Source: a virus
DNA length: 64,000 nucleotides
Virus record (IMG/VR): IMGVR_UViG_3300036766_000686
Span: 1-64,000 of that record
Direction: 5' to 3' (one strand)
In this document: positions 1 to 64,000 of the stretch, one piece after another
How the letters are laid out: each line of letters opens with the position of its first letter
How positions within the stretch are numbered: the first letter of the stretch is position 1
The notes under the pieces: model-generated
The model's database searches: none
Seen by the model: the letters and a program-made list of their open reading frames with translations, nothing else
What the model was told of the DNA's origin: nothing
Translations under genes and position numbers: made by a program

Positions 1-253
1 TATCTTGACGCTCATCACCGCCACGTAACGCTCGGGTAAGAAAGCGATGATCCACGGTGACTAAAGCATCAACGCTCCTGCTCTTAAGGTGAAGCATAGA
101 CCCACGGTAGCGTTTTATTAATCGACTTAAAGGACGCTGGAATTCCAACACCCATTTTTTTTGATTGAAGGTCGCTAAACGTTGTTTCGAGGTAATCTCC
201 GAGGCAATCTTCCAACCCGAATCAGTTAAAAATTCGGTGTCCTCCGAGTGACA
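1..253 (-). mobile_element. Intein N-terminal splicing region in terL (truncated by window)
   Basis: After ...GLIIFN the frame reads CHSEDTEFLTDSGWK (block A) and later DALVTVDHRFL (block B TxxH). Confidence 0.85.
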
Positions 254-1144
254 GTTGAAAATAATCAACCCCATTGTCGAACGCTTCTCCTTGAAAAAAT
301 CCGGGGGAAAGCGCTCAGGGTCAGGCGATTGCTCGTCCTCGTTCAACGCGCGGATCACCAGCGTCCTGTCCTTCAACTCGTGTTCCATCAGGTGTCCGTA
401 TAGATCGTCGAAATGATACCTCACGCCCATCCTGTGATGCTCCCCAACGTGAGGACGCTTGGCATCGGGGGGGTGGAGCAACGGAGTATAAGTCTTGTAA
501 TACCACACCCGCGCTTTGTCCCGCATGTGGGTAGTTTCCGAGTTATCCTGCGTCACGAGGTCGTCGGTCAGCAGAATATCAAAGTGCCTAGACGTGATTG
601 CCGAATCCACACCCGTACAAGTAATGGTGGACTCTTTACAACGACGGGTCTTGCCTACCACGTCGATTTCGACCGTATCCCATTTCGCCACAAGTCGGGG
701 GTCGTAGAACTTGCCGAACACTTCAATTAATCGCTCGTTGTTTTCAAGGTGCGATTTAATCTCCCTCAAGATACCCGTCGAGGCAAGTTTGCTTTCCGAG
801 CCGATAAGTATTGTATAATTGCGATCTTTGCATAGGTAATGGATCGCCTTCGACGTTACTCCGATTGTAGATTTCCCGGCCCCTCGAAATGCCAAAATCA
901 AGCTGTCCTTGTGTTGAAATTGCCATTGCATGATGGCGAGATGGAACGGCTTGACGTCAAAACCCAGAATGGCGCCCGCGAGTATATCGATCCGATCGTT
1001 TTCCACGATCTGCTTCCGAAGCCACTCGTTGGACGCGTTGCGGTACTGCTCATAGACTTGCACAAGTTCATGCCGCTCCATGCGGTCAATCTTGTGCGCC
1101 GCTCCTTGTATGAGCGGGATGACATTCGAGGGGACGGGGGACAT
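1..1144 (-). CDS. terL: Terminase large subunit (5' part, runs off window), intein-containing
   Basis: Not in the ORF track because it has no stop in the window. Manual translation from ATG at 1144 gives MSPVPSNVIPLIQ..., Walker A-like LILAFRGAGKST, Walker B-like HFDILLTDDLV, and MGVRYHFDDLYG (terminase GTRWHxDDL-type motif). Confidence 0.9.
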   Translation of the reverse strand, partial: MSPVPSNVIPLIQGAAHKIDRMERHELVQVYEQYRNASNEWLRKQIVENDRIDILAGAILGFDVKPFHLAIMQWQFQHKDSLILAFRGAGKSTIGVTSKAIHYLCKDRNYTILIGSESKLASTGILREIKSHLENNERLIEVFGKFYDPRLVAKWDTVEIDVVGKTRRCKESTITCTGVDSAITSRHFDILLTDDLVTQDNSETTHMRDKARVWYYKTYTPLLHPPDAKRPHVGEHHRMGVRYHFDDLYGHLMEHELKDRTLVIRALNEDEQSPDPERFPPDFFKEKRSTMGLIIFNCHSEDTEFLTDSGWKIASEITSKQRLATFNQKKWVLEFQRPLSRLIKRYRGSMLHLKSRSVDALVTVDHRFLTRALRGGDERQD

Positions 1145-1153
1145 AGGGAATCG

Positions 1154-2101
1154 TTAAGTGGTGACGTCGGCAACAACGTCGTCGGCAACGGATTCACTGT
1201 CCGAGACTTGAGGAGCGTACTCTGCTTCGGTAGCAACCTCGTCAACGATTGCACCATCATCCGAAACTTGCGGAGCGTATTCTGCTTCGGTAGCGACGCC
1301 ATCGACGACCACACCGGCATCCGATACGCTCGGCGCGTACTCTGCCTCGGTCACTACAGCGTCCGCCGCTGCCATGCTATCCACCGATACGTCACGCAGG
1401 AACGCAATCTCGCGGGCAACCGAATCTCCCACCGTTGCTGAATCGCTCCCCGCTCCTCGAACGTAATCGGCAGCGGATTTCATTTCGTCTCCCACCGTTG
1501 CCGAATCGCTCCCAATGCTTCGAATGTAGTCCGCGGCGGATCGCAATACATCGCCCACCGTCACCGTATCGCGTGCCGTTGCGAAGTGCTCTCCATGCGT
1601 AGCCGCGTCCGTCGTCCCGATTGAATCGGCAATCGTTGCGCCAATCAGGTGCTCCGATTCTGCGCTACGGGAGTCCTCAACGAACTGCCGCGATCCCGCG
1701 ATCAAGATTTCCACTTCGTCGCCCGCCTTGAGTCCTCCGATCACGGAAACCCAGATCGTCGCCTCTGCCACGTTGCACGCGAACACATACGACGCCCCCG
1801 AGCCCACTCCCGAGCGAATAAGGCGAGGGGCGAAGGGAGCGAAACGTAACGCGACCGGATCCCACGACAGGACCTCAATCATCGGGTCGGGGGTGCCTGC
1901 TTTCGGCACCACGAGGATCAAAGCGACATTGTACCCCACCATGTTCATCCCCGCCGTGCGCCTCCCCTCGGGAAGCGAATCCAAAGCGCTTACCGCACGA
2001 TGCCGCGCGAACTTGGGAGAAGGAGTAGCTTGCGAAGTTGGAACATCGGTTGGGTCCAACAGATTAATTTCACTCAAAGGAACGTAAGGATCAAAACCCA
2101 T
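1154..2101 (-). CDS. Putative virion protein with C-terminal acidic 20-aa repeats
   Basis: ATG at 2101 follows a GGAGG RBS. Repeats such as SDAGVVVDGVATEAEYAPQV have a 60-nt DNA period at ~1190-1620. Confidence 0.7.
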   Translation of the reverse strand: MGFDPYVPLSEINLLDPTDVPTSQATPSPKFARHRAVSALDSLPEGRRTAGMNMVGYNVALILVVPKAGTPDPMIEVLSWDPVALRFAPFAPRLIRSGVGSGASYVFACNVAEATIWVSVIGGLKAGDEVEILIAGSRQFVEDSRSAESEHLIGATIADSIGTTDAATHGEHFATARDTVTVGDVLRSAADYIRSIGSDSATVGDEMKSAADYVRGAGSDSATVGDSVAREIAFLRDVSVDSMAAADAVVTEAEYAPSVSDAGVVVDGVATEAEYAPQVSDDGAIVDEVATEAEYAPQVSDSESVADDVVADVTT

Positions 2102-2174
2102 AGTGACCTCCTGTTGCAAAGAGGCGGGGTGGAGCGCCAGATACCCCACCCCGCATCCTCACAAGTTATTCGCC

Positions 2175-2483
2175 TTAGTCGCAGGCTTCCCAGTGAATGA
2201 CCTCGGTGGAGGCGTTCAGGTCGCCATCGGCACCAATGGTGAAACCGTTATTGAGCGGGGTAACGCCGTTTGACGTTACATAGCTTATATCGGTCGTGCC
2301 CGATCCGCTGTCCACGATTTTTTGCATGGCGGCATCAGGCATCGTGTGTTGCCAGTTGCCCACGCAATTGCCCGAGGTATTACGAAGGCAAACCGACCGA
2401 GGCCGGAAACCTACTGTCTTGACGTCGATAGCCGAGCCCGTGCCGACCACCGTTCCACATACCTTTCTTGTTCCTGCTGACAT
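2175..2483 (-). CDS. Hypothetical small beta-rich protein (possibly virion)
   Basis: 102-aa ORF, AGGAG RBS, Gly/Thr-rich. Confidence 0.7.
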   Translation of the reverse strand: MSAGTRKVCGTVVGTGSAIDVKTVGFRPRSVCLRNTSGNCVGNWQHTMPDAAMQKIVDSGSGTTDISYVTSNGVTPLNNGFTIGADGDLNASTEVIHWEACD

Positions 2484-2552
2484 TTCCTTTATCTCCTTTT
2501 AGGGGCGCTCTTGACAGTTGACGAACCTTCAGCAACCCGCCAACCTGCCCTC

Positions 2553-3227
2553 TCAGGCTGGAGCGCCATCGTTATTTCCACTACTGTTTTCAGGCGGGAC
2601 CGTCCCGCCAGAAATTTCCCTGCCTCTCGTCCTCGATCTCCCCCCGTGAACGGGGGAGCGGGTGTGAGGCTTTACCTTGTCGTTGATTACTCGCTCGGCG
2701 GGGAGGGAGCGATAGATCGGGCCGGGAGTTAAGTCGAGTAACTTCTGGTCCCCGAACCGCATCAGGTGGTCGTTAAATATGTTTATCTCGTTGATAATGT
2801 ACTGGTGCAACTCCTGTCGCCCCATGCTGCGGAACGCCTCGCCGGGCACAAACCCGGTCCCCGTGTGCGAACGCTCGACAACACCCAACTCCACACCCGT
2901 TTTCAAGATATCACGAATAATCTCCGACCTCGCGCGTATCGCCGCAACGTAGGTCGGGGAGTTGGGGACTACGTTCTCCAGCACCTTATCGAGTTTATCA
3001 AGCCCTTGCCTTTGCTCGATAACGTAACGGACGTAAGTTTGCTCAACGGGACGGGTCTTGACGAGGTCGGCATCGTGTTGGATGAGCTTTTCTTTCAGTT
3101 GCTCCACGTCCTCGATCGGGAGCCCGTAGGTAGAACTCAATGCCTCGTCGTCCAAGCCTTTTATCAAGCCCGAACGGACCTTTGCCAGTAACTCCTTCGA
3201 CGCGTTCCCGTTGAGTTTCGTTCCCAT
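2553..3227 (-). CDS. Hypothetical helical protein, possible terminase small subunit
   Basis: N-terminal HTH-like segment, helical body and position shortly upstream of terL. Function is inferred from context only. Confidence 0.5.
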   Translation of the reverse strand: MGTKLNGNASKELLAKVRSGLIKGLDDEALSSTYGLPIEDVEQLKEKLIQHDADLVKTRPVEQTYVRYVIEQRQGLDKLDKVLENVVPNSPTYVAAIRARSEIIRDILKTGVELGVVERSHTGTGFVPGEAFRSMGRQELHQYIINEINIFNDHLMRFGDQKLLDLTPGPIYRSLPAERVINDKVKPHTRSPVHGGRSRTRGREISGGTVPPENSSGNNDGAPA

Positions 3228-3272
3228 CGAAACCCATCATACCACGCCCAAGCGTTCGCTGTCCACGACAGA

Positions 3273-4085
3273 CTAGAACCGGGTCATGAAAGGGATACGC
3301 TGCCCGAATTTCCCGCCTTCCAGACCTGGGTTTTGTTTATACCCGCTCTTTTCCAGTGTCGCATGGATGTGGGGAAACACTTCGTCAAGCGGGCTTTCCA
3401 GCGCTCCCTCTCTATTCAACACCTCAAGCAACGAATAGGTGAACGCTCCATTGGGTCGATGATTGAATAGGGCGTCGGATGCGGTTTGGTTCGATTGACA
3501 AGCGGACAGCAGGGTCACGTTAAGTTGCCCGCCGGGGACGAGCTTGCGCACGTTGACCTTTTCTTTCACCGCCACACCATTACGCCATGCGATATCGAGC
3601 GGAGGGTGTAGGGCACGCGGACGACGTACGGAAGGAGGGTCGAAGCCTCTCGACAGATCGCCCGAGTGGCACGAGTCCGAAATCCAAAGCGCTTCCACGC
3701 AAGGAGGAACAGAGGAAAAAATATCGTTGAGGTGATTATCTCGAATAAACAACCCCTCTTTCCATTGAAAGTCCACGGGGCAAATAATCTCGTCCAGCCC
3801 ATCGACCTCAGCCGATACTGGGTCGCGGGAAGCGATCTGGGCTCCGTGTCCCGAGTAGTGAAAAAGTATCCTATCCCCTGCTTTGATTCCATCGACTAGC
3901 CAGAGCAAACGGTCAAGAATCGCGCGTGTCGTTGCGCGGGCGTCGGTCAGAAGGCGAATCTCGCGCAACTCGAACCCGCAACGTCCTACCAAAAAGTTTG
4001 CCATATCCTGTACGTCGTTCACGCAACCAGCGAGCGGAGCGCCGGGATATTCGTTGATGCCTACCAGCAAGGCTCGGCTTTTCAT
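3273..4085 (-). CDS. Metacaspase / caspase-family cysteine peptidase (C14)
   Basis: ALLVGINEY...LAGCVNDV N-terminus, catalytic His in FHYSGHG, DGLDEIICPVD, catalytic Cys in SDSCHSG, and LSACQSNQTASDA...NGAFTYSL...QNP C-terminal motifs. Confidence 0.93.
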   Translation of the reverse strand: MKSRALLVGINEYPGAPLAGCVNDVQDMANFLVGRCGFELREIRLLTDARATTRAILDRLLWLVDGIKAGDRILFHYSGHGAQIASRDPVSAEVDGLDEIICPVDFQWKEGLFIRDNHLNDIFSSVPPCVEALWISDSCHSGDLSRGFDPPSVRRPRALHPPLDIAWRNGVAVKEKVNVRKLVPGGQLNVTLLSACQSNQTASDALFNHRPNGAFTYSLLEVLNREGALESPLDEVFPHIHATLEKSGYKQNPGLEGGKFGQRIPFMTRF

Positions 4086-4489
4086 CAAACTATTCTCCTC
4101 ATGCTAAATACCTGAGATTCAATACGTGATTCGATCACGCTCTTAGCCGCTCCCTCGCTCCCCGTGATTTTCACCAGTTGACGAAACTCGGGACCGAGTT
4201 GAGATACGACCTTATCGATCGCCTTCGTCTTGACCTCGTTGCTTTGTTCCTCAGTCAACTTTCCCGCCGCCCCCCGTTTCACTTTGAGATTCCACACAAG
4301 TGTCTGTTCCATCTCCTCGACAACGTTTGGAATCGTCTCGCATAGCAAGGTCAAGACGTGTTGAAGGCGGGAGTCCTTAACTTTTTCGTCGATCCACTGC
4401 GACGCCTTCCAGCACGCCCACGACACAAGCGCAAGCAAGACGGGGGTAAAAGCGTCAATCAACTTCGCCCACAGTTCGTAACGTTCCAT
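4085..4489 (-). CDS. Single-TM membrane protein, holin-like (LL-H type architecture)
   Basis: N-terminal hydrophobic helix, then helical VVEEMEQ...KAIDKV...IESRIESQV. Its stop overlaps the metacaspase start (TGATG). Confidence 0.6.
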   Translation of the reverse strand: MERYELWAKLIDAFTPVLLALVSWACWKASQWIDEKVKDSRLQHVLTLLCETIPNVVEEMEQTLVWNLKVKRGAAGKLTEEQSNEVKTKAIDKVVSQLGPEFRQLVKITGSEGAAKSVIESRIESQVFSMRRIV

Positions 4490-4551
4490 AGCCGCCTCCT
4501 AGAGCATCCAAAATGGAGCTTTGTTTGCACAGCTTACCACACGTCACCCCC

Positions 4552-4584
4552 ATAAAGAAACCCTCCCCAAGCGGTGGAGAGGGT
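4552..4584 (-). terminator. Intrinsic terminator closing the 12.0-4.8 kb operon
   Basis: Minus strand ACCCUCUCCA-CCGCU-UGGGGAGGGU followed by UUCUUUAU: a 10-bp stem with a U-rich tail. Confidence 0.7.
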
Positions 4585-4734
4585 CGCTCTTGTAGGAGTC
4601 GTTGCACTTGTAAAGCGAGAAGGTGCGTATTTCCGCCCAGCCCTATCGCACTGAGCAACGCAAGCGCCTGAAAATCTAGGCTCCTGCGGAAGCTCTAGGG
4701 TAGGTTTATGGGCGGGAATACGTCTCGAAACTGC

Positions 4735-4762
4735 TACGCGGGCCTGCCGAAGAGACTGAGAG
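4735..4762. repeat. Inverted repeat, left copy (partner at 11623-11662)
   Basis: TACGCGGGC+CTGCCGAAGAGACTGAGAG. The 19-mer is the exact reverse complement of 11623-11641 and the 9-mer of 11654-11662. Confidence 0.9.
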
Positions 4763-4813
4763 CTTTTCTTATGTGTACGAACGGTGCGCAGTTAGGTTAA
4801 CTTACTCGCTGAG

Positions 4814-5305
4814 TTACAGTCCGATCACTGTCAAGAGTTGCAACAACTTGGGATCGAAGGACTCGGGCCGCGGGGGCGAGACGTACTCTCCGTCCTGCTC
4901 ACGCTTGACGATATTCAACGCCGCCACGCGCAACTCGCTTCCCTCACTGTCCACCAACTTTCCCGCGCCGATCGCCGCGCACTCAAACCCGAGCTTGCGC
5001 AACTGCACCGCGCGCCGCTTCGCCCCGTAGGACTTTGACGTGTAAAGTTCCTGCACCGAACGCGCGAACTCCGCACGTGAAATACACACGGGGGGGTGTG
5101 ACTTGCGAGCGAAGGAATCGAGGCGTTCGTTCTGGTTGAGAACCAACCCCTTGAGGTACGCGATTTCGCATTCCGACGAACAGAAATCCGAACCTCGCCC
5201 CCGAGGAACTTCCTCTTTGCACTGTTTACAAAGTTTAATCTCTTCCTTCTCCTTGCTGTTCGTTGTCGTTGTTTCGGTTTGTTGTTTGGGTTTTCGTGTG
5301 CTCAT
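4814..5305 (-). CDS. Hypothetical protein with CxxC...FCSxxC zinc ribbon
   Basis: CKQC...FCSSEC motif, GGAGG RBS. Confidence 0.7.
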   Translation of the reverse strand: MSTRKPKQQTETTTTNSKEKEEIKLCKQCKEEVPRGRGSDFCSSECEIAYLKGLVLNQNERLDSFARKSHPPVCISRAEFARSVQELYTSKSYGAKRRAVQLRKLGFECAAIGAGKLVDSEGSELRVAALNIVKREQDGEYVSPPRPESFDPKLLQLLTVIGL

Positions 5306-5366
5306 TATTTGCCTCCTTGTTATTCGTTTTCTTGTTTCGATTGCTGTTAGGTTGTTGTTTGTCTTG

Positions 5367-6038
5367 TTATCGAAGGATCACGGCAACTTGAAAGGCGCCC
5401 CATAGTGAACCTTTTCGCGTCAAGAACCCGCGCCGCGCGAGTTCCCTTCCGATCTCCCTCAACGAACGTCCTTTATTCCTCAGTTCGATAGCGATCGCCT
5501 TAATGCGTTGCTCTCGTGTCTCGGGAACGAGCTTGCGGGACTTCGGGTCAATCGCGTACCCGTACCTCACATGCCCGCCCGTGTACTCTCCTTGCTCCCG
5601 CTTGTATCGAGCAACTCGCGCCGTGTTTTCGGAAATGTTCTCCCGTTGCCACTGCGCCACGCTGCCCAGAATGTTCAACACGAGCCTGCCTCCTGCTGTC
5701 CTCGTGTCGATCTGCTCCGCGACCGATAGCAGTTGCGCTCCTCCCTCTCCAAAGTATTCGTCTAGCAAGTCGCCCAAGTCCTTGACCGACCTCGTAAGAC
5801 GATCAAGCGCAGAAACTACGAGCGCCTGCGCTTCGCCTCGCTCCAGCACCATCAACGCCGCCTGCACCCCGTCCCGTTTCAACGTCTTAGCGCTCACGCC
5901 TTTGTCCTCAAGGATCATCACGAGTTCCAACCCGTACAGTTCCGCGTACCTCTTGATCCTATCGCGTTGAGCGTCAAGGCTCAGCCCCTTGTCGGCTTGA
6001 TCCTCGGTGCTTACCCTCACGTACCCTACCGCCTTCAT
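5367..6038 (-). CDS. Serine recombinase (resolvase/invertase catalytic domain plus short recombinase-type DNA-binding domain)
   Basis: MKAVGYVRVSTEDQ (catalytic Ser), D-x-GVSA, LDRLTRS, then GGHVRYGY...SLREIGREL...W. True start is likely ATG 6038 after GAGG. Confidence 0.92.
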   Translation of the reverse strand: MKAVGYVRVSTEDQADKGLSLDAQRDRIKRYAELYGLELVMILEDKGVSAKTLKRDGVQAALMVLERGEAQALVVSALDRLTRSVKDLGDLLDEYFGEGGAQLLSVAEQIDTRTAGGRLVLNILGSVAQWQRENISENTARVARYKREQGEYTGGHVRYGYAIDPKSRKLVPETREQRIKAIAIELRNKGRSLREIGRELARRGFLTRKGSLWGAFQVAVILR

Positions 6039-6256
6039 GTTCCTAACCTCTTTCCTTCTCGATTCAACACCGCGAGAATAAGTTGATGAAATACCGCGTC
6101 TCTGATTTCGTTGGTAGCGTCCGCTGGCCCGCAACAACCCACAGGCCATTGGATTTGGTATTGCAGGTTTTCTCGTATCGCGGAAAGACTCCAGTGACCC
6201 CAGAAGATACGAAAGCCCGCCTCAATCAATAGTTGTTCGATTCCTTGCCAGTTCAT
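6035..6256 (-). CDS. Hypothetical protein
   Basis: ATGA overlaps with neighbouring genes at both ends. Confidence 0.55.
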   Translation of the reverse strand: MNWQGIEQLLIEAGFRIFWGHWSLSAIRENLQYQIQWPVGCCGPADATNEIRDAVFHQLILAVLNREGKRLGT

Positions 6257-6447
6257 CGTGTCGCCCAATCGTAGCGCTTGGGGAAAACGCGCAGGCACGT
6301 CTTACAAGTGACCTTCGCCTTCTCTCCCGTTGTCGTGTATCGTGTCTTGTCGAGGTCGAGCATTTTTACTTGGGCGCAACACGCGGGAAAGTTGATCCCC
6401 GCGTTATTTTTCAATCGTATGTCCGTCCAGTGTGTTTTCCTTTTCAT
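6253..6447 (-). CDS. Small Cys/His protein (H...CC...CxxC)
   Basis: GGAGG RBS, VTCKTC motif. Confidence 0.6.
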   Translation of the reverse strand: MKRKTHWTDIRLKNNAGINFPACCAQVKMLDLDKTRYTTTGEKAKVTCKTCLRVFPKRYDWATR

Positions 6448-6618
6448 TGGGCCTCCTTGTTTACTTCGTTTATCTCCTTAACGCTCAACCGCTTGTGAGC
6501 TTTGCGCGTTCGCGGAGTGGTGCGCCACGTGAAAGTCATCCCGCAAGCTCGGCAGCGAAGGACTTTCCGGTTGCCTAGTTTCCCGAGCAACACCAACTCC
6601 CCACTACATATTGAACAC

Positions 6619-7008
6619 TCACGCCGGTACCGCCTTGGTCGAGTTCCCGAAACACTCGTCCTTGTGCGGGCAGGGGTTGCAGGTCATCGGACGAGGAAGA
6701 AGCCCCCGACAAGCATCCCCGCGCCCGAAGCGGAAAACGTACACCTCAAGGAAAGCGCTTGCCGCGATCGCTGCCGCGCCCGGCTCCCACGAATTGAGTA
6801 CATCAAAGAGAGCTTGAGGAACTGCCATGCCCCAGTGGACGTCCTTGTACTGCGGTTCCCATTGCTCCTTCATTCGATGAATTTCCTCCAACTCGACCGC
6901 GATCTTTTCCAGCACCTCGTCTCTTTTCTTTTCCAGCCTGTAAAGTCGTTCCGTAAGCTCACAACGCCCGACCATTGCGGACGTCGGTTTTTTGAACTGT
7001 CTTTCCAT
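6619..7008 (-). CDS. Hypothetical protein with coiled coil and Cys-rich tail
   Basis: AGGAG RBS, 129 aa. Confidence 0.6.
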   Translation of the reverse strand: MERQFKKPTSAMVGRCELTERLYRLEKKRDEVLEKIAVELEEIHRMKEQWEPQYKDVHWGMAVPQALFDVLNSWEPGAAAIAASAFLEVYVFRFGRGDACRGLLPRPMTCNPCPHKDECFGNSTKAVPA

Positions 7009-7170
7009 TGCTTGTCTCCTTTGCTTGTTGTTTACTCGCCTTATTCTTCTTGGGAAAAACCATCGCTTCGTAAATCGAGAAATTCTCGAAAGCCTGTTCC
7101 TCGTAAGTGTCGAGGGTCAGTTGTAGGTCGGCTCGCGCTTGCGTATCGCGAGGAAGGCAAAAGTAGTACC

Positions 7171-7542
7171 TCACGCGTCCACCCATCCTTTCTTGAACTT
7201 TTGCCAGCGCCCCTCGAACCATCGCGTGGCTTCTCGACACTTGGGACGGGGGATTTCAATGAGCACTACCTTGTAGGCGACCGTCTCGCTTCCGTTTCCC
7301 AGACAAGCGTCCGTCCACCCTTGCCGTTTGCTATGCACGCAATATGTCCCCGCCGTCTTGTAAATCGCTCCCGAGTCTAAGTTGATGAACTCGGGAAGCA
7401 GAGGGAGTCCGTCGAACCCGTACAGCTTCCACCAGTGCTCAATACGCTGTGGTTGAGTTTTCGAAGTGTAGGACGAGATTGCAAACAACGTCCCGTCCTC
7501 TACCTCAAGCCGATCGCTCTTGGCGTTCATGTTGGTCAACAT
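7171..7542 (-). CDS. Hypothetical protein
   Basis: ATG 7542 follows a GGAG RBS. Confidence 0.55.
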   Translation of the reverse strand: MLTNMNAKSDRLEVEDGTLFAISSYTSKTQPQRIEHWWKLYGFDGLPLLPEFINLDSGAIYKTAGTYCVHSKRQGWTDACLGNGSETVAYKVVLIEIPRPKCREATRWFEGRWQKFKKGWVDA

Positions 7543-7627
7543 TTTTTTCTCCCCGATAATCGAAGGTGAAAAAGCGCTTCCCCCGCGGCTCGCTACAAGC
7601 TCACGAGGGAAGCGCGATTTCATTTCC

Positions 7628-8827
7628 CTATTCGTTCACTAACCCCGCCTCTTTCAACCAATTGTCCCCGCCCAGCGCCTTCGTGACTTTGCGCGCCTCG
7701 GGGGTCGCCAGCCCATCAATCTTGCCCAGTAGTTTAGCAGGGCTCCAAACGATCCCAGGGCTGTTCGCGTTCGTCACGTTGTACAGCAGTTCCCACAGCT
7801 TCCGCGCCCACGCGCGTTTGACCTTCGCATCCTTCTCCGATGCGATACACGACACACAAGCGGCCAACACAGCCTGCGTCCGATCAAGTCGCGTGGAGTT
7901 GTGTTCGAACGTCACCTTCCCGTCCAACAGTTCGTAGGGGTTGGGCAAGTCTTGCGCCTCAAGCCACGCAAAGAATTCTCCCGCCATCCCGTCTCCCACG
8001 AACGAAGCAAAAAAAGCATATTGCTCCGTTTCGCTCAGTTCGTGAATGATAGACGATGCCAACGCCCGAGTCGCCATTTCAATCGAGCGCCGAGACGACC
8101 AAGCCCTTGACGCTTGCGGGTCATCGGCTTTGGGTTGCTTGTGCAGGAACTCGGGGCGGGCGCGAAGGAACCCAAGCACCTTCCCCTTGGCTTTCGTAAA
8201 CTCCTCATTCCAGAGCAACAGAACACGAGCTTCCTCAGCGTTCGCGTCCTTTACGGACACAACACGCTCCGCGAACGCGTCCACAGAGTTGAGATAGTCC
8301 GCGTATTCGTCAAGCCCGCCTGCATCGAACTCCAGATGCCCAAGTCTGTTCGCTTGCGCCATCGACAGTTCGTACCCCGCCGCCGCCTCAGCGGGGGGAT
8401 TATAGATCGCCATCACGCGAACGTTGGGTCCGAACTGGTGCGTACCAATGCGCTTGTCGAGCGAGATGCCCAACAACGCGGGCTGGAGGGCGGGGGAAGC
8501 AGTCGTAAGTTCCTCGAGCACCACGACGCCCCGCCGCCCCTTTGCGAACTTATCGACCCAGTCGGGAGCGGGGTAGGCAAGCCTGCACTTGTCTCCCTCG
8601 CCCACCGGAACGGGGACAACGCCGAACGCTCCCTCCCCACGTTCACCCGGCGATAAAACCTCACTCTCGAATCCCCACTCCTTCGCCGCTTGCACCACCT
8701 GTGCCGACTTGCTCACTCCCGGCGACCCTACCAGCGCCAGCGTCAATCCCCACCCGCGGGTTGTAGGGGTGAACCAAGATGCTTTAATGATATTTTTCAT
8801 TGACCCAGATTTTTCAGATTTACTCAT
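7628..8827 (-). CDS. MoxR-like AAA+ ATPase
   Basis: Walker A GSPGVSKS, Walker B VVVLEEL, sensor NPP, ANR arginine finger, SRRS. Start is likely ATG 8827 (AGGAG RBS). Adjacent to a vWA gene. Confidence 0.85.
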   Translation of the reverse strand: MSKSEKSGSMKNIIKASWFTPTTRGWGLTLALVGSPGVSKSAQVVQAAKEWGFESEVLSPGERGEGAFGVVPVPVGEGDKCRLAYPAPDWVDKFAKGRRGVVVLEELTTASPALQPALLGISLDKRIGTHQFGPNVRVMAIYNPPAEAAAGYELSMAQANRLGHLEFDAGGLDEYADYLNSVDAFAERVVSVKDANAEEARVLLLWNEEFTKAKGKVLGFLRARPEFLHKQPKADDPQASRAWSSRRSIEMATRALASSIIHELSETEQYAFFASFVGDGMAGEFFAWLEAQDLPNPYELLDGKVTFEHNSTRLDRTQAVLAACVSCIASEKDAKVKRAWARKLWELLYNVTNANSPGIVWSPAKLLGKIDGLATPEARKVTKALGGDNWLKEAGLVNE

Positions 8828-8867
8828 TTTATGCTCCTGCTTGTTTGCTTGTTTCGAACACTGACCT

Positions 8868-10187
8868 TTACTTATCGACCTCGATGAACTCACCCCACGG
8901 CGCGGGGTGTTGTCTATACGTGCCCACCAGAACCCATATCGTCTGAATCCCGGCAGGCGACTTGTAGGGAGCGCTCCCGCACCCGTCCGTGATGTAAACC
9001 ACGATGGACGGACGCGAGGAACGCGGCATCTTGTCGATTGCTTCGAAGGCGGGAATAAAGCTCGTCCCGCCTCCACCTTTGAGTAACGGCAACAACTCGC
9101 GGACGGACTTGACGCGTTGACACGTTTGTACCGCCGCGTCCGCTGCCATGAAGGTCACGTCGGCGCCCACAGCTTTGAGAATCCCCGAGCTTTCGGAAAC
9201 GACCTGCCCAATCTCGCGCTTGCCCATTGACATTGACGTGTCTGCCACTATCAACGTCTTGGGCACGGGCGCGAAGTAGGCAGGCATGACCCCTACTCCC
9301 AACCCATACCCGATTCCCGCTTGACGTCGTGAGGGACGATGGAACGACGTATCGACCGCGCCCGCTTTCCTCGCAACGTACAAGCGACAGAGGCGAGCCA
9401 ACCTGGATTGCCAGTTCACAGTCGGGGGAGCAAGTTGAACCTCAGCCCAACGTGCCCACCCGCCCGCAACGCTACCCGCGCCTTTGCTCGCCACTTCGTC
9501 TCGTATCGCTTGCGCGACCTGCTTGCGTACCGATTCAATCTGCGCCTTCGAAACGCCGCCGCCCGCCTGAGCCTCTGCCTCAGCTTCGCCCGGCAACTCA
9601 TTACCCGCCGCTGACCCACAGTGCCCCGCACAAGGGCGAGGGGCTGAGGAGTCTTGACCCTCCCCCTGTCCTTCGCTCCCTTGCGCGTTGCTCGATTGCG
9701 ATTGCCCGTCCTCGCTTTGCTTGTCGCTCGATTGCGAGCCCTCGCCTTTGCTTTGTTCGTCTTGCTGCTCCTGTTGCTTCGCCTTGCGCCTCGAATGATA
9801 CTCCTCAGCGGTGAGCCCCACGGGGAGCCCATACTGAGCGGGCATCAGGACGCCTTCGGGCAACTCTGCGCCCATCGCCAATATATCGGGGTTAATCTCT
9901 AGGTCGGCATCAATGTTGAAATCCTTACCCGCTCCAATCGCCTTCGCCCTATCGAAGTGCCCGCGCAACGGATGAGATACCTCGTGTAACAACACACCGA
10001 CCAACTTACCTGTTTCCCATTCGTCAACGACCTTCGGGTCTACCATCAGCACCCAGTTTTTTGTAACCCCAATCGTGCCGAGTCCGGGGGTCTCGACAGT
10101 GCGCAACGTTACGACCGCCGCCCGAAAGTATTTCCACCTTCGGAATATTCGCAACTGAGCGGCGCTCAGTTTAGCTTGCCAGTGCAT
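8868..10187 (-). CDS. HExxH metallopeptidase-vWA protein (DUF2201-like)
   Basis: LLHEVSH...H, NIDADLEIN, a Q/S/E low-complexity linker, MIDAS-like DTSMSM, GGGGTSF and ITDG. Confidence 0.88.
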   Translation of the reverse strand: MHWQAKLSAAQLRIFRRWKYFRAAVVTLRTVETPGLGTIGVTKNWVLMVDPKVVDEWETGKLVGVLLHEVSHPLRGHFDRAKAIGAGKDFNIDADLEINPDILAMGAELPEGVLMPAQYGLPVGLTAEEYHSRRKAKQQEQQDEQSKGEGSQSSDKQSEDGQSQSSNAQGSEGQGEGQDSSAPRPCAGHCGSAAGNELPGEAEAEAQAGGGVSKAQIESVRKQVAQAIRDEVASKGAGSVAGGWARWAEVQLAPPTVNWQSRLARLCRLYVARKAGAVDTSFHRPSRRQAGIGYGLGVGVMPAYFAPVPKTLIVADTSMSMGKREIGQVVSESSGILKAVGADVTFMAADAAVQTCQRVKSVRELLPLLKGGGGTSFIPAFEAIDKMPRSSRPSIVVYITDGCGSAPYKSPAGIQTIWVLVGTYRQHPAPWGEFIEVDK

Positions 10188-10188
10188 C

Positions 10189-11070
10189 TTAGTCCTCCTC
10201 GGCGTTCTCCAGCAGAATTGCCGACGTGATATCCGCGTCCAGTTCGTTCAACGCTGTTTGGATTTTCGGAAGTTGTTGCTTGAACAGTTCCTCGTAATGT
10301 CGAACTTTAGAGCGGACACCCTTCGAACGCTTCCCCTGACCTCTCAGCCCGCGCTCCGTGATCTTGTCGTTGTTTTCAAGCTGACCTCGCATCAACTCGA
10401 TTTCCCGCTCCGCTTCGTAGATTACCGAGTCCATTACCGCCTCGACGATATCCGACGAGGACGCGGCGGGGACGTGGTAAATCTTGCAACACTTTACTTC
10501 CTTTATCGCCTCGCAGTATTGCCTCCACTGTGCCCGATGGGTACGCGGAACGAAGTAAAACCCACCCGTGTCGCGCCCCGATACCGCCGCGCACTTCTTA
10601 ACCGCCAAGTCGATCCAGAGCCACGAGCTAAGGCGCTCCGAAGGCAGCGTGTCCAAGTGGTTCTCGTACCCCTCGCGGATCCGTCTCTCGTAGTCCCACG
10701 AGTGGATTCCCTCGACCTGCAACGTGCCTCCCTCGATACGAGCCTGTACCAACTCTCGATACTTCAAGTTGCCCACAAGCTCAGTCTCCTCGACGATCGC
10801 ATACCCGTCCTTTTTCAGAGGTCGGACGAGGACATGTTTCTTTTGGAACTCCTCAAGCGCAAGTCGCAACGCGCGCAACTTGGTGGGCGGGGGGGGGAGC
10901 AACTTGTCGTCCAGCCCGTGCTTGCTCCACGCACCTATGATGGTGGGCAACTTCGCATCTTGCAAGTTGGACAGGTAGGTCATTTCCCCCGCCAGTTTCG
11001 ATTCCTCCACCGCGATCCACGATCCCGATTGAATCGCTACGGCTTCAACTAAAGTCTTTGGGGTATTCAT
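10189..11070 (-). CDS. Hypothetical protein of the type usually found beside MoxR/vWA pairs (DUF3150/DUF6744-like)
   Basis: GGFYFVP motif, helical C-terminus, gene context. Confidence 0.6.
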   Translation of the reverse strand: MNTPKTLVEAVAIQSGSWIAVEESKLAGEMTYLSNLQDAKLPTIIGAWSKHGLDDKLLPPPPTKLRALRLALEEFQKKHVLVRPLKKDGYAIVEETELVGNLKYRELVQARIEGGTLQVEGIHSWDYERRIREGYENHLDTLPSERLSSWLWIDLAVKKCAAVSGRDTGGFYFVPRTHRAQWRQYCEAIKEVKCCKIYHVPAASSSDIVEAVMDSVIYEAEREIELMRGQLENNDKITERGLRGQGKRSKGVRSKVRHYEELFKQQLPKIQTALNELDADITSAILLENAEED

Positions 11071-11117
11071 TGATTTTTCTCCTTATTGTTTCGTTTATTC
11101 GTTCTATTCGTTTTGGG

Positions 11118-11423
11118 TTACTTGCTCAGTTTTTTGCACAGTTTGATTATTGCTACGTTCGCTCGTATCGCTTCGAGGAGTTGAGACGCCAACTCCGTCG
11201 CCTCCGTGTCGGTCCACCAATCCCCGTGCCTGCCCGCTACAGCAACGAGCGACAGATAGAGGAGTTCCACTGCCCCCTCGCACTGTCGCGCCGTGGCGTA
11301 ACAGAACCCGCCCCGTTGCGTTTGGCGCTGGGAACGGAGTTTGTCCATCTCTCTCCTTGCCTTGCTCAAAAGGTCGTCGGCTTCGGATAATGAGTCAAAA
11401 GGACTCGTTCCTACTTTTTCCAT
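11118..11423 (-). CDS. Hypothetical protein, first gene of the operon
   Basis: AGGAGG RBS, 101 aa. Confidence 0.65.
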   Translation of the reverse strand: MEKVGTSPFDSLSEADDLLSKARREMDKLRSQRQTQRGGFCYATARQCEGAVELLYLSLVAVAGRHGDWWTDTEATELASQLLEAIRANVAIIKLCKKLSK

Positions 11424-12040
11424 TTACCTTACCTCCTTGTTTGTTGTTTACACGTTCTATTCGTTGCTTGTTGTGTGGAGCCCTACACGCTCCCAACGAT
11501 AGACGAACGCCGTCCCGAACACCCTCAGGCGCTCTCGTGTTCGTTCGTCTATCTGTGGGAGCGGGGGAAATACGTCGTTACTTCTTGAACGTATCTCCCA
11601 CCGCTCTACCTATATTTTCTATCTCTCAGTCTCTTCGGCAGTTCTATTCAACTGCCCGCGTATTCGCTCACCATCATTCATTCGCCTCCAGTCGTCACGT
11701 TTTCATGGCGTCTTCCTTGCCTTGTCCGCTACGTCGATTCAACTGCGCTTGTCGCTTTGTGCCTTGTTCAGACTCGCGTTGTGCGATTGATGCAATCTCA
11801 CGCACCGCCTTCCTCGACGTTTTCACGCGTGGGCAATGCCTTCGCTCGTTTCTTTCAGCGTTGACTTGAACGGGGAACGCTCAGCTGGCTATCTCAGGTC
11901 GCCACCCTCCTCGCTCTTAGTCACCTCACCCGCGATCCCTCAGAATCTTTGGTCCCTCGCAACGCCGTTTTCCCGTTGCCCCGAACTGGGCGCGTCCGAC
12001 TAAGTGCAACAACTCATTTCAAACAGCAATCACTATCTAT
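11424..12040 (-). ncRNA. Candidate long structured 5' leader RNA
   Basis: No credible ORF. Multiple stems, e.g. 11488-11509 pairing with 11542-11563, 11564-11574 with 11589-11599, GGCAGTT/AACTGCC, GTGCG/CGCAC and AGCGTT/AACGCT. Confidence 0.5.
11623..11662. repeat. Inverted repeat, right copy (with a 12-nt insertion)
   Basis: CTCTCAGTCTCTTCGGCAG-TTCTATTCAACT-GCCCGCGTA is the reverse complement of 4735-4762 apart from the 12-nt insert. Confidence 0.9.
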
Positions 12041-12074
12041 TGATAAGAGTGAAGCCTTAGGAATCTAGCGTCAA
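12017..12074 (-). promoter_or_regulatory. Putative sigma70 promoter followed by a boxA-like element
   Basis: TTGACG (12074-12069), 17-nt spacer, weak -10 CACTCT, then TGCTGTTTGAAA (12028-12017). Confidence 0.4.
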
Positions 12075-12896
12075 GAAAATAACACAACTATTTTCACGCT
12101 TGTAAGTCCCCGCTTTCCCTCACTATTTCGCGCCTTTTTGCGAGCACCGTCACAGAATAACGATAATTACCCGAATCCCCACGAAATCCGCACCTTTTAT
12201 GCCCACTCTCCCCCCTCCTCACACCCACCCCCAGCTTCAATACGTCGTTTAGTCTCGCTCACTCACCCCACTACACCCATAAATCCCCCCTCTTTTCTCC
12301 TCTCTCATGCAAATTTTCAATTTTTTTATCGCTCTCCCCCCGCTCTCTCACCCCATCCCGCTCCCCTGCCCATCACTTTTTCCCTCGCCCACGTCACGTC
12401 GTAAATCGCGTGGAGGACAGTCAGTGCATAAAAACAAAGTGAAAAACTACAATATCCTACACTGCCCCCTATCGTCATTCCGTCAACGCGCGAACGCTCG
12501 TTGACGCGCAATTGGTCGGGATATTGCGAGAAAAATCGCTACTTTTCAATGTTCAAGTGATTATTTCGAAGCTCAGCAAGTCGAGACAAGTACAGCAATC
12601 AAGGGACTGGAGGGAAACCACGAGAATCCTTCCGTGGTCCTGCGGGAGGTGAGCGCCCTCCCCGCGTCGCCCTCCCTCGTGACGGTGTTTGTTGGTATTC
12701 GTTCGTTATTGATTACTGGGAACCCCTCCCTGTCGCCCGCTCTCGTGATAGCGCTTATTCTCTTTGTTCACGCTCTGCTTGATTCCAGTGCATACCCTTC
12801 TTGTGTCGCTCTCTCTCGTGAAGGTGTTTGTTTGTATTCGTTCGATTGATGTGGGTATACTTACGTTATCGCTATATTTGGATGGTGGGGGGGATA

Positions 12897-13484
12897 TTAT
12901 TCGTTTGGGGTACGTTTAATGCGTAGCAGATCGGGGAATCCTTGATGGGGTGATGGGTCATAATCGAGCGTAAGGTGTTCCTTCCACGCGGAGAGCGAGG
13001 TAGGTGAAGGTGGGAGATTATGTTCTTGGCTTGCCTTCTCCTTGAGTTTTGAAAAAACTGTTTCCTCCAGTTGCCGTATACGTTCGCGTGATACGGAGAG
13101 TAAATCTCCGACAAACTCCAGCGTTTTCCTACCTTCCTCTGCTACGTCCAGGGCACAGGAATGTCTGAGTTTATGGGGTGGAAGGAGTGGGGCATTGAAC
13201 TTAAGGGTACCGGTACGAGGATCGACGTCGAGATACAGGTGATAAATGCACCCGACCCACGGGCACGGGCGTTCGGCGCCGCACTCCGCTCTGGTACGGG
13301 GGCGTGTTACATCCACGCCTTGTTCCTGCAGAATCCTATAAGCTCGTTTATTCGAGCGTAGGAGGCCGAGGATACGTCTATTGCCTCCCTTCATCCTGCG
13401 GGTATTTTCCGTGCAGGTACGGCGAACCCCCTGTCCCTGTCCCTGTCCCTGTCCGTTGCGCTTAGGCTTAGTTGTAGTCCTCAC
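12897..13484 (-). CDS. Cys-rich sigma70 region-4 HTH protein (myxobacterial type)
   Basis: RPRTRAEC...RPCPWVGCIYHLYLDV...SCALDVAEEG, then TLEFVGDLLSVSRERIRQLE (sigma region 4.2). GTG start at 13484 after GGAG. Confidence 0.8.
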   Translation of the reverse strand: MRTTTKPKRNGQGQGQGQGVRRTCTENTRRMKGGNRRILGLLRSNKRAYRILQEQGVDVTRPRTRAECGAERPCPWVGCIYHLYLDVDPRTGTLKFNAPLLPPHKLRHSCALDVAEEGRKTLEFVGDLLSVSRERIRQLEETVFSKLKEKASQEHNLPPSPTSLSAWKEHLTLDYDPSPHQGFPDLLRIKRTPNE

Positions 13485-14097
13485 CGTATTCCAACTCCAC
13501 GAGGCATGGGATATTTCGCAAGCGTTCGTTAAAGTCGAGTCCATAGCCGACCAACCACCTTTCCGTATCGATCTGTCGTCCGACGTAAGTTTTGACGTGT
13601 GCGGGGAGTTGCGCGCGAATGTTCGTTGACGTCCGCTCCAGCAGAAAAGCAAAGGAGAGGGAGCGGTGTTGGAGTTCGTTGCGATAGTGCTCGAAAAAAC
13701 TGGTCAGCCCCAGAGCCGTCCTTCCCGAGTCCGCGAACGTATCCAACACGAGTAAGTCCGCTCCCCTGAGTTTGTCCTTGTCGAGGAGTTCCCTATTTAC
13801 CTCGACCCACAGCTTGTCGTTCCCCTGCTGATTGTGTCCGCGGCTCGTCCTGCATCGCAGATACTCCCAACGGTGCGGAGTATCCAGACACCTCGACACG
13901 TCCCCCGCGAAATACTGCGACGCCTTCAAGACGGGAATCAAGACGAGGTCGTCAAAGTGCGCCTCGTCCACTTGCTCGGCAATCTGCTTTACCCACTCCG
14001 CTATTCTGCGTAGGTTCGCCAACGTGCGGTGCGGAACGGAGAGCCCGGGAACAAAGTGCCCGAACGTTTCCTCTTGCTCACTTCTTCCTTCCATCAT
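13468..14097 (-). CDS. hpt: Hypoxanthine phosphoribosyltransferase-like protein
   Basis: IPVLKAS, PRPP-loop-like LLVLDTFADSGRT, and C-terminal WLVGYGLDFNERLRNIP. Confidence 0.8.
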   Translation of the reverse strand: MMEGRSEQEETFGHFVPGLSVPHRTLANLRRIAEWVKQIAEQVDEAHFDDLVLIPVLKASQYFAGDVSRCLDTPHRWEYLRCRTSRGHNQQGNDKLWVEVNRELLDKDKLRGADLLVLDTFADSGRTALGLTSFFEHYRNELQHRSLSFAFLLERTSTNIRAQLPAHVKTYVGRQIDTERWLVGYGLDFNERLRNIPCLVELEYGEDYN

Positions 14098-15924
14098 TTC
14101 TTCTCCCTCTCACTCACAGCCTCAAGGTATTTTTCCGCAATCGCCCCAGCTTGCGCTAGAGGTTTTGCTTGACTTGCCTCCCCTCGCCCCCCTCCCGTGT
14201 GCGCCCCTCCATTGAGTATTGAGAAGGCGTTAGGATCGTGATGGTCGTTGCGGGGTTGAGTTGCGACACTTCGAATTCGACCGAGGATTCCGTCGAGCGC
14301 CCCCCGTGGATACCTCGCGGTCTCAAGGCACGCCTCGGGCTTTTCTCGGAAGCCTCGGGCTTTGCTCAGCGTGAGATAGTACAACGCCGCTCCCCAGAGA
14401 CTCCACAGGGAGTTTTCTTTTCAGGACGTCTTACGATACGTCGGAACCCAGGAAGCGTGAGAAATGGGGTCTCTGGCTTGCGCAATCCCTACGCGTTCGA
14501 CCCTTCCCAATCGCATCCAACGACGTAGAGCACCCCCGAACACCGCGCCCCACGCGTTCGAGTGGTGGGGAAGTCCTACGCTCGACACAATCGACACACG
14601 AGCGTCCTCCCCAGTAAACTCCCCATCTACGTTCAACCCCTCGAACCACCGCTCCAGCATTGGGCGGGCCCGCTCCTTCCATTCCTCGGGGGCGTTGTCG
14701 AGCACCTGCTCCACGCCTTGATCACGCAACGCGCGCCCTTGCTGCAGGTCGTCCAGCGTCAACTGCCTGCCTTCACTCCTCATCCTTTGCCTCCTCTTGA
14801 ATCGTCAACCACTTCAATCGCCCCGCCTCAAGCATTTTCCCACACGTCTCGAATTTTATCGTTGCCGCAAGTTGTGCCTCGTGCGCCTCTTGAATTCGTT
14901 TCCTCAGTATTTCTACTCTTGCTCGAATCGAACGGCCTCGGTAATCGGGTCCTCGTCGAGGACGTTCCCTGAAAAGTTCACCATGACCGCGGACAACGAA
15001 GTCTCGCCCGCCTTAGTCGAAAAGTCCGCGAATATAACCTTGTAGGTGGGAACGAAAAAATCAGGAGCAATCAACGCAAAGCAAGGCGCGATTGCGTAAA
15101 CCCACCCGGATTCCTTGCTGGGGTTTTTCCCCTCTCCCCTCCCCAACAACATAACCCCCTTATAACGATCAATGCCAAACTGACCATCAAAGAACCTCAA
15201 GCGTTCCGCGCTTGATATCTCGAACCTTCCCACCCTCAGCGGCTCTCCGACAGGTAGGAAGTCGCAAGAAGGTTTGAACAGTTCCTTTGCTCTTTTCACA
15301 ACTTGTTCCAGTCGCAACCGATGCCGGTCAACACCTTCAAGCATGGGGTTGGGAACGAAACTCATACTTGGTTCCAATCCCGCGCGTCCATCTCAGTTGC
15401 TCTCCTTATCGAGCGTCACCCCGCACCAAAACACGCAAGACGTCTTCGACATCTGAAGCCACCAACAGTTGCTCGCCTTCGAAGTCTCACATAGCGTCAA
15501 CCCGTGAATCGAGCAACGAAACGCGGAAACCCCGGTCTGAAATCGAACCTTGTTCCCACACGTCCCACATACCTTCCCTGCGTCAATATATCGCTGGATT
15601 ATTTCGAACTCCGCGGGTGTCATTCCACGACGTCCTTTATATCAAAAGAAAACTTGGGCGCTCGTGGGCGACCGTCACATGGCATCGCCAACCCCTGCTC
15701 CATGTCCTCCGTGCGAATATCTCGGCCAACGTCTTGCCTCGCTTTAATCGTTCTATCTCCTTGGCTATCCGAGAGGTCGCCACGCTTTGTTCCAACAAGT
15801 ATTGATCCGACGATAACCCTCCGCGGGCAAGGCGCAACGCGACACACAAAGAATCGGTCAACAACGTCTTGAGGGATTCGGGTACATCGACCTTGACCGC
15901 TGGGGGTTTTCTAAACCTTTTCAT
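14094..15924 (-). other. Cluster of small hypothetical genes (14094-14384, 14421-14783, 14913-15377, 15393-15623, 15637-15924)
   Basis: Tightly packed minus-strand ORFs with RBSs or overlaps. No function recognised. Confidence 0.55.
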
Positions 15925-15942
15925 CGTTCCTCCTTCCTTTCC

Positions 15943-16854
15943 TTACATCGTCCCGAGATTGGGTAACAGCGCGAAGTGTAGCAAGATCAAAGCGGGAGCG
16001 TATTCGGGGGACACGTTCGCACAGATCGGAATTACCGCGGGCCACGCCCACTGGTAAAGCCTCGAGTAGTCCCGCGCCCGCAACAACTGAGCATAGGAGA
16101 GCGTCAACGACAACAACGCCGCAAACACAAGACGCGGCGCCGCAGCAGGCAGGAGCAACGGGAACAACCCGCACACAACGCCCCACGGTCGGAGCAAAAA
16201 CTGAAAGTCCAGCCCCGTCTCGCGCTTGATCTTGCGCGCGTCTTGAAACGGGGACGATAGGTATTCGGCATCAGGCTCAGCGTATCGCCCCAACCACTTC
16301 GGCGTCACGAGCCCCACGAGCGCCCACGGGTTGAGCGTCCAGCACGCGATAAACACGGGAGCGGATTCTCGACATGCCCCCGCCAGCATAGATAGTATAA
16401 CCCCACCCGCCGTGTGTCCCCCTCTAAACATCAACGCCGCCCCGAGTGAGAGCGCGAAGGACACGGGCTCGGTAATGACGGGGAGCATCACCGAGGTACG
16501 AAATAGCCCCGTGGCTCCCGTGAACAAAACGGCAGCGAATAGCCCGCCCCACGTCCCTCCAGCCCACAACGCAACCTCAAACGCCGCAACACAAAGCGCG
16601 AGATACGAAAACCCAACCCACAGTCTCGTGTCCGTGCGAAACAACGCGGGGAGTAACCAGCGATAAGAATAGGGGCGAGGAACGGGCTTGCCGCGACCTA
16701 TCGCAAGGTAACGCTCGCCATCGGGCGACAGTCTCGGAACGTAAAACCAAAACTCGTACCCCACCACAATCGCCGCCCACGCGAACGCCACGAAGGGAGC
16801 GCCCTCGATACCCGTTGCCCATGCCCACACCCGCGTCAACGTCTCCTCGTTCAT
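15943..16854 (-). CDS. Polytopic membrane protein, possibly GT-C-fold glycosyltransferase-like
   Basis: About 8-9 hydrophobic segments. The loop after TM1 reads PDGERY...PYSYRWLLP, and a RES motif follows later. Confidence 0.55.
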   Translation of the reverse strand: MNEETLTRVWAWATGIEGAPFVAFAWAAIVVGYEFWFYVPRLSPDGERYLAIGRGKPVPRPYSYRWLLPALFRTDTRLWVGFSYLALCVAAFEVALWAGGTWGGLFAAVLFTGATGLFRTSVMLPVITEPVSFALSLGAALMFRGGHTAGGVILSMLAGACRESAPVFIACWTLNPWALVGLVTPKWLGRYAEPDAEYLSSPFQDARKIKRETGLDFQFLLRPWGVVCGLFPLLLPAAAPRLVFAALLSLTLSYAQLLRARDYSRLYQWAWPAVIPICANVSPEYAPALILLHFALLPNLGTM

Positions 16855-17583
16855 GCCTCCTCCTGTCGCTTCCCTTCGATTCTGCGCTTGATAACTTCAA
16901 GACGTTTCAGGATCGCTTCAAGTTCGACGTCGAAATCTTCCAACGACGTATCCCGCCGCGTTTCCCCGTTCTCCCCGATCGGGTTCTTGACAAGATCGTA
17001 CCTCGACCGATCGGGTTTGGGGTAACGGCGTTTGTTGCGCTTCCACACGCTCACGGTCATGACCTCACCACTTTTTTGTAGTACCGCCTAGCCATGAAGC
17101 ACCTCGGCCCATCGTTAAAAGGAGGAGTCTCGATACAAGACGTAAGAACCCCATCGCCTTCGAGTTGCCTCAATATCTTTTGTATTCGAGCTATCGGTAT
17201 ATCCAGACCCAACTTATCGCGTAACTCTCGACTATAGGATTTATCGTGATCACGCAAAAACCAAACGATCGCCTCGCGTACCACACAGTCCCGGCGGGCA
17301 ATAAAATCTTGAATCTGCCGTACCTCGTTTTCTCCCATTTACCTCACCTCTTTTTTTTCGATGATAGCCTCACGTTTAATACGAACCTACATACCAAGTC
17401 CTTACTCAACTCCAAAGCGTTGCAGATCGAGGCGATATTCGAACCTCGTTCCCGAGTTGAAGGGCCTTTCATTTCCTCGTCAATGGCTTGGATCGCTAAG
17501 GCAATCGCGTCAACGAGCGAGACAAGCGCCGCGCGATACCCGCGGGATTTTTTCTGGTGATCTTGAATAGAGGCGGGTTTCAT
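16851..17583 (-). other. Three small hypothetical genes (16851-17060, 17057-17338 winged-HTH-like, 17344-17583)
   Basis: Coupled ORFs. 17057-17338 has a wHTH-like pattern (SRELRDKLG...IQKILRQLEGDGVL). Confidence 0.55.
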
Positions 17584-17587
17584 CTAT

Positions 17588-18112
17588 CTATTCTCCTTCA
17601 CCTCGTCCGACCGTTTGAAATAGAGGACCATCATTGACCTGAGCGCTTGCCTTTCGCATCTCCACGAGCATTGAAGGCCAGAAGGACCCACACTTTTTCG
17701 CTTCACCGTTACGGGTAAACTTCACGCGTCCTCTTAAAAACTGTAAGGAGACGCCGGGACGCGGCTTTGCGTTCAACTCATCCCACACGTAATCATGGAA
17801 CCATTTGCAGTCAGAGCGGACAAACAACAAAAATACCACAACCTCACAGTGTCCCGCTTCCAACTCGTGTCTCGCCTTTTGCAACCACTTCCCTATGTCG
17901 CGCCCGTAAGGCGGGTTGAGCCACACGCGTCCAAACCACTCTTGCGCGAGGCTGTTGGTTTTGAAGTCGAAAAACTTTTTACATTTCGTATTCTCCGCGT
18001 CCGCTGCCGCATCAAGGTCAAAGTGGTATTGGGCATCGCAAAGGTCAAAGAGAGCTTGCGGCGTACACCAATCGTCGTAGGTCGAGGTCAGCAGTCCTTG
18101 GACTGGTTGCAT
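17588..18112 (-). CDS. Phage DNA N6-adenine methyltransferase (Dam-like)
   Basis: DDWCTPQ, FDLDAAA, VWLNPPYG, WFH, and RGRVKF motifs. Confidence 0.88.
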   Translation of the reverse strand: MQPVQGLLTSTYDDWCTPQALFDLCDAQYHFDLDAAADAENTKCKKFFDFKTNSLAQEWFGRVWLNPPYGRDIGKWLQKARHELEAGHCEVVVFLLFVRSDCKWFHDYVWDELNAKPRPGVSLQFLRGRVKFTRNGEAKKCGSFWPSMLVEMRKASAQVNDGPLFQTVGRGEGE

Positions 18113-19735
18113 TATACCCGCTCCAAAGCCTCGGGGTGGATCATCACAAAGGAGGGGACGACGCCGTCAATAACCACCTTCGCGTACCCGTGCGGAACAG
18201 TGTAACAAAGGAATGTTCCGTACAAACCAAGCACTGCCTTTTCTACAGCACCAATGGGCTTGACCACGCGCACCTTATCCCCGCGCTCAAACTTCTTCTC
18301 CCCCCTCTCCCCGCCTGTGCTACACGAGGGACGCGCTCGGTCGAGCATGGAGATTACGTTGTCCTCAACCTTATTGCTCACTTGCCCTCCAAAGTATTAC
18401 GCAAGAGCCATGCTATTTGAATGAACACCACCGCTACCCACAGGAGAGGTTCGTTGCTGGATCGCTTTTCCTCCATAAACCATTCTCTGAAAACAGCTAT
18501 CGTAGATATCAAACACGAGATAGCAAAAGTAACATATACCGCTATTTCAAGCATGCTGTCCCCCCTCTTTCGATGCCACGTCAATCGAAGCCATCGCCCA
18601 CCATTCACGCGCAACGCCTTTGGTGAGTGATGAAAGTGTCTTGACTTGAGCTTGGGTTGCCGAGGTCATCACCACTTGGGGCTTATCGTCCGGATACCAC
18701 ATCACACCATAACCTTCGGCCTGCAATGCCACCGCGATTTTCGCCGCTCGCCCTTTTTCGTGAAATAGCAACGCCGTTCCCATCTCTACCTCCATCTCCG
18801 CCGCCACCTCCAGAATCAGTGCTCGCCAGTGTTTTCGCCAACAAGCGCTTTTGCTTTCGCGGCCCAATCGAGCGCACGGTCAATCCACTCCACCCCCCGA
18901 ACGTTCGCGGGGTTCTCCAGCAACTCCCTTATGAGGTTCTTCAGCTCCTTGTTTTCCTGCCGCATGGCGCAGATGGCGGGGTCGGGTCGGCATACATCGT
19001 GTAAATACTGTTCTATTGCATCGCTTGAATAACCAAGTAACACCCCAATGACCATGTGCTCCTCCTCGCCGCCATATTGCCGCGCTCGGTCGAGCATCTC
19101 GAATACCCACTGGTGTTTTGCCACTTGTATTTCAACGCCCGCATCGTCGCCGACCGCTCGCACCAGCACCCCATGATGCAAAGCCATTTTCGCAGCTTCT
19201 ATCTGCATGTGCTCACGCCAGAAATCCGCGTCAACCTCGCTCGGCAAAGCGAGATACCTAACGCCACGGGCTACGCAGTAGCACGCATCGTCCAGCCAAA
19301 AGGCCCATGAATCTTGATATGTCATCTCCCTACCTCCTCAGCTTCTTCTTCTTTCCAAATCTCTTCGATCTGCTCGCAGATTTCAGCGCGAACGGTTGGA
19401 TTTACTTCCCCTAGCTTGGACCACGAAAAATAACCGCCGCTGATAGCATCGTCCAGATATCCCGAAAATCGTTCCCACACTTCGCCATATACCCAACCAT
19501 CGCAAAAGAACACGTCGCGCACCGATACACAATCAGGGCAAGTTATATGTCGATCAAATCTTCCATCGTACTTACCTACATTCACTTCGTACTTTTCGCC
19601 AGCGTGAATAGTGCCTTTACATTCTCCGCACTTATGTTCTTTACACGCGATGCGTGTAATAGATAAATGAAATTCTGGCGGATCGTAATCGCCTGAATAT
19701 ACGCAAGCACAGTCCATTCTACTTCCTCGCTTCAT
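18112..19735 (-). other. Small hypothetical genes (18112-18381, 18378-18554, 18547-18867, 18816-19325, 19322-19735 zinc finger)
   Basis: Coupled minus-strand ORFs. 19322-19735 has HKCGEC...TCPDC. Confidence 0.55.
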
Positions 19736-20342
19736 CGTTCATGTTGTCGCAGCAGTCCAAATCATCGCACCGATGACACTTTTGTATGTGGGTCTCGCGG
19801 CATATTTGAGATACAGGCTTATCTCCACCATTTGCGGGATCGGCAACCCAATCACGCTTGCTTACTGTATCCCATGTTGACCATATACAATCGTGAAGGG
19901 AATACCCATTGTCGGCGCAGTAGGCTGCAAGAAAAATCACAATGTCCCCGATCGCGTCAAACGCCTGAGCACGAAGATCAAAAGGGTTACCCCTAATGCC
20001 TTGTTCCAATTTCAAGTGGGCGTGGCAAAGTTCCCCAACCTCTTCTGAAACTCCTAGCAGCGACATATACAGTTTTCGCGCTGGAAAGTTTTTATCGTTC
20101 CACGCTTCGACTTCGTTTTGCAAATCGGTTAACGTTTTCATCTCCTTGCTACTATCGGCTCGGCTTTCCCCGGCAACGATCTTTAGATACTCGGCGTATC
20201 TTTGTTCGAGCGCTTGCCGTTCATCCTCGGTACAATGATCCGTCGGATCACACCTCATTCCCCGGTCCTTTGTCGGCGGCCCAAACTCAGGATACGCGAT
20301 AGCGCACCTTCCATGTTCTGTTCTATGCGGACAATCTGTCAT
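19719..20342 (-). CDS. MazG-like nucleotide pyrophosphohydrolase with Cys-rich extensions
   Basis: LLGVSEEVGEL...DAIGDIVIFL (ExxE...D motif) and TWDTVSKRDW. Confidence 0.8.
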   Translation of the reverse strand: MTDCPHRTEHGRCAIAYPEFGPPTKDRGMRCDPTDHCTEDERQALEQRYAEYLKIVAGESRADSSKEMKTLTDLQNEVEAWNDKNFPARKLYMSLLGVSEEVGELCHAHLKLEQGIRGNPFDLRAQAFDAIGDIVIFLAAYCADNGYSLHDCIWSTWDTVSKRDWVADPANGGDKPVSQICRETHIQKCHRCDDLDCCDNMNDEARK

Positions 20343-22290
20343 CTCCCTACCTCCTTGTGTTCCGCTTCCATAATATCGCAGAGTTTATTCCATCTATCTC
20401 GACACGCCCTAAGCCCTTGCAAAGCCTGTTCCGTTGTGAAGTATAAATGCAACGAATCGCTAGACCGTTTCGCGCTCCAATGCGAACTTTTCGGATCACT
20501 ATACCAATAGATGAAATTGTCGCCGTCGTACGCCATCACTTGACGAATGATAGGCACGCTCAGGTCAAGCCACAGCAGCCAAGCATCACCACTATTCTCC
20601 GAATCGATCGGAGCCTTTTCAATAGGGACGAACTCTTGGCCGCAATCCGAACAGTGCCACGAGTCCTTGCTTGTTCCCGCCTTGTGATACCAACCGCACT
20701 TGTGATCGCAACCCGTTGTCATATTACCCTCGCAAGTTCACCGCGCTTCTTGGAAAGCCGATTGTACTTTACTCGCTGTATCTTCGGGGATTTCGATTTA
20801 CGCAACGGCGGCCACTCGATAATGAGCTTCCTGTCCCGAGCCTTCGCCTTCAACGTATCGGGCAAAGGCTTTTTGAAAATAGCGCACCGGCGCAGGTCGC
20901 GCCGATCCCTCGCGCTTGCGTTGCGCCACCAGCGTTTAAGGAGCTTATACAATCCCGCCTGCATCTCAGGATATTTGCGATTGACCGTTAACGGGATTGT
21001 GCTTCCAGAGTATAGCCTCAATACATGAGCGGTTGATGGACTCATTGTTCCTCCCTTTATACTTCCAGACGTTGCCTAATGTTGTTTACGCCCTCACCCA
21101 ATGCGTTGATCTTACTTTCGATGGAAATAAGTTCGGCAGCGATAGGGACCGTTTGTACGTCTTGTTTGCTTGGTGATTCAGGACCGGTAGGGTCGGGCAT
21201 TCGAAGTACTGGAGACAACCTTTCAACAAGGGCGGCAAGTTCATCCGTCAACGCAACGATTGATTCCTGAACCCTCGAAATCGCTGCCTGAACTTGCGGG
21301 CGCGCTGCCTGTACCTCGTTCGGTGTATTTCGTGCAACTTGTCCTAACATTATTTTTTCCTCCTTGGACGTTCGATACGAAACTGTTTTAATATAACTGC
21401 GCTTTCGGTCAGGCTTATTTGCTACTCTTCTTGGCCGGTTTACGTTTCGGTCTCTTTTCTCTCTGGTCACGAGCGGGATCGTTGTAGCGTTCGCAACGAG
21501 GAGCATCCGAGCACTCCGCGCAATAGTCGGGGAACTGCGAGCAACGCTCCCCCGTAACCGTACCCGCTTCCTCGTTGTTCGCTTTGTCGTTTTCCTGCGC
21601 CTCCTTCGTCTCCTCAAGCGGCAATTTCTCTTGAAGGTCGGACAAAGCCATCGTCTCGGACTGTACGACCTCTCCTGTGTCGAGCCTTATCAAGTGCCAC
21701 TGTTTATGTTTATCATCCCGCTTCCACTCGCACCTGATCGGCCTTCTCTCTTGCCCAGTCTTGACTACCTCGCTCAACTCGCGCCTGCGCGTGGTAAGTC
21801 CTTTCATGGTTTCCTTGTGGGTCTCTTTGTCGTTGTTGAACGTGTCCTCCTCGTCTCGTATCTCCCCGTCAATCATCGCCAACGATCGGGCACGCTCAGC
21901 GAACTCCGAATCCGTCAAAGGGGTCAATAGGTTCTGGTTTGTAATTCCTTCTTGTCTCATTTCTCATCCTCCTTGTTTATTGAGTTTATCTTCCCAATGC
22001 TTTATTTGGAAATCAAGTTCGCGTTCCGTCAACTGTCCAGCTTGTCGATATACCGTTCCCTTTACCATATCTTCGACACGGCAAGGAATAGTTGTCGAAA
22101 CGACAACTTCCAACATTGCGAATTTGCGTTCAAGCGGGACCTTGCGTCCTACTTGAATCGTGACCTCTGCGTTCGCGCCCGTGAACTCCTCGGAGTGGTG
22201 AACAACCTCGCCGTCGCGTTGTTCCATCACGCCTTCCGCGTTCGTATGCGCAACGTTAGCCCGTGTTACCGCCCGCCTTACTGTTCCCAT
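20339..22290 (-). other. Hypothetical genes (20339-20722, 20719-21045, 21057-21350, 21415-21960, 21964-22290)
   Basis: Coupled minus-strand ORFs with RBSs. No function recognised. Confidence 0.55.
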
Positions 22291-22867
22291 CGTTAGCCTC
22301 CTTCTTCTTTATTCGGTTTACTCTCAGTATTCTATAAAAGGTATTGAGTGTTTGCCCGCACTCCACCTTTTCCATGAGCTTGCCTGGGGCGTCCATCGTA
22401 CCCCCGAAATGTCGAGCGAGTCCGCGACACGGATCGGGTAACTCCCCCGCTGCCCACGCGTCAACACGCTCCAGCACCTTGACCCACCTCTGTCGAAACG
22501 GCTCCCACGGGATCTTGCTCGGCCAGTCCAGCGGGCGTTCCCCAGTCTCGTTTAACTGTCGTACCCAACGAAGGCGAGGACTGAGCTTCGAAGGATTAGC
22601 GGAGAGCTCGAGCCCCGAGCAATACGCCCGCACCACAGTGGAAAAAGCAACGGCGGGAAATCGCTCGTGTATATCGTTCCAACGTCGTAACAGGACGTAG
22701 GAAATAGCCAAGTGATCTGTGTCCGCATCCCAATCTGCCTCAGCAACCCACGCCTGCCCCAAGGCGATGCGAGCCTGAGGCGTCCATTGCTCAGGGGGCA
22801 ACAACGCGTGAGCGCTTGCCGCAGAGGCGACCAGCAACGTGAGGGCGACAACGAGCGTCCTCAGCAT
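22256..22867 (-). CDS. Secreted SleB/Hydrolase_2-like cell-wall hydrolase
   Basis: Signal peptide MLRTLVVALTLLVASAASAHA, ALGQAWVAEA (catalytic Glu-like), AISYVLLRR, DPCRGLARHFG and NTFY. Confidence 0.55.
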   Translation of the reverse strand: MLRTLVVALTLLVASAASAHALLPPEQWTPQARIALGQAWVAEADWDADTDHLAISYVLLRRWNDIHERFPAVAFSTVVRAYCSGLELSANPSKLSPRLRWVRQLNETGERPLDWPSKIPWEPFRQRWVKVLERVDAWAAGELPDPCRGLARHFGGTMDAPGKLMEKVECGQTLNTFYRILRVNRIKKKEANDGNSKAGGNTG

Positions 22868-22872
22868 TTCTA

Positions 22873-23283
22873 TTACCCGCCCCACCCATCGGGCGGCGGC
22901 AATAGCGAATAACTCAGATCGGCAACCGCAGCCTTCTCCGGTTGATATACTTCCTCTATTACACGCAATACCTCTCCGTTTTCGAAGTCGGTACAAGAAT
23001 AAACGTCCACTACTGCGAACCCGCGGTGGGGCCAAGTGTGAATTGCGCAATGGCTCGTGGACAGCACCACTATTCCCGTCACCCCCTCGGGTTCGTCTTG
23101 ATCGGGTTGCACTCCGACCCTCAGCAGTTCCTCCTTTATGTCGTAGACGTGAGGCTCCCCGAGGGTGCGCATTTTTATTGAGGCAACAAGTTTTTTCAAA
23201 AACTTCCCTGCCAACGGCGCGTCTTTCAGCAGTTCGAACGCCGCTCCGTGAATCTGAATTTTTAAGTGCTTGCCATGTCCCAT
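22873..23283 (-). CDS. speD: S-adenosylmethionine decarboxylase proenzyme
   Basis: GKHL at the N-terminus and GVTGIVVLSTSHCAIHTWP...VDVYSC. Confidence 0.88.
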   Translation of the reverse strand: MGHGKHLKIQIHGAAFELLKDAPLAGKFLKKLVASIKMRTLGEPHVYDIKEELLRVGVQPDQDEPEGVTGIVVLSTSHCAIHTWPHRGFAVVDVYSCTDFENGEVLRVIEEVYQPEKAAVADLSYSLLPPPDGWGG

Positions 23284-23388
23284 CGTTACTAACCTCCTCT
23301 GTCAAAGTGCCCCCGCTCTCCTCGATGTTTCCGAGTGGCAAAACTCGGGGAGGCAAAGGAGAGCGGAGACGAAATAAACCGTACCACA

Positions 23389-24141
23389 TCACATAACTCC
23401 TTCCAACAAAGTGTCAACGCTTTGCCCCGTCTCGTAAGGAATGAAGGCAGGCGCCCACGACTTCCAAGTCCTAAACAGAGGGTGCTGGAGCACGAAGGGG
23501 TGCACCAACTGCGCCACGTTCCCAATCTTGCGCAACACCTCCGCTTGTCGAAACTCTGAAAGTTCCTCGACAACCCGCTCCAGTTCATCGACCGATTCTT
23601 TGCTGCCTCTGCGACCCAAAACGATATGGCTGTTTCCTTTGTCGAAAACAGCATCAGGAATGCCGAGCCCGAACACGCGTCCTATTGGGATCCGCCCTCG
23701 TCCTGAGCATTGTCGGCAGTGCTTTACTTGTTCTATTCTGTGAGAGGTTTTCCAAAACTTGTTTTTGACCTGTCTCTTAACGCGAATATAACGGGTGTAT
23801 TCCCACTCCTCGCCATCGACGAACGCTTCCCCCCCCGTACCTCTCTCGACTTGCCCAAGCCCCTTGCAAACTGGGCAATGCTCATCCTCGTATCGTGAGC
23901 ACTTGGGGCACGGAACGAACTTAGAACACGCTAGGCACTCCGTGTATTGCCCCTTCCATCCCGCGAGCCACAACACAGGGCGAGGGCGAGCAAGGAACGC
24001 TCGTACAACGTAACGTGATGAACTGCGCTCCATGCCCGCTTCCACTGCCACTTCGAACCCCGTATCGTCCTCAGCATCCGAGAACGCCCCGCGATCCCAT
24101 GCGAGGTACGAGCGTCGCCCTTTTATGATCCGATACGTCAA
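23389..24141 (-). CDS. Protein with DnaJ-type CxxCxGxG zinc-finger repeats
   Basis: CPVCKGLG and CRQCSGRG. Confidence 0.6.
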   Translation of the reverse strand: MTYRIIKGRRSYLAWDRGAFSDAEDDTGFEVAVEAGMERSSSRYVVRAFLARPRPVLWLAGWKGQYTECLACSKFVPCPKCSRYEDEHCPVCKGLGQVERGTGGEAFVDGEEWEYTRYIRVKRQVKNKFWKTSHRIEQVKHCRQCSGRGRIPIGRVFGLGIPDAVFDKGNSHIVLGRRGSKESVDELERVVEELSEFRQAEVLRKIGNVAQLVHPFVLQHPLFRTWKSWAPAFIPYETGQSVDTLLEGVM

Positions 24142-24368
24142 GCCATCACCTGAATCCCTGTTACCATGCTCAACTCGACACCATCAACCTCTCCTTCATC
24201 GTAAAAGAGGGAGTGAGGAATCGAGACCACAACCGGCCCGTTTATTTTCGGCCACCACAACGAAACCTTCCGCGTCCCAATGCGTGCAACGCGTTCGGTC
24301 CTCACGCTACCTTCCGCCGTCTCTATTCGGCATACCTTACCAATCAGTTTGTTTAGTTCATCCATGAC

Positions 24369-25052
24369 CTATTCCTCCTCTTTACTTTCGCTATTCTTCT
24401 TAACCCAGTCCCGAGCTAATACGTTAACTGGATTTCGTTTCGTTGTCCTGTTGAATATCTGGATTTCCTTGGGGTGGAGTTCGCTTAACTTCAACGTTCC
24501 TTCCCTCAACTTCAACTCGGTCAGCACCATCATTGCCAAGATGAACGCATCACACAAGTCCTCAGTGGTACGAGCGTCTTGCCCCACCGTGTACCGTTCC
24601 CACTGTTTTGTAGCGGGCCAACGGCGCATAACATCGGGGACAATATCGGACGCGGTGCCGTCGTGAGCGGCAAACATCTTGACGGATGGGGGATCGATAA
24701 ATCGAATACAAGCCCCGCTCTCCCAAACCGCATGACGAAACGCCCCACCCACTTCCCCAATCTGGTGCGCGAACTGGGGAGCGCGAAACGCATAGTCCTC
24801 GATGCCAACGAACCACGCCGCCGTCCTCCTTACTATCACGGGGGACAACTTATTCCAGAAGGACAATCTAAGCGCTCCGCGTTCGTTCATGTCCTTTACC
24901 CGTGTTCCCCCGAAATAAATCCCCACCTTGCTCAACGCCGCAACCTTCGCTTTATCCGTAACGAAATACTCCATGATAATTTCGCCAAGTTCATCCAACA
25001 AGACAAACCCCGCATGATTCAACGACACGTCCGCGCCCATGATGTATCTCAT
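24369..25052 (-). CDS. RuvC-like Holliday junction resolvase
   Basis: IMGADVSLNHAGFV, VGIEDY, IGEVGG, PPSVKMFA, and EDLCDAFILA. Confidence 0.8.
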   Translation of the reverse strand: MRYIMGADVSLNHAGFVLLDELGEIIMEYFVTDKAKVAALSKVGIYFGGTRVKDMNERGALRLSFWNKLSPVIVRRTAAWFVGIEDYAFRAPQFAHQIGEVGGAFRHAVWESGACIRFIDPPSVKMFAAHDGTASDIVPDVMRRWPATKQWERYTVGQDARTTEDLCDAFILAMMVLTELKLREGTLKLSELHPKEIQIFNRTTKRNPVNVLARDWVKKNSESKEEE

Positions 25053-25280
25053 CCTACTTCCCTCTCGCTCGTTGTTTGCTCTTTGTTTGAATCAACACCT
25101 TTTGAGCAGCTTCCTCGAACGTGAACCTACGGTCTTGATCGGAGTGGGTCCAATACCCGCTTCCCACTTCATACCACCCCAATAGTTCCAACGATTTTCT
25201 CGCCGCTATGCGAGTTTTGAAACTCACAACCTTGGGAGTGGGAACCGTCTTGTTCGCCGCAATATTTTTTTTGCTCACGC

Positions 25281-27194
25281 TCACCTTACTTCCTTCACGA
25301 TCGATGCCCCGCCTTGTTTCACCACGTGGAGATTTCTTTCGAACTGTTCCGTCAATTCGGGCTCGTGTGTTACAACGAATATGCTCCCGCGTCTTTCCCT
25401 CAACTCCTTGAGCAACAAGAATACCCGCGCTTTCCCTTCGCTGTCCAGCCCGTCCAGCACCTCGTCAAGAATTATCAAGTCTACAGTACCTTCGCGCTTT
25501 GATACCAAGTCCATCAAAGCGAGGTCCACTGCGATCTCCATCTTGCGCCGCTGCCCGTTACTGGGACGAACGTCGGGGACGCCTTCAATGACCCACGAAA
25601 TTGTAAGCTCGTCCTTAAGTTCGCCCTTCTTACTTTTTAACTCGCGTTGCGTGGAAATGCTCAGGGAGATATCCCCATCGGATAGCGTCCTCAAGTAGTG
25701 GTTCGCCCTGCTGGTGAGGAACGGCATCGTTGAGTCCAGCACTAATGAAGGCAATCCTTGAACGCCAAACCCCTTAACCCAAAAGTCCACAAGCGCTTTT
25801 TCCCCGCTTAGTTTTTCCAAGTCCCTTTTTACTTCGTCTATCTCGCGTAAAATCTCCGCACGGCGAAGCTCGACAGATTCCAACAAAGTCTGAAACCTAT
25901 TGGGCTCTACCATCAACTTCTTAACCTCAGCAAGTTTTCCCCTTGCTATCGCGCGATGGAACTCCTTATCTCCCTCGACCTCCTCCAACAAATTCGTCAA
26001 GGTCAAAGAGGTCTGTTGGACAGTCTGCTCGAATACCAACGCCTCGCGGTCGTGCTCTTTGGAACGTTGCTCAACTTCGTTACCCCAGATTTTCAACTCC
26101 TGATCCAACTGTGTGCGCTTCGCCTCAAGCGTTGCCTTGTTGGTCTTTTCCGATTCTAACGAGGACTGCAAGGTTTTCCTATGCTGTGCAGGCACGCCAG
26201 AGTTTAGAGGCGCGGTACACACGGGACAACGATCGCCGCGCAGTCTCCCCAGTTCTCCCTGTAGGTAGTTGATGCGTTGTTGTAACGCTTGATAGTTGCC
26301 CTCCAGTTCCACTCGGACGGCTCGTTTCTCTCGTAACGTTGCCAAGTCGTTGACAACTTGCGATTCCTTAGACTTCAAAACCTTCAACGACTTTTCCGCG
26401 TCCTGTTGTTGTTTGCGTAACTGATTGGAACGAACTTCATAGGCTGTGCCAATCTTCTTTACCGTCTCGGCACATGAGGAAATATCTTTGGTCAGTACCG
26501 ATACTCGTTCCTCTCTTTCCTGTTCAAACTCTGCGGACTCACTCTTGAGGCGTTCAACATCTACCCCGAGCATATTCGCCTCAAGTACCTTCGCGCGATT
26601 CGACAGTTCCTCACGTTGCGTTCCCATATCGTGGGCGCGTTCGCGGGCGATCTTTTCGGCGGCGCGATAAATGTCCGTCCTCAATATCCTGTGTAAAGTC
26701 TCCTTCCTCGCAATATCGGTACTGGAAAAGAAACGGTTGAGGTCGCCTTGCCCATAGAGGACGGTGTTGCAAAACCCCCGAAAGTCGAGCCCGACAAGTT
26801 CGACGATCTTCGCCTGTAACTCCTTCGCGTCCCCGCGCCATTCTTCCCACAGTCTCTTAGCGTCTTGACGGTGATGCAATTTCAGATCGGGCTTGCCCTT
26901 GCTACGCGACCTCACCACTTCCCACTCGCCTGATTGAGCACTCAAAAGGACAAAGACCTCTGTTACTTTCTCGCCCCACCTGATCACCTCGTCGTGTTTA
27001 TCGCCGTCGAGTGTGTCGCCGTACAGTCCCCACGTAAGCGCTTTAGGAACGCTCGATTTTCCCGCTCCATTATTTGTCGCAGCCTTCGTGTCTCGATTCT
27101 CTCCAGATATTAACACCATGCCTTGATGGCGCAGGTTGACGTCCAACAACTTGAGGCAGCAAAAGTCCTTTGCTTGTATTCGTTCTATGCTCAT
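25281..27194 (-). CDS. sbcC: SbcC/Rad50-like ATPase (gp46-like)
   Basis: Walker A NGAGKSS, Q-loop YGQG, coiled coil with CPVC hook, signature SNGQ, Walker B ILDEVLDGLD, and VTH. Confidence 0.92.
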   Translation of the reverse strand: MSIERIQAKDFCCLKLLDVNLRHQGMVLISGENRDTKAATNNGAGKSSVPKALTWGLYGDTLDGDKHDEVIRWGEKVTEVFVLLSAQSGEWEVVRSRSKGKPDLKLHHRQDAKRLWEEWRGDAKELQAKIVELVGLDFRGFCNTVLYGQGDLNRFFSSTDIARKETLHRILRTDIYRAAEKIARERAHDMGTQREELSNRAKVLEANMLGVDVERLKSESAEFEQEREERVSVLTKDISSCAETVKKIGTAYEVRSNQLRKQQQDAEKSLKVLKSKESQVVNDLATLREKRAVRVELEGNYQALQQRINYLQGELGRLRGDRCPVCTAPLNSGVPAQHRKTLQSSLESEKTNKATLEAKRTQLDQELKIWGNEVEQRSKEHDREALVFEQTVQQTSLTLTNLLEEVEGDKEFHRAIARGKLAEVKKLMVEPNRFQTLLESVELRRAEILREIDEVKRDLEKLSGEKALVDFWVKGFGVQGLPSLVLDSTMPFLTSRANHYLRTLSDGDISLSISTQRELKSKKGELKDELTISWVIEGVPDVRPSNGQRRKMEIAVDLALMDLVSKREGTVDLIILDEVLDGLDSEGKARVFLLLKELRERRGSIFVVTHEPELTEQFERNLHVVKQGGASIVKEVR

Positions 27195-27683
27195 TATCCC
27201 TCCTTGATTTTCGTTATTGTGGGATACTGTTTGAACACGTCAATAGTGAACTCGGCACCTTCGTTAGTGTTCCTGATGAAACGCCACAGCTCCTCGACCA
27301 GATCGAAAGCATCTTGACGATTAAGGGAAAGGGTTCCTATGTACTCCCACCCTTCGGATTCTAACCTCGTCACAAACCCCGAGCGACGGACGTCCTCTTT
27401 GTCGCCAGCGATCGCTTTGAGTTCCACTAGACTAACGGGTGTTGTTGTTGCGCTCATTCCTTAACCTCAGGCAATCCGAAACATCGAATGTTATTCCTCA
27501 CGCATATTCTGAGTACATCCTCCAAAGACATTGCCCTTAATTCTTCGATAGGAATAGATCGACCTCCGCGAAGGATAATGCACGCCTTCAAAACCTCAAG
27601 CTCACGCCTTAATTGATTAATCATGGAATCGTCTTTGTCGTTCGTGTTTTCGTTTGTTGCTTCTTCTTTCCGTCCTTTATCGT

Positions 27684-28823
27684 TCATTTTCTTGCCTCCT
27701 CTAGTAGTCCAAGTCCTACTTCTCTTAACTTTACTTTGTCTAGCTCCTCGACGATTGAAGCGTCCAAATACTTTCCCAACGCCTCCTCGTGTTGTGATGG
27801 CTCTTGAATCTCCAGCCGTTGCTCGTGTTGAAACACAGGAACGTGGCGGGTAAACACGTTGACCCCGCGTTCCTTCAACGCATCGACCTCGCGTTGTAAG
27901 TTCGCAAGCGTCACCTTCGCCTCGGCATGGGTCGCAGGGTAATCAATGCGAACATAGTCTCCTTCTCCCACTACCAGTTGCGATTGAAAGCCCCCGCGCT
28001 CCCATACCGCAGAAAAGAATCGAGGGGCGACAATGGCAACGCGTTTATGCTCGATACTCGTTCCAGTGAACGTATAAACCGATACCGCTGTTCCGTTGTT
28101 ACATTCGCCAAAGTCGAGTTGCATTGGAGCGCCAACGTATTCGAAAGTCCGAACCCCCGATACTTCACTATAATTCCTGCGTTGATAAGTATGGAAATGC
28201 CCGCTCAGCACCAGGTCGAAACCTTCGATCAATTCCGAAAGTTCCATCCCTTCATCGCACTCCCACGCCCCATCTCGCATCCCCTTGACGCTTGCGTGAG
28301 TTAATAGAACGTTGCGCGCCGTGACAAAGGAGTTAGATTTTTTGATACCGTCAAGCTCGGCACGCATTTCCGAGAGCGGTGCCCACGATAGCGCATGGAA
28401 AGCAACGCCGTCCGCTTTAGAAAACGTGTATCCCTCTCCGCTCTCCATGACGGTTACGGAAGCGCCGTTGACGTGAGGAGCGATCGCGGAGAATACGTCC
28501 ACGAGCGATCGCCCCCCGTACTTAGTGTGGGCATCGTGATTGCCCGGCAACAGGTAGACCTCGTGTTGTGCCGATAGTTCAAGTATGGCGCTAACCCCCG
28601 CGCGTAACGTCACGGCATCAAGGAGACGTTTATCGAATATATCTCCCAAGACCATGATGGCATCGGCATCGAAATCGCGCGCCACTTTCCCGATCTGCTT
28701 TACGACCTCTATCTGGTCCTTGAGTCTGTCCGTAAGCCCTCGTCCGTCGTCAAGCGGGCGAGCGTAGGGTAGAGCGTTCGAAAAATGAAGGTCAGCGGTG
28801 ACAACGAGCGTTAGGTTTTTCAT
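27684..28823 (-). CDS. sbcD: SbcD/Mre11-like metallophosphoesterase nuclease (gp47-like)
   Basis: ADLH, GDIFD, GNHD, LTH, SGHFH, and YVGAPMQLDFGE. Confidence 0.92.
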   Translation of the reverse strand: MKNLTLVVTADLHFSNALPYARPLDDGRGLTDRLKDQIEVVKQIGKVARDFDADAIMVLGDIFDKRLLDAVTLRAGVSAILELSAQHEVYLLPGNHDAHTKYGGRSLVDVFSAIAPHVNGASVTVMESGEGYTFSKADGVAFHALSWAPLSEMRAELDGIKKSNSFVTARNVLLTHASVKGMRDGAWECDEGMELSELIEGFDLVLSGHFHTYQRRNYSEVSGVRTFEYVGAPMQLDFGECNNGTAVSVYTFTGTSIEHKRVAIVAPRFFSAVWERGGFQSQLVVGEGDYVRIDYPATHAEAKVTLANLQREVDALKERGVNVFTRHVPVFQHEQRLEIQEPSQHEEALGKYLDASIVEELDKVKLREVGLGLLEEARK

Positions 28824-29878
28824 CCCACCACCCCCGTCTCCAGTGCGCTCAGCAGTTTCGCCTTTAGCTCGGGGTTGTCTTTCAGCACCCGCACCATTCC
28901 CTCTTCCCCGTGATAGCTCTCTCCAGCGAACGCGAGCCAGCCTCCGTGGGCGCGTTCGACGATCCCGACCTTCAACGCTTCCTTGAGAATTGAATCCACG
29001 TAATCAATGCCCTTCCCATAAATCACGGTGAACTCCGCACGACGAAACGGAGGGGCGATCTGGTTCTTTGCGATATAAACCTCAACGCGGTTCCCTATCG
29101 CTTCCTCGCCCTCCCCCTTGATCGTGTCCTTGCGGGATACCTGCATCAATAGCGAGGCGTAAAAGCGCGGGGCGTTCCCGCCCGCCGTACGCTCCTTCGA
29201 CCCGTACATCACCCCGATCTTGTCCCGCACCTGAGACACGAGCAACAACGCGATATCCTCGCGGCTCAACATGGGAACGAGTTTCGGCAAGCAACGGCTC
29301 CAAACGATCTGCTCCGGTGTTACCAGTTGTTGATCCCATTCTCCCTCTACCGTTGCCTTCGCTTTGGTGGCGTCGATGGAATCAAGGACAACAAGAATCG
29401 GAACCCGCTGTCCCGAGCTTCGAAACTCCTGAGCAACGTTTACCATGACCTCGATTTTTTCGAACGCTGCCTCAAGGTATCGGGGCTGTAGTATGACCAA
29501 GTGATCTGTGTCCACGCCCAACACCTTCGCATAGTCGGGGTCCAACTTGTGTTCGCTGTCAATGTAGATCGCCATGCCCCCGCGCGCTTGCGCTTCCGCT
29601 ACACAGTGTAAAGCCAGTGTCGATTTACCCGCGCCCTCCTTGCCCCACAACATAGTCACCCGACCGAGCGGGATGCCTCCGCGCCCAATCGCTTTGTCGA
29701 GCGTTGCGCACTGAGTAGAAATTACCCCGCGAATTTTGATCGCCATTCCATCGCTACCGAGGAGCTGCGCGGGGGAGAATTCTTCTCCTCGATTCAACTC
29801 CTCGAGTAGCCGCTCCGCGAAGCCCCCCGGCTTGTGCGCCGGGGAGACCTCGCGTTGTTCCTTCTTGCGGCTTGCCAT
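28820..29878 (-). CDS. recA: RecA recombinase
   Basis: LDKAIGRGGIPLGR, GKEGAGKST, YIDSEHKLDP, GGNAPRFYAS, and KNQIAPPFRRAEF. Confidence 0.95.
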   Translation of the reverse strand: MASRKKEQREVSPAHKPGGFAERLLEELNRGEEFSPAQLLGSDGMAIKIRGVISTQCATLDKAIGRGGIPLGRVTMLWGKEGAGKSTLALHCVAEAQARGGMAIYIDSEHKLDPDYAKVLGVDTDHLVILQPRYLEAAFEKIEVMVNVAQEFRSSGQRVPILVVLDSIDATKAKATVEGEWDQQLVTPEQIVWSRCLPKLVPMLSREDIALLLVSQVRDKIGVMYGSKERTAGGNAPRFYASLLMQVSRKDTIKGEGEEAIGNRVEVYIAKNQIAPPFRRAEFTVIYGKGIDYVDSILKEALKVGIVERAHGGWLAFAGESYHGEEGMVRVLKDNPELKAKLLSALETGVVG

Positions 29879-29886
29879 TGTCTTTC

Positions 29887-31212
29887 CTACTTCCTCTTTT
29901 GTTTGGCGATACGGTCAACCTCGGCCTGTATCGCATCAAGTTCGGTGTCCTCGCTGCCGACAGGTTCCGCGGGCGCGTCCTCAACCGCTTCGGGTTCTGC
30001 TACAATGTCCTCAGCCTTCGCTCCTCTTGTCTCGACACGACAGACCTTGGCAAGGTCGCATTTCCCGCAAGCATCGTCGTCCTCAAGGAAATCGCCATAA
30101 CATTCAGGTCGCGCCTCGTCTCCCTGTGACTTGCTCGCGGACGTTGTTGCGCGTTCCTTCTCGGCGGACTTAGATCGCAGATCGATCTCCTCGAAACAAG
30201 AATCCCCGTCCTTGCAAGTGCGGCAGATTTTATTTCGAGGCGCTTCCAATCCCACGCCCCAACACTTGCGCCGCTCTTGTGTCGGCGCCTGAGCGAGCGC
30301 GGGTGCGGGACGTTCGCGTTCGCTCGTGTTGTTTCGCCGCGTCTCGCGCGGCTCTTGTTGTGTCTGCCTGCGACGGTCACGAGGAGGGAACTCGGTAGCT
30401 TCCTCTTCCTCGGCATCAATGCCCAATAGAGCGGCTTCCATCTGATCGGGCGTCTTGATCCAGTTCGCAATCACTCGGAACAAGTCACAGTGGCCGCCCA
30501 CTCGAACCGCGTCCTCGATCGCGGCGCGTTGCGCCTCGTCGAACTTCGTCGGCTTCCTAAGCGTGTCCTTGTCGATTGACACTTTATAGTCCGTATTGCT
30601 GAAATCCTTTCCCGTCCTCGACACTTGCAACAACACAACAGGGTCAAGAGCGGTCAAGTCAATGTCGCCCGAATCGTCCATCTCCGAACACACCCCATCA
30701 AACACTGTGGTTCCCGAGAGGTAGACCTTCGGTTCGAAAGGCAAGCGCTTCCAGTCCCGCAATCGCGGAGCCCTGTGGTACATCGGGGTCATGCCTAGTA
30801 ACCAACGCTTTGTTCGTCTATGCTTCTCCCCGATACCCGCTACCGCCTCGACCATTTCCTCGCTCAACTTCTCCTTCGACGTTGCGAAGGCTTCACAGAT
30901 CGGGCAACGCGTCCTGGGAGTAATGTCGAGGTTCTTGCGCCCCTTGACGTGATCCCGAATCAACGGGTGCAGAATCACGGGATTCCGCTCGGGGTCGAGA
31001 CACACAACTCCGCCCTTGCCAACGCCGTAGTGCATCACCACCTGAAGGAAGTTAAGCCCCGCTGTAAAAGCAAAGTCGTCCTCAGAGTGAACTAACCCGT
31101 GGAGATAGACTTTATAATCCCCTTCATCGAGCTTCCAAAGTTTTCCTCCTCGGTCGCTATCGCTCCGCGCCTCGTCTCGCCGTTGTCGTACTTTGTCTAA
31201 ATCAATTCCCAT
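29887..31212 (-). CDS. Probable single-stranded DNA-binding protein (gp32-like) with Cys-rich/acidic tail
   Basis: MGIDLDKVR start, H...C...CPIC zinc site, RTGK..NTDY, acidic C-terminus, position between the UvsY-like gene and recA. Confidence 0.6.
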   Translation of the reverse strand: MGIDLDKVRQRRDEARSDSDRGGKLWKLDEGDYKVYLHGLVHSEDDFAFTAGLNFLQVVMHYGVGKGGVVCLDPERNPVILHPLIRDHVKGRKNLDITPRTRCPICEAFATSKEKLSEEMVEAVAGIGEKHRRTKRWLLGMTPMYHRAPRLRDWKRLPFEPKVYLSGTTVFDGVCSEMDDSGDIDLTALDPVVLLQVSRTGKDFSNTDYKVSIDKDTLRKPTKFDEAQRAAIEDAVRVGGHCDLFRVIANWIKTPDQMEAALLGIDAEEEEATEFPPRDRRRQTQQEPRETRRNNTSERERPAPALAQAPTQERRKCWGVGLEAPRNKICRTCKDGDSCFEEIDLRSKSAEKERATTSASKSQGDEARPECYGDFLEDDDACGKCDLAKVCRVETRGAKAEDIVAEPEAVEDAPAEPVGSEDTELDAIQAEVDRIAKQKRK

Positions 31213-31266
31213 TTTTTGATCTCCTTATTCTGCTTTGTTCGTTATTCATCTTATTCGCCTATTGAG

Positions 31267-31707
31267 CTACCTCCGCGCGGGGGTGCCCATGTTAATCGCG
31301 GCCATTTCCTCGCGCATCCTCGCGCCCTTGGAGCGCAGGTTCTGCGACTTCTCTTTGAGCGCTACAACGAAATTTTCCAATACCGTTTCATTATATCGGC
31401 AATGTGCCTCGGCTTGTTTGTAGGTCATGAACTTGTCGTCCGATTCGATCGCGGACTTGGTTTTCCACTCGCTCAACTTCGAGTCCTCAACCAACGACTT
31501 ATGCGCAACCCCCGCCCGCCACTTCCTATAGAGAGAGTCAAGGATCACCGTCTCGCATCGAGCCGTTGCCAGCAGCGTTCCATAGAAGGCAATCTGGGCC
31601 GAGACACGATCCATCTCCTCGTCTATGTTCTCCCCGATACCCGCAACCTCCTCCACGTTGATTTCGAACTCCTCTTTGCCCAACTTTACTTTAACTATCG
31701 CGTCCAT
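31267..31707 (-). CDS. UvsY-like recombination mediator (helical)
   Basis: All-helical 146 aa ending ALKEKSQNLRSKGA, located beside SSB and RecA. Confidence 0.5.
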   Translation of the reverse strand: MDAIVKVKLGKEEFEINVEEVAGIGENIDEEMDRVSAQIAFYGTLLATARCETVILDSLYRKWRAGVAHKSLVEDSKLSEWKTKSAIESDDKFMTYKQAEAHCRYNETVLENFVVALKEKSQNLRSKGARMREEMAAINMGTPARR

Positions 31708-31949
31708 ATTCCTTCTCTTTCCTCAGTTGATTGCTTATCCTGAAATATAGCGTCCTCGATTTCTTCTTCCCCTTTGAATCCGAAAACGAAAACACCCCAT
31801 TTTTGCGGGACTTCACAGCATTCCCCGCGTAAACTTCATCAATAACCCTTCGCAACAACTCGTCCCCAATGTCTTTAGAACTCAGCCGCGCGCCACAGCA
31901 ATTGCAATACATCCTAACGCTCGCGGAAATACGGGTGAGAGGTTTAACC

Positions 31950-34900
31950 TTACTCATACGCCTCAACCTTTTCGTGCTTATCGAGTGACCACGCCCCTCC
32001 GTCTATCCCGTGTAAAATCGTCTTGATCAATGCTCCGTTTTTGATGCTAGGTTTCAACTCTCTCCACGAGGACGCGAAACACAAGACGCGCAAAAACTCG
32101 CCATTGCAAGCGAGCCCAAACCTGCCCATCGCACGCCCTTCTTTGTCAAAAAGTTCCGACACCCTCGCCACAACTCCTATCACCTTTGCCCTCTTGTCGC
32201 TCAGTCTTACAACCCCCGCTCTCCCCAGTTTCTTATCCGCTCGATTATTCCACTCCCTCAAAGTCGCAGGGTGTTCGAGGAACAACTGCTCCGCATAGGA
32301 CTTAATAGACTTGTCGTCCATCAACTTTCGAATGTCCGCTAGATAGTTGATGTAAACATTATGCCACTCCGCAGACACGTCTCCGCAGACAAGCAACGGG
32401 ACTCCATAATCTATGACTGGGCGAAACTCCTCGTATAAGTTCCAATCGAGCTTCGCCCACAACGTCGTTCCGCTTGCGCCCTCCAGCAAGACCTTCAACC
32501 ACTTTCGGTCCCACCCCTTGTGCTCTCTCTCCTTCTCAGTCCCGGGAATGTTTTCTGCCAACGTCGTGTCCCCGACAAGTCTTTCCTGAAAATCTTTCAC
32601 AGCCCCAGCAAGGTAAACCGTTCCCGTCTCCGCAAACAACTCCTCCGATACATCGAATAAAGCTACCTTGACCTTTTCGTTGATGAATCCTTCAAGGTCC
32701 ACGAGCGGGTGGGGCAACATGGCAATAGGATTTATTTCAGCGGCAACCGTCAAGCGTTCCCTCTCGGAATACTGAGGCGCGGAGTGAAGGCGCGCACCAA
32801 AAGCTTTAACAAACTCCTCCTCTTTCCCTTTTGCCACGTAGGTCCAGAAGGCTTCGAAGTTCTCCACGACCCACTTGGGATTCACGAGCAGCGAATCCAG
32901 GGCTCCCGACTTCGCCAACACGAGCACCGTTCTCTTTGTAACAGCCCTTCCCCTCCGTCGCAAAAAATCAACAAGGTCAGCGTAAGCGCCCCCCTTACCG
33001 CGCTCCTCAACGATTGATTGCGCTCCAGCTTCTCCAACCCCTTTGATATGCAACAACGACCCGACAATGCACTCCCCATCTTTGTCGAGGGCAAAGCGGG
33101 CGCTGGACTTGTTGATATCGGGAAAGCGAACTGTGACTCCGTGCCTCTCCGCGTCCTTAGCGTATCGTCTAACCTGATCAAGGTCGGGTTCGTTCGCCAA
33201 CAACGCCCAATAGAACTCCAGCGCCCAATGACATTTCAAATACATGGTCCAATACGAGTGCAACGAATAGGAGACGGCATGGGAGTTATGAGAAACAAGC
33301 CCGTTAGCTAAGGTGAATAAATGATCTCCCCCAACTTCGATATCAACCACCGGTCGCACACCCGCGTCCTCCCAGCGTACAAGTCTCCGATAAGAGTAAG
33401 TCCGAAAGGCGGGTCCTTCAGTATTCGAAGCACAGGAAGTTCCCAAACTTTGCGCAAATTTCCGGATGTGGAAAAGCAGTCTATCGACAAACGAACCAAA
33501 GATTTTTTTTGTTTTATTTTGATCCAACGGTCTAAAGCATCGTCCCTCTCTGCTGTTATCTGAAAACGATCTTCTCCCCATAAAGGTTGGAAATGGTGAA
33601 GCCCATCTACCTCGATTAAAAAAGGGCCAACGAAATCTACTTGCCGAACCATTGTTCCTATCCGTATTTGGACATTTCTCTTGAAGGTTGATTGATCCAA
33701 CAAGCTCCAAATTTTTTCTTCCATATGAGAAACCGTCTTCCGTCTTATTTCTCCCGTCGCCATTCGTGCCGACAGCCGTCTCCCTATCTCTTGAATTTTT
33801 TCCGGGTTTCTCGTCCGCCACTCTTTTAGGCGCCGCGACCGAGCTTCCAAAATGTCTTGTCGAGAAGAGGTTTTTTTCGCCGTTAGTCTCGCCCACTCGA
33901 TTATCTTGGCCCTCTCGGCAGGATCGGCCCACCTCTTGCGACAGTTCTCCGCTCGAATATTCAACTTCACTTGTTGGCATACCGTACAGTGTTTTAAGTG
34001 CTCGGTCTTTTGCGACCTCACTTGAAAACTCTGGCCGCAAAGTGTCTTCCATCCTCCGAACTTTCGTTTCATCGACAAGCAATCCGGACACGTCCGCTGA
34101 TGGTCGATAACTTTTTTCATTCCTCGAAGTTCCTGCCCACACCTCGTCTTGTAGAACACACAAGCCTTCCTCAATAATTTCTCTGGTGCTGCATATCCCT
34201 CGTTCGGTTTGCCATCTGTGCCCGAGAGTGCATACCGTTGTTGAACCATCATCAAACTCCAACCTAACCGTTGGCCTGTATTCAATCGGCCAAATATGAA
34301 TTACTTTTTGAGTTGTAGGTTTGCCGTTTAAGAACCCAAATATCTTGTCGCCAGCACGTAACTGCCCGATCTCCTTCTCTCCTTCAACCGTAGCGACTTT
34401 TTCGGATATGTCAATACACTTGTTGAAACCGTATCGTCCGAATTTCACAATGGCATCCCACAACTCGTTTCCCACATGCGCGCTCATATCGGGGGTTCGC
34501 TTCGCGCAACCATCAAGAAACATCTTGCGAAAATCCTCGATTGCGGCGGCGCCTTCGGACTTGCCGATCTTCTTCCTCAATCTATCAGCTTCCTCAGCAG
34601 AGAACCCCGCTACGTCCGTTGCAATCTTGATCACCTGCTCTTGGAATATCAGCAGCCCGAAAGTTTCCTTCGTAATTGCTCCAACTTTGGGGTGGAATAG
34701 TTGCTCCTCTGTGCGCTCAGGCCTCTCTTGTCGAAGTTTGTACTCCGTAGCGAAATCTTTGGCGCCGGGGCGATTTACTGCGTTTAAGTTCACCACATCG
34801 TTAAAGCCCTTGAACGTAAGCCCCAAGGAACAACGGTGAGCGGACGAACTATCAAACTGAAATACTCCTACGAAATCGTGTCCCGTGAACGCTTCTAGCG

Positions 34901-36821
34901 TCTTGGGATCGTCAAGAGGAATACCGTATAACGCGAACGCGGGGGAGACTTGTTTGATGGCTTGCTCGGCTTCGCTCAGTACCGTCACCGTACGGGAGGA
35001 TAAGACGTCTATCTTAATGAGCCCCAACCCTTCAATGCCTTCCATGTCAAACGCCGTTACCACTCCCTTGTTACGGACCTCGATCGGACAGGTATTAACG
35101 ATAGGCTCTGGCGCAACAACAACCCCCGCCGCATGAACGCCAAAGGATTTCGTAAGTCCCTCCAGCGCCACAGCGTGTGCAACCACAGAAGGATTTTCCG
35201 CGGCGAACTTCTTAAAAATGTCCTTGTCTTTTAGCGCCTTCTCGATTGCTCCTCGATCGTCTTGCGGCTCGATAGCGGAGGCGGCAATCGAGACGGACTG
35301 GTAAGGAACGTCAAAAACGCGCGCAACGTCTCGCAATACCGCCTTGCCGTTCATCCTGCCGAGGGTCCCGATCAACGCAACTTTTTCCTCTCCGTACTTC
35401 TCCTTCAAATATTCAACGATCTCTCCGCGCCTGTCCGCACTAAAATCAATGTCACAGTCAGGCATGTTGATACGCCCCGGGGAGATAAATCGTTCAAACA
35501 TCAAGTCAAATACGATCGGGTCAACGTCGGTTATCCCGAGTAAATACGAAATGAGGGACCCCGCCGCGCTTCCTCGTCCCGGACCTTTTGCTATCCCATG
35601 CTCCCGCGCCCACCTACATACGTCGTATAAGATCAAGAAGTAATCCACGAATCCGTATTTACCCAGCACCTTCAACTCCCGCGCCACTCGCGCGGTATAA
35701 CTATCGAACTGAGCAGAGGGCAGCTTGTCGAGCCCGCGCGCCCTTATCCCCTCCCCCGCTAAGTTTATCAAATACTCAGCAGAGGATAAGAAGGGAGGAG
35801 GCAAGGATACATGAGGTAATCGAGCTTTCAAAGGATCAATAACTATTCGCGCGCTACACCTTTCGGCAAGTTCCACAGTATTGCGCAACGATTGTTCCAC
35901 TAAGTGCTCAGGAATGTGATGGTGATACTCTGAAAACCCATGCCGCATTTCCTCAGCGGACTTGAGGAAATACTGTGTGCCATCGAATGTAAAGCGATCG
36001 TCCGTTGCCATCGTCGCCTTCGTGCCTATCGCCAACATGACCTCGTGGTGCGCCGCGTCTTGCTCCCGCAAGTAATGAGCGTCTTGAGTTGCTAACAGTT
36101 TGCACTTCCCGCCCGTCAGTGCCAGACAATCCAACGCGAACTGATTTACCCGTTGTTGCCTTGCCTCGCGTAAATCGTGAGGCATGATTTCAAGGTAAAG
36201 GTTCTCCCCGAAGGTATCGTAAAGCATGGAAAACGCTAAGTCCAAATCTTGTGATCTTTTCTCAATCAACGCTCCATTGATCACCGATCCCGCGCACCCC
36301 GTTCCCACAGCAAGCCCTTTGCTCATAGAGCATAGGAACTGTAAATCTATTCTAGGTTTATAATAGAATCCTTCAAGCCACGCCTTGCTCGATAGTGCAT
36401 ACAAGTTCCTAAGCCCTTCGTCGTCCAGAGCCCACACCGTCAAGTGTTCAACGCGCCTGATGCCCTTCTCCTTTTCTATCTTCTTAATCTCCTCGCGTGT
36501 TCTCTTGCGCTTACCGGAGAAATCAGGATTTACAACGAATAGCTCCCCGCTCGTTTCTTCTTCGTATTTTTCAGCGTCCTCAAGTCCCCGCTGTTTCATG
36601 TCCTTGCCAACGTAGAACTCGACGCCATAGACAGGCTTGACCCCATGCTTATTGCACTGAGCGGTCAACAGGTACGCCCCACGGATCGTTCCGTGATCAG
36701 TCAACGCAATCGCGCCATCTCCTCGCTTCGCCGCAGCTTGAACATAGTCCTCGACACGGGCGCACCCGTCCAGCGCACTCATATCCGAATGAACGTGAAG
36801 GTGGACGAACTCACCGCCCAT
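31950..36821 (-). CDS. dnaE: DNA polymerase III alpha subunit with intein
   Basis: PHP domain FVHLHVHSDMSALDG, TDHG, GPGRGSAAGS, catalytic MPDCDIDF, HAAGVV, KIDVL, FQEQV, and YGFNK/SHAVSY split by the intein. Start ATG 36821 after GGAGG. Confidence 0.97.
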   Translation of the reverse strand: MGGEFVHLHVHSDMSALDGCARVEDYVQAAAKRGDGAIALTDHGTIRGAYLLTAQCNKHGVKPVYGVEFYVGKDMKQRGLEDAEKYEEETSGELFVVNPDFSGKRKRTREEIKKIEKEKGIRRVEHLTVWALDDEGLRNLYALSSKAWLEGFYYKPRIDLQFLCSMSKGLAVGTGCAGSVINGALIEKRSQDLDLAFSMLYDTFGENLYLEIMPHDLREARQQRVNQFALDCLALTGGKCKLLATQDAHYLREQDAAHHEVMLAIGTKATMATDDRFTFDGTQYFLKSAEEMRHGFSEYHHHIPEHLVEQSLRNTVELAERCSARIVIDPLKARLPHVSLPPPFLSSAEYLINLAGEGIRARGLDKLPSAQFDSYTARVARELKVLGKYGFVDYFLILYDVCRWAREHGIAKGPGRGSAAGSLISYLLGITDVDPIVFDLMFERFISPGRINMPDCDIDFSADRRGEIVEYLKEKYGEEKVALIGTLGRMNGKAVLRDVARVFDVPYQSVSIAASAIEPQDDRGAIEKALKDKDIFKKFAAENPSVVAHAVALEGLTKSFGVHAAGVVVAPEPIVNTCPIEVRNKGVVTAFDMEGIEGLGLIKIDVLSSRTVTVLSEAEQAIKQVSPAFALYGIPLDDPKTLEAFTGHDFVGVFQFDSSSAHRCSLGLTFKGFNDVVNLNAVNRPGAKDFATEYKLRQERPERTEEQLFHPKVGAITKETFGLLIFQEQVIKIATDVAGFSAEEADRLRKKIGKSEGAAAIEDFRKMFLDGCAKRTPDMSAHVGNELWDAIVKFGRYGFNKCIDISEKVATVEGEKEIGQLRAGDKIFGFLNGKPTTQKVIHIWPIEYRPTVRLEFDDGSTTVCTLGHRWQTERGICSTREIIEEGLCVLQDEVWAGTSRNEKSYRPSADVSGLLVDETKVRRMEDTLRPEFSSEVAKDRALKTLYGMPTSEVEYSSGELSQEVGRSCREGQDNRVGETNGEKNLFSTRHFGSSVAAPKRVADEKPGKNSRDRETAVGTNGDGRNKTEDGFSYGRKNLELVGSINLQEKCPNTDRNNGSASRFRWPFFNRGRWASPFPTFMGRRSFSDNSREGRCFRPLDQNKTKKIFGSFVDRLLFHIRKFAQSLGTSCASNTEGPAFRTYSYRRLVRWEDAGVRPVVDIEVGGDHLFTLANGLVSHNSHAVSYSLHSYWTMYLKCHWALEFYWALLANEPDLDQVRRYAKDAERHGVTVRFPDINKSSARFALDKDGECIVGSLLHIKGVGEAGAQSIVEERGKGGAYADLVDFLRRRGRAVTKRTVLVLAKSGALDSLLVNPKWVVENFEAFWTYVAKGKEEEFVKAFGARLHSAPQYSERERLTVAAEINPIAMLPHPLVDLEGFINEKVKVALFDVSEELFAETGTVYLAGAVKDFQERLVGDTTLAENIPGTEKEREHKGWDRKWLKVLLEGASGTTLWAKLDWNLYEEFRPVIDYGVPLLVCGDVSAEWHNVYINYLADIRKLMDDKSIKSYAEQLFLEHPATLREWNNRADKKLGRAGVVRLSDKRAKVIGVVARVSELFDKEGRAMGRFGLACNGEFLRVLCFASSWRELKPSIKNGALIKTILHGIDGGAWSLDKHEKVEAYE
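33285..34418 (-). mobile_element. 378-aa intein in DnaE (FNK|C...HN|SHA)
   Basis: Block A CIDISEKVATVEG, block B CTLGHRW, block F VVDIEVGGDHLFTLANG, block G VSHN followed by Ser. Confidence 0.93.
33308..34159 (-). CDS. Overprinted (+1 frame) Vsr/DUF559-like PD-(D/E)xK endonuclease nested within the DnaE intein
   Basis: GTG 34159 preceded by GAGGAAGG. Two C-x12-H-x3-C-x2-C repeats, a basic helical region, then SHMEEKIW...RQVDF...LIEVDGLHHF...ERDDALD...LVRL. Confidence 0.8.
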   Translation of the reverse strand: MFYKTRCGQELRGMKKVIDHQRTCPDCLSMKRKFGGWKTLCGQSFQVRSQKTEHLKHCTVCQQVKLNIRAENCRKRWADPAERAKIIEWARLTAKKTSSRQDILEARSRRLKEWRTRNPEKIQEIGRRLSARMATGEIRRKTVSHMEEKIWSLLDQSTFKRNVQIRIGTMVRQVDFVGPFLIEVDGLHHFQPLWGEDRFQITAERDDALDRWIKIKQKKSLVRLSIDCFSTSGNLRKVWELPVLRILKDPPFGLTLIGDLYAGRTRVCDRWLISKLGEIIYSP

Positions 36822-37626
36822 AATAACCCTCCGCAATCACGGCAAACGCCTTCCCGCACCTACGCGCCTCGTAAGCTGTAGACATATAAAGTCTAAGCGT
36901 TGTAAACCTCGCCTCCGCAATACGACAACGAAACGGGGGAACACAGTTGTTTAAGCGCTCAGCAATCTCGACACGCCAACGTCTTACCCCGATTATTCTT
37001 GTCATCGCCCCACCCTTCCAATCCTCGAACGTGCAAACAACGCGCGGGGTATGTTCAAGTCTTAGGACTTCACGAGGACGGGTGTCTATGCGATACAGCG
37101 ACCCTTCGATCGCCGCAACATATCTCTCCTCGCCCTTCTCCCCCAACACGTATGCCGCGGGGTGCGCAAGTTCAAGGCCGCTTAGGAAATGCTGGAATAG
37201 CTTTTCACCACGCCTCTCCATGCGCTCTCGGGCAAAGCGCTCCATCATTTTCGAGCGTCCTCTATCCAATGTCGCCCTCGTCCGCTCCGCGTTTATTCTA
37301 TCCACCCGCTCCTCATTCAACGGTCCGACAACGCCTTGCTTCCTCAAGCGCTCGACCCTACGCATCCAACTTTTTATCTGCCCTATCTCCCGCCTTCTGC
37401 TTACGAACCTCTCCGTTTCTATCTCGTTTAGTTTGCAATAAGTTCGGAAGCGTTCACATGCTGTCCGAAACTCACACCTTCCGACGTTGTTTCCTCGCGA
37501 AGGCAACCCGTGTATCGTGTTACGCTTGATGCCTTCGCACCTTTCCGCTCCGATGGCGAACGCGCCGAAGCATCGAGGAACCACGCGTGCGGATATTAAC
37601 TTGTGTTTACTTTTCTTATACTTCAC
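36811..37626 (-). CDS. Hypothetical Arg-rich protein with Cys motif
   Basis: 271-aa ORF overlapping the dnaE start. CFG...C...C...C motif. Confidence 0.6.
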   Translation of the reverse strand: MKYKKSKHKLISARVVPRCFGAFAIGAERCEGIKRNTIHGLPSRGNNVGRCEFRTACERFRTYCKLNEIETERFVSRRREIGQIKSWMRRVERLRKQGVVGPLNEERVDRINAERTRATLDRGRSKMMERFARERMERRGEKLFQHFLSGLELAHPAAYVLGEKGEERYVAAIEGSLYRIDTRPREVLRLEHTPRVVCTFEDWKGGAMTRIIGVRRWRVEIAERLNNCVPPFRCRIAEARFTTLRLYMSTAYEARRCGKAFAVIAEGYYGR

Positions 37627-38194
37627 GTTTCCCGTACCCGAGGGGGTCGCGCCACCCGGGCGCCATCACGTCGGACTTGGTTCGCTCTCGAACCCACTCC
37701 TCTGTGTTTCTCTGTAATACTCCAATCAATTCTCGTTTAGTCACTCCCCATTCCTTCTCCAAATAATCGACAAGTCTTTTAATAAATCTATTCTCCTGCT
37801 CTCCTACCCCACCGCATACTTCAACCGACTTCACAAGCGTCCTTAAGTTCAAAGCGTTTTCCCCCTCTACCCTAAACACTTCCTTCCACCACTCCCTCCA
37901 CTTAGCTATCAGCGCCATGTCCGCATTCGTCCGCTTTTTATCTCGCAACATTTTCGCCATCGAATACGGTGTTTCCCCTTCCAACTCTTGAGGGAATAGG
38001 GGAGCTTGTTGAGACCTGAGCCCGCCCCGTTCTATGTCGTCCTCGACGACCCTAAGCCACTTCGTCCTTCCTTCTTCCGTCTGCAAAGTTATCTTCCATA
38101 GTTCGCTCAAGGTCTTTGGCGGTACGCCTACACTCGATAAGGCGCCCTCGCAGTTTGTTGACCCGTTCGCTGCCCTTCCTTCGCTCTCCATCAT
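37616..38194 (-). CDS. Hypothetical protein downstream of the putative initiator
   Basis: GGAGG RBS, overlaps the upstream gene. Confidence 0.55.
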   Translation of the reverse strand: MMESEGRAANGSTNCEGALSSVGVPPKTLSELWKITLQTEEGRTKWLRVVEDDIERGGLRSQQAPLFPQELEGETPYSMAKMLRDKKRTNADMALIAKWREWWKEVFRVEGENALNLRTLVKSVEVCGGVGEQENRFIKRLVDYLEKEWGVTKRELIGVLQRNTEEWVRERTKSDVMAPGWRDPLGYGKREV

Positions 38195-39581
38195 CTATTG
38201 CCTCCAGTTCCTTTAGGATTGCTTGTTGCTCTAGGTTTATCTCGCCTATTCTACCTTGAGCCTTCGAACGTTCCTGCATCCGCTTCCCCCTGAGCCACCA
38301 GCGGTTCAGGTTCTTTTCAAACATCTGGATAGGGTGCCCTGCTTTCCTAAGCCATTCATCGTCCCGCGTTGACCAATACCCGAACGCTGCCCACGTTACA
38401 ACGTCGTAGGCGCTTATCCCTTCGTCCTTCGCTACCATCGACGCCCACTTGGGAATCGAGGACAAAGTTCGCTCGTGAGAAGGAACCAACGAGTAGCGTC
38501 CCGCCTCTGCTTTTTTCATGCCTTCATCAATCGCGCCTACAACCTCATCAATCGAAATCGTGCCGTTCCTGCGCTTGAAGGCACAAGCAGGCTCAAGGAT
38601 TCGCGCAGAAGCTACGGCGTGTATAGACGGGAAAGGTTGGGGGGTGTTGTTGTGGGACTCAGCATACGCAAACACGACCTCGGGGGTAATGCCCGCTTCC
38701 AAGCAACTCACTCCGATCTTGAAACAAGCATCCCTCCAAGTCCCCGTGCCCTTGAGGAACTTCTCCCCAGTGCGCTTCCCGCGTATCGCAACGTAAAGCC
38801 GGAACACTTCGTCCTCGAGGACTTTCCTCACCCGAGACGTTTCCTCGGCCTCGCTCACCCCGCTCGCCTGCAGTTGCGCAAGCAACGAGGCGCGCCCTGC
38901 TGTGTCGAGTCCGAAAAGTTCGGAGCAGGCGGGAGCGAAGTTTTCGACGACCCTGACCAGCTTGCCTTCCCTGCTGGCGTTGCGCTTTGCTGTGCCCGTT
39001 CCTTGGGTTCGCTTGGTAGCTCGCGGTTGAGGTTTGTCAAACTCGCTTACGCTCGTTTGTATGTTCGCTTTTGAATTTAGATTCTTAACTCTTAAATTCT
39101 TAACTCTTAAATTCTTAACTCTTAAATTCTCTTTACTTGCTAACGCAAGTAAGGGGGGCGCGTGACGGTCTGTGACGGCATCGTCACACTTCGTCACATG
39201 ACCCTCCTCGCCTTGCTCTTTGTGACGGCCTGTGACGGCATCGTCACACTTCGTCACACCGTTCACCACTGGGGTTCGTTTTGTGCGCCATCGTTGCGTT
39301 CGTTCCGCTCCAGACAGGGGCGGCGGTTCAACTTTCAAAGCTCGTGTCCTCGAGGTTAACAATTCGCCCAGTTCGATGCACTCCTTCAACCCTATCTCCA
39401 CAATTTCTTTCGGTAAGCTCGTGAAATATTCCACCACTTCGTTCAGGCTTTTATTCTCAATATTCGCGTGATTTTTTGCTGTTTTGATTAACGTGGCTAT
39501 CAATGCTTGGGCTTCCCAACTCAGTAAAATATTCCCCGCCGCCTCGTCTTTGAGGCGAACGTGTTGAGGAGCGTCACTCAT
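38052..39581 (-). CDS. Putative replication initiator (N-terminal wHTH, internal iteron-like repeats)
   Basis: LSWEAQALI...LKECIELGEL HTH-like segment, AERTQRWR, and repeats VTKCDDAVT and KNLRV x3, typical of lambda O-like proteins. Confidence 0.6.
   Translation of the reverse strand: MSDAPQHVRLKDEAAGNILLSWEAQALIATLIKTAKNHANIENKSLNEVVEYFTSLPKEIVEIGLKECIELGELLTSRTRALKVEPPPLSGAERTQRWRTKRTPVVNGVTKCDDAVTGRHKEQGEEGHVTKCDDAVTDRHAPPLLALASKENLRVKNLRVKNLRVKNLNSKANIQTSVSEFDKPQPRATKRTQGTGTAKRNASREGKLVRVVENFAPACSELFGLDTAGRASLLAQLQASGVSEAEETSRVRKVLEDEVFRLYVAIRGKRTGEKFLKGTGTWRDACFKIGVSCLEAGITPEVVFAYAESHNNTPQPFPSIHAVASARILEPACAFKRRNGTISIDEVVGAIDEGMKKAEAGRYSLVPSHERTLSSIPKWASMVAKDEGISAYDVVTWAAFGYWSTRDDEWLRKAGHPIQMFEKNLNRWWLRGKRMQERSKAQGRIGEINLEQQAILKELEAIDDGERRKGSERVNKLRGRLIECRRTAKDLERTMEDNFADGRRKDEVA
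39081..39258. repeat. AT-rich 15-mer x3 plus two 38-bp palindromic TGTGACG/CGTCACA blocks (candidate origin)
   Basis: ATTCTTAACTCTTAA at 39081, 39096 and 39111. GTGACGGYCTGTGACGGCATCGTCACACTTCGTCACA at 39162 and 39222. Confidence 0.85.
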
Positions 39582-39807
39582 GGAGCGACCTCACAGAAAA
39601 GGGTGGCCTCCCTCTCCGATAGGGTATTTAGTTGCGCGATTAGGGGGGGGCGAAACCACGCAACATGGACGGGGACAAGCAATAAACCCCGACTATATGC
39701 GCCCGATCTTGGGGAGAGGGAGGCATAAAAACTTTCGCAAAGTTTCGTCATAGGTGCTTGTGAACGCTAAGAATAAATCGAATAAATCAAAAAGTAAATA
39801 AAAATCG

Positions 39808-41247
39808 TTACCCGTCCACCACGCTCACCTTGAACGCTCGTTCTTTTCGATACACGCCCATCCTACTCCTCGAGTGCTCCGCGAAATAGGGATGGGTTAA
39901 ATCAACGAAATCCACAATAAAAGCACGCTGCTTCCCTGCGTGAGGAGTCAAGCATCGTAACCTTTGGTAAGTCCTCTTGATATCTGACCCGCCTTCTGCA
40001 ATCACCACCGCGTCAATCTCGGGAATGTCCACTCCCTCGTCGAAAATCGTCCCAACTAACACGAGTATATCCCCATTCTTGAATCGTGATACCTCACGTT
40101 CCCGGTCCTCGGTCTTGGTTTCGCCGGTCAAACAAGCGTACCGAACTCCTAACTTGTCGAGACGATCGCACAACTCCACAACTTGTTCCAGCCTGCTCGA
40201 TATCACAACAACGCGCAGCCCTTCCTTTGACATACGGAAAGCCTCTGCGGCTATCTTGTCGTTTCGGTAATCGTTGAGGATGATTGCGTCCTTGTGAAGT
40301 TTCTGGGACCAACGACGGCGCCCAAGGTCGGGCTTCCGAATGACGTGCAAAGATACCTCGGGGCGGACCAAATAGTTTTGATCGATCAAGTCGCTCATAG
40401 GAACATCGATCAAGATGTCCCCGGTACAAGCGTGAAGCCAGATCACGCCAAGTTCCGTTTCGCGTTCGTTGTCGAAAAACACAGTTGCCGAAAGCCCGAG
40501 TTTGTAAGGAGCGTCGGAATCGAGTAGAGCCTGCCTCCACGTTTCACTTTTCAAGTGGTGAATCTCGTCCGCTATCACGAGGTCGGTTCGTTGCAGGAGT
40601 TCAAAGTACTTTTCAAACGTTCGCCCACGGGCCGAGGACAGGGTTTGAAACGACGCCACGTTAATGTCCCGCTCGTTCCATTCCCCATCTCCCATTACGC
40701 CAACGTCAACCTTCAACGCTTTTTCCAGCGCTTGTCGAGTTTGATGGAGCAGGAAAGTTGCGGGGACGAGAAATAGAGTCCTCACGCCCAGCCGGGCAAT
40801 GATTGCGGCAGCGGTGCGGGTCTTGCCCGCCCGAGGAGGCATCTTGACGATGCCCCTCCCGATCGTTCCCAAAGCCCCCTGCGGTGTCGTGGCGCACGTA
40901 AGCGCCTCGCACTGATAGGGTCGGAGCCCGTCAACGGGCGCGAGACGAAGGAAGGACGCGGGAAAGCGCCGACAGTCCTCGAAATCAAACTCCGTGCCTT
41001 GCTCTCTCAGCGTTGCCATGACGTCGTTAGCCATGCCAGCGGGGAACCTGAGACTGCCATCAGGTAACGCCTTTGCAAGTCTCACCCTACCGTCCCACGT
41101 GTGCGCAACAAAGCGAGGAGAGAAACGCCGCCCCGCCATCAAGTAGGAAGTCCTTTGGGAGATTGCCTTGAGGACTGCCGTGGGGGCTCCGTACAACCTC
41201 CCGTGTCGATTATCTAAGGTCAGCCTCACTCCTACATTATCGCACAA
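39808..41247 (-). CDS. Superfamily 2 helicase (UvsW/ResIII-like)
   Basis: LRPYQ, PPRAGKT, DEIHH, GLSAT, FDEGVDIP, and QRLRCL. Confidence 0.92.
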   Translation of the reverse strand: MCDNVGVRLTLDNRHGRLYGAPTAVLKAISQRTSYLMAGRRFSPRFVAHTWDGRVRLAKALPDGSLRFPAGMANDVMATLREQGTEFDFEDCRRFPASFLRLAPVDGLRPYQCEALTCATTPQGALGTIGRGIVKMPPRAGKTRTAAAIIARLGVRTLFLVPATFLLHQTRQALEKALKVDVGVMGDGEWNERDINVASFQTLSSARGRTFEKYFELLQRTDLVIADEIHHLKSETWRQALLDSDAPYKLGLSATVFFDNERETELGVIWLHACTGDILIDVPMSDLIDQNYLVRPEVSLHVIRKPDLGRRRWSQKLHKDAIILNDYRNDKIAAEAFRMSKEGLRVVVISSRLEQVVELCDRLDKLGVRYACLTGETKTEDREREVSRFKNGDILVLVGTIFDEGVDIPEIDAVVIAEGGSDIKRTYQRLRCLTPHAGKQRAFIVDFVDLTHPYFAEHSRSRMGVYRKERAFKVSVVDG

Positions 41248-41376
41248 GGCGGGGGCGGGGTAAATGAGAAAAGCGCCTCACCCCCCCCCCGCCTCCCCAG
41301 AGTTTCCAGAAGGCGTTTTGTTGTCGGGGGCACAGAATCGTAGCTCCCCGGAGGTGAAAGTCGGAAATAGAGGGTG

Positions 41377-41853
41377 CTATGGCGGGGCGTTTAGGGTGCG
41401 CGAGCCCAACCAAGTCACCGTTACGACCTCGTCCAACTGCTTTGCCGTTTTTCTCAATTCTTCGAGCGCTCGGTCAATACGTTTCGGGTCTGCGGACTCG
41501 ACCGCGTCTTGAGCATCCAGCCGGGCCTTGTCGAGTGCCAGCCACGCATCATTGAGCGTTGCACAGTCTGCCCGCAGTTTGCGCAACGTCACGTCCGCGT
41601 CCGCGTCCTTGTCCACTACCCCCCTCGCCTGCAGCTCCCGCTCCCTCACGTCACACGCCGCCCGCGTTGCCTCAATCGACGGGACGAGGACTGTCTGGAT
41701 TACGTGCAAGAGGGAATGGATTGTGGAGATAGAGGATGCAAACTGAGAGGGCGAGCAAGCCGCCAAAAGCCCCACGGCAAGGAAAGGTATGGCAAGCCGG
41801 GCGATCAAGCACTCGAACAGACTGGTCAGGATTTTTCTTGCTTTGTTTTGCAT
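41377..41853 (-). CDS. Lipoprotein (possible spanin component)
   Basis: Hydrophobic stretch ending LLAAC (lipobox), helical body, located in the lysis region. Confidence 0.6.
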   Translation of the reverse strand: MQNKARKILTSLFECLIARLAIPFLAVGLLAACSPSQFASSISTIHSLLHVIQTVLVPSIEATRAACDVRERELQARGVVDKDADADVTLRKLRADCATLNDAWLALDKARLDAQDAVESADPKRIDRALEELRKTAKQLDEVVTVTWLGSRTLNAPP

Positions 41854-41880
41854 CCTCGTCCTCCTCGGTTTTCTTACACG

Positions 41881-41917
41881 CGGTAGCGGGTGCAGGAATC
41901 GAACCTGCCATCCTCAT
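41881..41917 (-). pseudogene. Orphan tRNA 3' half (T-arm plus acceptor strand)
   Basis: GCAGG-TTCGATT-CCTGC-ACCCGCT-A. Confidence 0.75.
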
Positions 41918-42594
41918 GAAGTTGCAGGGAGAGAAATCGAATCTCTAACCTCGTGGGTATGAGCCACGCGCGCTGCCTTTGCGCCACCCTGCACAAGTTT
42001 TTCCAACTCAATTAATCCATGATCTAGTTCCCAATGATGATTAGGACACAAAGTAACCAGATTTTCAATGGCATTCACAGCCTCAATTTTTGTTGCCCCG
42101 GAAAATTTGGCGATAGCGCGAACATGACAAATTTCTACGTGCCGATCGTACCCACAGACGAAGCACACACGCTGCCGTTTCGATCCTAAATAAATATGTC
42201 TTGCGTGGTTTTGAATGGAGGAACGCGAGGACTGATAACCTTTGCAACGATCACGATGCTCTTCCAACTTATACCCCTTTATTTTTTCACGTTGATGGCA
42301 ATCTTTGCAGGCTCGCAGCCTCAACCCTTCTGGAATAATTTTCCCGCAGCGTTTGCATTTACGAGGAGATTTATCGCGCTTGCGTTCTTTATTGGTCGTT
42401 ATCGCCGCGCAGGATCTTGAACAGTATTTCCGCTTACGCGTGTCAGCTATTTTACTTTTACCTTTTACCGAAATAGTTTTGCCGCAATTTTGGCATATCC
42501 GGGGAGAAGAATAATAGCGACTTAAAGCGGCTTGCCGACTTATTATCGCTGTCGCCCGTCCACCAAAACTTTGAGGACTAATTGGATCGTTCAT
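41914..42594 (-). CDS. HNH homing endonuclease with N-terminal zinc ribbons
   Basis: CQNCG...YCSRSC, CKRCG...CKDC, then CFVCGY...EICHV...NAIENLVTLCPNHHWELD. AT-rich relative to its flanks. Confidence 0.88.
   Translation of the reverse strand: MNDPISPQSFGGRATAIISRQAALSRYYSSPRICQNCGKTISVKGKSKIADTRKRKYCSRSCAAITTNKERKRDKSPRKCKRCGKIIPEGLRLRACKDCHQREKIKGYKLEEHRDRCKGYQSSRSSIQNHARHIYLGSKRQRVCFVCGYDRHVEICHVRAIAKFSGATKIEAVNAIENLVTLCPNHHWELDHGLIELEKLVQGGAKAARVAHTHEVRDSISLPATS
41922..41993 (-). tRNA. tRNA with CAT anticodon (Met, or Ile2)
   Basis: Acceptor TGCAGGG/CCCTGCA, D stem GCGC/GCGC, anticodon arm CGTGG-CTCATAC-CCACG, T arm AGAGA-TTCGATT-TCTCT. No encoded CCA. Confidence 0.88.
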
Positions 42595-42634
42595 CCTCTC
42601 AGTTTAGCGGGTAAGCGTTACGAAATCAACAAAC

Positions 42635-42664
42635 CTATGCGTGCCTCCAGTACACCTACCCGCA
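42635..42664 (-). pseudogene. Orphan tRNA 5' half (acceptor strand plus D arm)
   Basis: TGCGGGT-AG-GTGT-ACTGGAG-GCAC-G-CATAG. TGCGGGT pairs with ACCCGCT of the 41881-41917 half except at 1:72. Confidence 0.55.
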
Positions 42665-42668
42665 ACAA

Positions 42669-43220
42669 CTACCCTCCACACGTTCGAGTGAAGCAAGGCT
42701 CCATGTTCTGCCTCAACCTCCACTCGTTTATTCTCAATATGCGATCGTATTCGGATGAGCGAGTCACGGCGTCCCGAATCGGATCCGTCACCCGGTGAGC
42801 CTCGCGGCTCGCTCGATCCTGAATTATGTCCATTCGAATTTGCTGTACCGAATCCTTAATTTCGGTAACGGCTTTTTCGTGAACGTCGAGGCGCTTCTTA
42901 ATTTCGACGTGTTCCTGAGTATTCGTGTCCTTCAACGTCTTGACCTCTTGTGGTTCGGCACCTTCGGGGAACTGAAACGCCCCGCCCGCCGCCTGCAGTA
43001 ACGCCGCTCCCCACCCGCCACCGCCCACCAATACGATAATCCCCGCAACGACGATCCACTTGATCCTTACGGTCAGCGTTGACGGGCCTATGGAGATTGG
43101 CGGATCAGTATTTCCCATGTATACCATCTTACCAAGTTTGTAGGTTTCTGTCACCTTCAAACCCCCGTCGCCCACTGAAAGTGCATGGGGTCGGGGTTGC
43201 TGTGAAACTTCGCGCCCCAC
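42669..43220 (-). CDS. Membrane-anchored coiled-coil protein (holin/spanin-like; true start probably ~43150)
   Basis: TM segment WIVVAGIIVLVGGGGWGAALL plus coiled coil, directly after the endolysin. Confidence 0.6.
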   Translation of the reverse strand: MGREVSQQPRPHALSVGDGGLKVTETYKLGKMVYMGNTDPPISIGPSTLTVRIKWIVVAGIIVLVGGGGWGAALLQAAGGAFQFPEGAEPQEVKTLKDTNTQEHVEIKKRLDVHEKAVTEIKDSVQQIRMDIIQDRASREAHRVTDPIRDAVTRSSEYDRILRINEWRLRQNMEPCFTRTCGG

Positions 43221-43840
43221 GTAAATCCAGCCGCCTCGAAAATCTGCACCACACCCGGGTGAATCCTGCTCGGGTGCCCCGGAGGATTTTCGCTCCAGTT
43301 TACATCACACGCGATTGCCCACGAGTGCAGGGAAAGAGGTTTGCTCGGGTCGTTCATCTTGTGCCGCGGCGCCCACACCGCGAACTGTCGGACCTCGCTC
43401 GACAGCCCTTGCCTTTGCACCTGTTCGAACACTTCGAAAAATACGTCCGCGAGTTTCTTGTGGACGATTTCCTTGCCGACAACAGGGAGGAAAATAGCGA
43501 CCGTGTTGTCCTCACTCCACCCGTTTGTGATCTTGATCCTCCCACCCTCCGCGTTCACGTATTGAATTTGCCCAAACACGCGCGCCACGTTGTCGAGCCC
43601 ATGAGGAATCTCGACCACAGAGGCGATTGGATGCGGGACGGCAACATCTCGCGCAATCGCGCCCAACGTCACCTCGTCCACTGTCCCTGTAACAAACCTT
43701 TGCCGCTGGTACTCTCGTACCGCGCTCTCCGTGATGCGTCCATACTCTCGATCCATGCGCCCGTGATAGTACCCGAGCTTGCCCAAGTCCTCTTGTAACT
43801 TGCCGACCTCCGGCCCTTTGTCTCCAATGTGAAGTTCCAT
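43157..43840 (-). CDS. Endolysin: peptidoglycan-binding domain plus M15 peptidase
   Basis: GDKGPEVGKLQEDLGKLGY...YGRITESAVREYQ, then R...SLHSWAIACD...WG...DPMHFQ. Confidence 0.9.
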   Translation of the reverse strand: MELHIGDKGPEVGKLQEDLGKLGYYHGRMDREYGRITESAVREYQRQRFVTGTVDEVTLGAIARDVAVPHPIASVVEIPHGLDNVARVFGQIQYVNAEGGRIKITNGWSEDNTVAIFLPVVGKEIVHKKLADVFFEVFEQVQRQGLSSEVRQFAVWAPRHKMNDPSKPLSLHSWAIACDVNWSENPPGHPSRIHPGVVQIFEAAGFTWGAKFHSNPDPMHFQWATGV

Positions 43841-43849
43841 TTTGCTCTC

Positions 43850-45775
43850 CTATAGTGGGATGGGAGCCAGGTCGATTCCCGTGAGCCCGTGACGGAGTGT
43901 GGTGAACAGCCCCCCGTGAGGATTGCCAGCGTCCACTTTGACCACACCCCCAAATACCCACGCTCCTTGCGCAAATCCCAACCCGTAGACGGTAAAGGCG
44001 GGAAGATAAGTCGAATCAATTGATGCTAAGGACGCGAGAGGATTCCACGAGGAACCATTGTCGATAGAGACCCACAAACTGTTTAACGATCCCCCGCATA
44101 TCATCAACCCCGTATCGTCCGAACAAATTGAGAATCCTTGGATCAGGCCGTCAAATACCGCTCCAACATCGTTCCACGTCGTACCGTCCGCAGAAGTGGC
44201 GACCTCGCCTCCCTCCGTGATAAGACTAAACACGGTTCCGTTCCACGTGATATCGTTGACCGCGTGGGTGATCGAAGCAGGGAGCGTCCGGGCCGTCCAA
44301 GTTTCGCCGTCTGGACTGGTGAGAATTTTCGGCACCCCACCGCCCGATCCACCCGCGACAAATAAGCGCGAACCGTTTGGCGTTCCACAGCATACACAAT
44401 TTAAATCACAGTTTGGAACGCCTGTTGTTTTCTGAACCCACGTTTCCGCGTCCACGCTACAAAGGATCACCGCATTGCTCCCATCGTTTTTCCCAACCGC
44501 GATAAATAACATAGCTCCATCCGAAATCACGTCATTTAAGATTGCAATTGTTGGAGTTATTTGTTCCACCCACGAACTAAAGTCCGGCCCTTCCCCCTTC
44601 GCCACAAAAGAGTCTCCCCCTGCCTCTCGGGAGCCAACTACCACAAACACCCCGTCTTTGCTAAAGTTAAAAGGATCAAAACATACGCTGGTTAAATAGA
44701 GATTTTTGGCAACCGTATCGTACTTCCAATCCTTGCCCCCGTAACTCCAATAAATATAACAGGGCGCTGGGCCAGGCAGTTGAAAGGCTACGGCGCAATA
44801 AACAGGAACAAGACCAATACCGCTCCCGTTATTTACCGATCCTCCCGCCACTTTCGAAAATACTCGGTAGTCCGTTCCGTTGTTGAACCAGTTGAGTATA
44901 GTAGATGCAAACGATTTCCTAAGTTCCATCTTGCTCGTATGCGCCTCTGACCAGTCAGAAAGCGAGTAAGGCAAAAACCGTTGCCCCGTCACATCGAACA
45001 CTGTCGGACTAGTTCCGATCCCGCTTCCCTTTACTTTGCCAACCCACCAGTACCCCGATACGTCGAATAAATCCCCGCTCTCTAACGTCTTGATAGTCGG
45101 CCCGATAAGTCGAACCTTGTAATGGGAAGCGTCCGTATCTACGCTCCCCACCTGCTGTCCGAGCAAAGCCGCCGTCTCGATATAGTTTTCCGTTTCCCCG
45201 CCATCCCACTGTACCGTGCAAGTCTCGATGGCGACGGACTCGCTCGTTCCGTTTTGCGCTGGGGTAATCAACCAAACCTGCACCTCTCTCCCCGCGTTCG
45301 AAACGCCTGCCTCGGTAATGGTATCGACGACCAAGCGCAACGTGGTCCCTTGATCCGTAACTTCATCGGGGTAATCACATTCCCCAATTGCCTCTTCCCA
45401 GTTTATGTATTCGGGATATCCGGTGCGAGGATTGACCTGTACTCCGCTCGGTATCTCGCATTTTTTGAGCGCCACTTGGTAATACGTTGCGGAGGTGTTC
45501 TCAAAGTAATAGTCCTCATCACAGGTGTTAAGCAGGATATTTCCAATCGCATCCGTGCCGTAGAAGGCTCCGGTCAACTTAACTCGATCCGTCTCGCTAC
45601 TCGACAGGGTTATCCTTGTGCTGCCGAACGTGCCTTGAAGGGTATAAACCCTTGCGGTCAGAGCCTTTACAGAGTTTATCAAGTAATCAAGGAAATAGTC
45701 CTTGAAGGGGCTAACACCCATCAAACGTTTAAGGGTAATGTTTACGAACTTATCCTGAGTTGTCATGGTACTCAC
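43850..45775 (-). CDS. Tail fibre/receptor-binding protein with BNR/Asp-box beta-propeller
   Basis: Repeated SxDGxTW motifs in the C-terminal half, downstream of the baseplate genes. Confidence 0.75.
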   Translation of the reverse strand: MSTMTTQDKFVNITLKRLMGVSPFKDYFLDYLINSVKALTARVYTLQGTFGSTRITLSSSETDRVKLTGAFYGTDAIGNILLNTCDEDYYFENTSATYYQVALKKCEIPSGVQVNPRTGYPEYINWEEAIGECDYPDEVTDQGTTLRLVVDTITEAGVSNAGREVQVWLITPAQNGTSESVAIETCTVQWDGGETENYIETAALLGQQVGSVDTDASHYKVRLIGPTIKTLESGDLFDVSGYWWVGKVKGSGIGTSPTVFDVTGQRFLPYSLSDWSEAHTSKMELRKSFASTILNWFNNGTDYRVFSKVAGGSVNNGSGIGLVPVYCAVAFQLPGPAPCYIYWSYGGKDWKYDTVAKNLYLTSVCFDPFNFSKDGVFVVVGSREAGGDSFVAKGEGPDFSSWVEQITPTIAILNDVISDGAMLFIAVGKNDGSNAVILCSVDAETWVQKTTGVPNCDLNCVCCGTPNGSRLFVAGGSGGGVPKILTSPDGETWTARTLPASITHAVNDITWNGTVFSLITEGGEVATSADGTTWNDVGAVFDGLIQGFSICSDDTGLMICGGSLNSLWVSIDNGSSWNPLASLASIDSTYLPAFTVYGLGFAQGAWVFGGVVKVDAGNPHGGLFTTLRHGLTGIDLAPIPL

Positions 45776-45778
45776 CTC

Positions 45779-48700
45779 TTACGAGTTAATTTCGATCGTA
45801 TCAGATTCGAGAGGCAAAGGCATAACCTCAACCTCGTCTATCGTTACCACACTTTTCTCCGCGCCTAACCCCACGTTCCCGGAAACGAACGCGGTAAGAT
45901 AGTCGGCGTCATCATGCACCAATACATTATCAACATAAAACCTAAGCCAGTTCGAGTAAACTGGATGGTCTGAAATCTCGAACCGATACGCGTACCAAGC
46001 TCCCAAGTAAATCGGTATTCCTATCTCGTTCCGAGTATAGGTTACAGAGGAAACAACGCTCCCACCAACAACTTTAGAAATCGTGATCGAACTATTCCCG
46101 TCCACACCAAACACAATCCGAGCCGAATAATAATCGAGCCCGTCCGAGCTCACCATCTGGCGCATTTCAAACACCGGGGAGGATTGCGAGGACTCGACCT
46201 TTGCTTTTACCGTGTATAGACCATGCCCGAAATCTGCCCAATTGACTGAGGACAGCAACGTTCCCACCCCACTCGCGCTATCCGCGTCAATCTCCATCGT
46301 TCCCCCGCTCACGCTCACAGTGGCATCGGTCAGCGTAGGATTCCATTGTGTGAAGTCCGCATCCTTTTCGAATAAATCGAGTAAGCCCAAATAAAATACC
46401 TCGAAGTTTTCGCCCGAAGGGCGCATCAACCGCAGCAGGGACAACACGAGGTCGCGGTTAAGCGCTCCGTTGTCCACAATTCTAATCGTGCTCCAGTACT
46501 CATCCCCAAGCCCTTCGCCCGGGTGCGCTATAACCCATGGATCCGAGTGAGCGTGTTCCTCCCAAATGCCCGTCTCCTCCATGATCCAGCGATAGTCGAA
46601 CCAGTTCAGGATTCTATTTCTCGCTCCCGTTGCGAAATACAAGATTTCCCGCGTTGCGCTTTCCGGCCCGCGCCTGCGCCACATGGGAACAGATACGGAA
46701 ATCAAACGCCTCAATTCATCATAAGAGAGCCCATCCGTAATGCTCGACAAGTCGGGGGTCCATCCGACTATTCTCTTGAGGTACTGTAAGAGTTCATCAG
46801 GACATTTTTCGACGTCCCACAACTCGGGGACGGTCTTATACAACTCCACAAGACGCTCCCATACGAGTTGCGGGCCAAGGAGCCAACGCCACAATAACTT
46901 ATTCCCTACACGCTGGTCTTCCATGCGCACAGGTTCAATTAAAAACTCGTATAGGGAACGCGGGGTCAGCAGGACGGTGGGAACTGCCTGCCCGTAGACC
47001 TCGGACTTGTCAATGCTCAACGTGTCCGAAAAATCCCTTAGGAAAAAATTTCCGCGATAAATAAAGTCCGAGATTGCGAGACCATCGACAAAGGTTCGGT
47101 CGTATTCCGCAAAGTGGTCACAATCTTCGATAAGGGTCATAGTGTCCGCGATACGGACCTCAAACGTCACCCCGACCGCCAACGTTTCGCTCAAGGATAG
47201 AGAGGAAGAAAAATCTCTCAGGTACCGCGCTTCGAAATTAGTCCGCTCCGTTAGCGTCAACGAATCGAAGGAACCGACAAACCGCTCCGCTTCAATCTCG
47301 ATCCACTCCCCCTCCATCCCCACTGTGTCGTTTTCCTTACGCTCGAAAGTTTCTTCCTTCGCAACTTCGTCCAACACCTCCAACGTTTCAGTTTCGGTTT
47401 TTTCCGCTTGCAGTTCCGTACCAATTGTTTCGACCAACGTAGCCGAATCCTGTGTTTTCCTCTCGCCTTCGTACTCCTGCTCCAGCCTATCCTCCGCCCC
47501 GATTTCATCCGCAAGAGCTTGTGCCTGATCAACCTCGCTCCTTACCTCGTCATTCAATACCAACGAATCCGCTCCGGCTGATAACCCCATCTCTTGCCCT
47601 AATCGCAACTCATCCGAAAATTCAAATTCATCGGAGGCGGATCTTCCAAACTCGAACCGTTGAGAAATCTCCTCAGCAACGTCCATGGAATCGCTCGAAA
47701 GGCGCTCCATCGACAATTCAAAATCCAGATCACCTCCGAATCTATAAATCTTTCGTTGGTTACTGATCCCAACGTAGACGGAGGAGCGATAAGCAACAAG
47801 CCCGGAAACAGGAGTGGAAGCGCCAAAGTTGTAAAGGGTTTCCCCCACGTTTATCCCAGGTATCAAGTATCTTTTGATAGCTCCGTTATGCTCGAAATAG
47901 ACCCAATCACCAGCCACAGACAAATCGAGCGGCCAATAGGAAGGGCTTGGCAAAAAAGCGAATGTTGCTCCATTGTTTTCGACCGCTGTCTTGAGTACCT
48001 TTTTGACATGGACCACAGTTGTGCCGTTAGTGAAAATCACCCAGTCCCCATACAACGTCAAGGTCATCGGTCCATTAGAGGCTTGAGCATTGGTTACATT
48101 CGTTACGCTACCACCGTCCTTAGCAACTCGGCGCACTCGTAAAGACGGGGTATTGGTGATCCAGTACAAAAACCCATCATCCTTTTCAAGCCCTTGAATC
48201 GTTCCTTGTCCGGTAACGATATCCTCAACGCTACCGCTTCCATCACAATGTATTCGTTGTATCTTCCCGCCGCCAGTAGTCCACCAAACGTATTCGCCAT
48301 CCGTTACCACTTCGCCGGGATTATTCAAACCGGTAGCAAGATCGGTCACAGATCCACCGCCGATAGGAACCTTGCGGATTGCTCCTCCCCACTTATCAGC
48401 AAGGTAAACGTTGATCCCATCAACGGCAATCCCCGCTACCATAGACTGTCCAGACGCCAAAAGCGAAGGAACTCCGCCGCTTATCGGTAAGGAGTATGCC
48501 CTCTGTAAAGTATCATCTGTCCAATACAGATATGGCCCCCACTTGACCATCCGAAAAACATATGAATAGCCATCTTGTAAGAGGTGTGACGGAGTTACGT
48601 CAATAGAATCCGAAACGGACTTAGTTGATTCCCCCGCGATCGATAATAAATCCGAAATCTCAGCAGAGTCCGAAATCGGCTTGTGAAATTCCCTTCCACT

Positions 48701-50824
48701 TGAGAGTAAATCCGAAGCACCAATAGCATCCGAAACCAACTTGTGAAATTCCCATCCACTTGAGAGTAAATCCAAGACTCCAACAGCGTCCGAAACTGGC
48801 TTGTGAAATTCCCATCCTCTTGAAAGTAAATCCGAGACTCCAACAGCGTCGGTAACGAGCTTCTCAATCCCAAGCGATCGATTGAGGAGGTCGGTCGCAT
48901 TAATCGTTTCCGAAATCGCACGGAGAGAATTTACCGAACGCGCAAGCGCATCGGTACTCGACACAGAATCGGAAATAGATTGTTCAAACAGTTGCCCAAC
49001 CTGTGCGAACGTGATCCGAAAATATATCTGCCTCGTAGTATTGTTAACGACCCATTTAATCGTGTCTTTGTCCTGATAAACTCCACGCCGCTCGAAAGTG
49101 GGCGACCCTCCCGGCGTTCCAATATCACCGTTGCTGTCAGCCAATACGGATGCGCCGGTATCTCGGGCTCTCTCGCTCGTGTTTCCTGTGCGGGTAAATA
49201 GCCCGCTATACTGATTAAGTCCCCCAGAAACTTGAACCGAACCGACGAAAGAAGATCCAAGCGTATCGTTCACTTGGTCAGAGTTGCTGTCAGCTCCAAA
49301 TAGGAGCATGGCGGCAATGCTCTCCCCGTTGGCAAAAATCACGTCGTCCTGATTTGTGTCGGCTACCCCGGAAGCGTCACCGTTAGCGACCTCACCTTCC
49401 AAATAGTATCGCTTGCCGTTAAAGTTCAACGCGAGCACCTGAACATCATCGGCATTAGTGAATCCCGTCCACGAAAATCCGTTCGACAGCCACTCCGAAA
49501 TCCAGTTCCGCCAAGTCAAAGTGCTTGAATCGGTTTGTTGTGAGAAGGCTCCCGGTGACACCACGTGATTGAAATTAGATGCGGCAGGTCCTGCCGATAA
49601 ACTCCAACAACCACTCGCTCCGCCCTTGCCCGCAAACCCGAGCATCATCGCGGCAGTGGTTCTTATCTGGTCAGTCCATCCGTCGATACACTGAGAAATA
49701 CCAAATAGAAAATCCGGTGCCCACGGGTAACCCGTATGGCTCGCCGTGTCGGCTGAACAGGTTATCATGGTCGCGCGCAGATCCGCTCCTCCTAGCGCGA
49801 TGTATCGCAACTCCTTCCCACTTGAAACCGCCGTCCAGTTGAGCCTAAAGCCGTTCGTAATTTTACTGTAGGTAGCCAGCATGTCCGGGGAACCAAGCGT
49901 GCTATTTCCCGCCGTGTAATAGCCGACGATCTCTCCATTGCGAGAGTAGCCGCTATGCGAAGTCCCCCCGCTATCATGCCACATTCCGACGCATCCTTGA
50001 GTTACGCCTGTCACCCCGTCGTCCGCTCCGGCGCCAAACATCAACTCGGCGTCCTCGGTGACGTTACCATCCGATACGCCAATAGAAAAAATCAACAACG
50101 CCTTCACGTCAAAACCGACCGTTGTATCCTGATTCCCTGTACTGCCGGGACAAGTGATCGTCCCGGTCTTAACTTTGATATCCGCTTTGGTAGTACTATC
50201 CGAAGGTTGAATAATCAGAGTAAAGGAACAAAACTCGTTATTAGTAGAACGATTGATGGTTGGTGCACCAGTGCTTCCAGCCGAAGCAAACGCCTTGGTA
50301 TACATCCCGTAAGAGAGGGCGGAACCGACATCCTCTTCGCTACGCTCGGTCCACGTTGCATCCGAGATATAAATATCAACGGTCGCATTATTGTACCAAG
50401 TGTAGGCGATGACAGCCATCGTACCATCGACCTCGGTGCTCTGTGCCTTCGTGGGAATAAGGTCGTCGTTCCCAATAACCCCTGAATAGCGCCGAATCGG
50501 TTTGGCTTGATCTACTCCGCGATACACCGTTAAAATCGAGCCGACATACATCGAGGAACCGAAGTTAAAAGTCGGATTCGACTCTGATCCCGAAGTGGCG
50601 ATTTTCCAAAAAGAGATAAGTCGAATAGGTGTATAATCAACGCACGGTCCCCAATGCCATCCTGCAGGCGGATAGCAATGCATATTGGTAGTGTCGCCGC
50701 CTCCGTATACGTGCAAGGTTACGAGCAACAAATCACCCGCCTGATGTGACGGCATCGTGATCGTCAGGCTCGTGCCCGGATTGGCAATAGAGGCCGCGCT
50801 TTTGCTGATATAACTGACCGCCAC
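45779..50824 (-). CDS. 1681-aa tail protein: beta-rich domains, 20-aa repeats, propeller, P2 gpI-like baseplate domain and lectin-like C-terminus
   Basis: DVEKCPDELLQYLKRIVGW...RRLISVSVPMWRRRG (tail_P2_I-like), SDAVGVLDLLSSGWEFHKLV repeats, and YWTD-like propeller repeats. Confidence 0.75.
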   Translation of the reverse strand: MAVSYISKSAASIANPGTSLTITMPSHQAGDLLLVTLHVYGGGDTTNMHCYPPAGWHWGPCVDYTPIRLISFWKIATSGSESNPTFNFGSSMYVGSILTVYRGVDQAKPIRRYSGVIGNDDLIPTKAQSTEVDGTMAVIAYTWYNNATVDIYISDATWTERSEEDVGSALSYGMYTKAFASAGSTGAPTINRSTNNEFCSFTLIIQPSDSTTKADIKVKTGTITCPGSTGNQDTTVGFDVKALLIFSIGVSDGNVTEDAELMFGAGADDGVTGVTQGCVGMWHDSGGTSHSGYSRNGEIVGYYTAGNSTLGSPDMLATYSKITNGFRLNWTAVSSGKELRYIALGGADLRATMITCSADTASHTGYPWAPDFLFGISQCIDGWTDQIRTTAAMMLGFAGKGGASGCWSLSAGPAASNFNHVVSPGAFSQQTDSSTLTWRNWISEWLSNGFSWTGFTNADDVQVLALNFNGKRYYLEGEVANGDASGVADTNQDDVIFANGESIAAMLLFGADSNSDQVNDTLGSSFVGSVQVSGGLNQYSGLFTRTGNTSERARDTGASVLADSNGDIGTPGGSPTFERRGVYQDKDTIKWVVNNTTRQIYFRITFAQVGQLFEQSISDSVSSTDALARSVNSLRAISETINATDLLNRSLGIEKLVTDAVGVSDLLSRGWEFHKPVSDAVGVLDLLSSGWEFHKLVSDAIGASDLLSSGREFHKPISDSAEISDLLSIAGESTKSVSDSIDVTPSHLLQDGYSYVFRMVKWGPYLYWTDDTLQRAYSLPISGGVPSLLASGQSMVAGIAVDGINVYLADKWGGAIRKVPIGGGSVTDLATGLNNPGEVVTDGEYVWWTTGGGKIQRIHCDGSGSVEDIVTGQGTIQGLEKDDGFLYWITNTPSLRVRRVAKDGGSVTNVTNAQASNGPMTLTLYGDWVIFTNGTTVVHVKKVLKTAVENNGATFAFLPSPSYWPLDLSVAGDWVYFEHNGAIKRYLIPGINVGETLYNFGASTPVSGLVAYRSSVYVGISNQRKIYRFGGDLDFELSMERLSSDSMDVAEEISQRFEFGRSASDEFEFSDELRLGQEMGLSAGADSLVLNDEVRSEVDQAQALADEIGAEDRLEQEYEGERKTQDSATLVETIGTELQAEKTETETLEVLDEVAKEETFERKENDTVGMEGEWIEIEAERFVGSFDSLTLTERTNFEARYLRDFSSSLSLSETLAVGVTFEVRIADTMTLIEDCDHFAEYDRTFVDGLAISDFIYRGNFFLRDFSDTLSIDKSEVYGQAVPTVLLTPRSLYEFLIEPVRMEDQRVGNKLLWRWLLGPQLVWERLVELYKTVPELWDVEKCPDELLQYLKRIVGWTPDLSSITDGLSYDELRRLISVSVPMWRRRGPESATREILYFATGARNRILNWFDYRWIMEETGIWEEHAHSDPWVIAHPGEGLGDEYWSTIRIVDNGALNRDLVLSLLRLMRPSGENFEVFYLGLLDLFEKDADFTQWNPTLTDATVSVSGGTMEIDADSASGVGTLLSSVNWADFGHGLYTVKAKVESSQSSPVFEMRQMVSSDGLDYYSARIVFGVDGNSSITISKVVGGSVVSSVTYTRNEIGIPIYLGAWYAYRFEISDHPVYSNWLRFYVDNVLVHDDADYLTAFVSGNVGLGAEKSVVTIDEVEVMPLPLESDTIEINS

Positions 50825-50825
50825 T

Positions 50826-50903
50826 TCAAGTTCCTATCGTGATAGTAATGGTTCCCGCAATCGGAAGTTCCGTTGAGCCAAGCGATAAATCCGCCGCCGC
50901 CAT
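50826..50903 (-). pseudogene. Remnant of an alternative baseplate-J C-terminus
   Basis: Translates MAAADLSLGSTELPIAGTITITIGT*, compared with ASDLTLSAYELPVAGSIAIVEG* at the end of the upstream gene. Confidence 0.65.
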
Positions 50904-50959
50904 CGTTCATATAAGGCGAAGGAATCAGAAATTTTACGGGTTATCAGGGTCACGGCTTA

Positions 50960-53122
50960 TTAACCTTCAACGATAGCGATTGACCCCGCCACAGGCAACT
51001 CGTAAGCGCTCAAAGTTAAGTCGGAAGCGCTACCGTTAATTTTTAGCCCTGTTACTCGGTATATACTGGGGTCGGCGGCAAAAATCTCGTGGTAAATGCG
51101 TGATAAATAAACGTCACCACCAAAACTCCATTCAAAGTTAATGCCATCTGCTTTTTTTGCATCGGGTTGAAGAAGAGCCGCGATAACCGCCTCGATTGCC
51201 GAGATACTGACCGCTCCATAGACCGTTGCTTCAATGTCCACGATCTTTCGTTGATAGTTCAACGCGAGAACCTCTTGGTTCGCTACGAGGCGTTTTCGCA
51301 CAGGTGGGAGCGCGGTATCGTCTCCGTTAAAATAAGTCTGTATCTCCTCGAGTTGTTCCGCACTCGCAACCCCAGCTCCCGACACAGCAAGAATAAGAAT
51401 AATGGTCTTGGGTAACGCCAGCCCTCCCTCGATTGCACAAGCGCGAATAAACGGACGCGCTCCTGCTTCATTTTCATACTCCAGCGTCAATAACTCCACA
51501 TCGTCCGGACCTAACGCAACCTCACTGATACGCAACGAGGCCGGGCCCCTGACCTTCGCTATTTCTAAGCTCTCCTCGCTCGCCACGTCCGATTCCTGCC
51601 AACCTATTGCGGGTCGAGGGTTCCAGAGAGTATTTACCACGGCCAACCCCGACTTATCCGCAACGATTGTCCCCGCGCCTACGTTCCCGTTATCGTTCGC
51701 GCCTTTACGATACGTTACCGAAACTACCCCGCTGGGAATCGCTCCCGTTACCCCGTCTCCGAATTTTATACTCGCCTTATCATTCTCCCCGAGCACCACG
51801 CGATAATGACGATCGGTGGAAACGCTCTGGAGGAAGTTCGTCACGCGTGCCCATGTCGTGCCCGCTACCGTTACCGTATCGCTCCCGTCAATGAATCCCT
51901 CCTGAGACGTTGCGAAGGTAAGCCCCGCGGTCACTCCATCTCCAGTGCCGATATTCGAATCAATCTGGCGCTGTCCTTGCACCGCGACCGCCTTCACGTA
52001 TTGCCCCCCTTGATCAATCCTTAGCCGATAGATTTCGGGAGAGGCAGGGCCGGAGACGGAAATCAAGCGATAGCGCAACCAGTACGCCTCGATTCCATTG
52101 ACCTCGCACTTGTTCCACTGTTGCGTCAAGGACTCGGGGAGAGTGTAAGAGACCGAGCCTCCCGCGTTCCAGTTCGAAGTGCTATCGGTCGTGGTCAACT
52201 CTTTCCACTCCGTTCCTACCGTGTAATCGTTGACGTCACTTGCGTTCGCCTCGCTTACCGTCTGCCCAAGGAGCGTTGTCGTGTGAATCTTATTTTCCCC
52301 CGACTCCCAAACCGAAACGCACTCCTCGTAGGCTCCGGAACTGTCGAGTTGAACCCGAACGATTGTGCCTACACGTTTCGCTGTGCCGAGGATGCTATTG
52401 ACGCCGAATACCAACGTTCCACCGTCAACAACCTTCGTGCCCGGCTTCCCCGTCAAGACGTCGCCATCATAGTATTCCCAGATACCTGTGAGCCCGCTCC
52501 CACCCGTTTTCAATGTTACCCCGAGCTTGTCCCACATGACTCCAGAATGGCCGACGTAAAGCATGTCCCCAGCGGCAGGCGTAGCCCACGGAACAAAAGA
52601 AGCGGACGGACCCGTGTTCGCCTCAAGCGTATAGTCCGTATAAACACTACTTTCCAAAGCGAACACCGCGGTCAAAAACCCGTTGGCGCTCGCGGCGACA
52701 CCCAACGCCTCAAGGAACTCGAAAGGTACGGACTTCTCGGTAAGGGTAGCGCGGGTAGCGACTTGGGCAAACGCCGATAAGACCTGTGTGCTTGCGGCTA
52801 GAGCGGCAGTCAGTTTACATACAATATCAGCAGAGGCGGGATTGGCGGGAGATAACTCGTACCCGATAAGACGAAGCATGTTCCGCACGACCTCAGGGAG
52901 CTTAGCGGTGGGGAGCGTGGATTCGTTTGCCACCATGTCTATATCACACGAGTTAAGATGCCCCACCAGCGCCATCGCGCGAAGCGTTTGGATCAAGGGG
53001 TCTTGCGGGGATTCGTCCGTGTGCTCGGGGCAATTAATGCGTTTATCTGCAATCAACGCCTCAAGAATTTGAGGGTAATAAAATGCCGTCCACTTGAAAT
53101 TCGGAACGCTTATTGTTGTCAT
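50960..53122 (-). CDS. Baseplate J / gp6-like wedge protein
   Basis: DESPQDPLIQ...ANESTLPTAK...LIGY, FGDGVTGAIP, YRKG...GNVGAGTI. Confidence 0.85.
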   Translation of the reverse strand: MTTISVPNFKWTAFYYPQILEALIADKRINCPEHTDESPQDPLIQTLRAMALVGHLNSCDIDMVANESTLPTAKLPEVVRNMLRLIGYELSPANPASADIVCKLTAALAASTQVLSAFAQVATRATLTEKSVPFEFLEALGVAASANGFLTAVFALESSVYTDYTLEANTGPSASFVPWATPAAGDMLYVGHSGVMWDKLGVTLKTGGSGLTGIWEYYDGDVLTGKPGTKVVDGGTLVFGVNSILGTAKRVGTIVRVQLDSSGAYEECVSVWESGENKIHTTTLLGQTVSEANASDVNDYTVGTEWKELTTTDSTSNWNAGGSVSYTLPESLTQQWNKCEVNGIEAYWLRYRLISVSGPASPEIYRLRIDQGGQYVKAVAVQGQRQIDSNIGTGDGVTAGLTFATSQEGFIDGSDTVTVAGTTWARVTNFLQSVSTDRHYRVVLGENDKASIKFGDGVTGAIPSGVVSVTYRKGANDNGNVGAGTIVADKSGLAVVNTLWNPRPAIGWQESDVASEESLEIAKVRGPASLRISEVALGPDDVELLTLEYENEAGARPFIRACAIEGGLALPKTIILILAVSGAGVASAEQLEEIQTYFNGDDTALPPVRKRLVANQEVLALNYQRKIVDIEATVYGAVSISAIEAVIAALLQPDAKKADGINFEWSFGGDVYLSRIYHEIFAADPSIYRVTGLKINGSASDLTLSAYELPVAGSIAIVEG

Positions 53123-53502
53123 TATTCGGGCCTCGTTGAATAACTCTTGGCGAACTCCTCGACCTTGTCACTCTCAAGGTTAACATATTTGAAGGTAACT
53201 TTTAATTCTCCTTCCGCCTCAATCGTGAATTCTACCGTTTCTCGCATCAATCTAAAAAGCTTCCTTTGCTCGAAATCAACAAAGATCGCGGACAGGCGGC
53301 TCAGTATGTCCGACCTTAGTTCCGTCGTGTCTCCTTTGAATATCGGGGCGTCCCCAAGGTTTATGTCCTGTTGGAAAGCGTGGGCGCTCTCCCCGCTCGA
53401 CAACGCGATGGAGATTAATTGAAAGGCTTGCTCGTCCCCTTCGACCATTTGGGTTCGACCTGCCTTGTCTACGCTTACAGGTATTTTAATTCCTCGTGAC
53501 AT
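53122..53502 (-). CDS. Baseplate wedge gp25/GpW-like protein
   Basis: GIKIPV...GE...LG pattern, size, and position before baseplate J. Confidence 0.65.
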   Translation of the reverse strand: MSRGIKIPVSVDKAGRTQMVEGDEQAFQLISIALSSGESAHAFQQDINLGDAPIFKGDTTELRSDILSRLSAIFVDFEQRKLFRLMRETVEFTIEAEGELKVTFKYVNLESDKVEEFAKSYSTRPE

Positions 53503-53508
53503 AACACC

Positions 53509-53757
53509 TCAAGATAACCCGCCGGTGCTTTTATCGGGGTCTCCCGTAAGACTAACTGGCGCGGCGTTGGGAACCCCAGCTTGTGCAGCTACAAGAAAAG
53601 TTCCTGTTGGAACAGTGACTTCCGCTACCGCTGTTTTAACGTAAGTGTCTATCGCGTTCGCTAAGGCCTGCGCCGCTTGCGCCGCGGTCTTTGACGTTCC
53701 AAGGTCTTCGAATACGGATTGTATAGCCGTTTTCAACGTGGTCTTGTTAAGGGACAT
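53509..53757 (-). CDS. Small baseplate-region protein
   Basis: 82-aa ORF with LANAIDTYVKTA. Confidence 0.6.
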   Translation of the reverse strand: MSLNKTTLKTAIQSVFEDLGTSKTAAQAAQALANAIDTYVKTAVAEVTVPTGTFLVAAQAGVPNAAPVSLTGDPDKSTGGLS

Positions 53758-53773
53758 TTTTTTCTACCTTTAG

Positions 53774-54103
53774 CTAATCGAGCGGACAAGGTGGGAGTTG
53801 TGGAAGGGAAGGTAAAGCAGGGAAAGGGGGGATAAGAGGGGGGACAGGCGGGAAGGGGATACCTGGAATCGGAGGTAGGGGGATAGCAACTTCAAACGAA
53901 GGCAATTGTGGAAGGGAAGGTAAAGCAGGGAACGCAGGAAGGGGGATAGGCGGGAAGGGGATATCTGGAATCGGCGGTAGGGGGATAGCAACTTCAAACG
54001 AAGGCAATTGTGGAAGGGAAGGTAAAGCAGGGAAAGGGGGGATAAGAGGGGGGACAGGCGGGAAAGGGATACCTGGAATCGGCGGTAGGATACATTTCGA
54101 CAC
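53774..54103 (-). CDS. Proline-rich tandem-repeat protein (MSKC...CPLD)
   Basis: Three ~38-40-aa repeats of LPPIPGIPFPPVPPLIPPFPALPSLPQLPS. GAGG RBS. Confidence 0.65.
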   Translation of the reverse strand: MSKCILPPIPGIPFPPVPPLIPPFPALPSLPQLPSFEVAIPLPPIPDIPFPPIPLPAFPALPSLPQLPSFEVAIPLPPIPGIPFPPVPPLIPPFPALPSLPQLPPCPLD

Positions 54104-54106
54104 ATA

Positions 54107-54931
54107 CTACCTCACCATAAGCACTTTTGCCTTTACGACGTCAAAGGCCAGAGGCGGTACTTCAAGAGGAGGACCACTTGGGCCGGTGCCGGTCGGGTGC
54201 GTGTGCGCTCGGAAGATTGTCAAAAACTGATTGGCAAGGACGGCGGGTTCGAGCAACGCCAGCGGGCTCCCGTCGCCTCCTACGTTCACCGTGGGCGCCT
54301 GTATCTGAATGTACCCACCCTTTGCGCTAAGTTCGATAAACCCACCTTTCTTGTCCACGAGCTTGATCCCATCCGTGTTTGTCGCAAGCAGGTTCCCAAA
54401 TTCGTCAATCACCGCAAGTTCCCCGCTTGCCGCGTTGAGATAAATCAACGATCCGTTTTTGTTGGCGACAACGACCGACCCGTCCTCGTCAATTGAAAAT
54501 ATCGCATAGTGCCCCGCTCCATCGTGCCACGCGAGATTGATCTTTCGCGCTCCCTCCGTATCGTCAAAGCACAACACATGCCCGCCCGGAGTGCAAAACC
54601 CACGCCTCTTGCCGTAGTTCGTCTGGAACATTTCATTGGGCGTGACGGTGGGAGAAAAGAACCTGTCCCCGCACCAGCGAACGTTGGGAGTGGAGAGAAA
54701 CGATTGTCCCCGAACCTCGTCCGTCGAGCTTCCCGCATCCACTTCGATTTCTACTTGCTCTCCTACGTCCGGCACCAACACAAAACCCCACGTCAACTTG
54801 GGCTCGACCCACTGATTATAAACGACCTTCTCGCTTCCCAACAAAGCCCCACACTTGACCTTAATGCGGAATCGGTTTTCGGGGTCGCTCGTATCTGCGA
54901 CAACGGCAATATGGCGCTCGGTTCTTATCAT
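54107..54931 (-). CDS. Baseplate central spike (gp5/gpV-like)
   Basis: DPENRFRIKV, VPDVGEQV OB fold, TPGGHVLCFDD, and C-terminal HTH (His-x-His) iron tip. Confidence 0.85.
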   Translation of the reverse strand: MIRTERHIAVVADTSDPENRFRIKVKCGALLGSEKVVYNQWVEPKLTWGFVLVPDVGEQVEIEVDAGSSTDEVRGQSFLSTPNVRWCGDRFFSPTVTPNEMFQTNYGKRRGFCTPGGHVLCFDDTEGARKINLAWHDGAGHYAIFSIDEDGSVVVANKNGSLIYLNAASGELAVIDEFGNLLATNTDGIKLVDKKGGFIELSAKGGYIQIQAPTVNVGGDGSPLALLEPAVLANQFLTIFRAHTHPTGTGPSGPPLEVPPLAFDVVKAKVLMVR

Positions 54932-56076
54932 GCGAGAATCTTCCTTGCTGTAAAATCACAAGTGTACCCGCTATCCCTGTCGAACTTGTGAGCCACACGA
55001 GAGAAATAATAGTCCCCAGTTAAAGACATACTCGGCAAGGTGAGAGAGTGGGTTTGCCTTGCGCGTAAGTCCTCGATTCCGATCACCGACCCACGCCCCA
55101 TCACAAAATTTTCCCGCTTGCGCTTGAACCATTCCTGCGCCCACACCTTCATGTCCACGGCGCTCGAAAACTTTTTATCCGTGATAACGTCCACAGCGTA
55201 ATCCCCAAACATCAACCTTACCACCGCCCCTGCCGTCGTGTGTGTTTCGTCAACGACTTTGGAAGGGTCGCCTTGGTACTTGACGTCTGGAGCGTTCGCT
55301 AGATCGTCGAACTCCTCCACGTAAAGTTCATCGGTTAGAGGGTTGCGGGACTGGACTTGCAACCGAGTGACCGCGCCGGTTAGCGCAAGCTCGGGCCGGA
55401 ACTCTAACAACGAACACGATCCCACCGCGTGTTCGAAAGTATATTTTTTGTCCTGTATCATCCCGCTTCGGTTGTCGGGATTTACAAAGTATAGACACCA
55501 TCCAAGCACCTCGTTGTAATCGACCCAGAATAAATACCCCACCAAGTTCGCCAACCCTTTTACGAATTCGAAATCGGACATGTCCGACTTTTGAGGAGAG
55601 GTATTGCGGTTGGGCGTTGGGTCCACAAACGCCTTGAAGTTATAAGGAGCGCAAGCCGCAATCCGTTCAATGGCTTGGTCGATCTGGAATACCTCGAACT
55701 GAGTTATTGATTCCTCTTGAGGACGAGCGTCCTTCGGCTTGTTTTGGGTCATTAGAATATCCTTTGTATACCCCTTGATGGTGATTGTCGGCATCCCATC
55801 TTGGACAAAGGATAGTTCGGGTTTGCAGATTATTACCCGCCCGATAAAAGACAACTGTGTGCCGTAACCGCACCAAATATCTAGTTCGTTTCCCGGCTGC
55901 CATAGCGGGGAATCGCATAGGATATAATCTGGGTTGGCAAGCGTCACGCGAGCCTCGTCCACTACCCCGTCCGCACTCTCGTACTCGACGGACTGAACCA
56001 AGTCGGAAATCCCCGTTCCGAGTTTGTTGCCCGCAACTGCTACTTCGAAATTCGGGGCGAGGTCATCGTTGCTCAT
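54928..56076 (-). CDS. Baseplate hub / late control D-like protein
   Basis: GYG...F.G, Q..MSDFEFVKGLA..VGY, GRGSVIG..DLRA, G.YY...V.H...GY.C.F. Confidence 0.85.
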   Translation of the reverse strand: MSNDDLAPNFEVAVAGNKLGTGISDLVQSVEYESADGVVDEARVTLANPDYILCDSPLWQPGNELDIWCGYGTQLSFIGRVIICKPELSFVQDGMPTITIKGYTKDILMTQNKPKDARPQEESITQFEVFQIDQAIERIAACAPYNFKAFVDPTPNRNTSPQKSDMSDFEFVKGLANLVGYLFWVDYNEVLGWCLYFVNPDNRSGMIQDKKYTFEHAVGSCSLLEFRPELALTGAVTRLQVQSRNPLTDELYVEEFDDLANAPDVKYQGDPSKVVDETHTTAGAVVRLMFGDYAVDVITDKKFSSAVDMKVWAQEWFKRKRENFVMGRGSVIGIEDLRARQTHSLTLPSMSLTGDYYFSRVAHKFDRDSGYTCDFTARKILA

Positions 56077-56918
56077 CCGTACCTCACGATCGAGGACGAA
56101 TAGGACAAGCTGTTACGGTCAACGACGTCTTGCCTCAAAGTTTTTTGGTCAGAGGTTTTCGTTGAGGTGACTCCCTGAAAAATCAACGAACGAGGCTTGA
56201 CCGCAGTAGTGCGCAAGGATTCCACGGAGTGTAACGTCACCACCTCTCCCTCGCTCAATAGCAACTTGTCGGGGTGTTGCTTGCGAACGAGGTCGCCAAG
56301 CATCGGGTTCCCATATTCGAAATAGGCTAAATACTCGAAATAGTCTCCTTGCTTTGCGCGATGGTAACGAGTCTGAGGCAAGGGCTCGGATTTCAGTTCG
56401 AACTTGGTATAAGCGCGAAGGGTGATCGTAGAGTTCCACCCGCGGATCCCACCCGCTCTTTCCTTCGGCGGATCGTAATACTGAACATCCCCGAGGGACA
56501 TTACCGCCGATCGCATTGACACCTCTCCGTCACCGAGCGTAAAAGCGACAAGAGGCGGGCGTAAAAGTTTAGGATCGCGCTTCGACCAGTTTTTCAAAAC
56601 CTTTAGAATTTTAGCAGGCGTTTCGTCCTTGTCGTCCGTAGCGAAAAAATAGGCATTGAAAGTAAGTTGGTCCCCGCTCCCGTGAACGTATTGCAGAATA
56701 GGCTCCCCGCGATTAAGCGAAGTATGCTCCGCGTAGACCGACACGCCGGGCTGTTCCTTGAGGTCCGAAGGACCAAACTGCCCCTTGACCTTTTCTTTCG
56801 TGTCGAGATTAGATAGTTCCCAGCGGTGAATACGCTTTGTAAAAAGCGAGGAGAGCAAAGGACCGAAAGCGCCAGCCGCAACCCTTGCAACGTTTCCCGC
56901 TATACCTTCGCCTGCCAT
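56073..56918 (-). CDS. Tail tube initiator (LysM-like C-terminus)
   Basis: QFGPSDL...PILQYVHG...RPPLV, then GDYFEYLAYFEYGNP. Confidence 0.75.
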   Translation of the reverse strand: MAGEGIAGNVARVAAGAFGPLLSSLFTKRIHRWELSNLDTKEKVKGQFGPSDLKEQPGVSVYAEHTSLNRGEPILQYVHGSGDQLTFNAYFFATDDKDETPAKILKVLKNWSKRDPKLLRPPLVAFTLGDGEVSMRSAVMSLGDVQYYDPPKERAGGIRGWNSTITLRAYTKFELKSEPLPQTRYHRAKQGDYFEYLAYFEYGNPMLGDLVRKQHPDKLLLSEGEVVTLHSVESLRTTAVKPRSLIFQGVTSTKTSDQKTLRQDVVDRNSLSYSSSIVRYG

Positions 56919-56926
56919 CGTGTCAC

Positions 56927-59245
56927 CTATGAGAAATTAACCCACGCCGTTACCCCATGCTCGACCGCGAGCCGACGTTGCCACGGGGTCGTCTCAAATC
57001 CGGATCTGACCTTGATTTCTTCCTGATGCTTGGCATTGGCTCGCGCTACTTCACGCCCGTCCACGTTGACGTTGGTGGGTTTACCTGCGGCTTTATTCGC
57101 CGCATTTGCCGCCGCTTCCGCTGATTTCGCCGCAGCCGCAGAGGACCGAGAGCTATCCGCTGTAAGCGCGCCTAACTCTTTCAACGTTTCCAAGAAATTT
57201 TCCCCGGCCTTGGTCTCCTTTTCTGAAACAACCGCTCCGCGTGCCGCAACCTGCTCTGCGAGCCCGCGAGCCCCCGGAGCCTTGGCTATCGGCGCTTTGT
57301 TTTCAAGCATCCCCGGGAGAAACCCCTTGGACATTGAACGGACAAGAGCGGGAACCATTGCTCCTTTGCCCGCCATATCGAATAGCGCGATTACCCCTGC
57401 CATGAATAATCGAATAGGGGCTGTAATAACGTCCGAGATCGTTGCGAATATCCACTTCAAACCAGTAGCGAGCATACCGAACGCGTCAAGGATAGACTTT
57501 GCTGCCATGATCCCATAGGTGCCTAACTCAATAACCCCAGTGACCAAAGTTGAAATCATCGCCCCAATGAACATTCCAACATTTTTCCAAGTCTCTGTGG
57601 ACTCTTCCGCCGATCCCCCGAACGCGGCAGACAACGCGGCTCCGCAAGCGACAATGGTATTAAGGATATCATCGAACACGTACCCCACAACCGCCCCGAG
57701 CCCTTCGAATACCGCCCACAGTTGATCCTTGAAAATGAGCACCACAGCAACCAGCGCCCACATAGGCCAGGTCATTCCCGCAATCACTGCGCCTATCCCT
57801 GAGATTATTGTCCAGAGCCCGGTGAATAGACCGAATAAACCCGATACCAAAAATCCCACCACTCCGAGTGACACGATCACAGGAAGAAGTGCGGCAGCGG
57901 CAAGCCCGATTACCACCCCGAACTTCACTATATTTCCAATCGCGTCGGAGCCGAAAGTTTCCACAATCCAAGACTTCGCGCGGGACATAGATTCTATAAA
58001 CCCGAGAACCATGCCACGCACCGTTTCGAAAGCCCCAGAAATTCCTATCGCCACAGCCTGTGAGGTCTCGTTTAGCTCACCGAAATCCCCCGACTTGACG
58101 GCCATCATTATCTTTACCATTTCCGCGGCTACGCCCCCCAGCGGTTCGGCAATTTTCATTAAGTTTTCCCCCAACACCTGTCCAAATAAAATTTCAATGC
58201 CCTCCTTCTGCGCCACAAGCTGTCTCATCTTAAAAGCCATCGTCCCCGCCATTTTCATAAACGCTTCCTCAGCCGCTCCAGACCGTTCCTTCATCCCCTC
58301 CAACATGTAATTGAACATCTCACCACTATTTGTAGTAATTGCCATGATTGCTCGCAAGGCGCGAGTGGAGCCGAATAATGCCGCAGAGGCCGCCTCGTTC
58401 CCGTACACCTTCGGGATTATCTCGCCCAAAAAACCCGCGAGCCCTTTCGACTTCAAAGCGGTCACAGAAAAATCCACCCCTAGTTTCTTCGCCGTATCGC
58501 TGGCTTCCTTTGTCGGGTTAAGCACGTTGGACAAGGCGGCGTTAAGTCCCGTTGTTGCCATCGTGGTGTCAACGCCTTGCATAGTGCAAGTGGCCAAACC
58601 CGCCGCCAGTTGCTCGAACGGGACCCTTAGTTGCGAAGCTACCGGGATGACCTTGCCCAGATTCGAGGCCAATTCGGGCATCGTGGTCTTGCCTAGTTTA
58701 ACCGCTGTAAACATTACGTCATTGGCGTCGGCAGCGGTAAGGTTCATCCCTTTATAGGCGTTGAGCGCAGTGGTCAACACGTCAACCGCCGAAAAGGTAT
58801 CCGTGAGCCCTGCGACCGCCAGTTTATTCGCGTTAATCAAAAGCCCAACCGCCGAGCTTGCCGTAATGTTTCCCGCCGATATCGCTTGGTATAACCCCTT
58901 GGCCTGCTCAGCGGCAGTGGTTCCGAAAGCCTCTGAGAGCTTTAACGCGGACGTCTCTATGGTCTTAATTGAAAACGCGGTGGGATCTGCGATGGTGCGT
59001 ACCTCCGTTACTGCGGTCTCGAACCCTCGCGCCGCTTCCATCGAGCGATACATGCCGTAAGTGAGCGGAGCGGCAGCTACGGACAATTTCATCAATGATC
59101 CGCCCACCGTGCCGATCCCTCGCGAAATCCTTTCTGCCCCGCCCCGCATTGACTCCATAGCCGCTTGCGTCCGAGCCATTGATTCCAACGCTTGTCGAGA
59201 ATCGAATTGGAAAATAGCTTTAAGAAAAAATGATTCCGTCGCCAT
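56927..59245 (-). CDS. Tape measure protein (TP901 family)
   Basis: AVKLGKTTMPELASNLGKVIPVA, Ala/Gly-rich helices, hydrophobic middle segment. Confidence 0.92.
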   Translation of the reverse strand: MATESFFLKAIFQFDSRQALESMARTQAAMESMRGGAERISRGIGTVGGSLMKLSVAAAPLTYGMYRSMEAARGFETAVTEVRTIADPTAFSIKTIETSALKLSEAFGTTAAEQAKGLYQAISAGNITASSAVGLLINANKLAVAGLTDTFSAVDVLTTALNAYKGMNLTAADANDVMFTAVKLGKTTMPELASNLGKVIPVASQLRVPFEQLAAGLATCTMQGVDTTMATTGLNAALSNVLNPTKEASDTAKKLGVDFSVTALKSKGLAGFLGEIIPKVYGNEAASAALFGSTRALRAIMAITTNSGEMFNYMLEGMKERSGAAEEAFMKMAGTMAFKMRQLVAQKEGIEILFGQVLGENLMKIAEPLGGVAAEMVKIMMAVKSGDFGELNETSQAVAIGISGAFETVRGMVLGFIESMSRAKSWIVETFGSDAIGNIVKFGVVIGLAAAALLPVIVSLGVVGFLVSGLFGLFTGLWTIISGIGAVIAGMTWPMWALVAVVLIFKDQLWAVFEGLGAVVGYVFDDILNTIVACGAALSAAFGGSAEESTETWKNVGMFIGAMISTLVTGVIELGTYGIMAAKSILDAFGMLATGLKWIFATISDVITAPIRLFMAGVIALFDMAGKGAMVPALVRSMSKGFLPGMLENKAPIAKAPGARGLAEQVAARGAVVSEKETKAGENFLETLKELGALTADSSRSSAAAAKSAEAAANAANKAAGKPTNVNVDGREVARANAKHQEEIKVRSGFETTPWQRRLAVEHGVTAWVNFS

Positions 59246-59478
59246 CAGCGGAGCCTTCCTCGATTAGATTTTTTAAGAAGCGGCGCCCACTTACCTTCTT
59301 CCTTTTGCAAAGTTTGGTTGAGTCTCGACAAATACTCCTGACGCTCCTCTCGTGTCATTTCCAAAGCGTCTCCCCATGTCACTCCGTTCCCGTAATAGGT
59401 GATTGAAAATAATTCATCATAAATTGCCTTTACGTCCGAGACGGGGAAGAAACTGCGAAAAAACTTTGATAGTTCCAA
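59245..59478 (-). CDS. Tail assembly chaperone, -1 frameshift extension (GT-like)
   Basis: Overlaps the 3' end of the upstream chaperone in the -1 frame at the T TTT TTC heptamer (59463-59457). Confidence 0.7.
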   Translation of the reverse strand: MELSKFFRSFFPVSDVKAIYDELFSITYYGNGVTWGDALEMTREERQEYLSRLNQTLQKEEGKWAPLLKKSNRGRLR

Positions 59479-60293
59479 TCAACTGTTCGCAGTACCAACG
59501 CCCTACACTGAGGTGTAGGACACTTGGCTTCAATGCGCATATCGGGACCGATCAAGTGTTGATCAAATTGTCCTACTATGCCCTCAAGGTCCCGCTTGGA
59601 AAGTTCGTCAATTTCGTTATCCGCAAGAGGTATCTCCCCGAGTTCCGCCGCGCCCCGTATCGCTCCGCATATCACCGCAAGCTTCCCCGATTCGAAATCC
59701 CAACGGCTCTCAGGGCGAGAAGTCTCCGCACGATGCCACGCCGGTTGACACAGCCACAACGTTTCCACCCGCTTTCCTCGAATCTCCATAGGGTTGATCA
59801 ACTTATACTCCCAGTAGGAGTCCTCAAGTTTGTCCACTACTGAAATCGTGAGCGACCCCAAGTCCCCAACCCAATCAAAACTTCTTCCGCAGACTGGGCA
59901 ATCCAAGGTCATCGGAAGTTCCGCTCCGATAGCCGAATAGCGAAGCCAGCAGTAGGCATGGAACACGTCACCCGCCGCCATTTGACTTACCACGAGCCTC
60001 CGCTCCTTGTCGGACATGCGGGTAAAGTCATGCGGGCCGATACGGGTACACATTGTAGCGAGGACATGGCCCACATATTCTGCCATGTTCGCCGTTTTCA
60101 AGTTCTCCCTCAGCCTGCCCAACTCCCGCTCTTGTTTCGCTTTCCACTCTCGAACCTCAAGCGACTTGTTGAGCGCTCCCCCCGGCTCCACGATTCCTAA
60201 CGCAAGCAACGGTCCCCGCTCAGCAAGGGAGACAACTGTTTTATTTCTGAGCCCTTCCGAAGGCTCTTTTTTCTTAGCTACGAACTCCTTCAC
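59430..60293 (-). CDS. Tail assembly chaperone with CxxC motifs
   Basis: Lies between the tube and tape measure genes. CPVCG and CPTPQC motifs. Confidence 0.75.
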   Translation of the reverse strand: MKEFVAKKKEPSEGLRNKTVVSLAERGPLLALGIVEPGGALNKSLEVREWKAKQERELGRLRENLKTANMAEYVGHVLATMCTRIGPHDFTRMSDKERRLVVSQMAAGDVFHAYCWLRYSAIGAELPMTLDCPVCGRSFDWVGDLGSLTISVVDKLEDSYWEYKLINPMEIRGKRVETLWLCQPAWHRAETSRPESRWDFESGKLAVICGAIRGAAELGEIPLADNEIDELSKRDLEGIVGQFDQHLIGPDMRIEAKCPTPQCRALVLRTVDWNYQSFFAVSSPSRT

Positions 60294-60364
60294 AGCGCAC
60301 CTCCAATCGGCTCACACGTCGAGCCTTGAGAAGCCCCGCTGGTTGGGGCAATTAGTTACTCGGT

Positions 60365-60805
60365 TTAGACGGGAGTGACCTCGTCCGCTTGAAACTTGTA
60401 GGTCAACTCGGCCATTTCGCCTTCGTTTTTCATGTCCCCTCCGGGGATAGTGCGACCCGAAATCCAGAGATTGAGCAACGAAAATGTCCTGACCCCGCCG
60501 TCCCCTCGGTAGAAAATCATCGTTGCCGCTTTTTTGTACCCCGGTTGCACAGGGTCCTGACCTTGCTTGTACCAGAGTTCCATTGCGGCAATTTCAACGT
60601 CGTGGTGCATCGGGAGTTTTCCCGAGAAGTTGACCGGCTTGGTCTGTCCCCCGCTCCTCACGGTGCGGTCGGGAAGGGTAACGGCTTCTAGTTCTTCTTC
60701 GATATCGTCGAAGGAGATCAGGGTGATCTTGGGCATTCCCAAAACCAAGAGGTCGAACTTGTTAAGCGGAATGTGATTTTCTTTTATGAGCCCTTTAATG
60801 GTCAT
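60365..60805 (-). CDS. Tail tube protein
   Basis: 146 aa, gp19-like pattern (W......D....KK.A......W), downstream of the sheath. Confidence 0.8.
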   Translation of the reverse strand: MTIKGLIKENHIPLNKFDLLVLGMPKITLISFDDIEEELEAVTLPDRTVRSGGQTKPVNFSGKLPMHHDVEIAAMELWYKQGQDPVQPGYKKAATMIFYRGDGGVRTFSLLNLWISGRTIPGGDMKNEGEMAELTYKFQADEVTPV

Positions 60806-60858
60806 TGAGATTCCTCCTTACGGCCAGTGCTTCCTAAAAGCCTGTTGCCTTACTCGAT

Positions 60859-61311
60859 TTATCGCACCGCAAGCGTGGCGGTCTGCCTGGTCCGCGCCGA
60901 CACTGTAACGTTGGCCGCACCTGTCGCCACCGCCGAAAGCGCAATAGTCACCACATCGTTTTCGGCCAGTGCGTCCGTCAATGCCGTTTCCGCCACCGTG
61001 CCGTCGGCATCGTCGTGGGCAACGCTGACCGAGCCCTTTTCCACGCCATTGACGTAAACCTTCGCCGTCGTTGTACCAGCCGTTCCGCAGATGCCGACGG
61101 CCATGCGCAGGTCGGTCAACACGCCCGCCTGCTCAACAACGGCGCCCACGAGCGTTACTGCAGTAGGCGAAGCCACGAAAGCGGTAATCAACTCGCGTAC
61201 CGCGTTGATTGCATTTACGATCGCCACGAGGACGTCGTAAAGCGTGTCCTTGCCCGCCATCTTGTCGAGCCCGCCGCCCGCCTCGCCCATATACTGTTCC
61301 AAATATTTCAT
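60859..61311 (-). CDS. Hypothetical virion protein between sheath and tube
   Basis: Ala/Val/Thr-rich 150 aa, GAGG RBS. Confidence 0.65.
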   Translation of the reverse strand: MKYLEQYMGEAGGGLDKMAGKDTLYDVLVAIVNAINAVRELITAFVASPTAVTLVGAVVEQAGVLTDLRMAVGICGTAGTTTAKVYVNGVEKGSVSVAHDDADGTVAETALTDALAENDVVTIALSAVATGAANVTVSARTRQTATLAVR

Positions 61312-61344
61312 TTCCTTTTCCTCCTATACGAGTGACCCGCGCGA

Positions 61345-63669
61345 TTACGGTGCCACGGATTCGAAAATTCCTGCCTTTGAGATATTGAATACCATTCGCT
61401 CCACGACTCCCACGAGCCGCAAAGTTATTTTCATTATCATGTCCCCCGCGTCTTTCGTTTCTGGGGTGTTGATTTCAAGGTCACACTTCAAGACGCAAGC
61501 GTCCTCGAATTTATAGTCCCTATCTAGCGCACCCTTGCGGTACTCGGCTTTGAAAAACTGCCGCACGGCTTGAAGCGTCATTTCCCGCGCCGAGGCGTCG
61601 TTGAGCGAGAAAATGATCCAATCAAAACTCTCCGCGAGGACCTGTTCGTAGTAGCTCATGGTTTCGCGTTGGTGCTTCCACTTCCACGTCGTGTCGGCGG
61701 CGGGGATGCGATCCCCCCAGATAACAAAGTTGCCTTGTTTGACCCGAATCACGGGGATGCCGCGCGGGTTCAAAAGCTCCTCGTTGAGTATTCGATTGCC
61801 CGTGGTCAACTTGATCACGGAGGGCAGAATCGCATCAATGCCCGCTTCCGCTCGATGGTATCCTTCGTTGTCCTCGGCCATCCGCGCCTCGCGCCCATGA
61901 ATTTCACCCGTTCGCGTGGTCAGCTTTAACTTGTTTTCTCCCACGCTCTCGGGGTCGGTCACGTAAGCGTAGGAAGGAAAGGTCACGGCCATATAGTTCG
62001 ACCGCCCGATCGTGTCGTTGACGTATGCGTCCGCGCCTTCATCCGAAGTTGTCCCCGAAGGAATCTCGATTCGGTACTGGTGGTTTTTCGCGTAGGAGTA
62101 AGCCACGCCCGCCTTCTGTACCGCGGTCGAAGTAACCCCGGGGGTTGCAAACTTTACGAGCCCCAAATTCTTGCCCGCTATGCGATTAAACAACGAGGTG
62201 CTGGGCTCCCACGCCTTGAGGTAATCTGCGTCCGCAACGTCCGCGTTCCCGTCTCGTCCCCCCTCAAACTCCTGAGCCACAGTCACCATGAACTGGTCCC
62301 CGTCCCCGCCGCTTGTCGTGAGGTCGGAGCCGTCTGCCACGGTGATCGTCTTGTGGTCGTTGTCGGTAATGCGGTAGCACTCGCGCTTGGCGTTAACTTT
62401 GTCGGGGTACAAGTACCCGCCGATCAACGCATCCGCAACAAACGGCTTAAAGTTAATCACAAGGGTATCCGCTGCGGAAAGCGCCGATACCCCCGCTGTA
62501 ATGGTGAACGTCGGAGCCCACTTGTTTTTCAACGCGCCGCCCGTTGCTGCCGTGGGGTTGAAGGCTGACCCAAGTGTAACCGTGCCTAAAGCTCCATACC
62601 TGTCCGAGACCACCGCGCCAGAGGTCGGGCTGGACATCGTGATCGTGATTTTCTGCGCCAACATTGTATCACTCGTTGACCCGAGGGCGCAGGTCGGATT
62701 GCCTCCTCCCGCCGAATTAATCGTGAAGTCGTGAATCAGGGAGGTCAGGACAGTTTTCGTCGGCGCTTCACTCGTGATCCCGTAAATGTTCGCGGGGCGA
62801 ACGTTCGCAACGATCTCCCCCGCGAACGACATGGTGGCGGTCACTTCATAATTCGATTCGTCGTTGTTAATGAGATTGACCCAGTAACGGGATGACGTGG
62901 AATCAAGCGACAGGTTCGGATAAGGGTTCACCAATGCGCCATCCACGTAAATGAACAGCCCGAATTCGGTATCAGGGTTTTCCTCGCCATCGCGTATCTC
63001 GACACTTAGCGCCTTCCCACTATTTTCGCGTACCAGATAGTAGCGAAGGTCAGCAGGAGTGCCCGCTTGCAAGTCGGCTTTCAACGTGGCGTCCGATGAC
63101 ACGGTGATCACCCCCGCTGCCGTGTTGCCTACGATCAGGTATTGCTTGGTGGGAGTAGCGGTGCCCGAGAGTTGAACGTACCCACCCGCCCACTCGTCCT
63201 TTTTGAAAGAGGTCGTGTCCTCGGTGTCGAGTGTGGTCGCCGTGAGCTTGCCAATAGCCGACAGGTCTTTGGAATACCTTTTGAGCTTACCGCCCCACCT
63301 TCCGCCGTTTTTCGCGGACAGCGTGCCCACGAGCGTCAACAACGATCCCCTCCGCGCGTACAAGTTGAAACTTGCCTTGACCTCGTTGCCATCGGTCAAG
63401 CGCAACGCAACGACCCCTCCTGCGCCTCCCGCGACCTTCAAGGAGTCGTAGATAGCGTCCGGGCACAGGGAATCCGAAATGTAACTGCCGATCCTTCTGA
63501 GCGCTTGATCTTTCGAAGCGATAAAAATTAATTCGTCGGTGGGTCCCTTTTCCAAGAGCCCCGCATAACCGCGCCATCCGAGAGCCCCCGGAACGATAGG
63601 ATTTCCTCCTGTCTGTTCAACGATTCGAGTGCCTGCCGCACGGGTGGGTCCGAAAACTCGTTGTGCCAT
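61345..63669 (-). CDS. Contractile tail sheath protein
   Basis: GLLEKGP, AKNGGRWG, GGRDG, LNPRGIPVIR...IWGDR, and the ERMVFNI C-terminus. Confidence 0.93.
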   Translation of the reverse strand: MAQRVFGPTRAAGTRIVEQTGGNPIVPGALGWRGYAGLLEKGPTDELIFIASKDQALRRIGSYISDSLCPDAIYDSLKVAGGAGGVVALRLTDGNEVKASFNLYARRGSLLTLVGTLSAKNGGRWGGKLKRYSKDLSAIGKLTATTLDTEDTTSFKKDEWAGGYVQLSGTATPTKQYLIVGNTAAGVITVSSDATLKADLQAGTPADLRYYLVRENSGKALSVEIRDGEENPDTEFGLFIYVDGALVNPYPNLSLDSTSSRYWVNLINNDESNYEVTATMSFAGEIVANVRPANIYGITSEAPTKTVLTSLIHDFTINSAGGGNPTCALGSTSDTMLAQKITITMSSPTSGAVVSDRYGALGTVTLGSAFNPTAATGGALKNKWAPTFTITAGVSALSAADTLVINFKPFVADALIGGYLYPDKVNAKRECYRITDNDHKTITVADGSDLTTSGGDGDQFMVTVAQEFEGGRDGNADVADADYLKAWEPSTSLFNRIAGKNLGLVKFATPGVTSTAVQKAGVAYSYAKNHQYRIEIPSGTTSDEGADAYVNDTIGRSNYMAVTFPSYAYVTDPESVGENKLKLTTRTGEIHGREARMAEDNEGYHRAEAGIDAILPSVIKLTTGNRILNEELLNPRGIPVIRVKQGNFVIWGDRIPAADTTWKWKHQRETMSYYEQVLAESFDWIIFSLNDASAREMTLQAVRQFFKAEYRKGALDRDYKFEDACVLKCDLEINTPETKDAGDMIMKITLRLVGVVERMVFNISKAGIFESVAP

Positions 63670-63695
63670 GTTTGATCTCCTTATCAGTGCCCGGG

Positions 63696-64000
63696 TCAGG
63701 TTGCCAAGGCGTATGTTACCGCGACCCGTTTAACCAACTTATCGTTCGATACATCACCGCCCCAAACCCTGAAATGTTCGACACGGACGGTCCTTGTCCA
63801 GTTGTGCAGGTCTTCGGCGTTCGGAGTGGGCCTGTAATCATAATCCGCTACCAGCCTCAGTGTATACCGTTCATCCAGTCCTGTCGATATTAGCTCAGGA
63901 TTGCGGGCGAGAAAACGGTTGAACGCGTCGGATAAACGGAAGTGATCTGTGAGCTTATCCGCTATCCCGCGAAGTGACAAATCCAGCGGGCCTTGCTGGG
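63696..64000 (-). CDS. Tail completion/terminator-like protein (5' end outside window)
   Basis: The frame stays open to the window edge and lies immediately upstream of the sheath. Confidence 0.55.
   Translation of the reverse strand, partial: QQGPLDLSLRGIADKLTDHFRLSDAFNRFLARNPELISTGLDERYTLRLVADYDYRPTPNAEDLHNWTRTVRVEHFRVWGGDVSNDKLVKRVAVTYALAT

Follow-up and report, generated by a model that had tools for sequence, protein, structure and literature searches.

The window, a 64,000-nt stretch of viral DNA (positions 1 to 64,000 of IMG/VR record IMGVR_UViG_3300036766_000686), contains a block of genes that is bracketed by two complementary, inverted sequence arms (Table 1). All genes are on the minus strand, and both arms would therefore be transcribed in the same sense. 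The block is accessory and probably early, and from its sequence we infer a single operon, read as one ~7.5-kb mRNA. Four small ORFs are present in addition to the recombinase, g163 and the other genes listed. At the DNA level, the block had no match among cultured phages.

Table 1. Coordinates of the bracketed block, its genes, the two arms and the neighboring leader, trailer and upstream elements (positions in the window).
Feature	Positions	Strand	Description
Gene-poor stretch	11424–12896	-	1.47 kb; largest of the genome without convincing gene; upstream of block
Leader mini-ORFs (possible)	11648–11689	-	GGAGG Shine-Dalgarno at 11689-11685
Right (leader) arm	11623–11662	-	9-mer 11662-11654, insert 11653-11642, 19-mer 11641-11623; 200 nt upstream of first start codon
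Hairpin A	11637–11656	-	7-N6-7 palindrome GGCAGTT/AACTGCC; 5 nt from 19-mer and 3 nt from 9-mer
Leader hairpin B	11561–11604	-	Stem from two GGRRATACGY motifs: 11566-11575 (+), 11589-11598 (-)
Leader hairpin C	11488–11563	-	22-nt arms, 91% complementary
Bracketed gene block	4814–11423	-	Ten or so genes; first ORF starts at 11423, last stops at 4814
g101	11118–11423	-	First ORF of block
DUF6744	10189–11070	-	In block
DUF2201 metallopeptidase/VWA	8868–10187	-	In block
MoxR-like ATPase	7628–8827	-	In block
Small serine recombinase	5367–6038	-	223 aa from M38; LSR-like catalytic domain and short C-terminal DNA-binding part
g163	4814–5305	-	Zinc finger C-x2-C-x12-C-x3-C, long helix, alpha/beta domain
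Left (trailer) arm	4735–4762	-	Minus strand: 19-mer complement, then 9-mer complement; 51 nt downstream of g163 stop
Trailer long hairpin	4625–4723	-	Stem from two further GGRRATACGY motifs: 4625-4634 (-), 4714-4723 (+)
Intrinsic-terminator-like hairpin	4559–4585	-	11 pairs, then T-run; downstream of trailer arm

The description of the repeat in the earlier note was confirmed throughout. Sequence reading together with a repeat search identified 4744-4762 (CTGCCGAAGAGACTGAGAG) as the exact reverse complement of 11623-11641 (19 nt), and sequence reading gave the same relation between 4735-4743 (TACGCGGGC) and 11654-11662 (9 nt). Gapped local alignment of the two arms returns these 9 + 19 matched bases and a 12-nt gap, with no match beyond, and extra complementarity in the arm flanks is not significant (p = 0.13 and 0.8). 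The 12-nt insert at 11642-11653 is present in the right copy only, where it completes the palindrome GGCAGTT-N6-AACTGCC at 11637-11656, a sequence occurring once in the window. Both arms are non-coding, as had been claimed: one precedes the first gene by 200 nt, and the other follows the last stop codon (4814) and precedes the intrinsic terminator-like hairpin.

The 19-mer has only 2 copies in the window at up to 3 mismatches (0.03 expected), and no third copy turned up at up to 2 mismatches when all 91,710 bp of the genome were scanned. No other exact inverted repeat of the phage genome (91.7 kb) is as long, the runners-up having 17 nt. When all intergenic-region pairs of the whole genome were compared, the arm pair was the sole outlier, and arrays of gene-by-gene helices were absent. 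The exact 19-mer had no match in an IMG/VR pattern scan, and its eight matches in metagenomes are all unrelated to the phage by their flanks and by blastn; pattern scans of both collections revealed no related junctions. Three possible origins of the repeat were rejected, namely descent from a duplicated coding sequence (the encoded peptides have nothing in common outside the repeat) and, judged by eye, a CRISPR-repeat-like origin (the left copy is without the hairpin) and a tRNA-derived one (no tRNA-like sequence).

The leader fold is unusually structured (z = -5.7), and none of 200 shuffles folds as well. Hairpin B includes one G-U pair, which forms in minus-strand RNA only. The motif GGRRATACGY, found in the stems of hairpin B and of the trailer hairpin, has six occurrences in the genome, four of them clustered beside the arms. 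Two mini-ORFs are possible in the leader: that from ATG 11677 has 9 codons and its stop within the hairpin A loop, and that from ATG 11681 has 20 codons, stops at 11619 and covers the entire leader arm. Chance occurrence of the mini-ORFs, at a low probability, is plausible. An AAGGAGG is located at ~11437-11431, and a near copy of the 12-nt insert (GCAGTTGAAT-GA) is found 91 nt upstream.

The gene-poor stretch holds three tandem 66-73-nt units (12657-12844) and G-rich tracts. It also includes a weak boxA-like GCTGTTTGAAA at 12027-12017, in the sense orientation; the degenerate pattern, which was shaped after the site was seen, has 2 matches in the genome against ~1 expected. Only one weak sigma-70-like site was found, ~900 nt upstream of the leader arm, and no convincing recurrent promoter emerged when TTGAAT, TTGACR-N-TAnnnT and GCAACGAA were tried and all intergenic regions were read. 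Rfam families are absent from the leader, trailer and upstream region, the lone weak match being rnk_leader (E 0.14) over the terminator.

A serine recombinase had been reported between the arms. The enzyme was identified (Resolvase domain, E 1.7e-35), and its most likely start is at 6038, not at 6149. Among PDB entries it matches the catalytic domain of TP901-1 integrase best, followed by Gin and gamma-delta resolvase, and it is a member of the large-serine-recombinase clade, not of the Hin/Gin clade. In the family alignment, the columns of the catalytic Ser and Arg do not vary, and the enzyme is apparently active. It belongs to a conserved 223-aa gene family positioned upstream of the packaging genes. 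Phage serine recombinases of ~225 aa are a very common, uncharacterised family. The possibility of a truncated large serine recombinase was rejected, as homologues of 220-245 aa, in the hundreds, can be aligned over their full length. The suggestion that g163 supplies a zinc ribbon to an integrase split into two genes found no support, with no Pfam, PDB-sequence or fold match to recombinase zinc domains, and with g163 present at only 5 of 80 homologous recombinase loci. In five related loci, g163 follows the recombinase and precedes the packaging genes.

The relatives compared include two complete genomes (G001 and G002) and three fragments (L087, L095 and L105). None of the five syntenic relatives has a significant bracketing repeat around the orthologous recombinase, or an analogous leader-trailer complementarity. 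No relative was found that keeps the non-coding arm regions and could show covariation. The recombinase and g163 are syntenic core genes in G001 and G002, and the rest of the block is variable. The right arm falls within a 6-21 kb region without homologue in these two genomes, the left arm in a moron slot between g163 and g224, and the positions of the repeat do not match synteny breakpoints. Apart from an ATPase fragment (P0002, 93% identical, on a 2.2-kb contig), the most similar proteins share 51-55% identity. Searches of viral, metagenome and genome collections with recombinase, ATPase, metacaspase and DUF6744 queries gave no closer relatives, with none beyond 26-55% identity.

The preferred reading, which is held tentatively, is that both arms may act as RNA, with pairing of the two ends of the message; all results computed here are compatible with it. 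The minus-strand transcript(s) of the block would carry both arms outside the translated regions, and the leader arm (9 + 19 nt, with the 12-nt interruption) and the 3'-UTR arm would form a 28-bp helix. The predicted energy of the arm duplex is -56.4 kcal/mol, and folding leader and trailer together is 44 kcal/mol more favourable than folding them separately. The 19-mer arm is mostly unpaired in both single folds, and could thus nucleate pairing. The two arms of a single long mRNA might pair with each other, or a stable 3'-UTR fragment might pair with leaders that are newly made, and a 28-bp helix would have sufficient length for an RNase III-type substrate or for clamping the message ends. 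The insert would let hairpin A, possibly assisted by ribosomes on the mini-ORF, compete with the long-range helix, forming a switch. In line with the argument of the earlier note that the insert suits RNA better than a DNA site, it is harmless as a bulge and awkward for one protein site; in addition, the inverted orientation is required for RNA pairing and not for a protein-binding site. We infer that the leader arm is transcribed and the helix formed in vivo, and the same applies to any processing or regulatory outcome.

A more specific version of the RNA reading, and a more doubtful one, is that of a ten-gene, 6.9-kb early operon laid out like an rRNA precursor, in which the 28-bp helix would be cut by, or protect against, host RNases. 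The hairpin and mini-ORF would decide on its formation, and the whole would serve as a timer or stabiliser of early expression. Several observations count against RNA pairing in either version. No transcription start was located upstream of the leader arm, and the five syntenic relatives have no analogous complementarity. No obvious translational effect of the leader arm is expected because it is 200 nt from the ribosome-binding site. To our knowledge, no established precedent exists for two arms pairing when 6.9 kb of translated polycistronic mRNA lies between them. The predicted helix has no G-U pairs and no mismatches in its 28 bp, and the perfect, sharp-edged identity of the arms looks more like a DNA copy than a long-evolved helix.

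Perfect identity, sharp borders, one clean indel and non-complementary flanks are consistent with a DNA-level relic without dedicated function, i.e., a 28-40-nt non-coding piece of which an inverted copy arose recently through template switching or mosaic-module recombination, and which survives only since both copies landed in non-coding DNA. Both arms are in regions varying between relatives, and the related genomes are without such a repeat. Such an origin is on the unlikely side, yet to be taken seriously: no mechanism readily copies 28-40 nt inverted to a place 6.9 kb away, and the 19-mer, being absent elsewhere in IMG/VR and found in metagenomes only in unrelated contexts, is not a known portable motif. 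Chance is also unlikely to place arms exactly at both ends of a terminator-bounded block, beside structured RNA-like elements sharing GGRRATACGY stems. The clustering of this motif beside the arms, and the near copy of the insert, would fit DNA sites at the head and tail of the block for a sequence-specific protein (phage regulator, accessory or partition-like factor), which might loop the DNA. Since the 12-bp insert amounts to about one turn of the helix, the 9-mer and 19-mer would remain on roughly the same DNA face. In related phage loci, long inverted repeats consist of promoter-operator or ribosome-binding regions that occur in duplicate, one on each strand, but this explanation, the same element serving divergent genes, is inapplicable here because all genes are on one strand. 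Protein sites are considered rather unlikely, as an asymmetric site of 28 bp would make a long operator, just two copies exist in the genome, and none of the genes of the block was identified as a DNA-binding regulator.

Phages Mu and P1 are known to carry invertible segments. The earlier note had proposed, as an alternative, that the arms are crossover sites of the enclosed serine recombinase, making 4763-11622 (6.9 kb) invertible; a flip would uncouple the block from upstream transcription. The part of this proposal that stands is the arrangement, with inverted arms enclosing an apparently active recombinase that has conserved catalytic residues (a 6.9-kb interval contains one by chance at ~7.5%). 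The arms are perfectly identical, as are sites kept alike by recombination, and at one other phage locus (L156) a 47%-identical recombinase homologue is enclosed by a perfect inverted repeat of 26 nt, with copies 7.6 kb apart. Phage invertible segments have been described, including those of cyanophages (10.64898/2026.02.14.705889). The proposal is weakened by the sites themselves: a dyad scan found no shared dyad axis, the left copy reaching at most 7/14, which is background, and the 7-N6-7 palindrome being in the right copy only, and a 12-bp indel within the putative site separates the copies. The segment is without alternative gene ends, and the sole fusion created by inversion is antisense junk. 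The clade of the enzyme, its conservation as a lineage gene upstream of the packaging genes with no bracketing repeat in any of the five relatives, and the lack of coincidence between repeat and synteny breakpoints also argue against inversion, which is regarded as improbable. A transposon-like mobile cassette (4735-11662), with the arms as its terminal inverted repeats, would similarly account for inverted repeats at both ends of a block with a resolvase-family protein. This reading is close to refuted, since the block has no transposase and no target-site duplication (flanks ACTGC and TTCGC), and was not gained or lost as a unit, the recombinase and g163 being core genes and the rest variable.

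If the pairing is real, the rRNA-style closed loop and the rare bacterial 5'-3' UTR pairing would be extended to a long polycistronic phage mRNA, and a simple, testable mechanism would be available for timing or stabilising early phage transcripts. If the arms form an inversion switch, they would represent a new site type for the ~225-aa recombinases. At present the repeat is unconserved and comes from a single uncultured genome, and it is of value as a well-defined experimental target, not as a result.

Among known systems, Hin/hix, Gin/gix (Mu) and Cin/cix (P1) likewise combine a serine recombinase with short inverted repeats flanking a phage segment of a few kb. They differ from the present locus, which has no dyad-symmetric sites, no tail-fibre or alternative gene ends, an indel between the copies, and a recombinase of another clade whose position is conserved independently of the repeat. 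In the immunity RNAs of phages P1 (c4) and P4 (CI), an RNA derived from one portion of a phage operon base-pairs with a separate, non-overlapping portion of the same transcript; the complementarity is short and bipartite, and the outcome is translation block or termination. The complementarity between separate parts of one phage block is bipartite here too, but the P1 and P4 targets are a few hundred nt away, whereas the arms are 6.9 kb apart. Anabaena cyanophages have an invertible region of ~30 kb, bounded by inverted repeats as is the present segment; both isomers were detected by PCR and in reads (10.64898/2026.02.14.705889). Their repeats are of 400-700 nt and position-conserved across relatives, whereas that described here is of 28 nt and lineage-specific.

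The closest parallels to the RNA reading are in bacterial transcripts. In icaR of Staphylococcus aureus, a 3'-UTR segment is complementary to the 5' UTR of the same mRNA, and the pair is a regulatory RNase III substrate (PMC3868564). In the present case, a putative 3'-UTR segment is likewise complementary to the putative 5' UTR. In icaR, the 3' UTR covers the Shine-Dalgarno of a monocistronic ~1-kb mRNA, whereas the trailer arm here does not pair with the Shine-Dalgarno region, the leader arm (11623-11662) being ~190 nt upstream of the AAGGAGG and 200 nt upstream of the ribosome-binding site. In bacterial rRNA operons, a leader-trailer helix of >17 bp is the functional unit (PMC10250234). Unlike in rRNA operons, the unit consists of about ten protein-coding genes (6.9 kb) and not of a stable RNA, the weak boxA-like motif is 365 nt upstream of the helix instead of 18-19 nt from it, and the pairing is perfect, without an imperfect extension. 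The likeness is in the layout: as in the rRNA helices (PMC10250234), complementary arms on the same strand flank the unit, the predicted helix (19 + 9 bp) exceeds 17 bp, local leader helices interrupt it, and the leader is structured.

The inverted repeat is real and non-random, and its structure is as the earlier note had described it: 4744–4762 is the exact reverse complement of 11623–11641 (19 nt) and 4735–4743 that of 11654–11662 (9 nt), and the 12-nt insert (11642–11653) is confined to the right copy, where it completes a 7-N6-7 palindrome (hairpin A, 11637–11656). The gene layout likewise places both arms in untranslated DNA, one in a leader and the other between the last gene of the bracketed block and a terminator-like hairpin. 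Two copies occur in the window at up to three mismatches, versus 0.03 expected, and the whole genome has no third. The repeat is the longest exact inverted repeat of the genome (runners-up 17 nt) and the sole outlier in a pairwise comparison of all intergenic regions. Similarity of the two copies ends exactly at the borders of the 9-mer and 19-mer, the flanks of the arms have no significant complementarity, and exact-match searches gave no support for a portable motif. The length of the indel, 12 nt, is divisible by three, and each copy falls within an open frame, with codon phase shared between them. The insert (11643–11655) has a near copy 91 nt upstream, at 11734–11746 (GCAGTTGAAT-GA on the minus strand).

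The window covers the first 64 kb of a 91,710-bp IMG/VR contig. This contig comes from a myovirus-like phage and carries tail sheath, tape measure, DnaE and SbcCD-like genes; about 175 bp are shared by its two ends (1–175 versus 91536–91710). The 'linear' record therefore represents a complete assembly that is circularly permuted; a divergent patch within the overlap (113–140) is possibly strain variation. All convincing genes are on the minus strand. The exact-repeat listing also contains about three tandem 102–108-nt units in a C-rich stretch (window 53798–54106) and periodic repeats of 15 and 60 nt (39081–39244).

Features around the two arms, in minus-strand order
Feature	Position	Strand	Remark
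Gene-poor stretch	12896-11424	-	1.47 kb, without convincing gene; largest such in the genome
Three tandem 66-73-nt units	12657-12844		Inside gene-poor stretch
Palindrome, 12-bp stem	12481-12506		Inside gene-poor stretch
Weak boxA-like GCTGTTTGAAA	12027-12017		Inside gene-poor stretch
Leader arm	11662-11623	-	Within gene-poor stretch
Two more strong leader hairpins	11604-11561, 11563-11488	-	3' of leader arm
First gene of block	start 11423	-	Strong Shine-Dalgarno before start
Trailer arm	4762-4735	-	51 nt past end of g163
Trailer long hairpin	4723-4625	-	3' of trailer arm
Terminator-like hairpin and T-run	4585-4559	-	After trailer long hairpin
GGRRATACGY sites	4625-4634, 4714-4723, 11566-11575, 11589-11598		Beside arms

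Possible identities of the gene-poor stretch, which also has long G-rich tracts, are an origin, an early promoter region and a set of non-coding RNA genes. The leader folds far better than shuffled sequences (z = -5.7) and the trailer moderately better (z = -2.6). The 10-nt GGRRATACGY builds the stems of both a leader and a trailer hairpin, and the mRNA-sense order of arm, short spacer and hairpin with a GGRRATACGY stem is common to both regions; four of its six genomic occurrences fall within 110 nt of the arms, a descriptive count, as the pattern was drawn up after the sites were seen. On the minus strand of 11619–11689, two overlapping mini-ORFs lie downstream of a GGAGG Shine-Dalgarno and extend into the leader arm: the shorter, of 9 codons, stops in the loop of hairpin A, and the longer, of 20 codons, covers the whole arm. 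These could be due to chance.

The block has ten ORFs, the last two being the recombinase (6038–5367) and g163 (5305–4814), a zinc-finger protein gene. Its other products include a DUF6744 protein, a DUF2201 metallopeptidase/VWA protein, a MoxR-like ATPase and several small ORFs of no known kind. The ATPase trio (7628–11070) occurs widely in phages as a module whose gene order varies (loci L004–L034). The recombinase, listed as a 260-aa ORF (5367–6149), most likely starts at M38 (6038) and has 223 aa, since homologues of 220–245 aa can be aligned over their full length and this ATG has a ribosome-binding site in front of it; the full-length matches also led to rejection of the idea of a truncated integrase. 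Its family, small serine recombinases of phages, is very common, with at least 597 IMG/VR pattern matches and a relative encoded at 580 of those listed. Catalytic residues are conserved in the family, whose catalytic domain most resembles those of TP901-1 and CcrB-type large serine recombinases, with a short C-terminal part added.

No close relative was found in any collection searched. Distant syntenic relatives comprise two complete genomes, G001 (91.6 kb, 68% GC) and G002 (98 kb, 41% GC), and three fragments. They share the order of replication genes, variable region, recombinase and g163, then variable inserts, g224, two small genes, large terminase, portal and MuF; the recombinase and g163 are thus conserved genes of the lineage, located ahead of the packaging genes and surrounded by variable 'moron' slots in relatives ranging from 41 to 68% GC. 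This pattern covers window 5367–6149, 4814–5305 and 2553–3227 and loci L087, L091, L095, L103 and L105. Nothing in G001 or G002 corresponds to the whole of about 6.2–20.7 kb of the genome, where the ATPase trio lies together with the leader arm and the 1.47-kb non-coding region, and the trio is missing from both. The trailer arm, the terminator and a holin-like/metacaspase pair occupy a second variable slot, from g163 to g224. With its arms in two separate variable regions, the repeat is not the border of a gain/loss unit. No inverted repeat comparable to this one is present in either complete genome, and in none of five syntenic loci is the post-g163 region complementary to anything upstream of the recombinase. 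Long inverted repeats in other related loci are duplicated ribosome-binding or promoter-operator regions for opposite-strand genes, an explanation ruled out here because all genes are on one strand. In relatives with the ATPase trio (loci L012, L018, L011), inverted repeats of 19–21 nt represent either duplications of a ribosome-binding/start region or a promoter that serves divergent genes and contains a palindromic operator (TTGACA ... TAGCCAATGGCTA ... TATACT).

Pairing of leader and trailer RNA, in cis or in trans, is the reading tentatively preferred. Both arms lie in untranslated parts of same-sense transcription, the 3' arm just ahead of the terminator; a very high stability is predicted for the 28-bp helix (-56 kcal/mol, co-fold gain 44 kcal/mol), and the indel is tolerable as a bulge, which can form hairpin A instead. 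Against it, the promoter search placed none, and the complementarity is perfect with abrupt edges, as in a DNA copy. A recent DNA relic without function, left by neutral copying, is possible, if somewhat doubtful. A protein-binding site is rather unlikely, and transposon ends are so improbable as to be close to refuted. Any probability left over from these readings and from inversion was assigned to other explanations.

Inversion of the block at the arms, also proposed in the earlier note, is improbable. The note was right that a serine recombinase is enclosed, which by chance would occur in only ~7.5% of cases, and a repeat around a recombinase homologue exists in L156; the arms, however, do not have the dyad symmetry typical of serine-recombinase sites, have a 12-bp difference inside the site, and enclose a recombinase of conserved position whose orthologues are without the repeat. 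This conservation of position and the orthologues without the repeat suggest a role for the enzyme other than inversion at the arms, and in relatives this may be cyclisation, resolution or integration. L156, an unrelated phage contig (67% GC), has a perfect 26-nt inverted repeat (3636–3661 and 11266–11291), its copies 7.6 kb apart, enclosing a 47%-identical recombinase homologue and overlapping the stop codons of two opposite-strand ORFs; a real inversion system is more plausible there than at the present repeat.

For leader-trailer pairing, to our knowledge, there is no established precedent over a 6.9-kb span of translated genes. Bacteria are known to have 5'-3' UTR pairing that involves RNase III (PMC3868564), and the 28-bp helix predicted here exceeds the 17 bp needed by the rRNA leader-trailer helix (PMC10250234).

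What the first reader, a model, noticed from the sequence alone, without database searches (positions are those of the whole stretch)
33285..34418. DnaE intein whose endonuclease is overprinted in the +1 frame with its own ribosome-binding site
Seen: the intein has intact splicing blocks (CIDIS..., TLGH, ...VSHN|S). Its ~270-aa middle, read in the DnaE frame, shows no LAGLIDADG or HNH motif and looks like shadow translation. The same DNA in the +1 frame (GTG 34159 after GAGGAAGG, stop 33308, 283 aa) encodes two C-x12-H-x3-C-x2-C zinc-finger repeats, a basic helical region and a Vsr/DUF559-type nuclease (VDF...IEVDGxHH...RD). Both frames are stop-free for ~850 nt; a rough uniform-codon estimate puts this near 1e-6 by chance. 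The nuclease even overlaps intein block F. Established: canonical inteins carry the homing endonuclease in frame between the splicing halves. Inference: this is a dual-coding selfish element, in which a free-standing nuclease hides in a mini-intein that splices out the junk frame. Nuclease expression would then be uncoupled from polymerase translation and splicing.
Basis: partly seen in the sequence, partly recalled or inferred. Interest (0 to 1): 0.9.

Follow-up and report, generated by a model that had tools for sequence, protein, structure and literature searches.

The report
Intein with out-of-frame homing nuclease gene
A phage DNA polymerase gene carries a self-splicing protein insert (intein) whose middle also encodes, one base out of step, a complete DNA-cutting enzyme; selection keeps both readings open in more than 20 related phages, but this kind of layout has been described before for other inteins.

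Summary
The window is a 91.7-kb virus record.

- **Layout:** its dnaE (31950-36836, minus strand) has a 378-codon intein at 33285-34418. The +1 frame is open from 34285 to 33308.
- **Host frame:** only intein residues 1-88 and 340-378 fold, as a HINT splicing domain. Residues 90-338 have pLDDT below 50.
- **+1 frame:** the product folds (pLDDT 76.5). It has two zinc fingers, a helical region and a nuclease domain. The best structural matches are Vsr (Z 9.0) and the homing endonuclease I-Bth0305I (Z 7.6).
- **Relatives:** 26 of 28 fetched phage and metagenome loci show the same layout at the same DnaE site.
- **Selection:** dN/dS is 0.06-0.17 in the +1 frame and 1.2-2.1 in the host frame.
- **Stop avoidance:** none of 1483 codon junctions that could create a host-frame stop does so. 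For the window, the chance of this is 3.5e-6.
- **Variants:** one relative is the broken form with a split intein, and one has a decayed nuclease.

Expression, splicing and cleavage are untested.

The kind is already known (Gorbalenya 1998, as cited by Phillips 2026; Gosselin 2025; Phillips 2026). I did not find this nuclease family, in the sense +1 frame of a DnaE intein, in that literature. This scan has reported the same family on other genomes before.

The parts
31950..36836 (-). Phage dnaE (DNA polymerase III alpha) gene, one open frame of 1628 codons including the intein.
   Evidence: Neighbours are phage replication, recombination and tail genes. The genome is a 91.7-kb virus record.
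33285..34418 (-). Intein, 378 codons in the dnaE frame, inserted at GFNK|SHA.
   Evidence: Cys1, TLGH and HN|S are present. The same insertion site is used in 20 complete relatives.
34155..34418 (-). N-terminal splicing domain (intein residues 1-88).
   Evidence: AF2 pLDDT is about 90-96. Foldseek hits solved inteins with probability 1.00. Mean identity among relatives is 43%.
33402..34154 (-). Host-frame linker (intein residues 89-339): stop-free but unconserved and predicted unstructured.
   Evidence: pLDDT is below 50 for residues 90-338. Identity is 19%, no better than the non-coding frame. Host-frame dN/dS is 1.2-2.1.
33285..33401 (-). C-terminal splicing domain (blocks F and G, ending HN).
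   Evidence: pLDDT is 87-97. Identity among relatives is 52%.
33308..34252 (-). Nuclease gene in the +1 frame. It gives 314 or 313 aa from ATG 34252 or 34249, or 283 aa from GTG 34159. Stop is TAG 33310-33308.
   Evidence: Homologues at 44-47% identity. 472 representative clusters at E <= 0.001. +1-frame dN/dS is 0.06-0.17 in relatives.
34257..34260 (-). GGAG, lying 4 and 7 bases before ATG 34252 and ATG 34249. Candidate ribosome-binding site at the start position shared with relatives.
34165..34172 (-). GAGGAAGG, 5 bases before GTG 34159.
33977..34141 (-). Two zinc-finger-like repeats, C-x12-H-x3-C-x2-C (residues 7-27 and 41-61 of the 283-aa form).
   Evidence: A profile of the family hits C2H2 zinc fingers in PDB sequences weakly (E 8e-4).
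33344..33736 (-). Vsr-like PD-(D/E)xK nuclease domain (residues 142-272). Family-invariant residues are D175, E183, D185, H189, R205 and D206.
   Evidence: VIA-align: Vsr 1cw0_A Z 9.0 (117 aligned, rmsd 3.9) and I-Bth0305I 3r3p_B Z 7.6 (93 aligned). Invariant columns are listed.

Best explanation
This is a contiguous class-1 intein in a phage dnaE gene. It carries a free-standing-type, Vsr-like zinc-finger homing endonuclease gene overprinted in the +1 frame of its own middle.

- Shown: the polymerase frame runs through about 250 codons that carry no conserved or foldable protein. It is kept free of stops only by the choice of synonymous codons in the nuclease frame.
- Shown: the +1 frame is under purifying selection in relatives and encodes a folded nuclease.
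- Shown: nuclease and splicing domain have diverged together as one unit.
- Inferred: ribosomes translating dnaE make a precursor whose two HINT halves, joined by a long disordered linker, fold together and splice the whole insert out. That restores DnaE at GFNK-SHA.
- Inferred: the nuclease is made separately by internal initiation on the same mRNA, at ATG 34252/34249 after GGAG or at GTG 34159 after GAGGAAGG.
- Inferred: the nuclease cuts intein-less dnaE alleles of co-infecting phages, so that repair copies the element in (homing).
For: 1. The anatomy is as described.
2. In 26 of 28 fetched loci the frame one base upstream of the nuclease frame is open across the whole nuclease ORF, inside a 1-5 kb dnaE ORF. 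The third frame is always closed. All sit at GFN(K/R)|[C/S/T]...N|SH.
3. Nucleotide variability at nuclease codon positions 1/2/3 is 0.49/0.41/0.66. Amino-acid identity is 41% (+1), 19.5% (host) and 20.7% (+2).
4. Nei-Gojobori dN/dS on the closest pairs is 0.06-0.17 in +1 and 1.2-2.1 in the host frame.
5. None of 1483 junctions has a T before AA/AG/GA, against 27.7% T at third positions elsewhere. P(no host stop) is 3.5e-6 for the window and 4e-3 to 2e-11 for the others.
6. The host-frame model shows a HINT fold only, with residues 90-338 below pLDDT 50.
7. The +1 model has pLDDT 76.5 and matches Vsr (Z 9.0) and I-Bth0305I (Z 7.6).
8. All but one of the 150 best family representatives are 120-430 aa, the length of stand-alone genes.
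9. An SD-like motif 3-12 bases before a start codon precedes the first zinc finger in 18 of 20 loci.
10. The nuclease tree and the splicing-domain tree share the same main clades.
Against: The window is the longest or second-longest branch in both trees (1.52 and 2.55 changes per column). No close relative of its DnaE was found. Selection on this particular copy therefore cannot be measured.

The start codon is ambiguous. No sigma-70-like promoter or significant RNA structure lies near it.

Sequence-level membership in named nuclease families is weak: Pfam DUF559 E 0.077, and no PDB sequence hit to Vsr or I-Bth0305I.

The SD and ATG in relatives sit in codons that the intein's own conserved residues also constrain, so their conservation is not independent evidence.
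Confidence: 0.85

Rival explanations
1. The nuclease ORF in this particular phage is a silent or dying relic. Only the polymerase frame is used, and the element is effectively a mini-intein with a long spacer.
For: The homing cycle predicts decay after fixation. One relative, L011, already has a premature stop in the nuclease frame while its host frame stays open. The window is a long branch. There are no expression data.
Against: The window's ORF is intact over 283-314 codons. It keeps every family-invariant residue: D175, E183, D185, H189, R205, D206. It folds with pLDDT 76.5 and has two SD-plus-start candidates. Relatives show strong purifying selection.
Confidence: 0.08
2. The nuclease is joined in frame to the intein by two programmed shifts. 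These would be ribosomal frameshifting or transcriptional slippage at the A runs, for example A6 near 34117 and A8 at 33510-33503. The result would be a canonical intein-endonuclease.
For: The window has six homopolymer runs of 6-8 bases inside the intein.
Against: Nine of 20 relatives have no run of 6 or more, and run positions are not conserved. The first A run lies after the first zinc-finger cysteine. Two opposite shifts would be needed. SD plus start codons are present instead.
Confidence: 0.03
3. It is an assembly or sequencing artefact. Two compensating indels hide a normal in-frame endonuclease.
Against: An out-of-frame reading of a real gene would carry about 10 stops. The host frame has none, here or in 25 other fetched loci (some redundant), whose inteins range from 42% to 59% GC. 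Stop avoidance is codon by codon (0 of 1483).
Confidence: 0.01

Closest known systems
Non-canonical actinobacteriophage inteins with the endonuclease in another frame or strand (Gosselin, Arsenault, Gogarten; bioRxiv 10.1101/2025.01.02.630785)
   Same: The intein is contiguous and its in-frame middle gives no recognisable structure. A nuclease of a free-standing type is encoded in the same DNA in a different reading. The proposed origin is invasion of an intein by a free-standing endonuclease gene.
   Different: Their cases are Endonuclease VII-like in 'frame 3', and LAGLIDADG or Vsr-like on the antisense strand. The host genes are DNA polymerase, terminase, minor capsid and thymidylate synthase genes of cultured actinophages. 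Here a Vsr-like nuclease with zinc fingers lies on the sense strand in +1, in DnaE of uncultured phages. I found no match in 50,697 GenBank phage records.
Cyanobacterial dnaX intein with an out-of-frame LAGLIDADG endonuclease (Phillips, DeSimone, Gogarten; bioRxiv 10.64898/2026.09.14.751524; first proposed by Gorbalenya 1998, as cited there)
   Same: The in-frame region is disordered and the alternative frame gives a folded nuclease. There is a Shine-Dalgarno motif before the alternative start. Omega is low in the alternative frame and raised in the host frame.
   Different: That case is LAGLIDADG in a '+2 ORF' of a bacterial dnaX gene, not a Vsr-like nuclease in +1 of a phage dnaE.
Fractured genes: split inteins flanking a free-standing Vsr-like or GIY-YIG endonuclease gene (Dassa et al. 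2009, PMC2677866)
   Same: It involves the same nuclease type (Vsr-like). DnaE is among the hosts and the setting is mainly phage and metagenomic. The nuclease 3' end overlaps the downstream intein part. Relative L015 is exactly such a fractured form at this site.
   Different: In the window the host gene is not broken, because the polymerase frame reads through the nuclease gene. That paper states that Vsr-like nucleases were not known in inteins, and its model has no overprinted contiguous stage.
I-Bth0305I (EDxHD family; Taylor et al. 2011, PMC3239194; PDB 3r3p)
   Same: The catalytic fold is the same (Z 7.6, 93 of 98 residues aligned). It is a homing endonuclease of phage origin.
   Different: It is encoded in a group I intron of recA. 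No sequence-level match was detected.

Membership tests
Class-1 intein (HINT splicing domain) | N-terminal nucleophile (Cys/Ser), block B TxxH, C-terminal Asn (usually His-Asn), and a nucleophile as first C-extein residue | tested here: met
   Cys1, TLGH and HN|S are in the window. Insertion is between GFNK and SHA, as in 20 relatives.
Class-1 intein (HINT splicing domain) | HINT fold formed by the N- and C-terminal parts | tested here: met
   AF2 pLDDT is about 90 or higher for residues 1-88 and 340-378. Foldseek hits solved inteins, E 1.4e-6, probability 1.00.
Class-1 intein (HINT splicing domain) | Protein splicing activity | not testable with these tools
   Needs expression of the dnaE segment and detection of ligated exteins.
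[quoted passage not shown] | Host frame open through the insert while its middle is unconserved and unstructured | tested here: met
[quoted passage not shown] | Alternative frame encodes a folded nuclease under purifying selection | tested here: met
   The dN/dS values come from relatives, not from the window's own lineage.
Vsr-like / EDxHD homing endonucleases | Vsr-type PD-(D/E)xK catalytic fold | tested here: met
   Vsr 1cw0_A Z 9.0 and I-Bth0305I 3r3p_B Z 7.6 are the two top rows of 48,161 chains. Vsr is also the top Foldseek row, but weakly (E 0.049).
Vsr-like / EDxHD homing endonucleases | Conserved acidic and histidine catalytic residues (Vsr Asp51, His69, Asp97, plus the family's extra Glu) | tested here: inconclusive
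   D175, E183, D185, H189 and D206 are invariant in the family and are in the right order. I did not map them residue by residue onto Vsr.
Vsr-like / EDxHD homing endonucleases | Sequence-profile match to the family | tested here: inconclusive
   Pfam DUF559 E 0.077, below the cut-off. PHROG 559 'HNH endonuclease' E 3e-5 and PHROG 9084 'homing endonuclease' E 0.027. No Vsr or 3r3p hit in the PDB sequence search.
Vsr-like / EDxHD homing endonucleases | Site-specific cleavage of the element-free allele | not testable with these tools
   Needs purified protein and an intein-less dnaE target.
Fractured gene (split intein plus free-standing endonuclease) | Host gene split into two ORFs, each ending or starting with an intein half | tested here: not met
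   The window's dnaE frame is continuous. The feature is met in relative L015.

The most novel reading that the evidence does not exclude
The overprinted contiguous intein may be the missing stage in the origin of natural split inteins. A free-standing Vsr-like nuclease gene can live inside an unbroken intein for long periods, because synonymous codon choice keeps the host frame open. A single host-frame nonsense mutation then turns it into a fractured gene with a split intein, as in L015. In most relatives the nuclease's ribosome-binding site and start codon are built from the intein's own conserved WEV and FDDG codons. If so, splicing domain and nuclease expression signals have co-evolved as one unit.
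Probability: 0.45. Interest if true: 0.65.

Novelty: new variant of a known kind. Interest (0 to 1): 0.55.

Why it matters
About 750 bases (33402-34154) here serve two readings under opposite regimes. One reading is a real protein. The other is only kept free of stops, which shows how a selfish nuclease can ride inside an essential gene without breaking it.

It puts Vsr-like nucleases into contiguous inteins on the sense strand. It also links the recently described out-of-frame intein nucleases with the fractured genes and split inteins of marine phages, with intact, decayed and broken stages all visible at one site.

In practice, gene callers report either dnaE or the nuclease but not both, so such genes are missed. 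The family could also be a source of new site-specific nucleases and of inteins that tolerate a 250-residue disordered insert.

Tried and rejected
- **Bacterial and archaeal genomes:** a genome-contig scan with the nuclease alignment found no relative.
- **GenBank phages:** tblastn with the window's nuclease and two relatives found nothing.
- **Pfam:** it names neither frame.
- **PDB sequence search:** it gave only weak C2H2 zinc-finger hits.
- **Foldseek on the whole +1 model:** weak, best E 0.049. The wide VIA-align search was needed.
- **Close relatives of the window's DnaE:** a search for intein-less alleles found only one distant, intein-less DnaE at 28% identity (L030). Sporadic distribution could not be tested.
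- **Expression signals:** there is no sigma-70-like promoter on the minus strand and no unusual RNA structure at the nuclease start (z = -0.96).
- **Frameshift fusion:** rejected, because the homopolymer runs are not conserved.

Full report
**What is there**

The window belongs to a 91.7-kb virus record. Its neighbours are a UvsX-like recombinase, SbcCD, a helicase, baseplate proteins and a tape measure.

On the minus strand, dnaE is one open frame, 31950-36836, of 1628 codons. Between GFNK and SHA it holds a 378-codon insert at 34418-33285. The insert starts with Cys, has TLGH in block B and ends with His-Asn before Ser. These are the marks of a class-1 intein.

The frame shifted one base downstream (+1) is open from 34285 to 33308. 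From GTG 34159, which lies 5 bases after GAGGAAGG, it gives 283 residues. These carry two C-x12-H-x3-C-x2-C repeats, a basic helical stretch, and the motifs VDF, IEVDGLHHF and RD.

**Is it more than chance?**

A host-frame stop arises only when a nuclease codon ending in T is followed by one starting with AA, AG or GA. The window's middle has 64 such junctions, and none has the T. Third-position T is 29% elsewhere.

Resampling synonymous codons with the ORF's own usage predicts 10.5 host-frame stops and P(none) = 3.5e-6. The remaining frame has 26 stops over the same span.

**Relatives**

The +1 product has metagenomic homologues at 44-47% identity. A profile search of 1.84 billion representative proteins finds 472 clusters at E <= 0.001. 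All but one of the 150 best are 120-430 residues long, the length of stand-alone genes.

Scans of viral and metagenome contigs returned 28 loci. Some are redundant: L004 is the same contig as L001, and L017/L018 and L014/L027 have identical flanks.

In 26 of the 28, the frame one base upstream of the nuclease frame is open across the whole nuclease ORF, as part of a 1-5 kb ORF. The third frame is always closed. In every case the long ORF is DnaE and the insert sits at the same site, GFN(K/R)|[C/S/T] ... N|SH(A/S). Intein GC ranges from 42% to 59%, so these are independent, diverged genomes. This rules out the two-compensating-indels explanation.

**Which frame is under selection?**

I used 191 gap-free middle columns of 19 sequences.

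| Measure | +1 frame | Host frame | +2 frame |
|---|---|---|---|
| Amino-acid identity | 41% | 19.5% | 20.7% (non-coding) |
| Nei-Gojobori dN/dS, closest pairs | 0.06-0.17 | 1.2-2.1 | 0.7-1.5 |

- Nucleotide differences at nuclease codon positions 1, 2 and 3 are 0.49, 0.41 and 0.66. That is the usual coding pattern for the +1 frame.
- That alignment was guided by the +1 proteins. As a control I aligned the host-frame inteins on their own. Identity is 43% in the N-terminal splicing part, 52% in the C-terminal part and 19% in the middle.
- Across all 20 complete loci, none of 1483 risky junctions carries the T, against 27.7% T elsewhere.

So the middle of the host frame is under no constraint except the avoidance of stops.

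**Structures**

- **Host frame:** with a 20-sequence alignment, the host-frame intein folds only at residues 1-88 and 340-378 (pLDDT about 90 or more). Residues 90-338 are below 50. The folded part matches solved inteins (Foldseek E 1.4e-6, probability 1.00).
- **+1 frame:** with only seven sequences, the +1 product reaches mean pLDDT 76.5.
- **Nuclease domain:** residues 142-272 give Vsr endonuclease (1cw0_A, Z 9.0, 117 aligned, rmsd 3.9) and the homing endonuclease I-Bth0305I (3r3p_B, Z 7.6, 93 aligned) as the two best of 48,161 chains. Other PD-(D/E)xK nucleases follow.
- **Sequence libraries:** these are nearly blind to it. Pfam DUF559 gives E 0.077, and PHROG 559 ('HNH endonuclease') gives E 3e-5.

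**Start of the nuclease gene**

Two candidates exist in the window: GTG 34159 after GAGGAAGG, and ATG ATG at 34252/34249 after GGAG (34260-34257).

The upstream pair sits where the relatives of one clade have their start. There the intein's conserved W-E-V and F-D-D-G residues are written as TGG GAG GTn ... GAT GAY GG. In the +1 frame this reads as GGAGGT followed 5-11 bases later by ATG. The other clade starts further downstream, again after a GGAG or GAGGT motif.

Because these bases are also constrained by the intein protein, their conservation is suggestive only. No promoter-like site or notable RNA structure was found. Internal initiation on the dnaE mRNA is the most economical inference.

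**Life cycle seen in relatives**

- L011 keeps the host frame open but has a premature stop in the nuclease frame, so it is a decaying nuclease.
- L015 keeps the nuclease but has many host-frame stops between intact N- and C-terminal intein halves. That is a fractured gene with a split intein, as described by Dassa et al. 2009.
- P0113 has the nuclease fused in frame to the N-terminal intein half.
- The trees of the nuclease and of the splicing domain share the same main clades, with the window next to L001 in both. The two parts have therefore travelled together for a long time.

**What is known**

Out-of-frame or antisense endonucleases in inteins were proposed by Gorbalenya in 1998, as cited. 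They have recently been analysed by the Gogarten group:
- Endonuclease VII-like in 'frame 3', and antisense LAGLIDADG or Vsr-like nucleases, in actinophage inteins.
- A LAGLIDADG nuclease in a +2 ORF of the cyanobacterial dnaX intein, with the same pattern of omega values.
- A hidden HNH gene in a phage methylase insertion.

Dassa et al. described Vsr-like nucleases between split-intein halves, including in DnaE, and stated that this type was not known inside inteins.

The present element is therefore a new variant of a known kind: a sense-strand, +1, Vsr-like zinc-finger nuclease in an unbroken DnaE intein of uncultured phages. GenBank phage records hold no match.

This scan has already reported the same family on other genomes. 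My tests were made independently and agree with those reports.

**Limits**

- Nothing here shows translation, splicing or cleavage.
- The window is a long branch with no close relative, so selection on this very copy is inferred from its intact ORF and retained invariant residues.
- Two tools, the look-up of encoding contigs and the look-up of sequencing runs, were closed.

Noticed in passing
L001:1616-2581 (+): The same DnaE gene in relative L001 has a second intein, at APGR|C...VSN|SDLPDID. Its host-frame middle also looks like junk. Its +1 frame holds a 321-aa ORF with several Cys-x2-Cys pairs and a D...E-x-K motif. Pfam gives a weak Phage_endo_I hit (E 1.8e-4, below the cut-off). This looks like a second, unrelated overprinted nuclease.
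   Followed up: partly
L015:1-1370: This is a fractured form of the same element. The dnaE frame has many stops between intact N- and C-terminal intein halves, while the homologous nuclease ORF, in the same relative frame, is intact.
   Followed up: partly
L011:2748-3866: The nuclease frame has a premature stop just after the EVDG..HF motif, while the dnaE frame stays open. This is a decaying nuclease in an otherwise intact intein.
   Followed up: partly
P0113 (779 aa, metagenome protein): This is a DnaE fragment with an upstream mini-intein. After GFNR|T comes an N-terminal intein half that continues in frame into a homologous nuclease and then stops. It is a fused variant.
   Followed up: no
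L002, L005-L011, L016 (intein first and last residues): Nine of the 20 complete inteins at this site begin with Thr and ten with Ser; only the window's begins with Cys. Eighteen of the 20 end in Ser-Asn or Cys-Asn instead of His-Asn. A Thr at position 1 is unusual for inteins. Only the window and L001 have His-Asn.
   Followed up: no
window 33503-33510 and five other runs in 33285-34418: The intein holds six homopolymer runs of 6-8 bases, including an A8. Their positions are not conserved in relatives.
   Followed up: yes
window 36821-36836: The dnaE ORF as listed starts at TTG 36836. An in-frame ATG five codons downstream (36821) is an alternative start.
   Followed up: no

Follow-up and report, generated by a model that had tools for sequence, protein, structure and literature searches.

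The window, that is, the whole stretch of DNA analysed here, corresponds to the initial 64 kb of an IMG/VR virus record that measures 91.7 kb and has an estimated completeness of 91%. It carries a cassette of about 0.71 kb, made up of a gene for an HNH endonuclease and a complete tRNA(CAU) gene, which lies between two pieces resembling the 5' and the 3' part of another, outer tRNA gene. The cassette, the tRNA pieces and the flanking small genes are all encoded on the minus strand and follow a gene for an M15-type endolysin, the features in order of their coordinates being:

39808-41247: UvsW-like helicase gene, further downstream of the cassette
41377-41853, minus strand: downstream neighbour, coding for a 158-aa protein with a lipoprotein-like N-terminus; start 28 nt past the 3' remnant
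41882-41919, minus strand: 3' remnant of the outer tRNA (read from the sequence; T arm by Rfam; 20-mer matches)
41909-41915, minus strand: the other copy of GAGGATG, where the 3' remnant begins (read from the sequence; parallel to the CTGTGAA repeat in MT836666.1)
41914-42594, minus strand: HNH endonuclease ORF of 226 aa, with CxxC zinc-ribbon repeats in the N-terminal part and an HNH_2 domain in the C-terminal part
41920-42634, minus strand: cassette insert of 715 nt, with the HNH gene and the inner tRNA(CAU) gene
41922-41993, minus strand: inner tRNA(CAT), complete, elongator-type (ARAGORN and Rfam)
42592-42598, minus strand: GAGGATG over the HNH start codon (read from the sequence)
42595-42634, minus strand: cassette leader, reaching from the 5' remnant to the HNH start codon and holding the 3' arm of the hairpin, with GAGAGG just before the ATG
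42607-42663, minus strand: imperfect 14-bp (12 + 2 bp) hairpin, formed by the 5' remnant and a leader stretch ending in the second ACCCGCTA
42635-42664, minus strand: 5' remnant of the outer gene, of the tRNA(CAU) type (read from the sequence; starts with TGCGGGT as do the tRNA genes at loci L155, L158 and L131)
42669-43220, minus strand: upstream neighbour, which follows the M15 endolysin gene and codes for a membrane-type protein of 183 aa; stop 4 nt before the 5' remnant
43157-43840: M15-type endolysin gene (Pfam)

When the sequence was read again, all four elements of the cassette that a previous sequence-only reading had described were found on the minus strand and at the same coordinates.

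The HNH endonuclease gene

The HNH ORF has its own start codon, which follows GAGAGG, and matches the Pfam family HNH_2 (PF13391) over residues 144-195 with 28.6 bits, the cut-off being 21. The residues C144, C147, H152, H157, N174, N178, C183 and H187, which are invariant across 13 aligned homologues, are all kept. Up to the inner tRNA the ORF has a G + C content of 44%, as compared to 53% for the window. A search of the phage genome revealed no paralogue of the gene; the identical protein is encoded by a second contig of 14.7 kb, too. A GIY-YIG enzyme of the SegB type was considered and rejected, as the Pfam matches on the ORF are to HNH_2 and to zinc-ribbon-like domains only.

Between positions 41300 and 43300, Rfam detected neither an intron, including RF00028, nor any other family besides tRNA at E-values of up to 10, so that the HNH gene is free-standing and not intron-borne. 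With the exception of the 40-nt leader, the entire 715-nt insert is covered by the HNH ORF. Splicing, be it of a group I intron or of a split tRNA, was accordingly rejected as an explanation of the arrangement: Rfam finds no intron core, the outer tRNA is without an anticodon loop, and there is no room for such an element.

The ORF contains no stop codon ahead of the inner tRNA and reads through all 72 bases of the latter, which lies within codons 201-224; its last 26 codons run through the tRNA, and its stop codon TGA (41914-41916) is located six bases into the outer 3' remnant. The location of a complete tRNA(CAT) in the last ~26 HNH codons, as described in the sequence-only reading, therefore stands, but the overlap as such looks like a chance read-through, as the 12 homologues aligned with it end earlier, stopping 3-15 residues past the WELDHG motif, so that nothing in them corresponds to the final ~25 residues of the HNH protein. 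Since a stretch of 24 codons is free of stops by chance about one time in three, a tRNA in the coding tail needs no special explanation. Judged from the sequence, the tail across the tRNA thus looks accidental, a matter of chance read-through in tightly packed DNA.

The inner tRNA gene

ARAGORN, the use of which on this region had been proposed previously, calls a tRNA-Met(cat) at 41921-41993, and the Rfam model RF00005 matches positions 41922-41993 with 62.7 bits (cut-off 29). Neither program reports any further tRNA in the 91.7-kb record. Bacterial initiator tRNAs are marked by a mismatch at 1:72, an A11:U24 pair and three G-C pairs at 29-31:39-41. In the inner tRNA, by contrast, U1 and A72 are paired, 11:24 is C:G, 29:41 is U-A, and the anticodon stem reads CGTGG/CCACG, so that none of the three initiator marks could be read from its sequence. 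An initiator identity is thus not supported for the inner tRNA, and the outer tRNA, with the 1:72 mismatch of which the earlier mention of initiators was connected, cannot be typed.

The anticodon arm of the inner tRNA recurs in 18 tRNA(CAT) genes on viral contigs, the nearest gene being 82% identical, and single tRNA(CAT) genes are a common cargo of phages as judged from such contigs. The inner tRNA may be of the Met or of the Ile2 type (the latter with lysidine), and its role as a replacement for the outer tRNA is a putative one.

The remnants of the outer tRNA gene

The 5' remnant consists of TGCGGGT, AG and a 4-bp D stem (GTGT, a loop with GG, and GCAC or ACGC), and it may also include the 5' strand of the anticodon stem; Rfam, run in truncated mode, returned no tRNA match for it. 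The 3' remnant, which begins 2 nt past the inner tRNA, comprises a possible anticodon-stem strand TCATG, a variable region AGGATG, the T arm GCAGG-TTCGATT-CCTGC, the acceptor strand ACCCGCT, A73 and CC. In this case the truncated mode of Rfam recognised the T arm only, with a weak score (8.1 bits, E 0.19).

Comparisons with other genomes are more informative with respect to the origin of these pieces. A 20-mer of the 3' remnant, spanning from the T loop to the acceptor strand, occurs without mismatch at 29 IMG/VR loci, 25 of which are tRNA-Met(cat) genes according to ARAGORN; most of these loci belong to T5-like phages, where the deposited annotation likewise gives tRNA-Met. Among the GTDB genomes, two Actinomadura and one CPR bacterium have the same 20-mer in a tRNA(CAT) gene, and it is also present in a few genes of other isotypes, and the 3' ends of the Actinomadura tRNA-Met genes match the 3' remnant over 27 nt. 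In this family of phage tRNA(CAU) genes, the 5' end reads TGCGGGT or CGCGGGT and the 3' end ACCCGCT-A-CCA, so that a pyrimidine faces a U in a mismatch at 1:72. In the tRNA-Met genes of L155 and L158 the ends are identical to the TGCGGGT...ACCCGCT-A-CCA of the window, and the T5-like L131 also starts with TGCGGGT. That the outer gene was of the phage tRNA(CAU) type is thus suggested by the presence of the 20-mer in 25 tRNA-Met(CAT) genes together with the same acceptor ends in several of them. While GCGGGT alone occurs 92 times in the genome, GCGGGT with a D-arm-like continuation was found only 6 times in 183 kb (both strands), from which about 0.03 occurrences would be expected by chance within 800 nt upstream. 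We conclude from these comparisons that both remnants probably derive from one tRNA of the phage CAU family, of which the anticodon itself is missing.

Joined as they stand, the outer halves do not give a cloverleaf in ARAGORN: the acceptor, D and T stems are present, and the anticodon arm is missing. The best candidate for an outer anticodon stem, CATAG/TCATG, forms four of five pairs, which is no better than in shuffled sequences. At some of 3300 scanned join points ARAGORN did report cloverleaves, but these are artefacts in which either the inner T arm is taken for a long variable arm or the loops are made up of junction bases; since the scan was equally permissive at other loci and yielded false matches there, it was dropped as a screen. 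Without a usable anticodon arm, the outer tRNA gene is dead. Of the split Met-type tRNA postulated in the sequence-only reading, the ends shared with the tRNA(CAU) family and the 1:72 mismatch have therefore been substantiated, whereas the joined halves fail to fold as a tRNA.

Hairpin and short repeats

In addition to the copy of ACCCGCTA in the 3' remnant, a second one is located in the leader of the left piece, at 42605-42612, and contributes to the 14-bp hairpin. The hairpin, which was also recorded as inverted repeat I3, has a minimum free energy of -25.7 kcal/mol (z = -2.78), with 2 of 200 shuffled sequences folding as well. Both the hairpin and the second ACCCGCTA had been overlooked in the sequence-only reading. 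There are no copies of the hairpin elsewhere in the phage genome. A role as a transcription terminator was rejected, as there is no U tract and a terminator scan did not call it.

A simple insertion into a tRNA gene does not predict the second ACCCGCTA and the 14-bp hairpin. The structure could possibly be left over from a substitute 3' end of the kind brought by certain fungal mitochondrial elements (see below), it could possibly go back to another copy of the outer tRNA that has suffered an internal deletion, or, again possibly, it could be a secondary adaptation.

The heptamer GAGGATG is indeed present near both ends of the insert, as noted earlier; it is, however, also the usual and most common combination of a Shine-Dalgarno sequence with an ATG in this phage, with 12 occurrences on the minus strand of the window.

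A parallel cassette in MT836666.1

The arrangement has a counterpart in the unrelated phage MT836666.1 (Bacteriophage sp., L111), the HNH protein of which is 36% identical over 80% of its length. There, the 5' half of a tRNA-Asp gene is followed on the same strand by the HNH gene, by a whole but different tRNA-Asp(GTC) and, after 3 nt, by the 3' half. The 5' half runs through the anticodon loop CTGTCAT, and the 3' half opens with the complementary stem strand TGTGA. When the halves were joined in silico (378 to 1038, position 38/39), they gave a 74-nt tRNA-Asp(gtc) in which all stems are perfect, including an anticodon stem of 5 bp. The pair C6:G67 of the outer tRNA corresponds to G6:C67 in the inner one, i.e., to a compensatory change. 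A 7-nt repeat, CTGTGAA, covers the HNH start codon as well as the start of the 3' half.

Both loci thus have in common a homologous HNH gene, the order and orientation of the elements, a whole tRNA with the same anticodon, a gap of 2-3 nt before the 3' piece, and a 7-nt repeat. They differ in that the cassette of MT836666.1 concerns the isotype Asp(GTC), has intact outer halves, lacks a second acceptor strand as well as the hairpin, and contains an HNH gene that ends with a stop codon of its own, 11 nt before the inner tRNA. A match of cr115_1 adjoining this cassette was considered as an empty site and proved to be none.

As 7-nt repeats occur in both the window and MT836666.1, a coincidence is unlikely, and a microhomology used in joining or a target-like operator are candidate explanations. 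No robust conserved motif was found in the leaders of homologous cassettes. The central idea of the sequence-only reading, namely that a nuclease together with a whole tRNA of the same anticodon resides inside a split tRNA, is supported far better by MT836666.1, where the same layout is found and the halves rejoin perfectly, than by the window alone.

The HNH family in phage tRNA arrays

The HNH protein has 31 homologues at E < 0.001, and all homologue contexts that could be read are tRNA arrays. Six homologue loci in IMG/VR come from phages of 93-340 kb, and homologues reside in tRNA arrays of jumbo phages. In the Streptomyces phage TomSawyer the homologue is annotated as an HNH endonuclease, and a tRNA-Ile starts 7 nt past its stop codon; a decayed copy resides in the tRNA array of a FelixO1-like Erwinia phage, and the homologue of the faecal phage contig MT836666.1 likewise has a tRNA context. 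At several loci the end of the homologous ORF overlaps a tRNA on the opposite strand, by 29 nt (L002/L003), 41 nt (L004) or 13 nt (L005), and in L007 it overlaps a tRNA on the same strand by 17 nt. Tight packing against a tRNA is hence the rule in this HNH family, with no isotype being preferred. These contexts are in agreement with the earlier assumption that the nuclease belongs to a family living in phage tRNA arrays.

Relatives without the HNH gene

A close relative lacking the HNH gene was found neither by comparing the flanking proteins with IMG/VR nor by blastn against phages. Gapped patterns for an intact outer tRNA had no match in viral and genome contigs, and the 20-mer of the 5' remnant gave three chance matches in coding DNA of metagenomes but no allele.

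In 80 loci related through the helicase (26-58% identity) the entire block is missing, and there is no tRNA beside the helicase gene. Six of them keep the neighbourhood of endolysin and helicase, again without a tRNA, and the small genes in between cannot be aligned. This speaks against the outer tRNA being an old resident of this place, as had been assumed in the sequence-only reading, although the relatives are too distant to decide the matter. The whole block may have been split at the locus or may have arrived pre-split, the latter being conceivable because the 80 helicase relatives have no tRNA next to the helicase.

Likeness to known systems

The persistence of homing endonucleases in essential genes is ascribed to self-splicing introns or inteins in which they hide, or to a position beside their targets. 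An example of the first kind is the tRNA-fMet gene of cyanobacteria, the group I intron of which codes for the homing endonuclease I-Ssp6803I; the intron splices and the tRNA is restored. As in the window, it is the anticodon region of a tRNA(CAU) gene that holds the gene of a homing-type endonuclease. In contrast to that splicing intron, however, the insert of the window has no intron core detectable by Rfam and consists almost entirely of the ORF and the inner tRNA.

SegB of the phages T4 and T6 is a free-standing homing endonuclease of the GIY-YIG type that belongs to a tRNA gene cluster (PMC13096335; Brok-Volchanskaya 2008, cited there). In T6, breaks made by SegB in tRNA genes and their repair via microhomologies have led to amplified units of tRNA plus nuclease (PMC13096335). 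Like the HNH gene of the window, the gene for SegB is free-standing among phage tRNA genes; SegB cuts inside tRNA genes and moves or is amplified together with an adjacent tRNA, as would the HNH enzyme, and microhomologies at the junctions and the lack of a preference for a tRNA isotype would be further points of likeness. It differs in being a GIY-YIG and not an HNH enzyme and in residing between intact tRNA genes, and a split tRNA with a spare of the same anticodon has not been described for it.

In fungal mitochondria, so-called mORFs have inserted together with a foreign 3' end of the host gene, as in atp6 of Allomyces and in atp6, atp9, cox2 and nad3 of Glomus (PMC3630166). Common to these elements and the window are an endonuclease ORF accompanied by a diverged substitute and the native 3' part left behind as a downstream remnant. 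The mORFs, however, affect protein genes of organelles, code for LAGLIDADG or GIY-YIG enzymes and bring a partial gene that is fused in frame, whereas the substitute in the window would be a whole and separate tRNA gene. In the literature searched, no phage HNH endonuclease carrying a whole tRNA of the same anticodon into a tRNA gene has been described.

Origin of the cassette

Taken together, the observation of a nuclease gene and an intact tRNA between the pieces of another tRNA is confirmed and its interpretation partly supported, the copy in the window being decayed and no empty site having been found. The explanation to which we give preference, and which we consider rather probable, is that the HNH gene together with an intact but different tRNA(CAU) was inserted into what had formerly been a second tRNA(CAU) gene, of a family that is common in phages; as to the mechanism, it is argued by analogy with the systems outlined above. 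The nuclease would cut tRNA genes of the outer type that lack the HNH gene near the anticodon loop or stem, and recombinational repair would copy the nuclease together with the cargo tRNA into the break. The cargo tRNA, differing at the cut site, would make up for the broken gene, and because of this compensation the insertion would cost little, without any splicing being involved. Processing of the tRNA by RNase P might possibly also remove the stop codon of the HNH gene. The cleavage resistance of the substitute and the toxin-antidote-like homing put forward in the sequence-only reading are conjectural.

A wider proposition, which is again built on analogy and which we put forward as possible but rather doubtful, is that the HNH family as a whole might spread by such a break-and-replace process, with a cargo of the same anticodon that has diverged at the target site, and that maturation of the tRNA might limit the nuclease. 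Going by their sequences, the CAU cassette in the window and the Asp(GUC) cassette in MT836666.1 would be the cases of break-and-replace.

Alternatively, the locus might be the scar of a rearrangement: the HNH enzyme would have broken a small tRNA cluster, and the repair would have duplicated some parts and deleted others, as for SegB in T6. What flanks the HNH gene and the tRNA(CAT) would then be two decayed copies of the outer tRNA, the left one internally deleted with both acceptor strands kept and the right one without its 5' half, and the inner tRNA would be a mere neighbour. The left piece does hold both TGCGGGT and ACCCGCT-A, which fits a complete copy with an internal deletion; GAGGATG is found both over the HNH start codon and where the 3' remnant begins; and for SegB, cuts in tRNA genes are known to drive the microhomology-joined amplification of a unit of tRNA plus nuclease (PMC13096335). 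On the other hand, neither a T arm nor an anticodon arm can be convincingly made out in the 25-29 nt that separate the D arm from ACCCGCTA, the unit is not repeated in tandem in the genome, and the homologous locus of MT836666.1 is split cleanly and has no second acceptor strand, so that we regard this course of events as unlikely. The parallel in MT836666.1 also weighs against a further possibility, namely that the 5' piece is an ordinary hairpin following a gene and the 3' piece a second tRNA, once in tandem after the tRNA(CAT), that has lost its 5' part. This would be in keeping with the failure of Rfam to recognise the 5' piece, with its folding into a 14-bp hairpin right after the stop codon of the upstream gene, and with the 92 copies of GCGGGT in the genome. 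But the combination of this motif with a D-arm-like continuation is hardly expected by chance within 800 nt (~0.03), the bases adjoining the two acceptor strands, T ahead of GCGGGT and TA behind ACCCGC, agree with the tRNA family, and the hairpin has neither a U tract nor copies elsewhere in the genome, which makes this possibility an improbable one.

It had also been suggested that the 3' piece might be an attP core, in which the phage would duplicate the 3' end of a tRNA(CAU) gene of its host for integration, and for which the match of 27 nt to Actinomadura tRNA-Met genes and the presence of one serine recombinase in the phage could be adduced. However, the genome contains no tyrosine integrase (no match to PF00589), and the only recombinase, a resolvase-type ORF of 284 aa (PF00239 match at 5586-6032), is encoded 36 kb away. 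Moreover, the same 20-mer is typical of tRNA-Met genes borne by phages, the fragment resides within the block of lysis genes beside the HNH gene, and a matching 5' piece is present. An attP site is consequently disfavoured and appears very improbable.

Implications

If the proposed insertion is correct, a nuclease inside a tRNA gene that carries a diverged spare with the same anticodon would constitute a third solution to the problem of persistence, resembling that of the fungal mitochondrial endonuclease ORFs which bring a foreign gene end. Break-and-replace would then allow a homing endonuclease to reside in an essential RNA gene without doing harm and without splicing, and maturation of the tRNA, provided that it takes place as suggested, would leave an HNH message without a stop codon and thereby hold down the levels of the nuclease. 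It would furthermore explain how individual tRNA genes pass from one phage to another, unrelated one, the presence of orphan fragments of tRNAs beside HNH genes in phage genomes, and the HNH genes extending into tRNAs that annotation pipelines report. SegB-type nucleases have recently been found to reshape phage tRNA loci under defence pressure, and cassettes of the kind described here may likewise matter for the gain of tRNAs by which phages counter tRNA-targeting defences.

While nucleases in phage tRNA clusters and endonuclease ORFs with diverged substitute gene ends were known already, the link of the 3' 20-mer to a tRNA family, the link of the HNH family to tRNA arrays and the layout of MT836666.1 are new. 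The cassette of MT836666.1 is unannotated in its record.

A split tRNA-Asp gene in another phage contig

In the phage contig L111 (MT836666.1, a record that carries no annotation), a homologue of the HNH gene of the window lies between the two halves of a tRNA-Asp(GTC) gene and is accompanied by a complete tRNA of the same specificity that differs from the split one:

340-378, 5' half of tRNA-Asp(GTC), extending through the anticodon loop
400-951, HNH homologue between the two halves
963-1035, complete tRNA-Asp(GTC), different from the split one
1038-1073, 3' half of tRNA-Asp(GTC)

The outer tRNA-Asp(GTC) is cleanly split, and the joined halves form a perfect cloverleaf of 74 nt.

Both cassettes are further marked by a 7-nt direct repeat, one copy of which is found at the HNH start codon and the other at the first bases of the outer 3' half, namely GAGGATG in the window (42592-42598 and 41909-41915) and CTGTGAA in L111 (398-404 and 1037-1043). 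These repeats may stem from joint microhomology or from an operator that resembles the target. The window cassette also contains a 17-nt inverted repeat of 82% complementarity between the end of the 3' remnant (41873-41889) and the interior of the HNH ORF (42430-42446), which is probably due to chance.

HNH reading frames running into tRNA genes

In four phage loci of the family of the window HNH (L002, L003, L004 and L005), the HNH ORF overruns the 3' end of a tRNA gene on the opposite strand, and the resulting protein tails are, e.g., ...PAGIEPA, corresponding to an antisense T arm. The ORF ends inside the adjoining tRNA genes are:

L002/L003, 3449-3477
L004, 3452-3492
L005, 3210-3222
L007, 3224-3240 (here with the tRNA on the same strand)

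Just 5' of the HNH gene in L007 there is also a tRNA of 114 nt (2404-2517; 56.5 bits over the full Rfam model) with an AT-rich insert of about 40 nt in its anticodon loop, called by ARAGORN as an intron-containing tRNA-Ile, and the tRNA array of this locus contains several more orphan T-arm motifs.

Other mobile elements and tRNA-like sequences

Many homologues of the UvsW-like helicase are about 800 aa long and bear Hint/intein domains (e.g., P0042, P0046, P0058, P0061 and P0070), and mobile elements are therefore abundant in this phage group; the helicase of the window itself is without an intein. Immediately 5' of the helicase gene in L065, a phage related through its helicase, at a position corresponding to the cassette region of the window, a 206-aa ORF (7345-7965) has CxxC...YCSxxCS zinc-ribbon motifs resembling the N-terminus of the window HNH family. 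The phage L128 encodes a distant HNH relative (12308-12814; 25% identity, E = 1e-9) about 110 nt 3' of a tRNA(CAT) (12123-12194) whose anticodon arm is identical to that of the inner tRNA of the window.

With respect to bacterial MAGs, a tRNA-like element of about 70 nt, which has the 20-mer of the outer tRNA in its end part and closes with ...ACCCGCTCCA, is kept across four Desulfobacterales MAGs (L013, L017, L020 and L021), in none of which it was called by ARAGORN. Two contigs of a single Planctomycetaceae MAG (L009 and L024) harbour arrays of 24 and 37 tRNA genes, respectively, within 4-5 kb, which are possibly phage-derived or of the L-array type.
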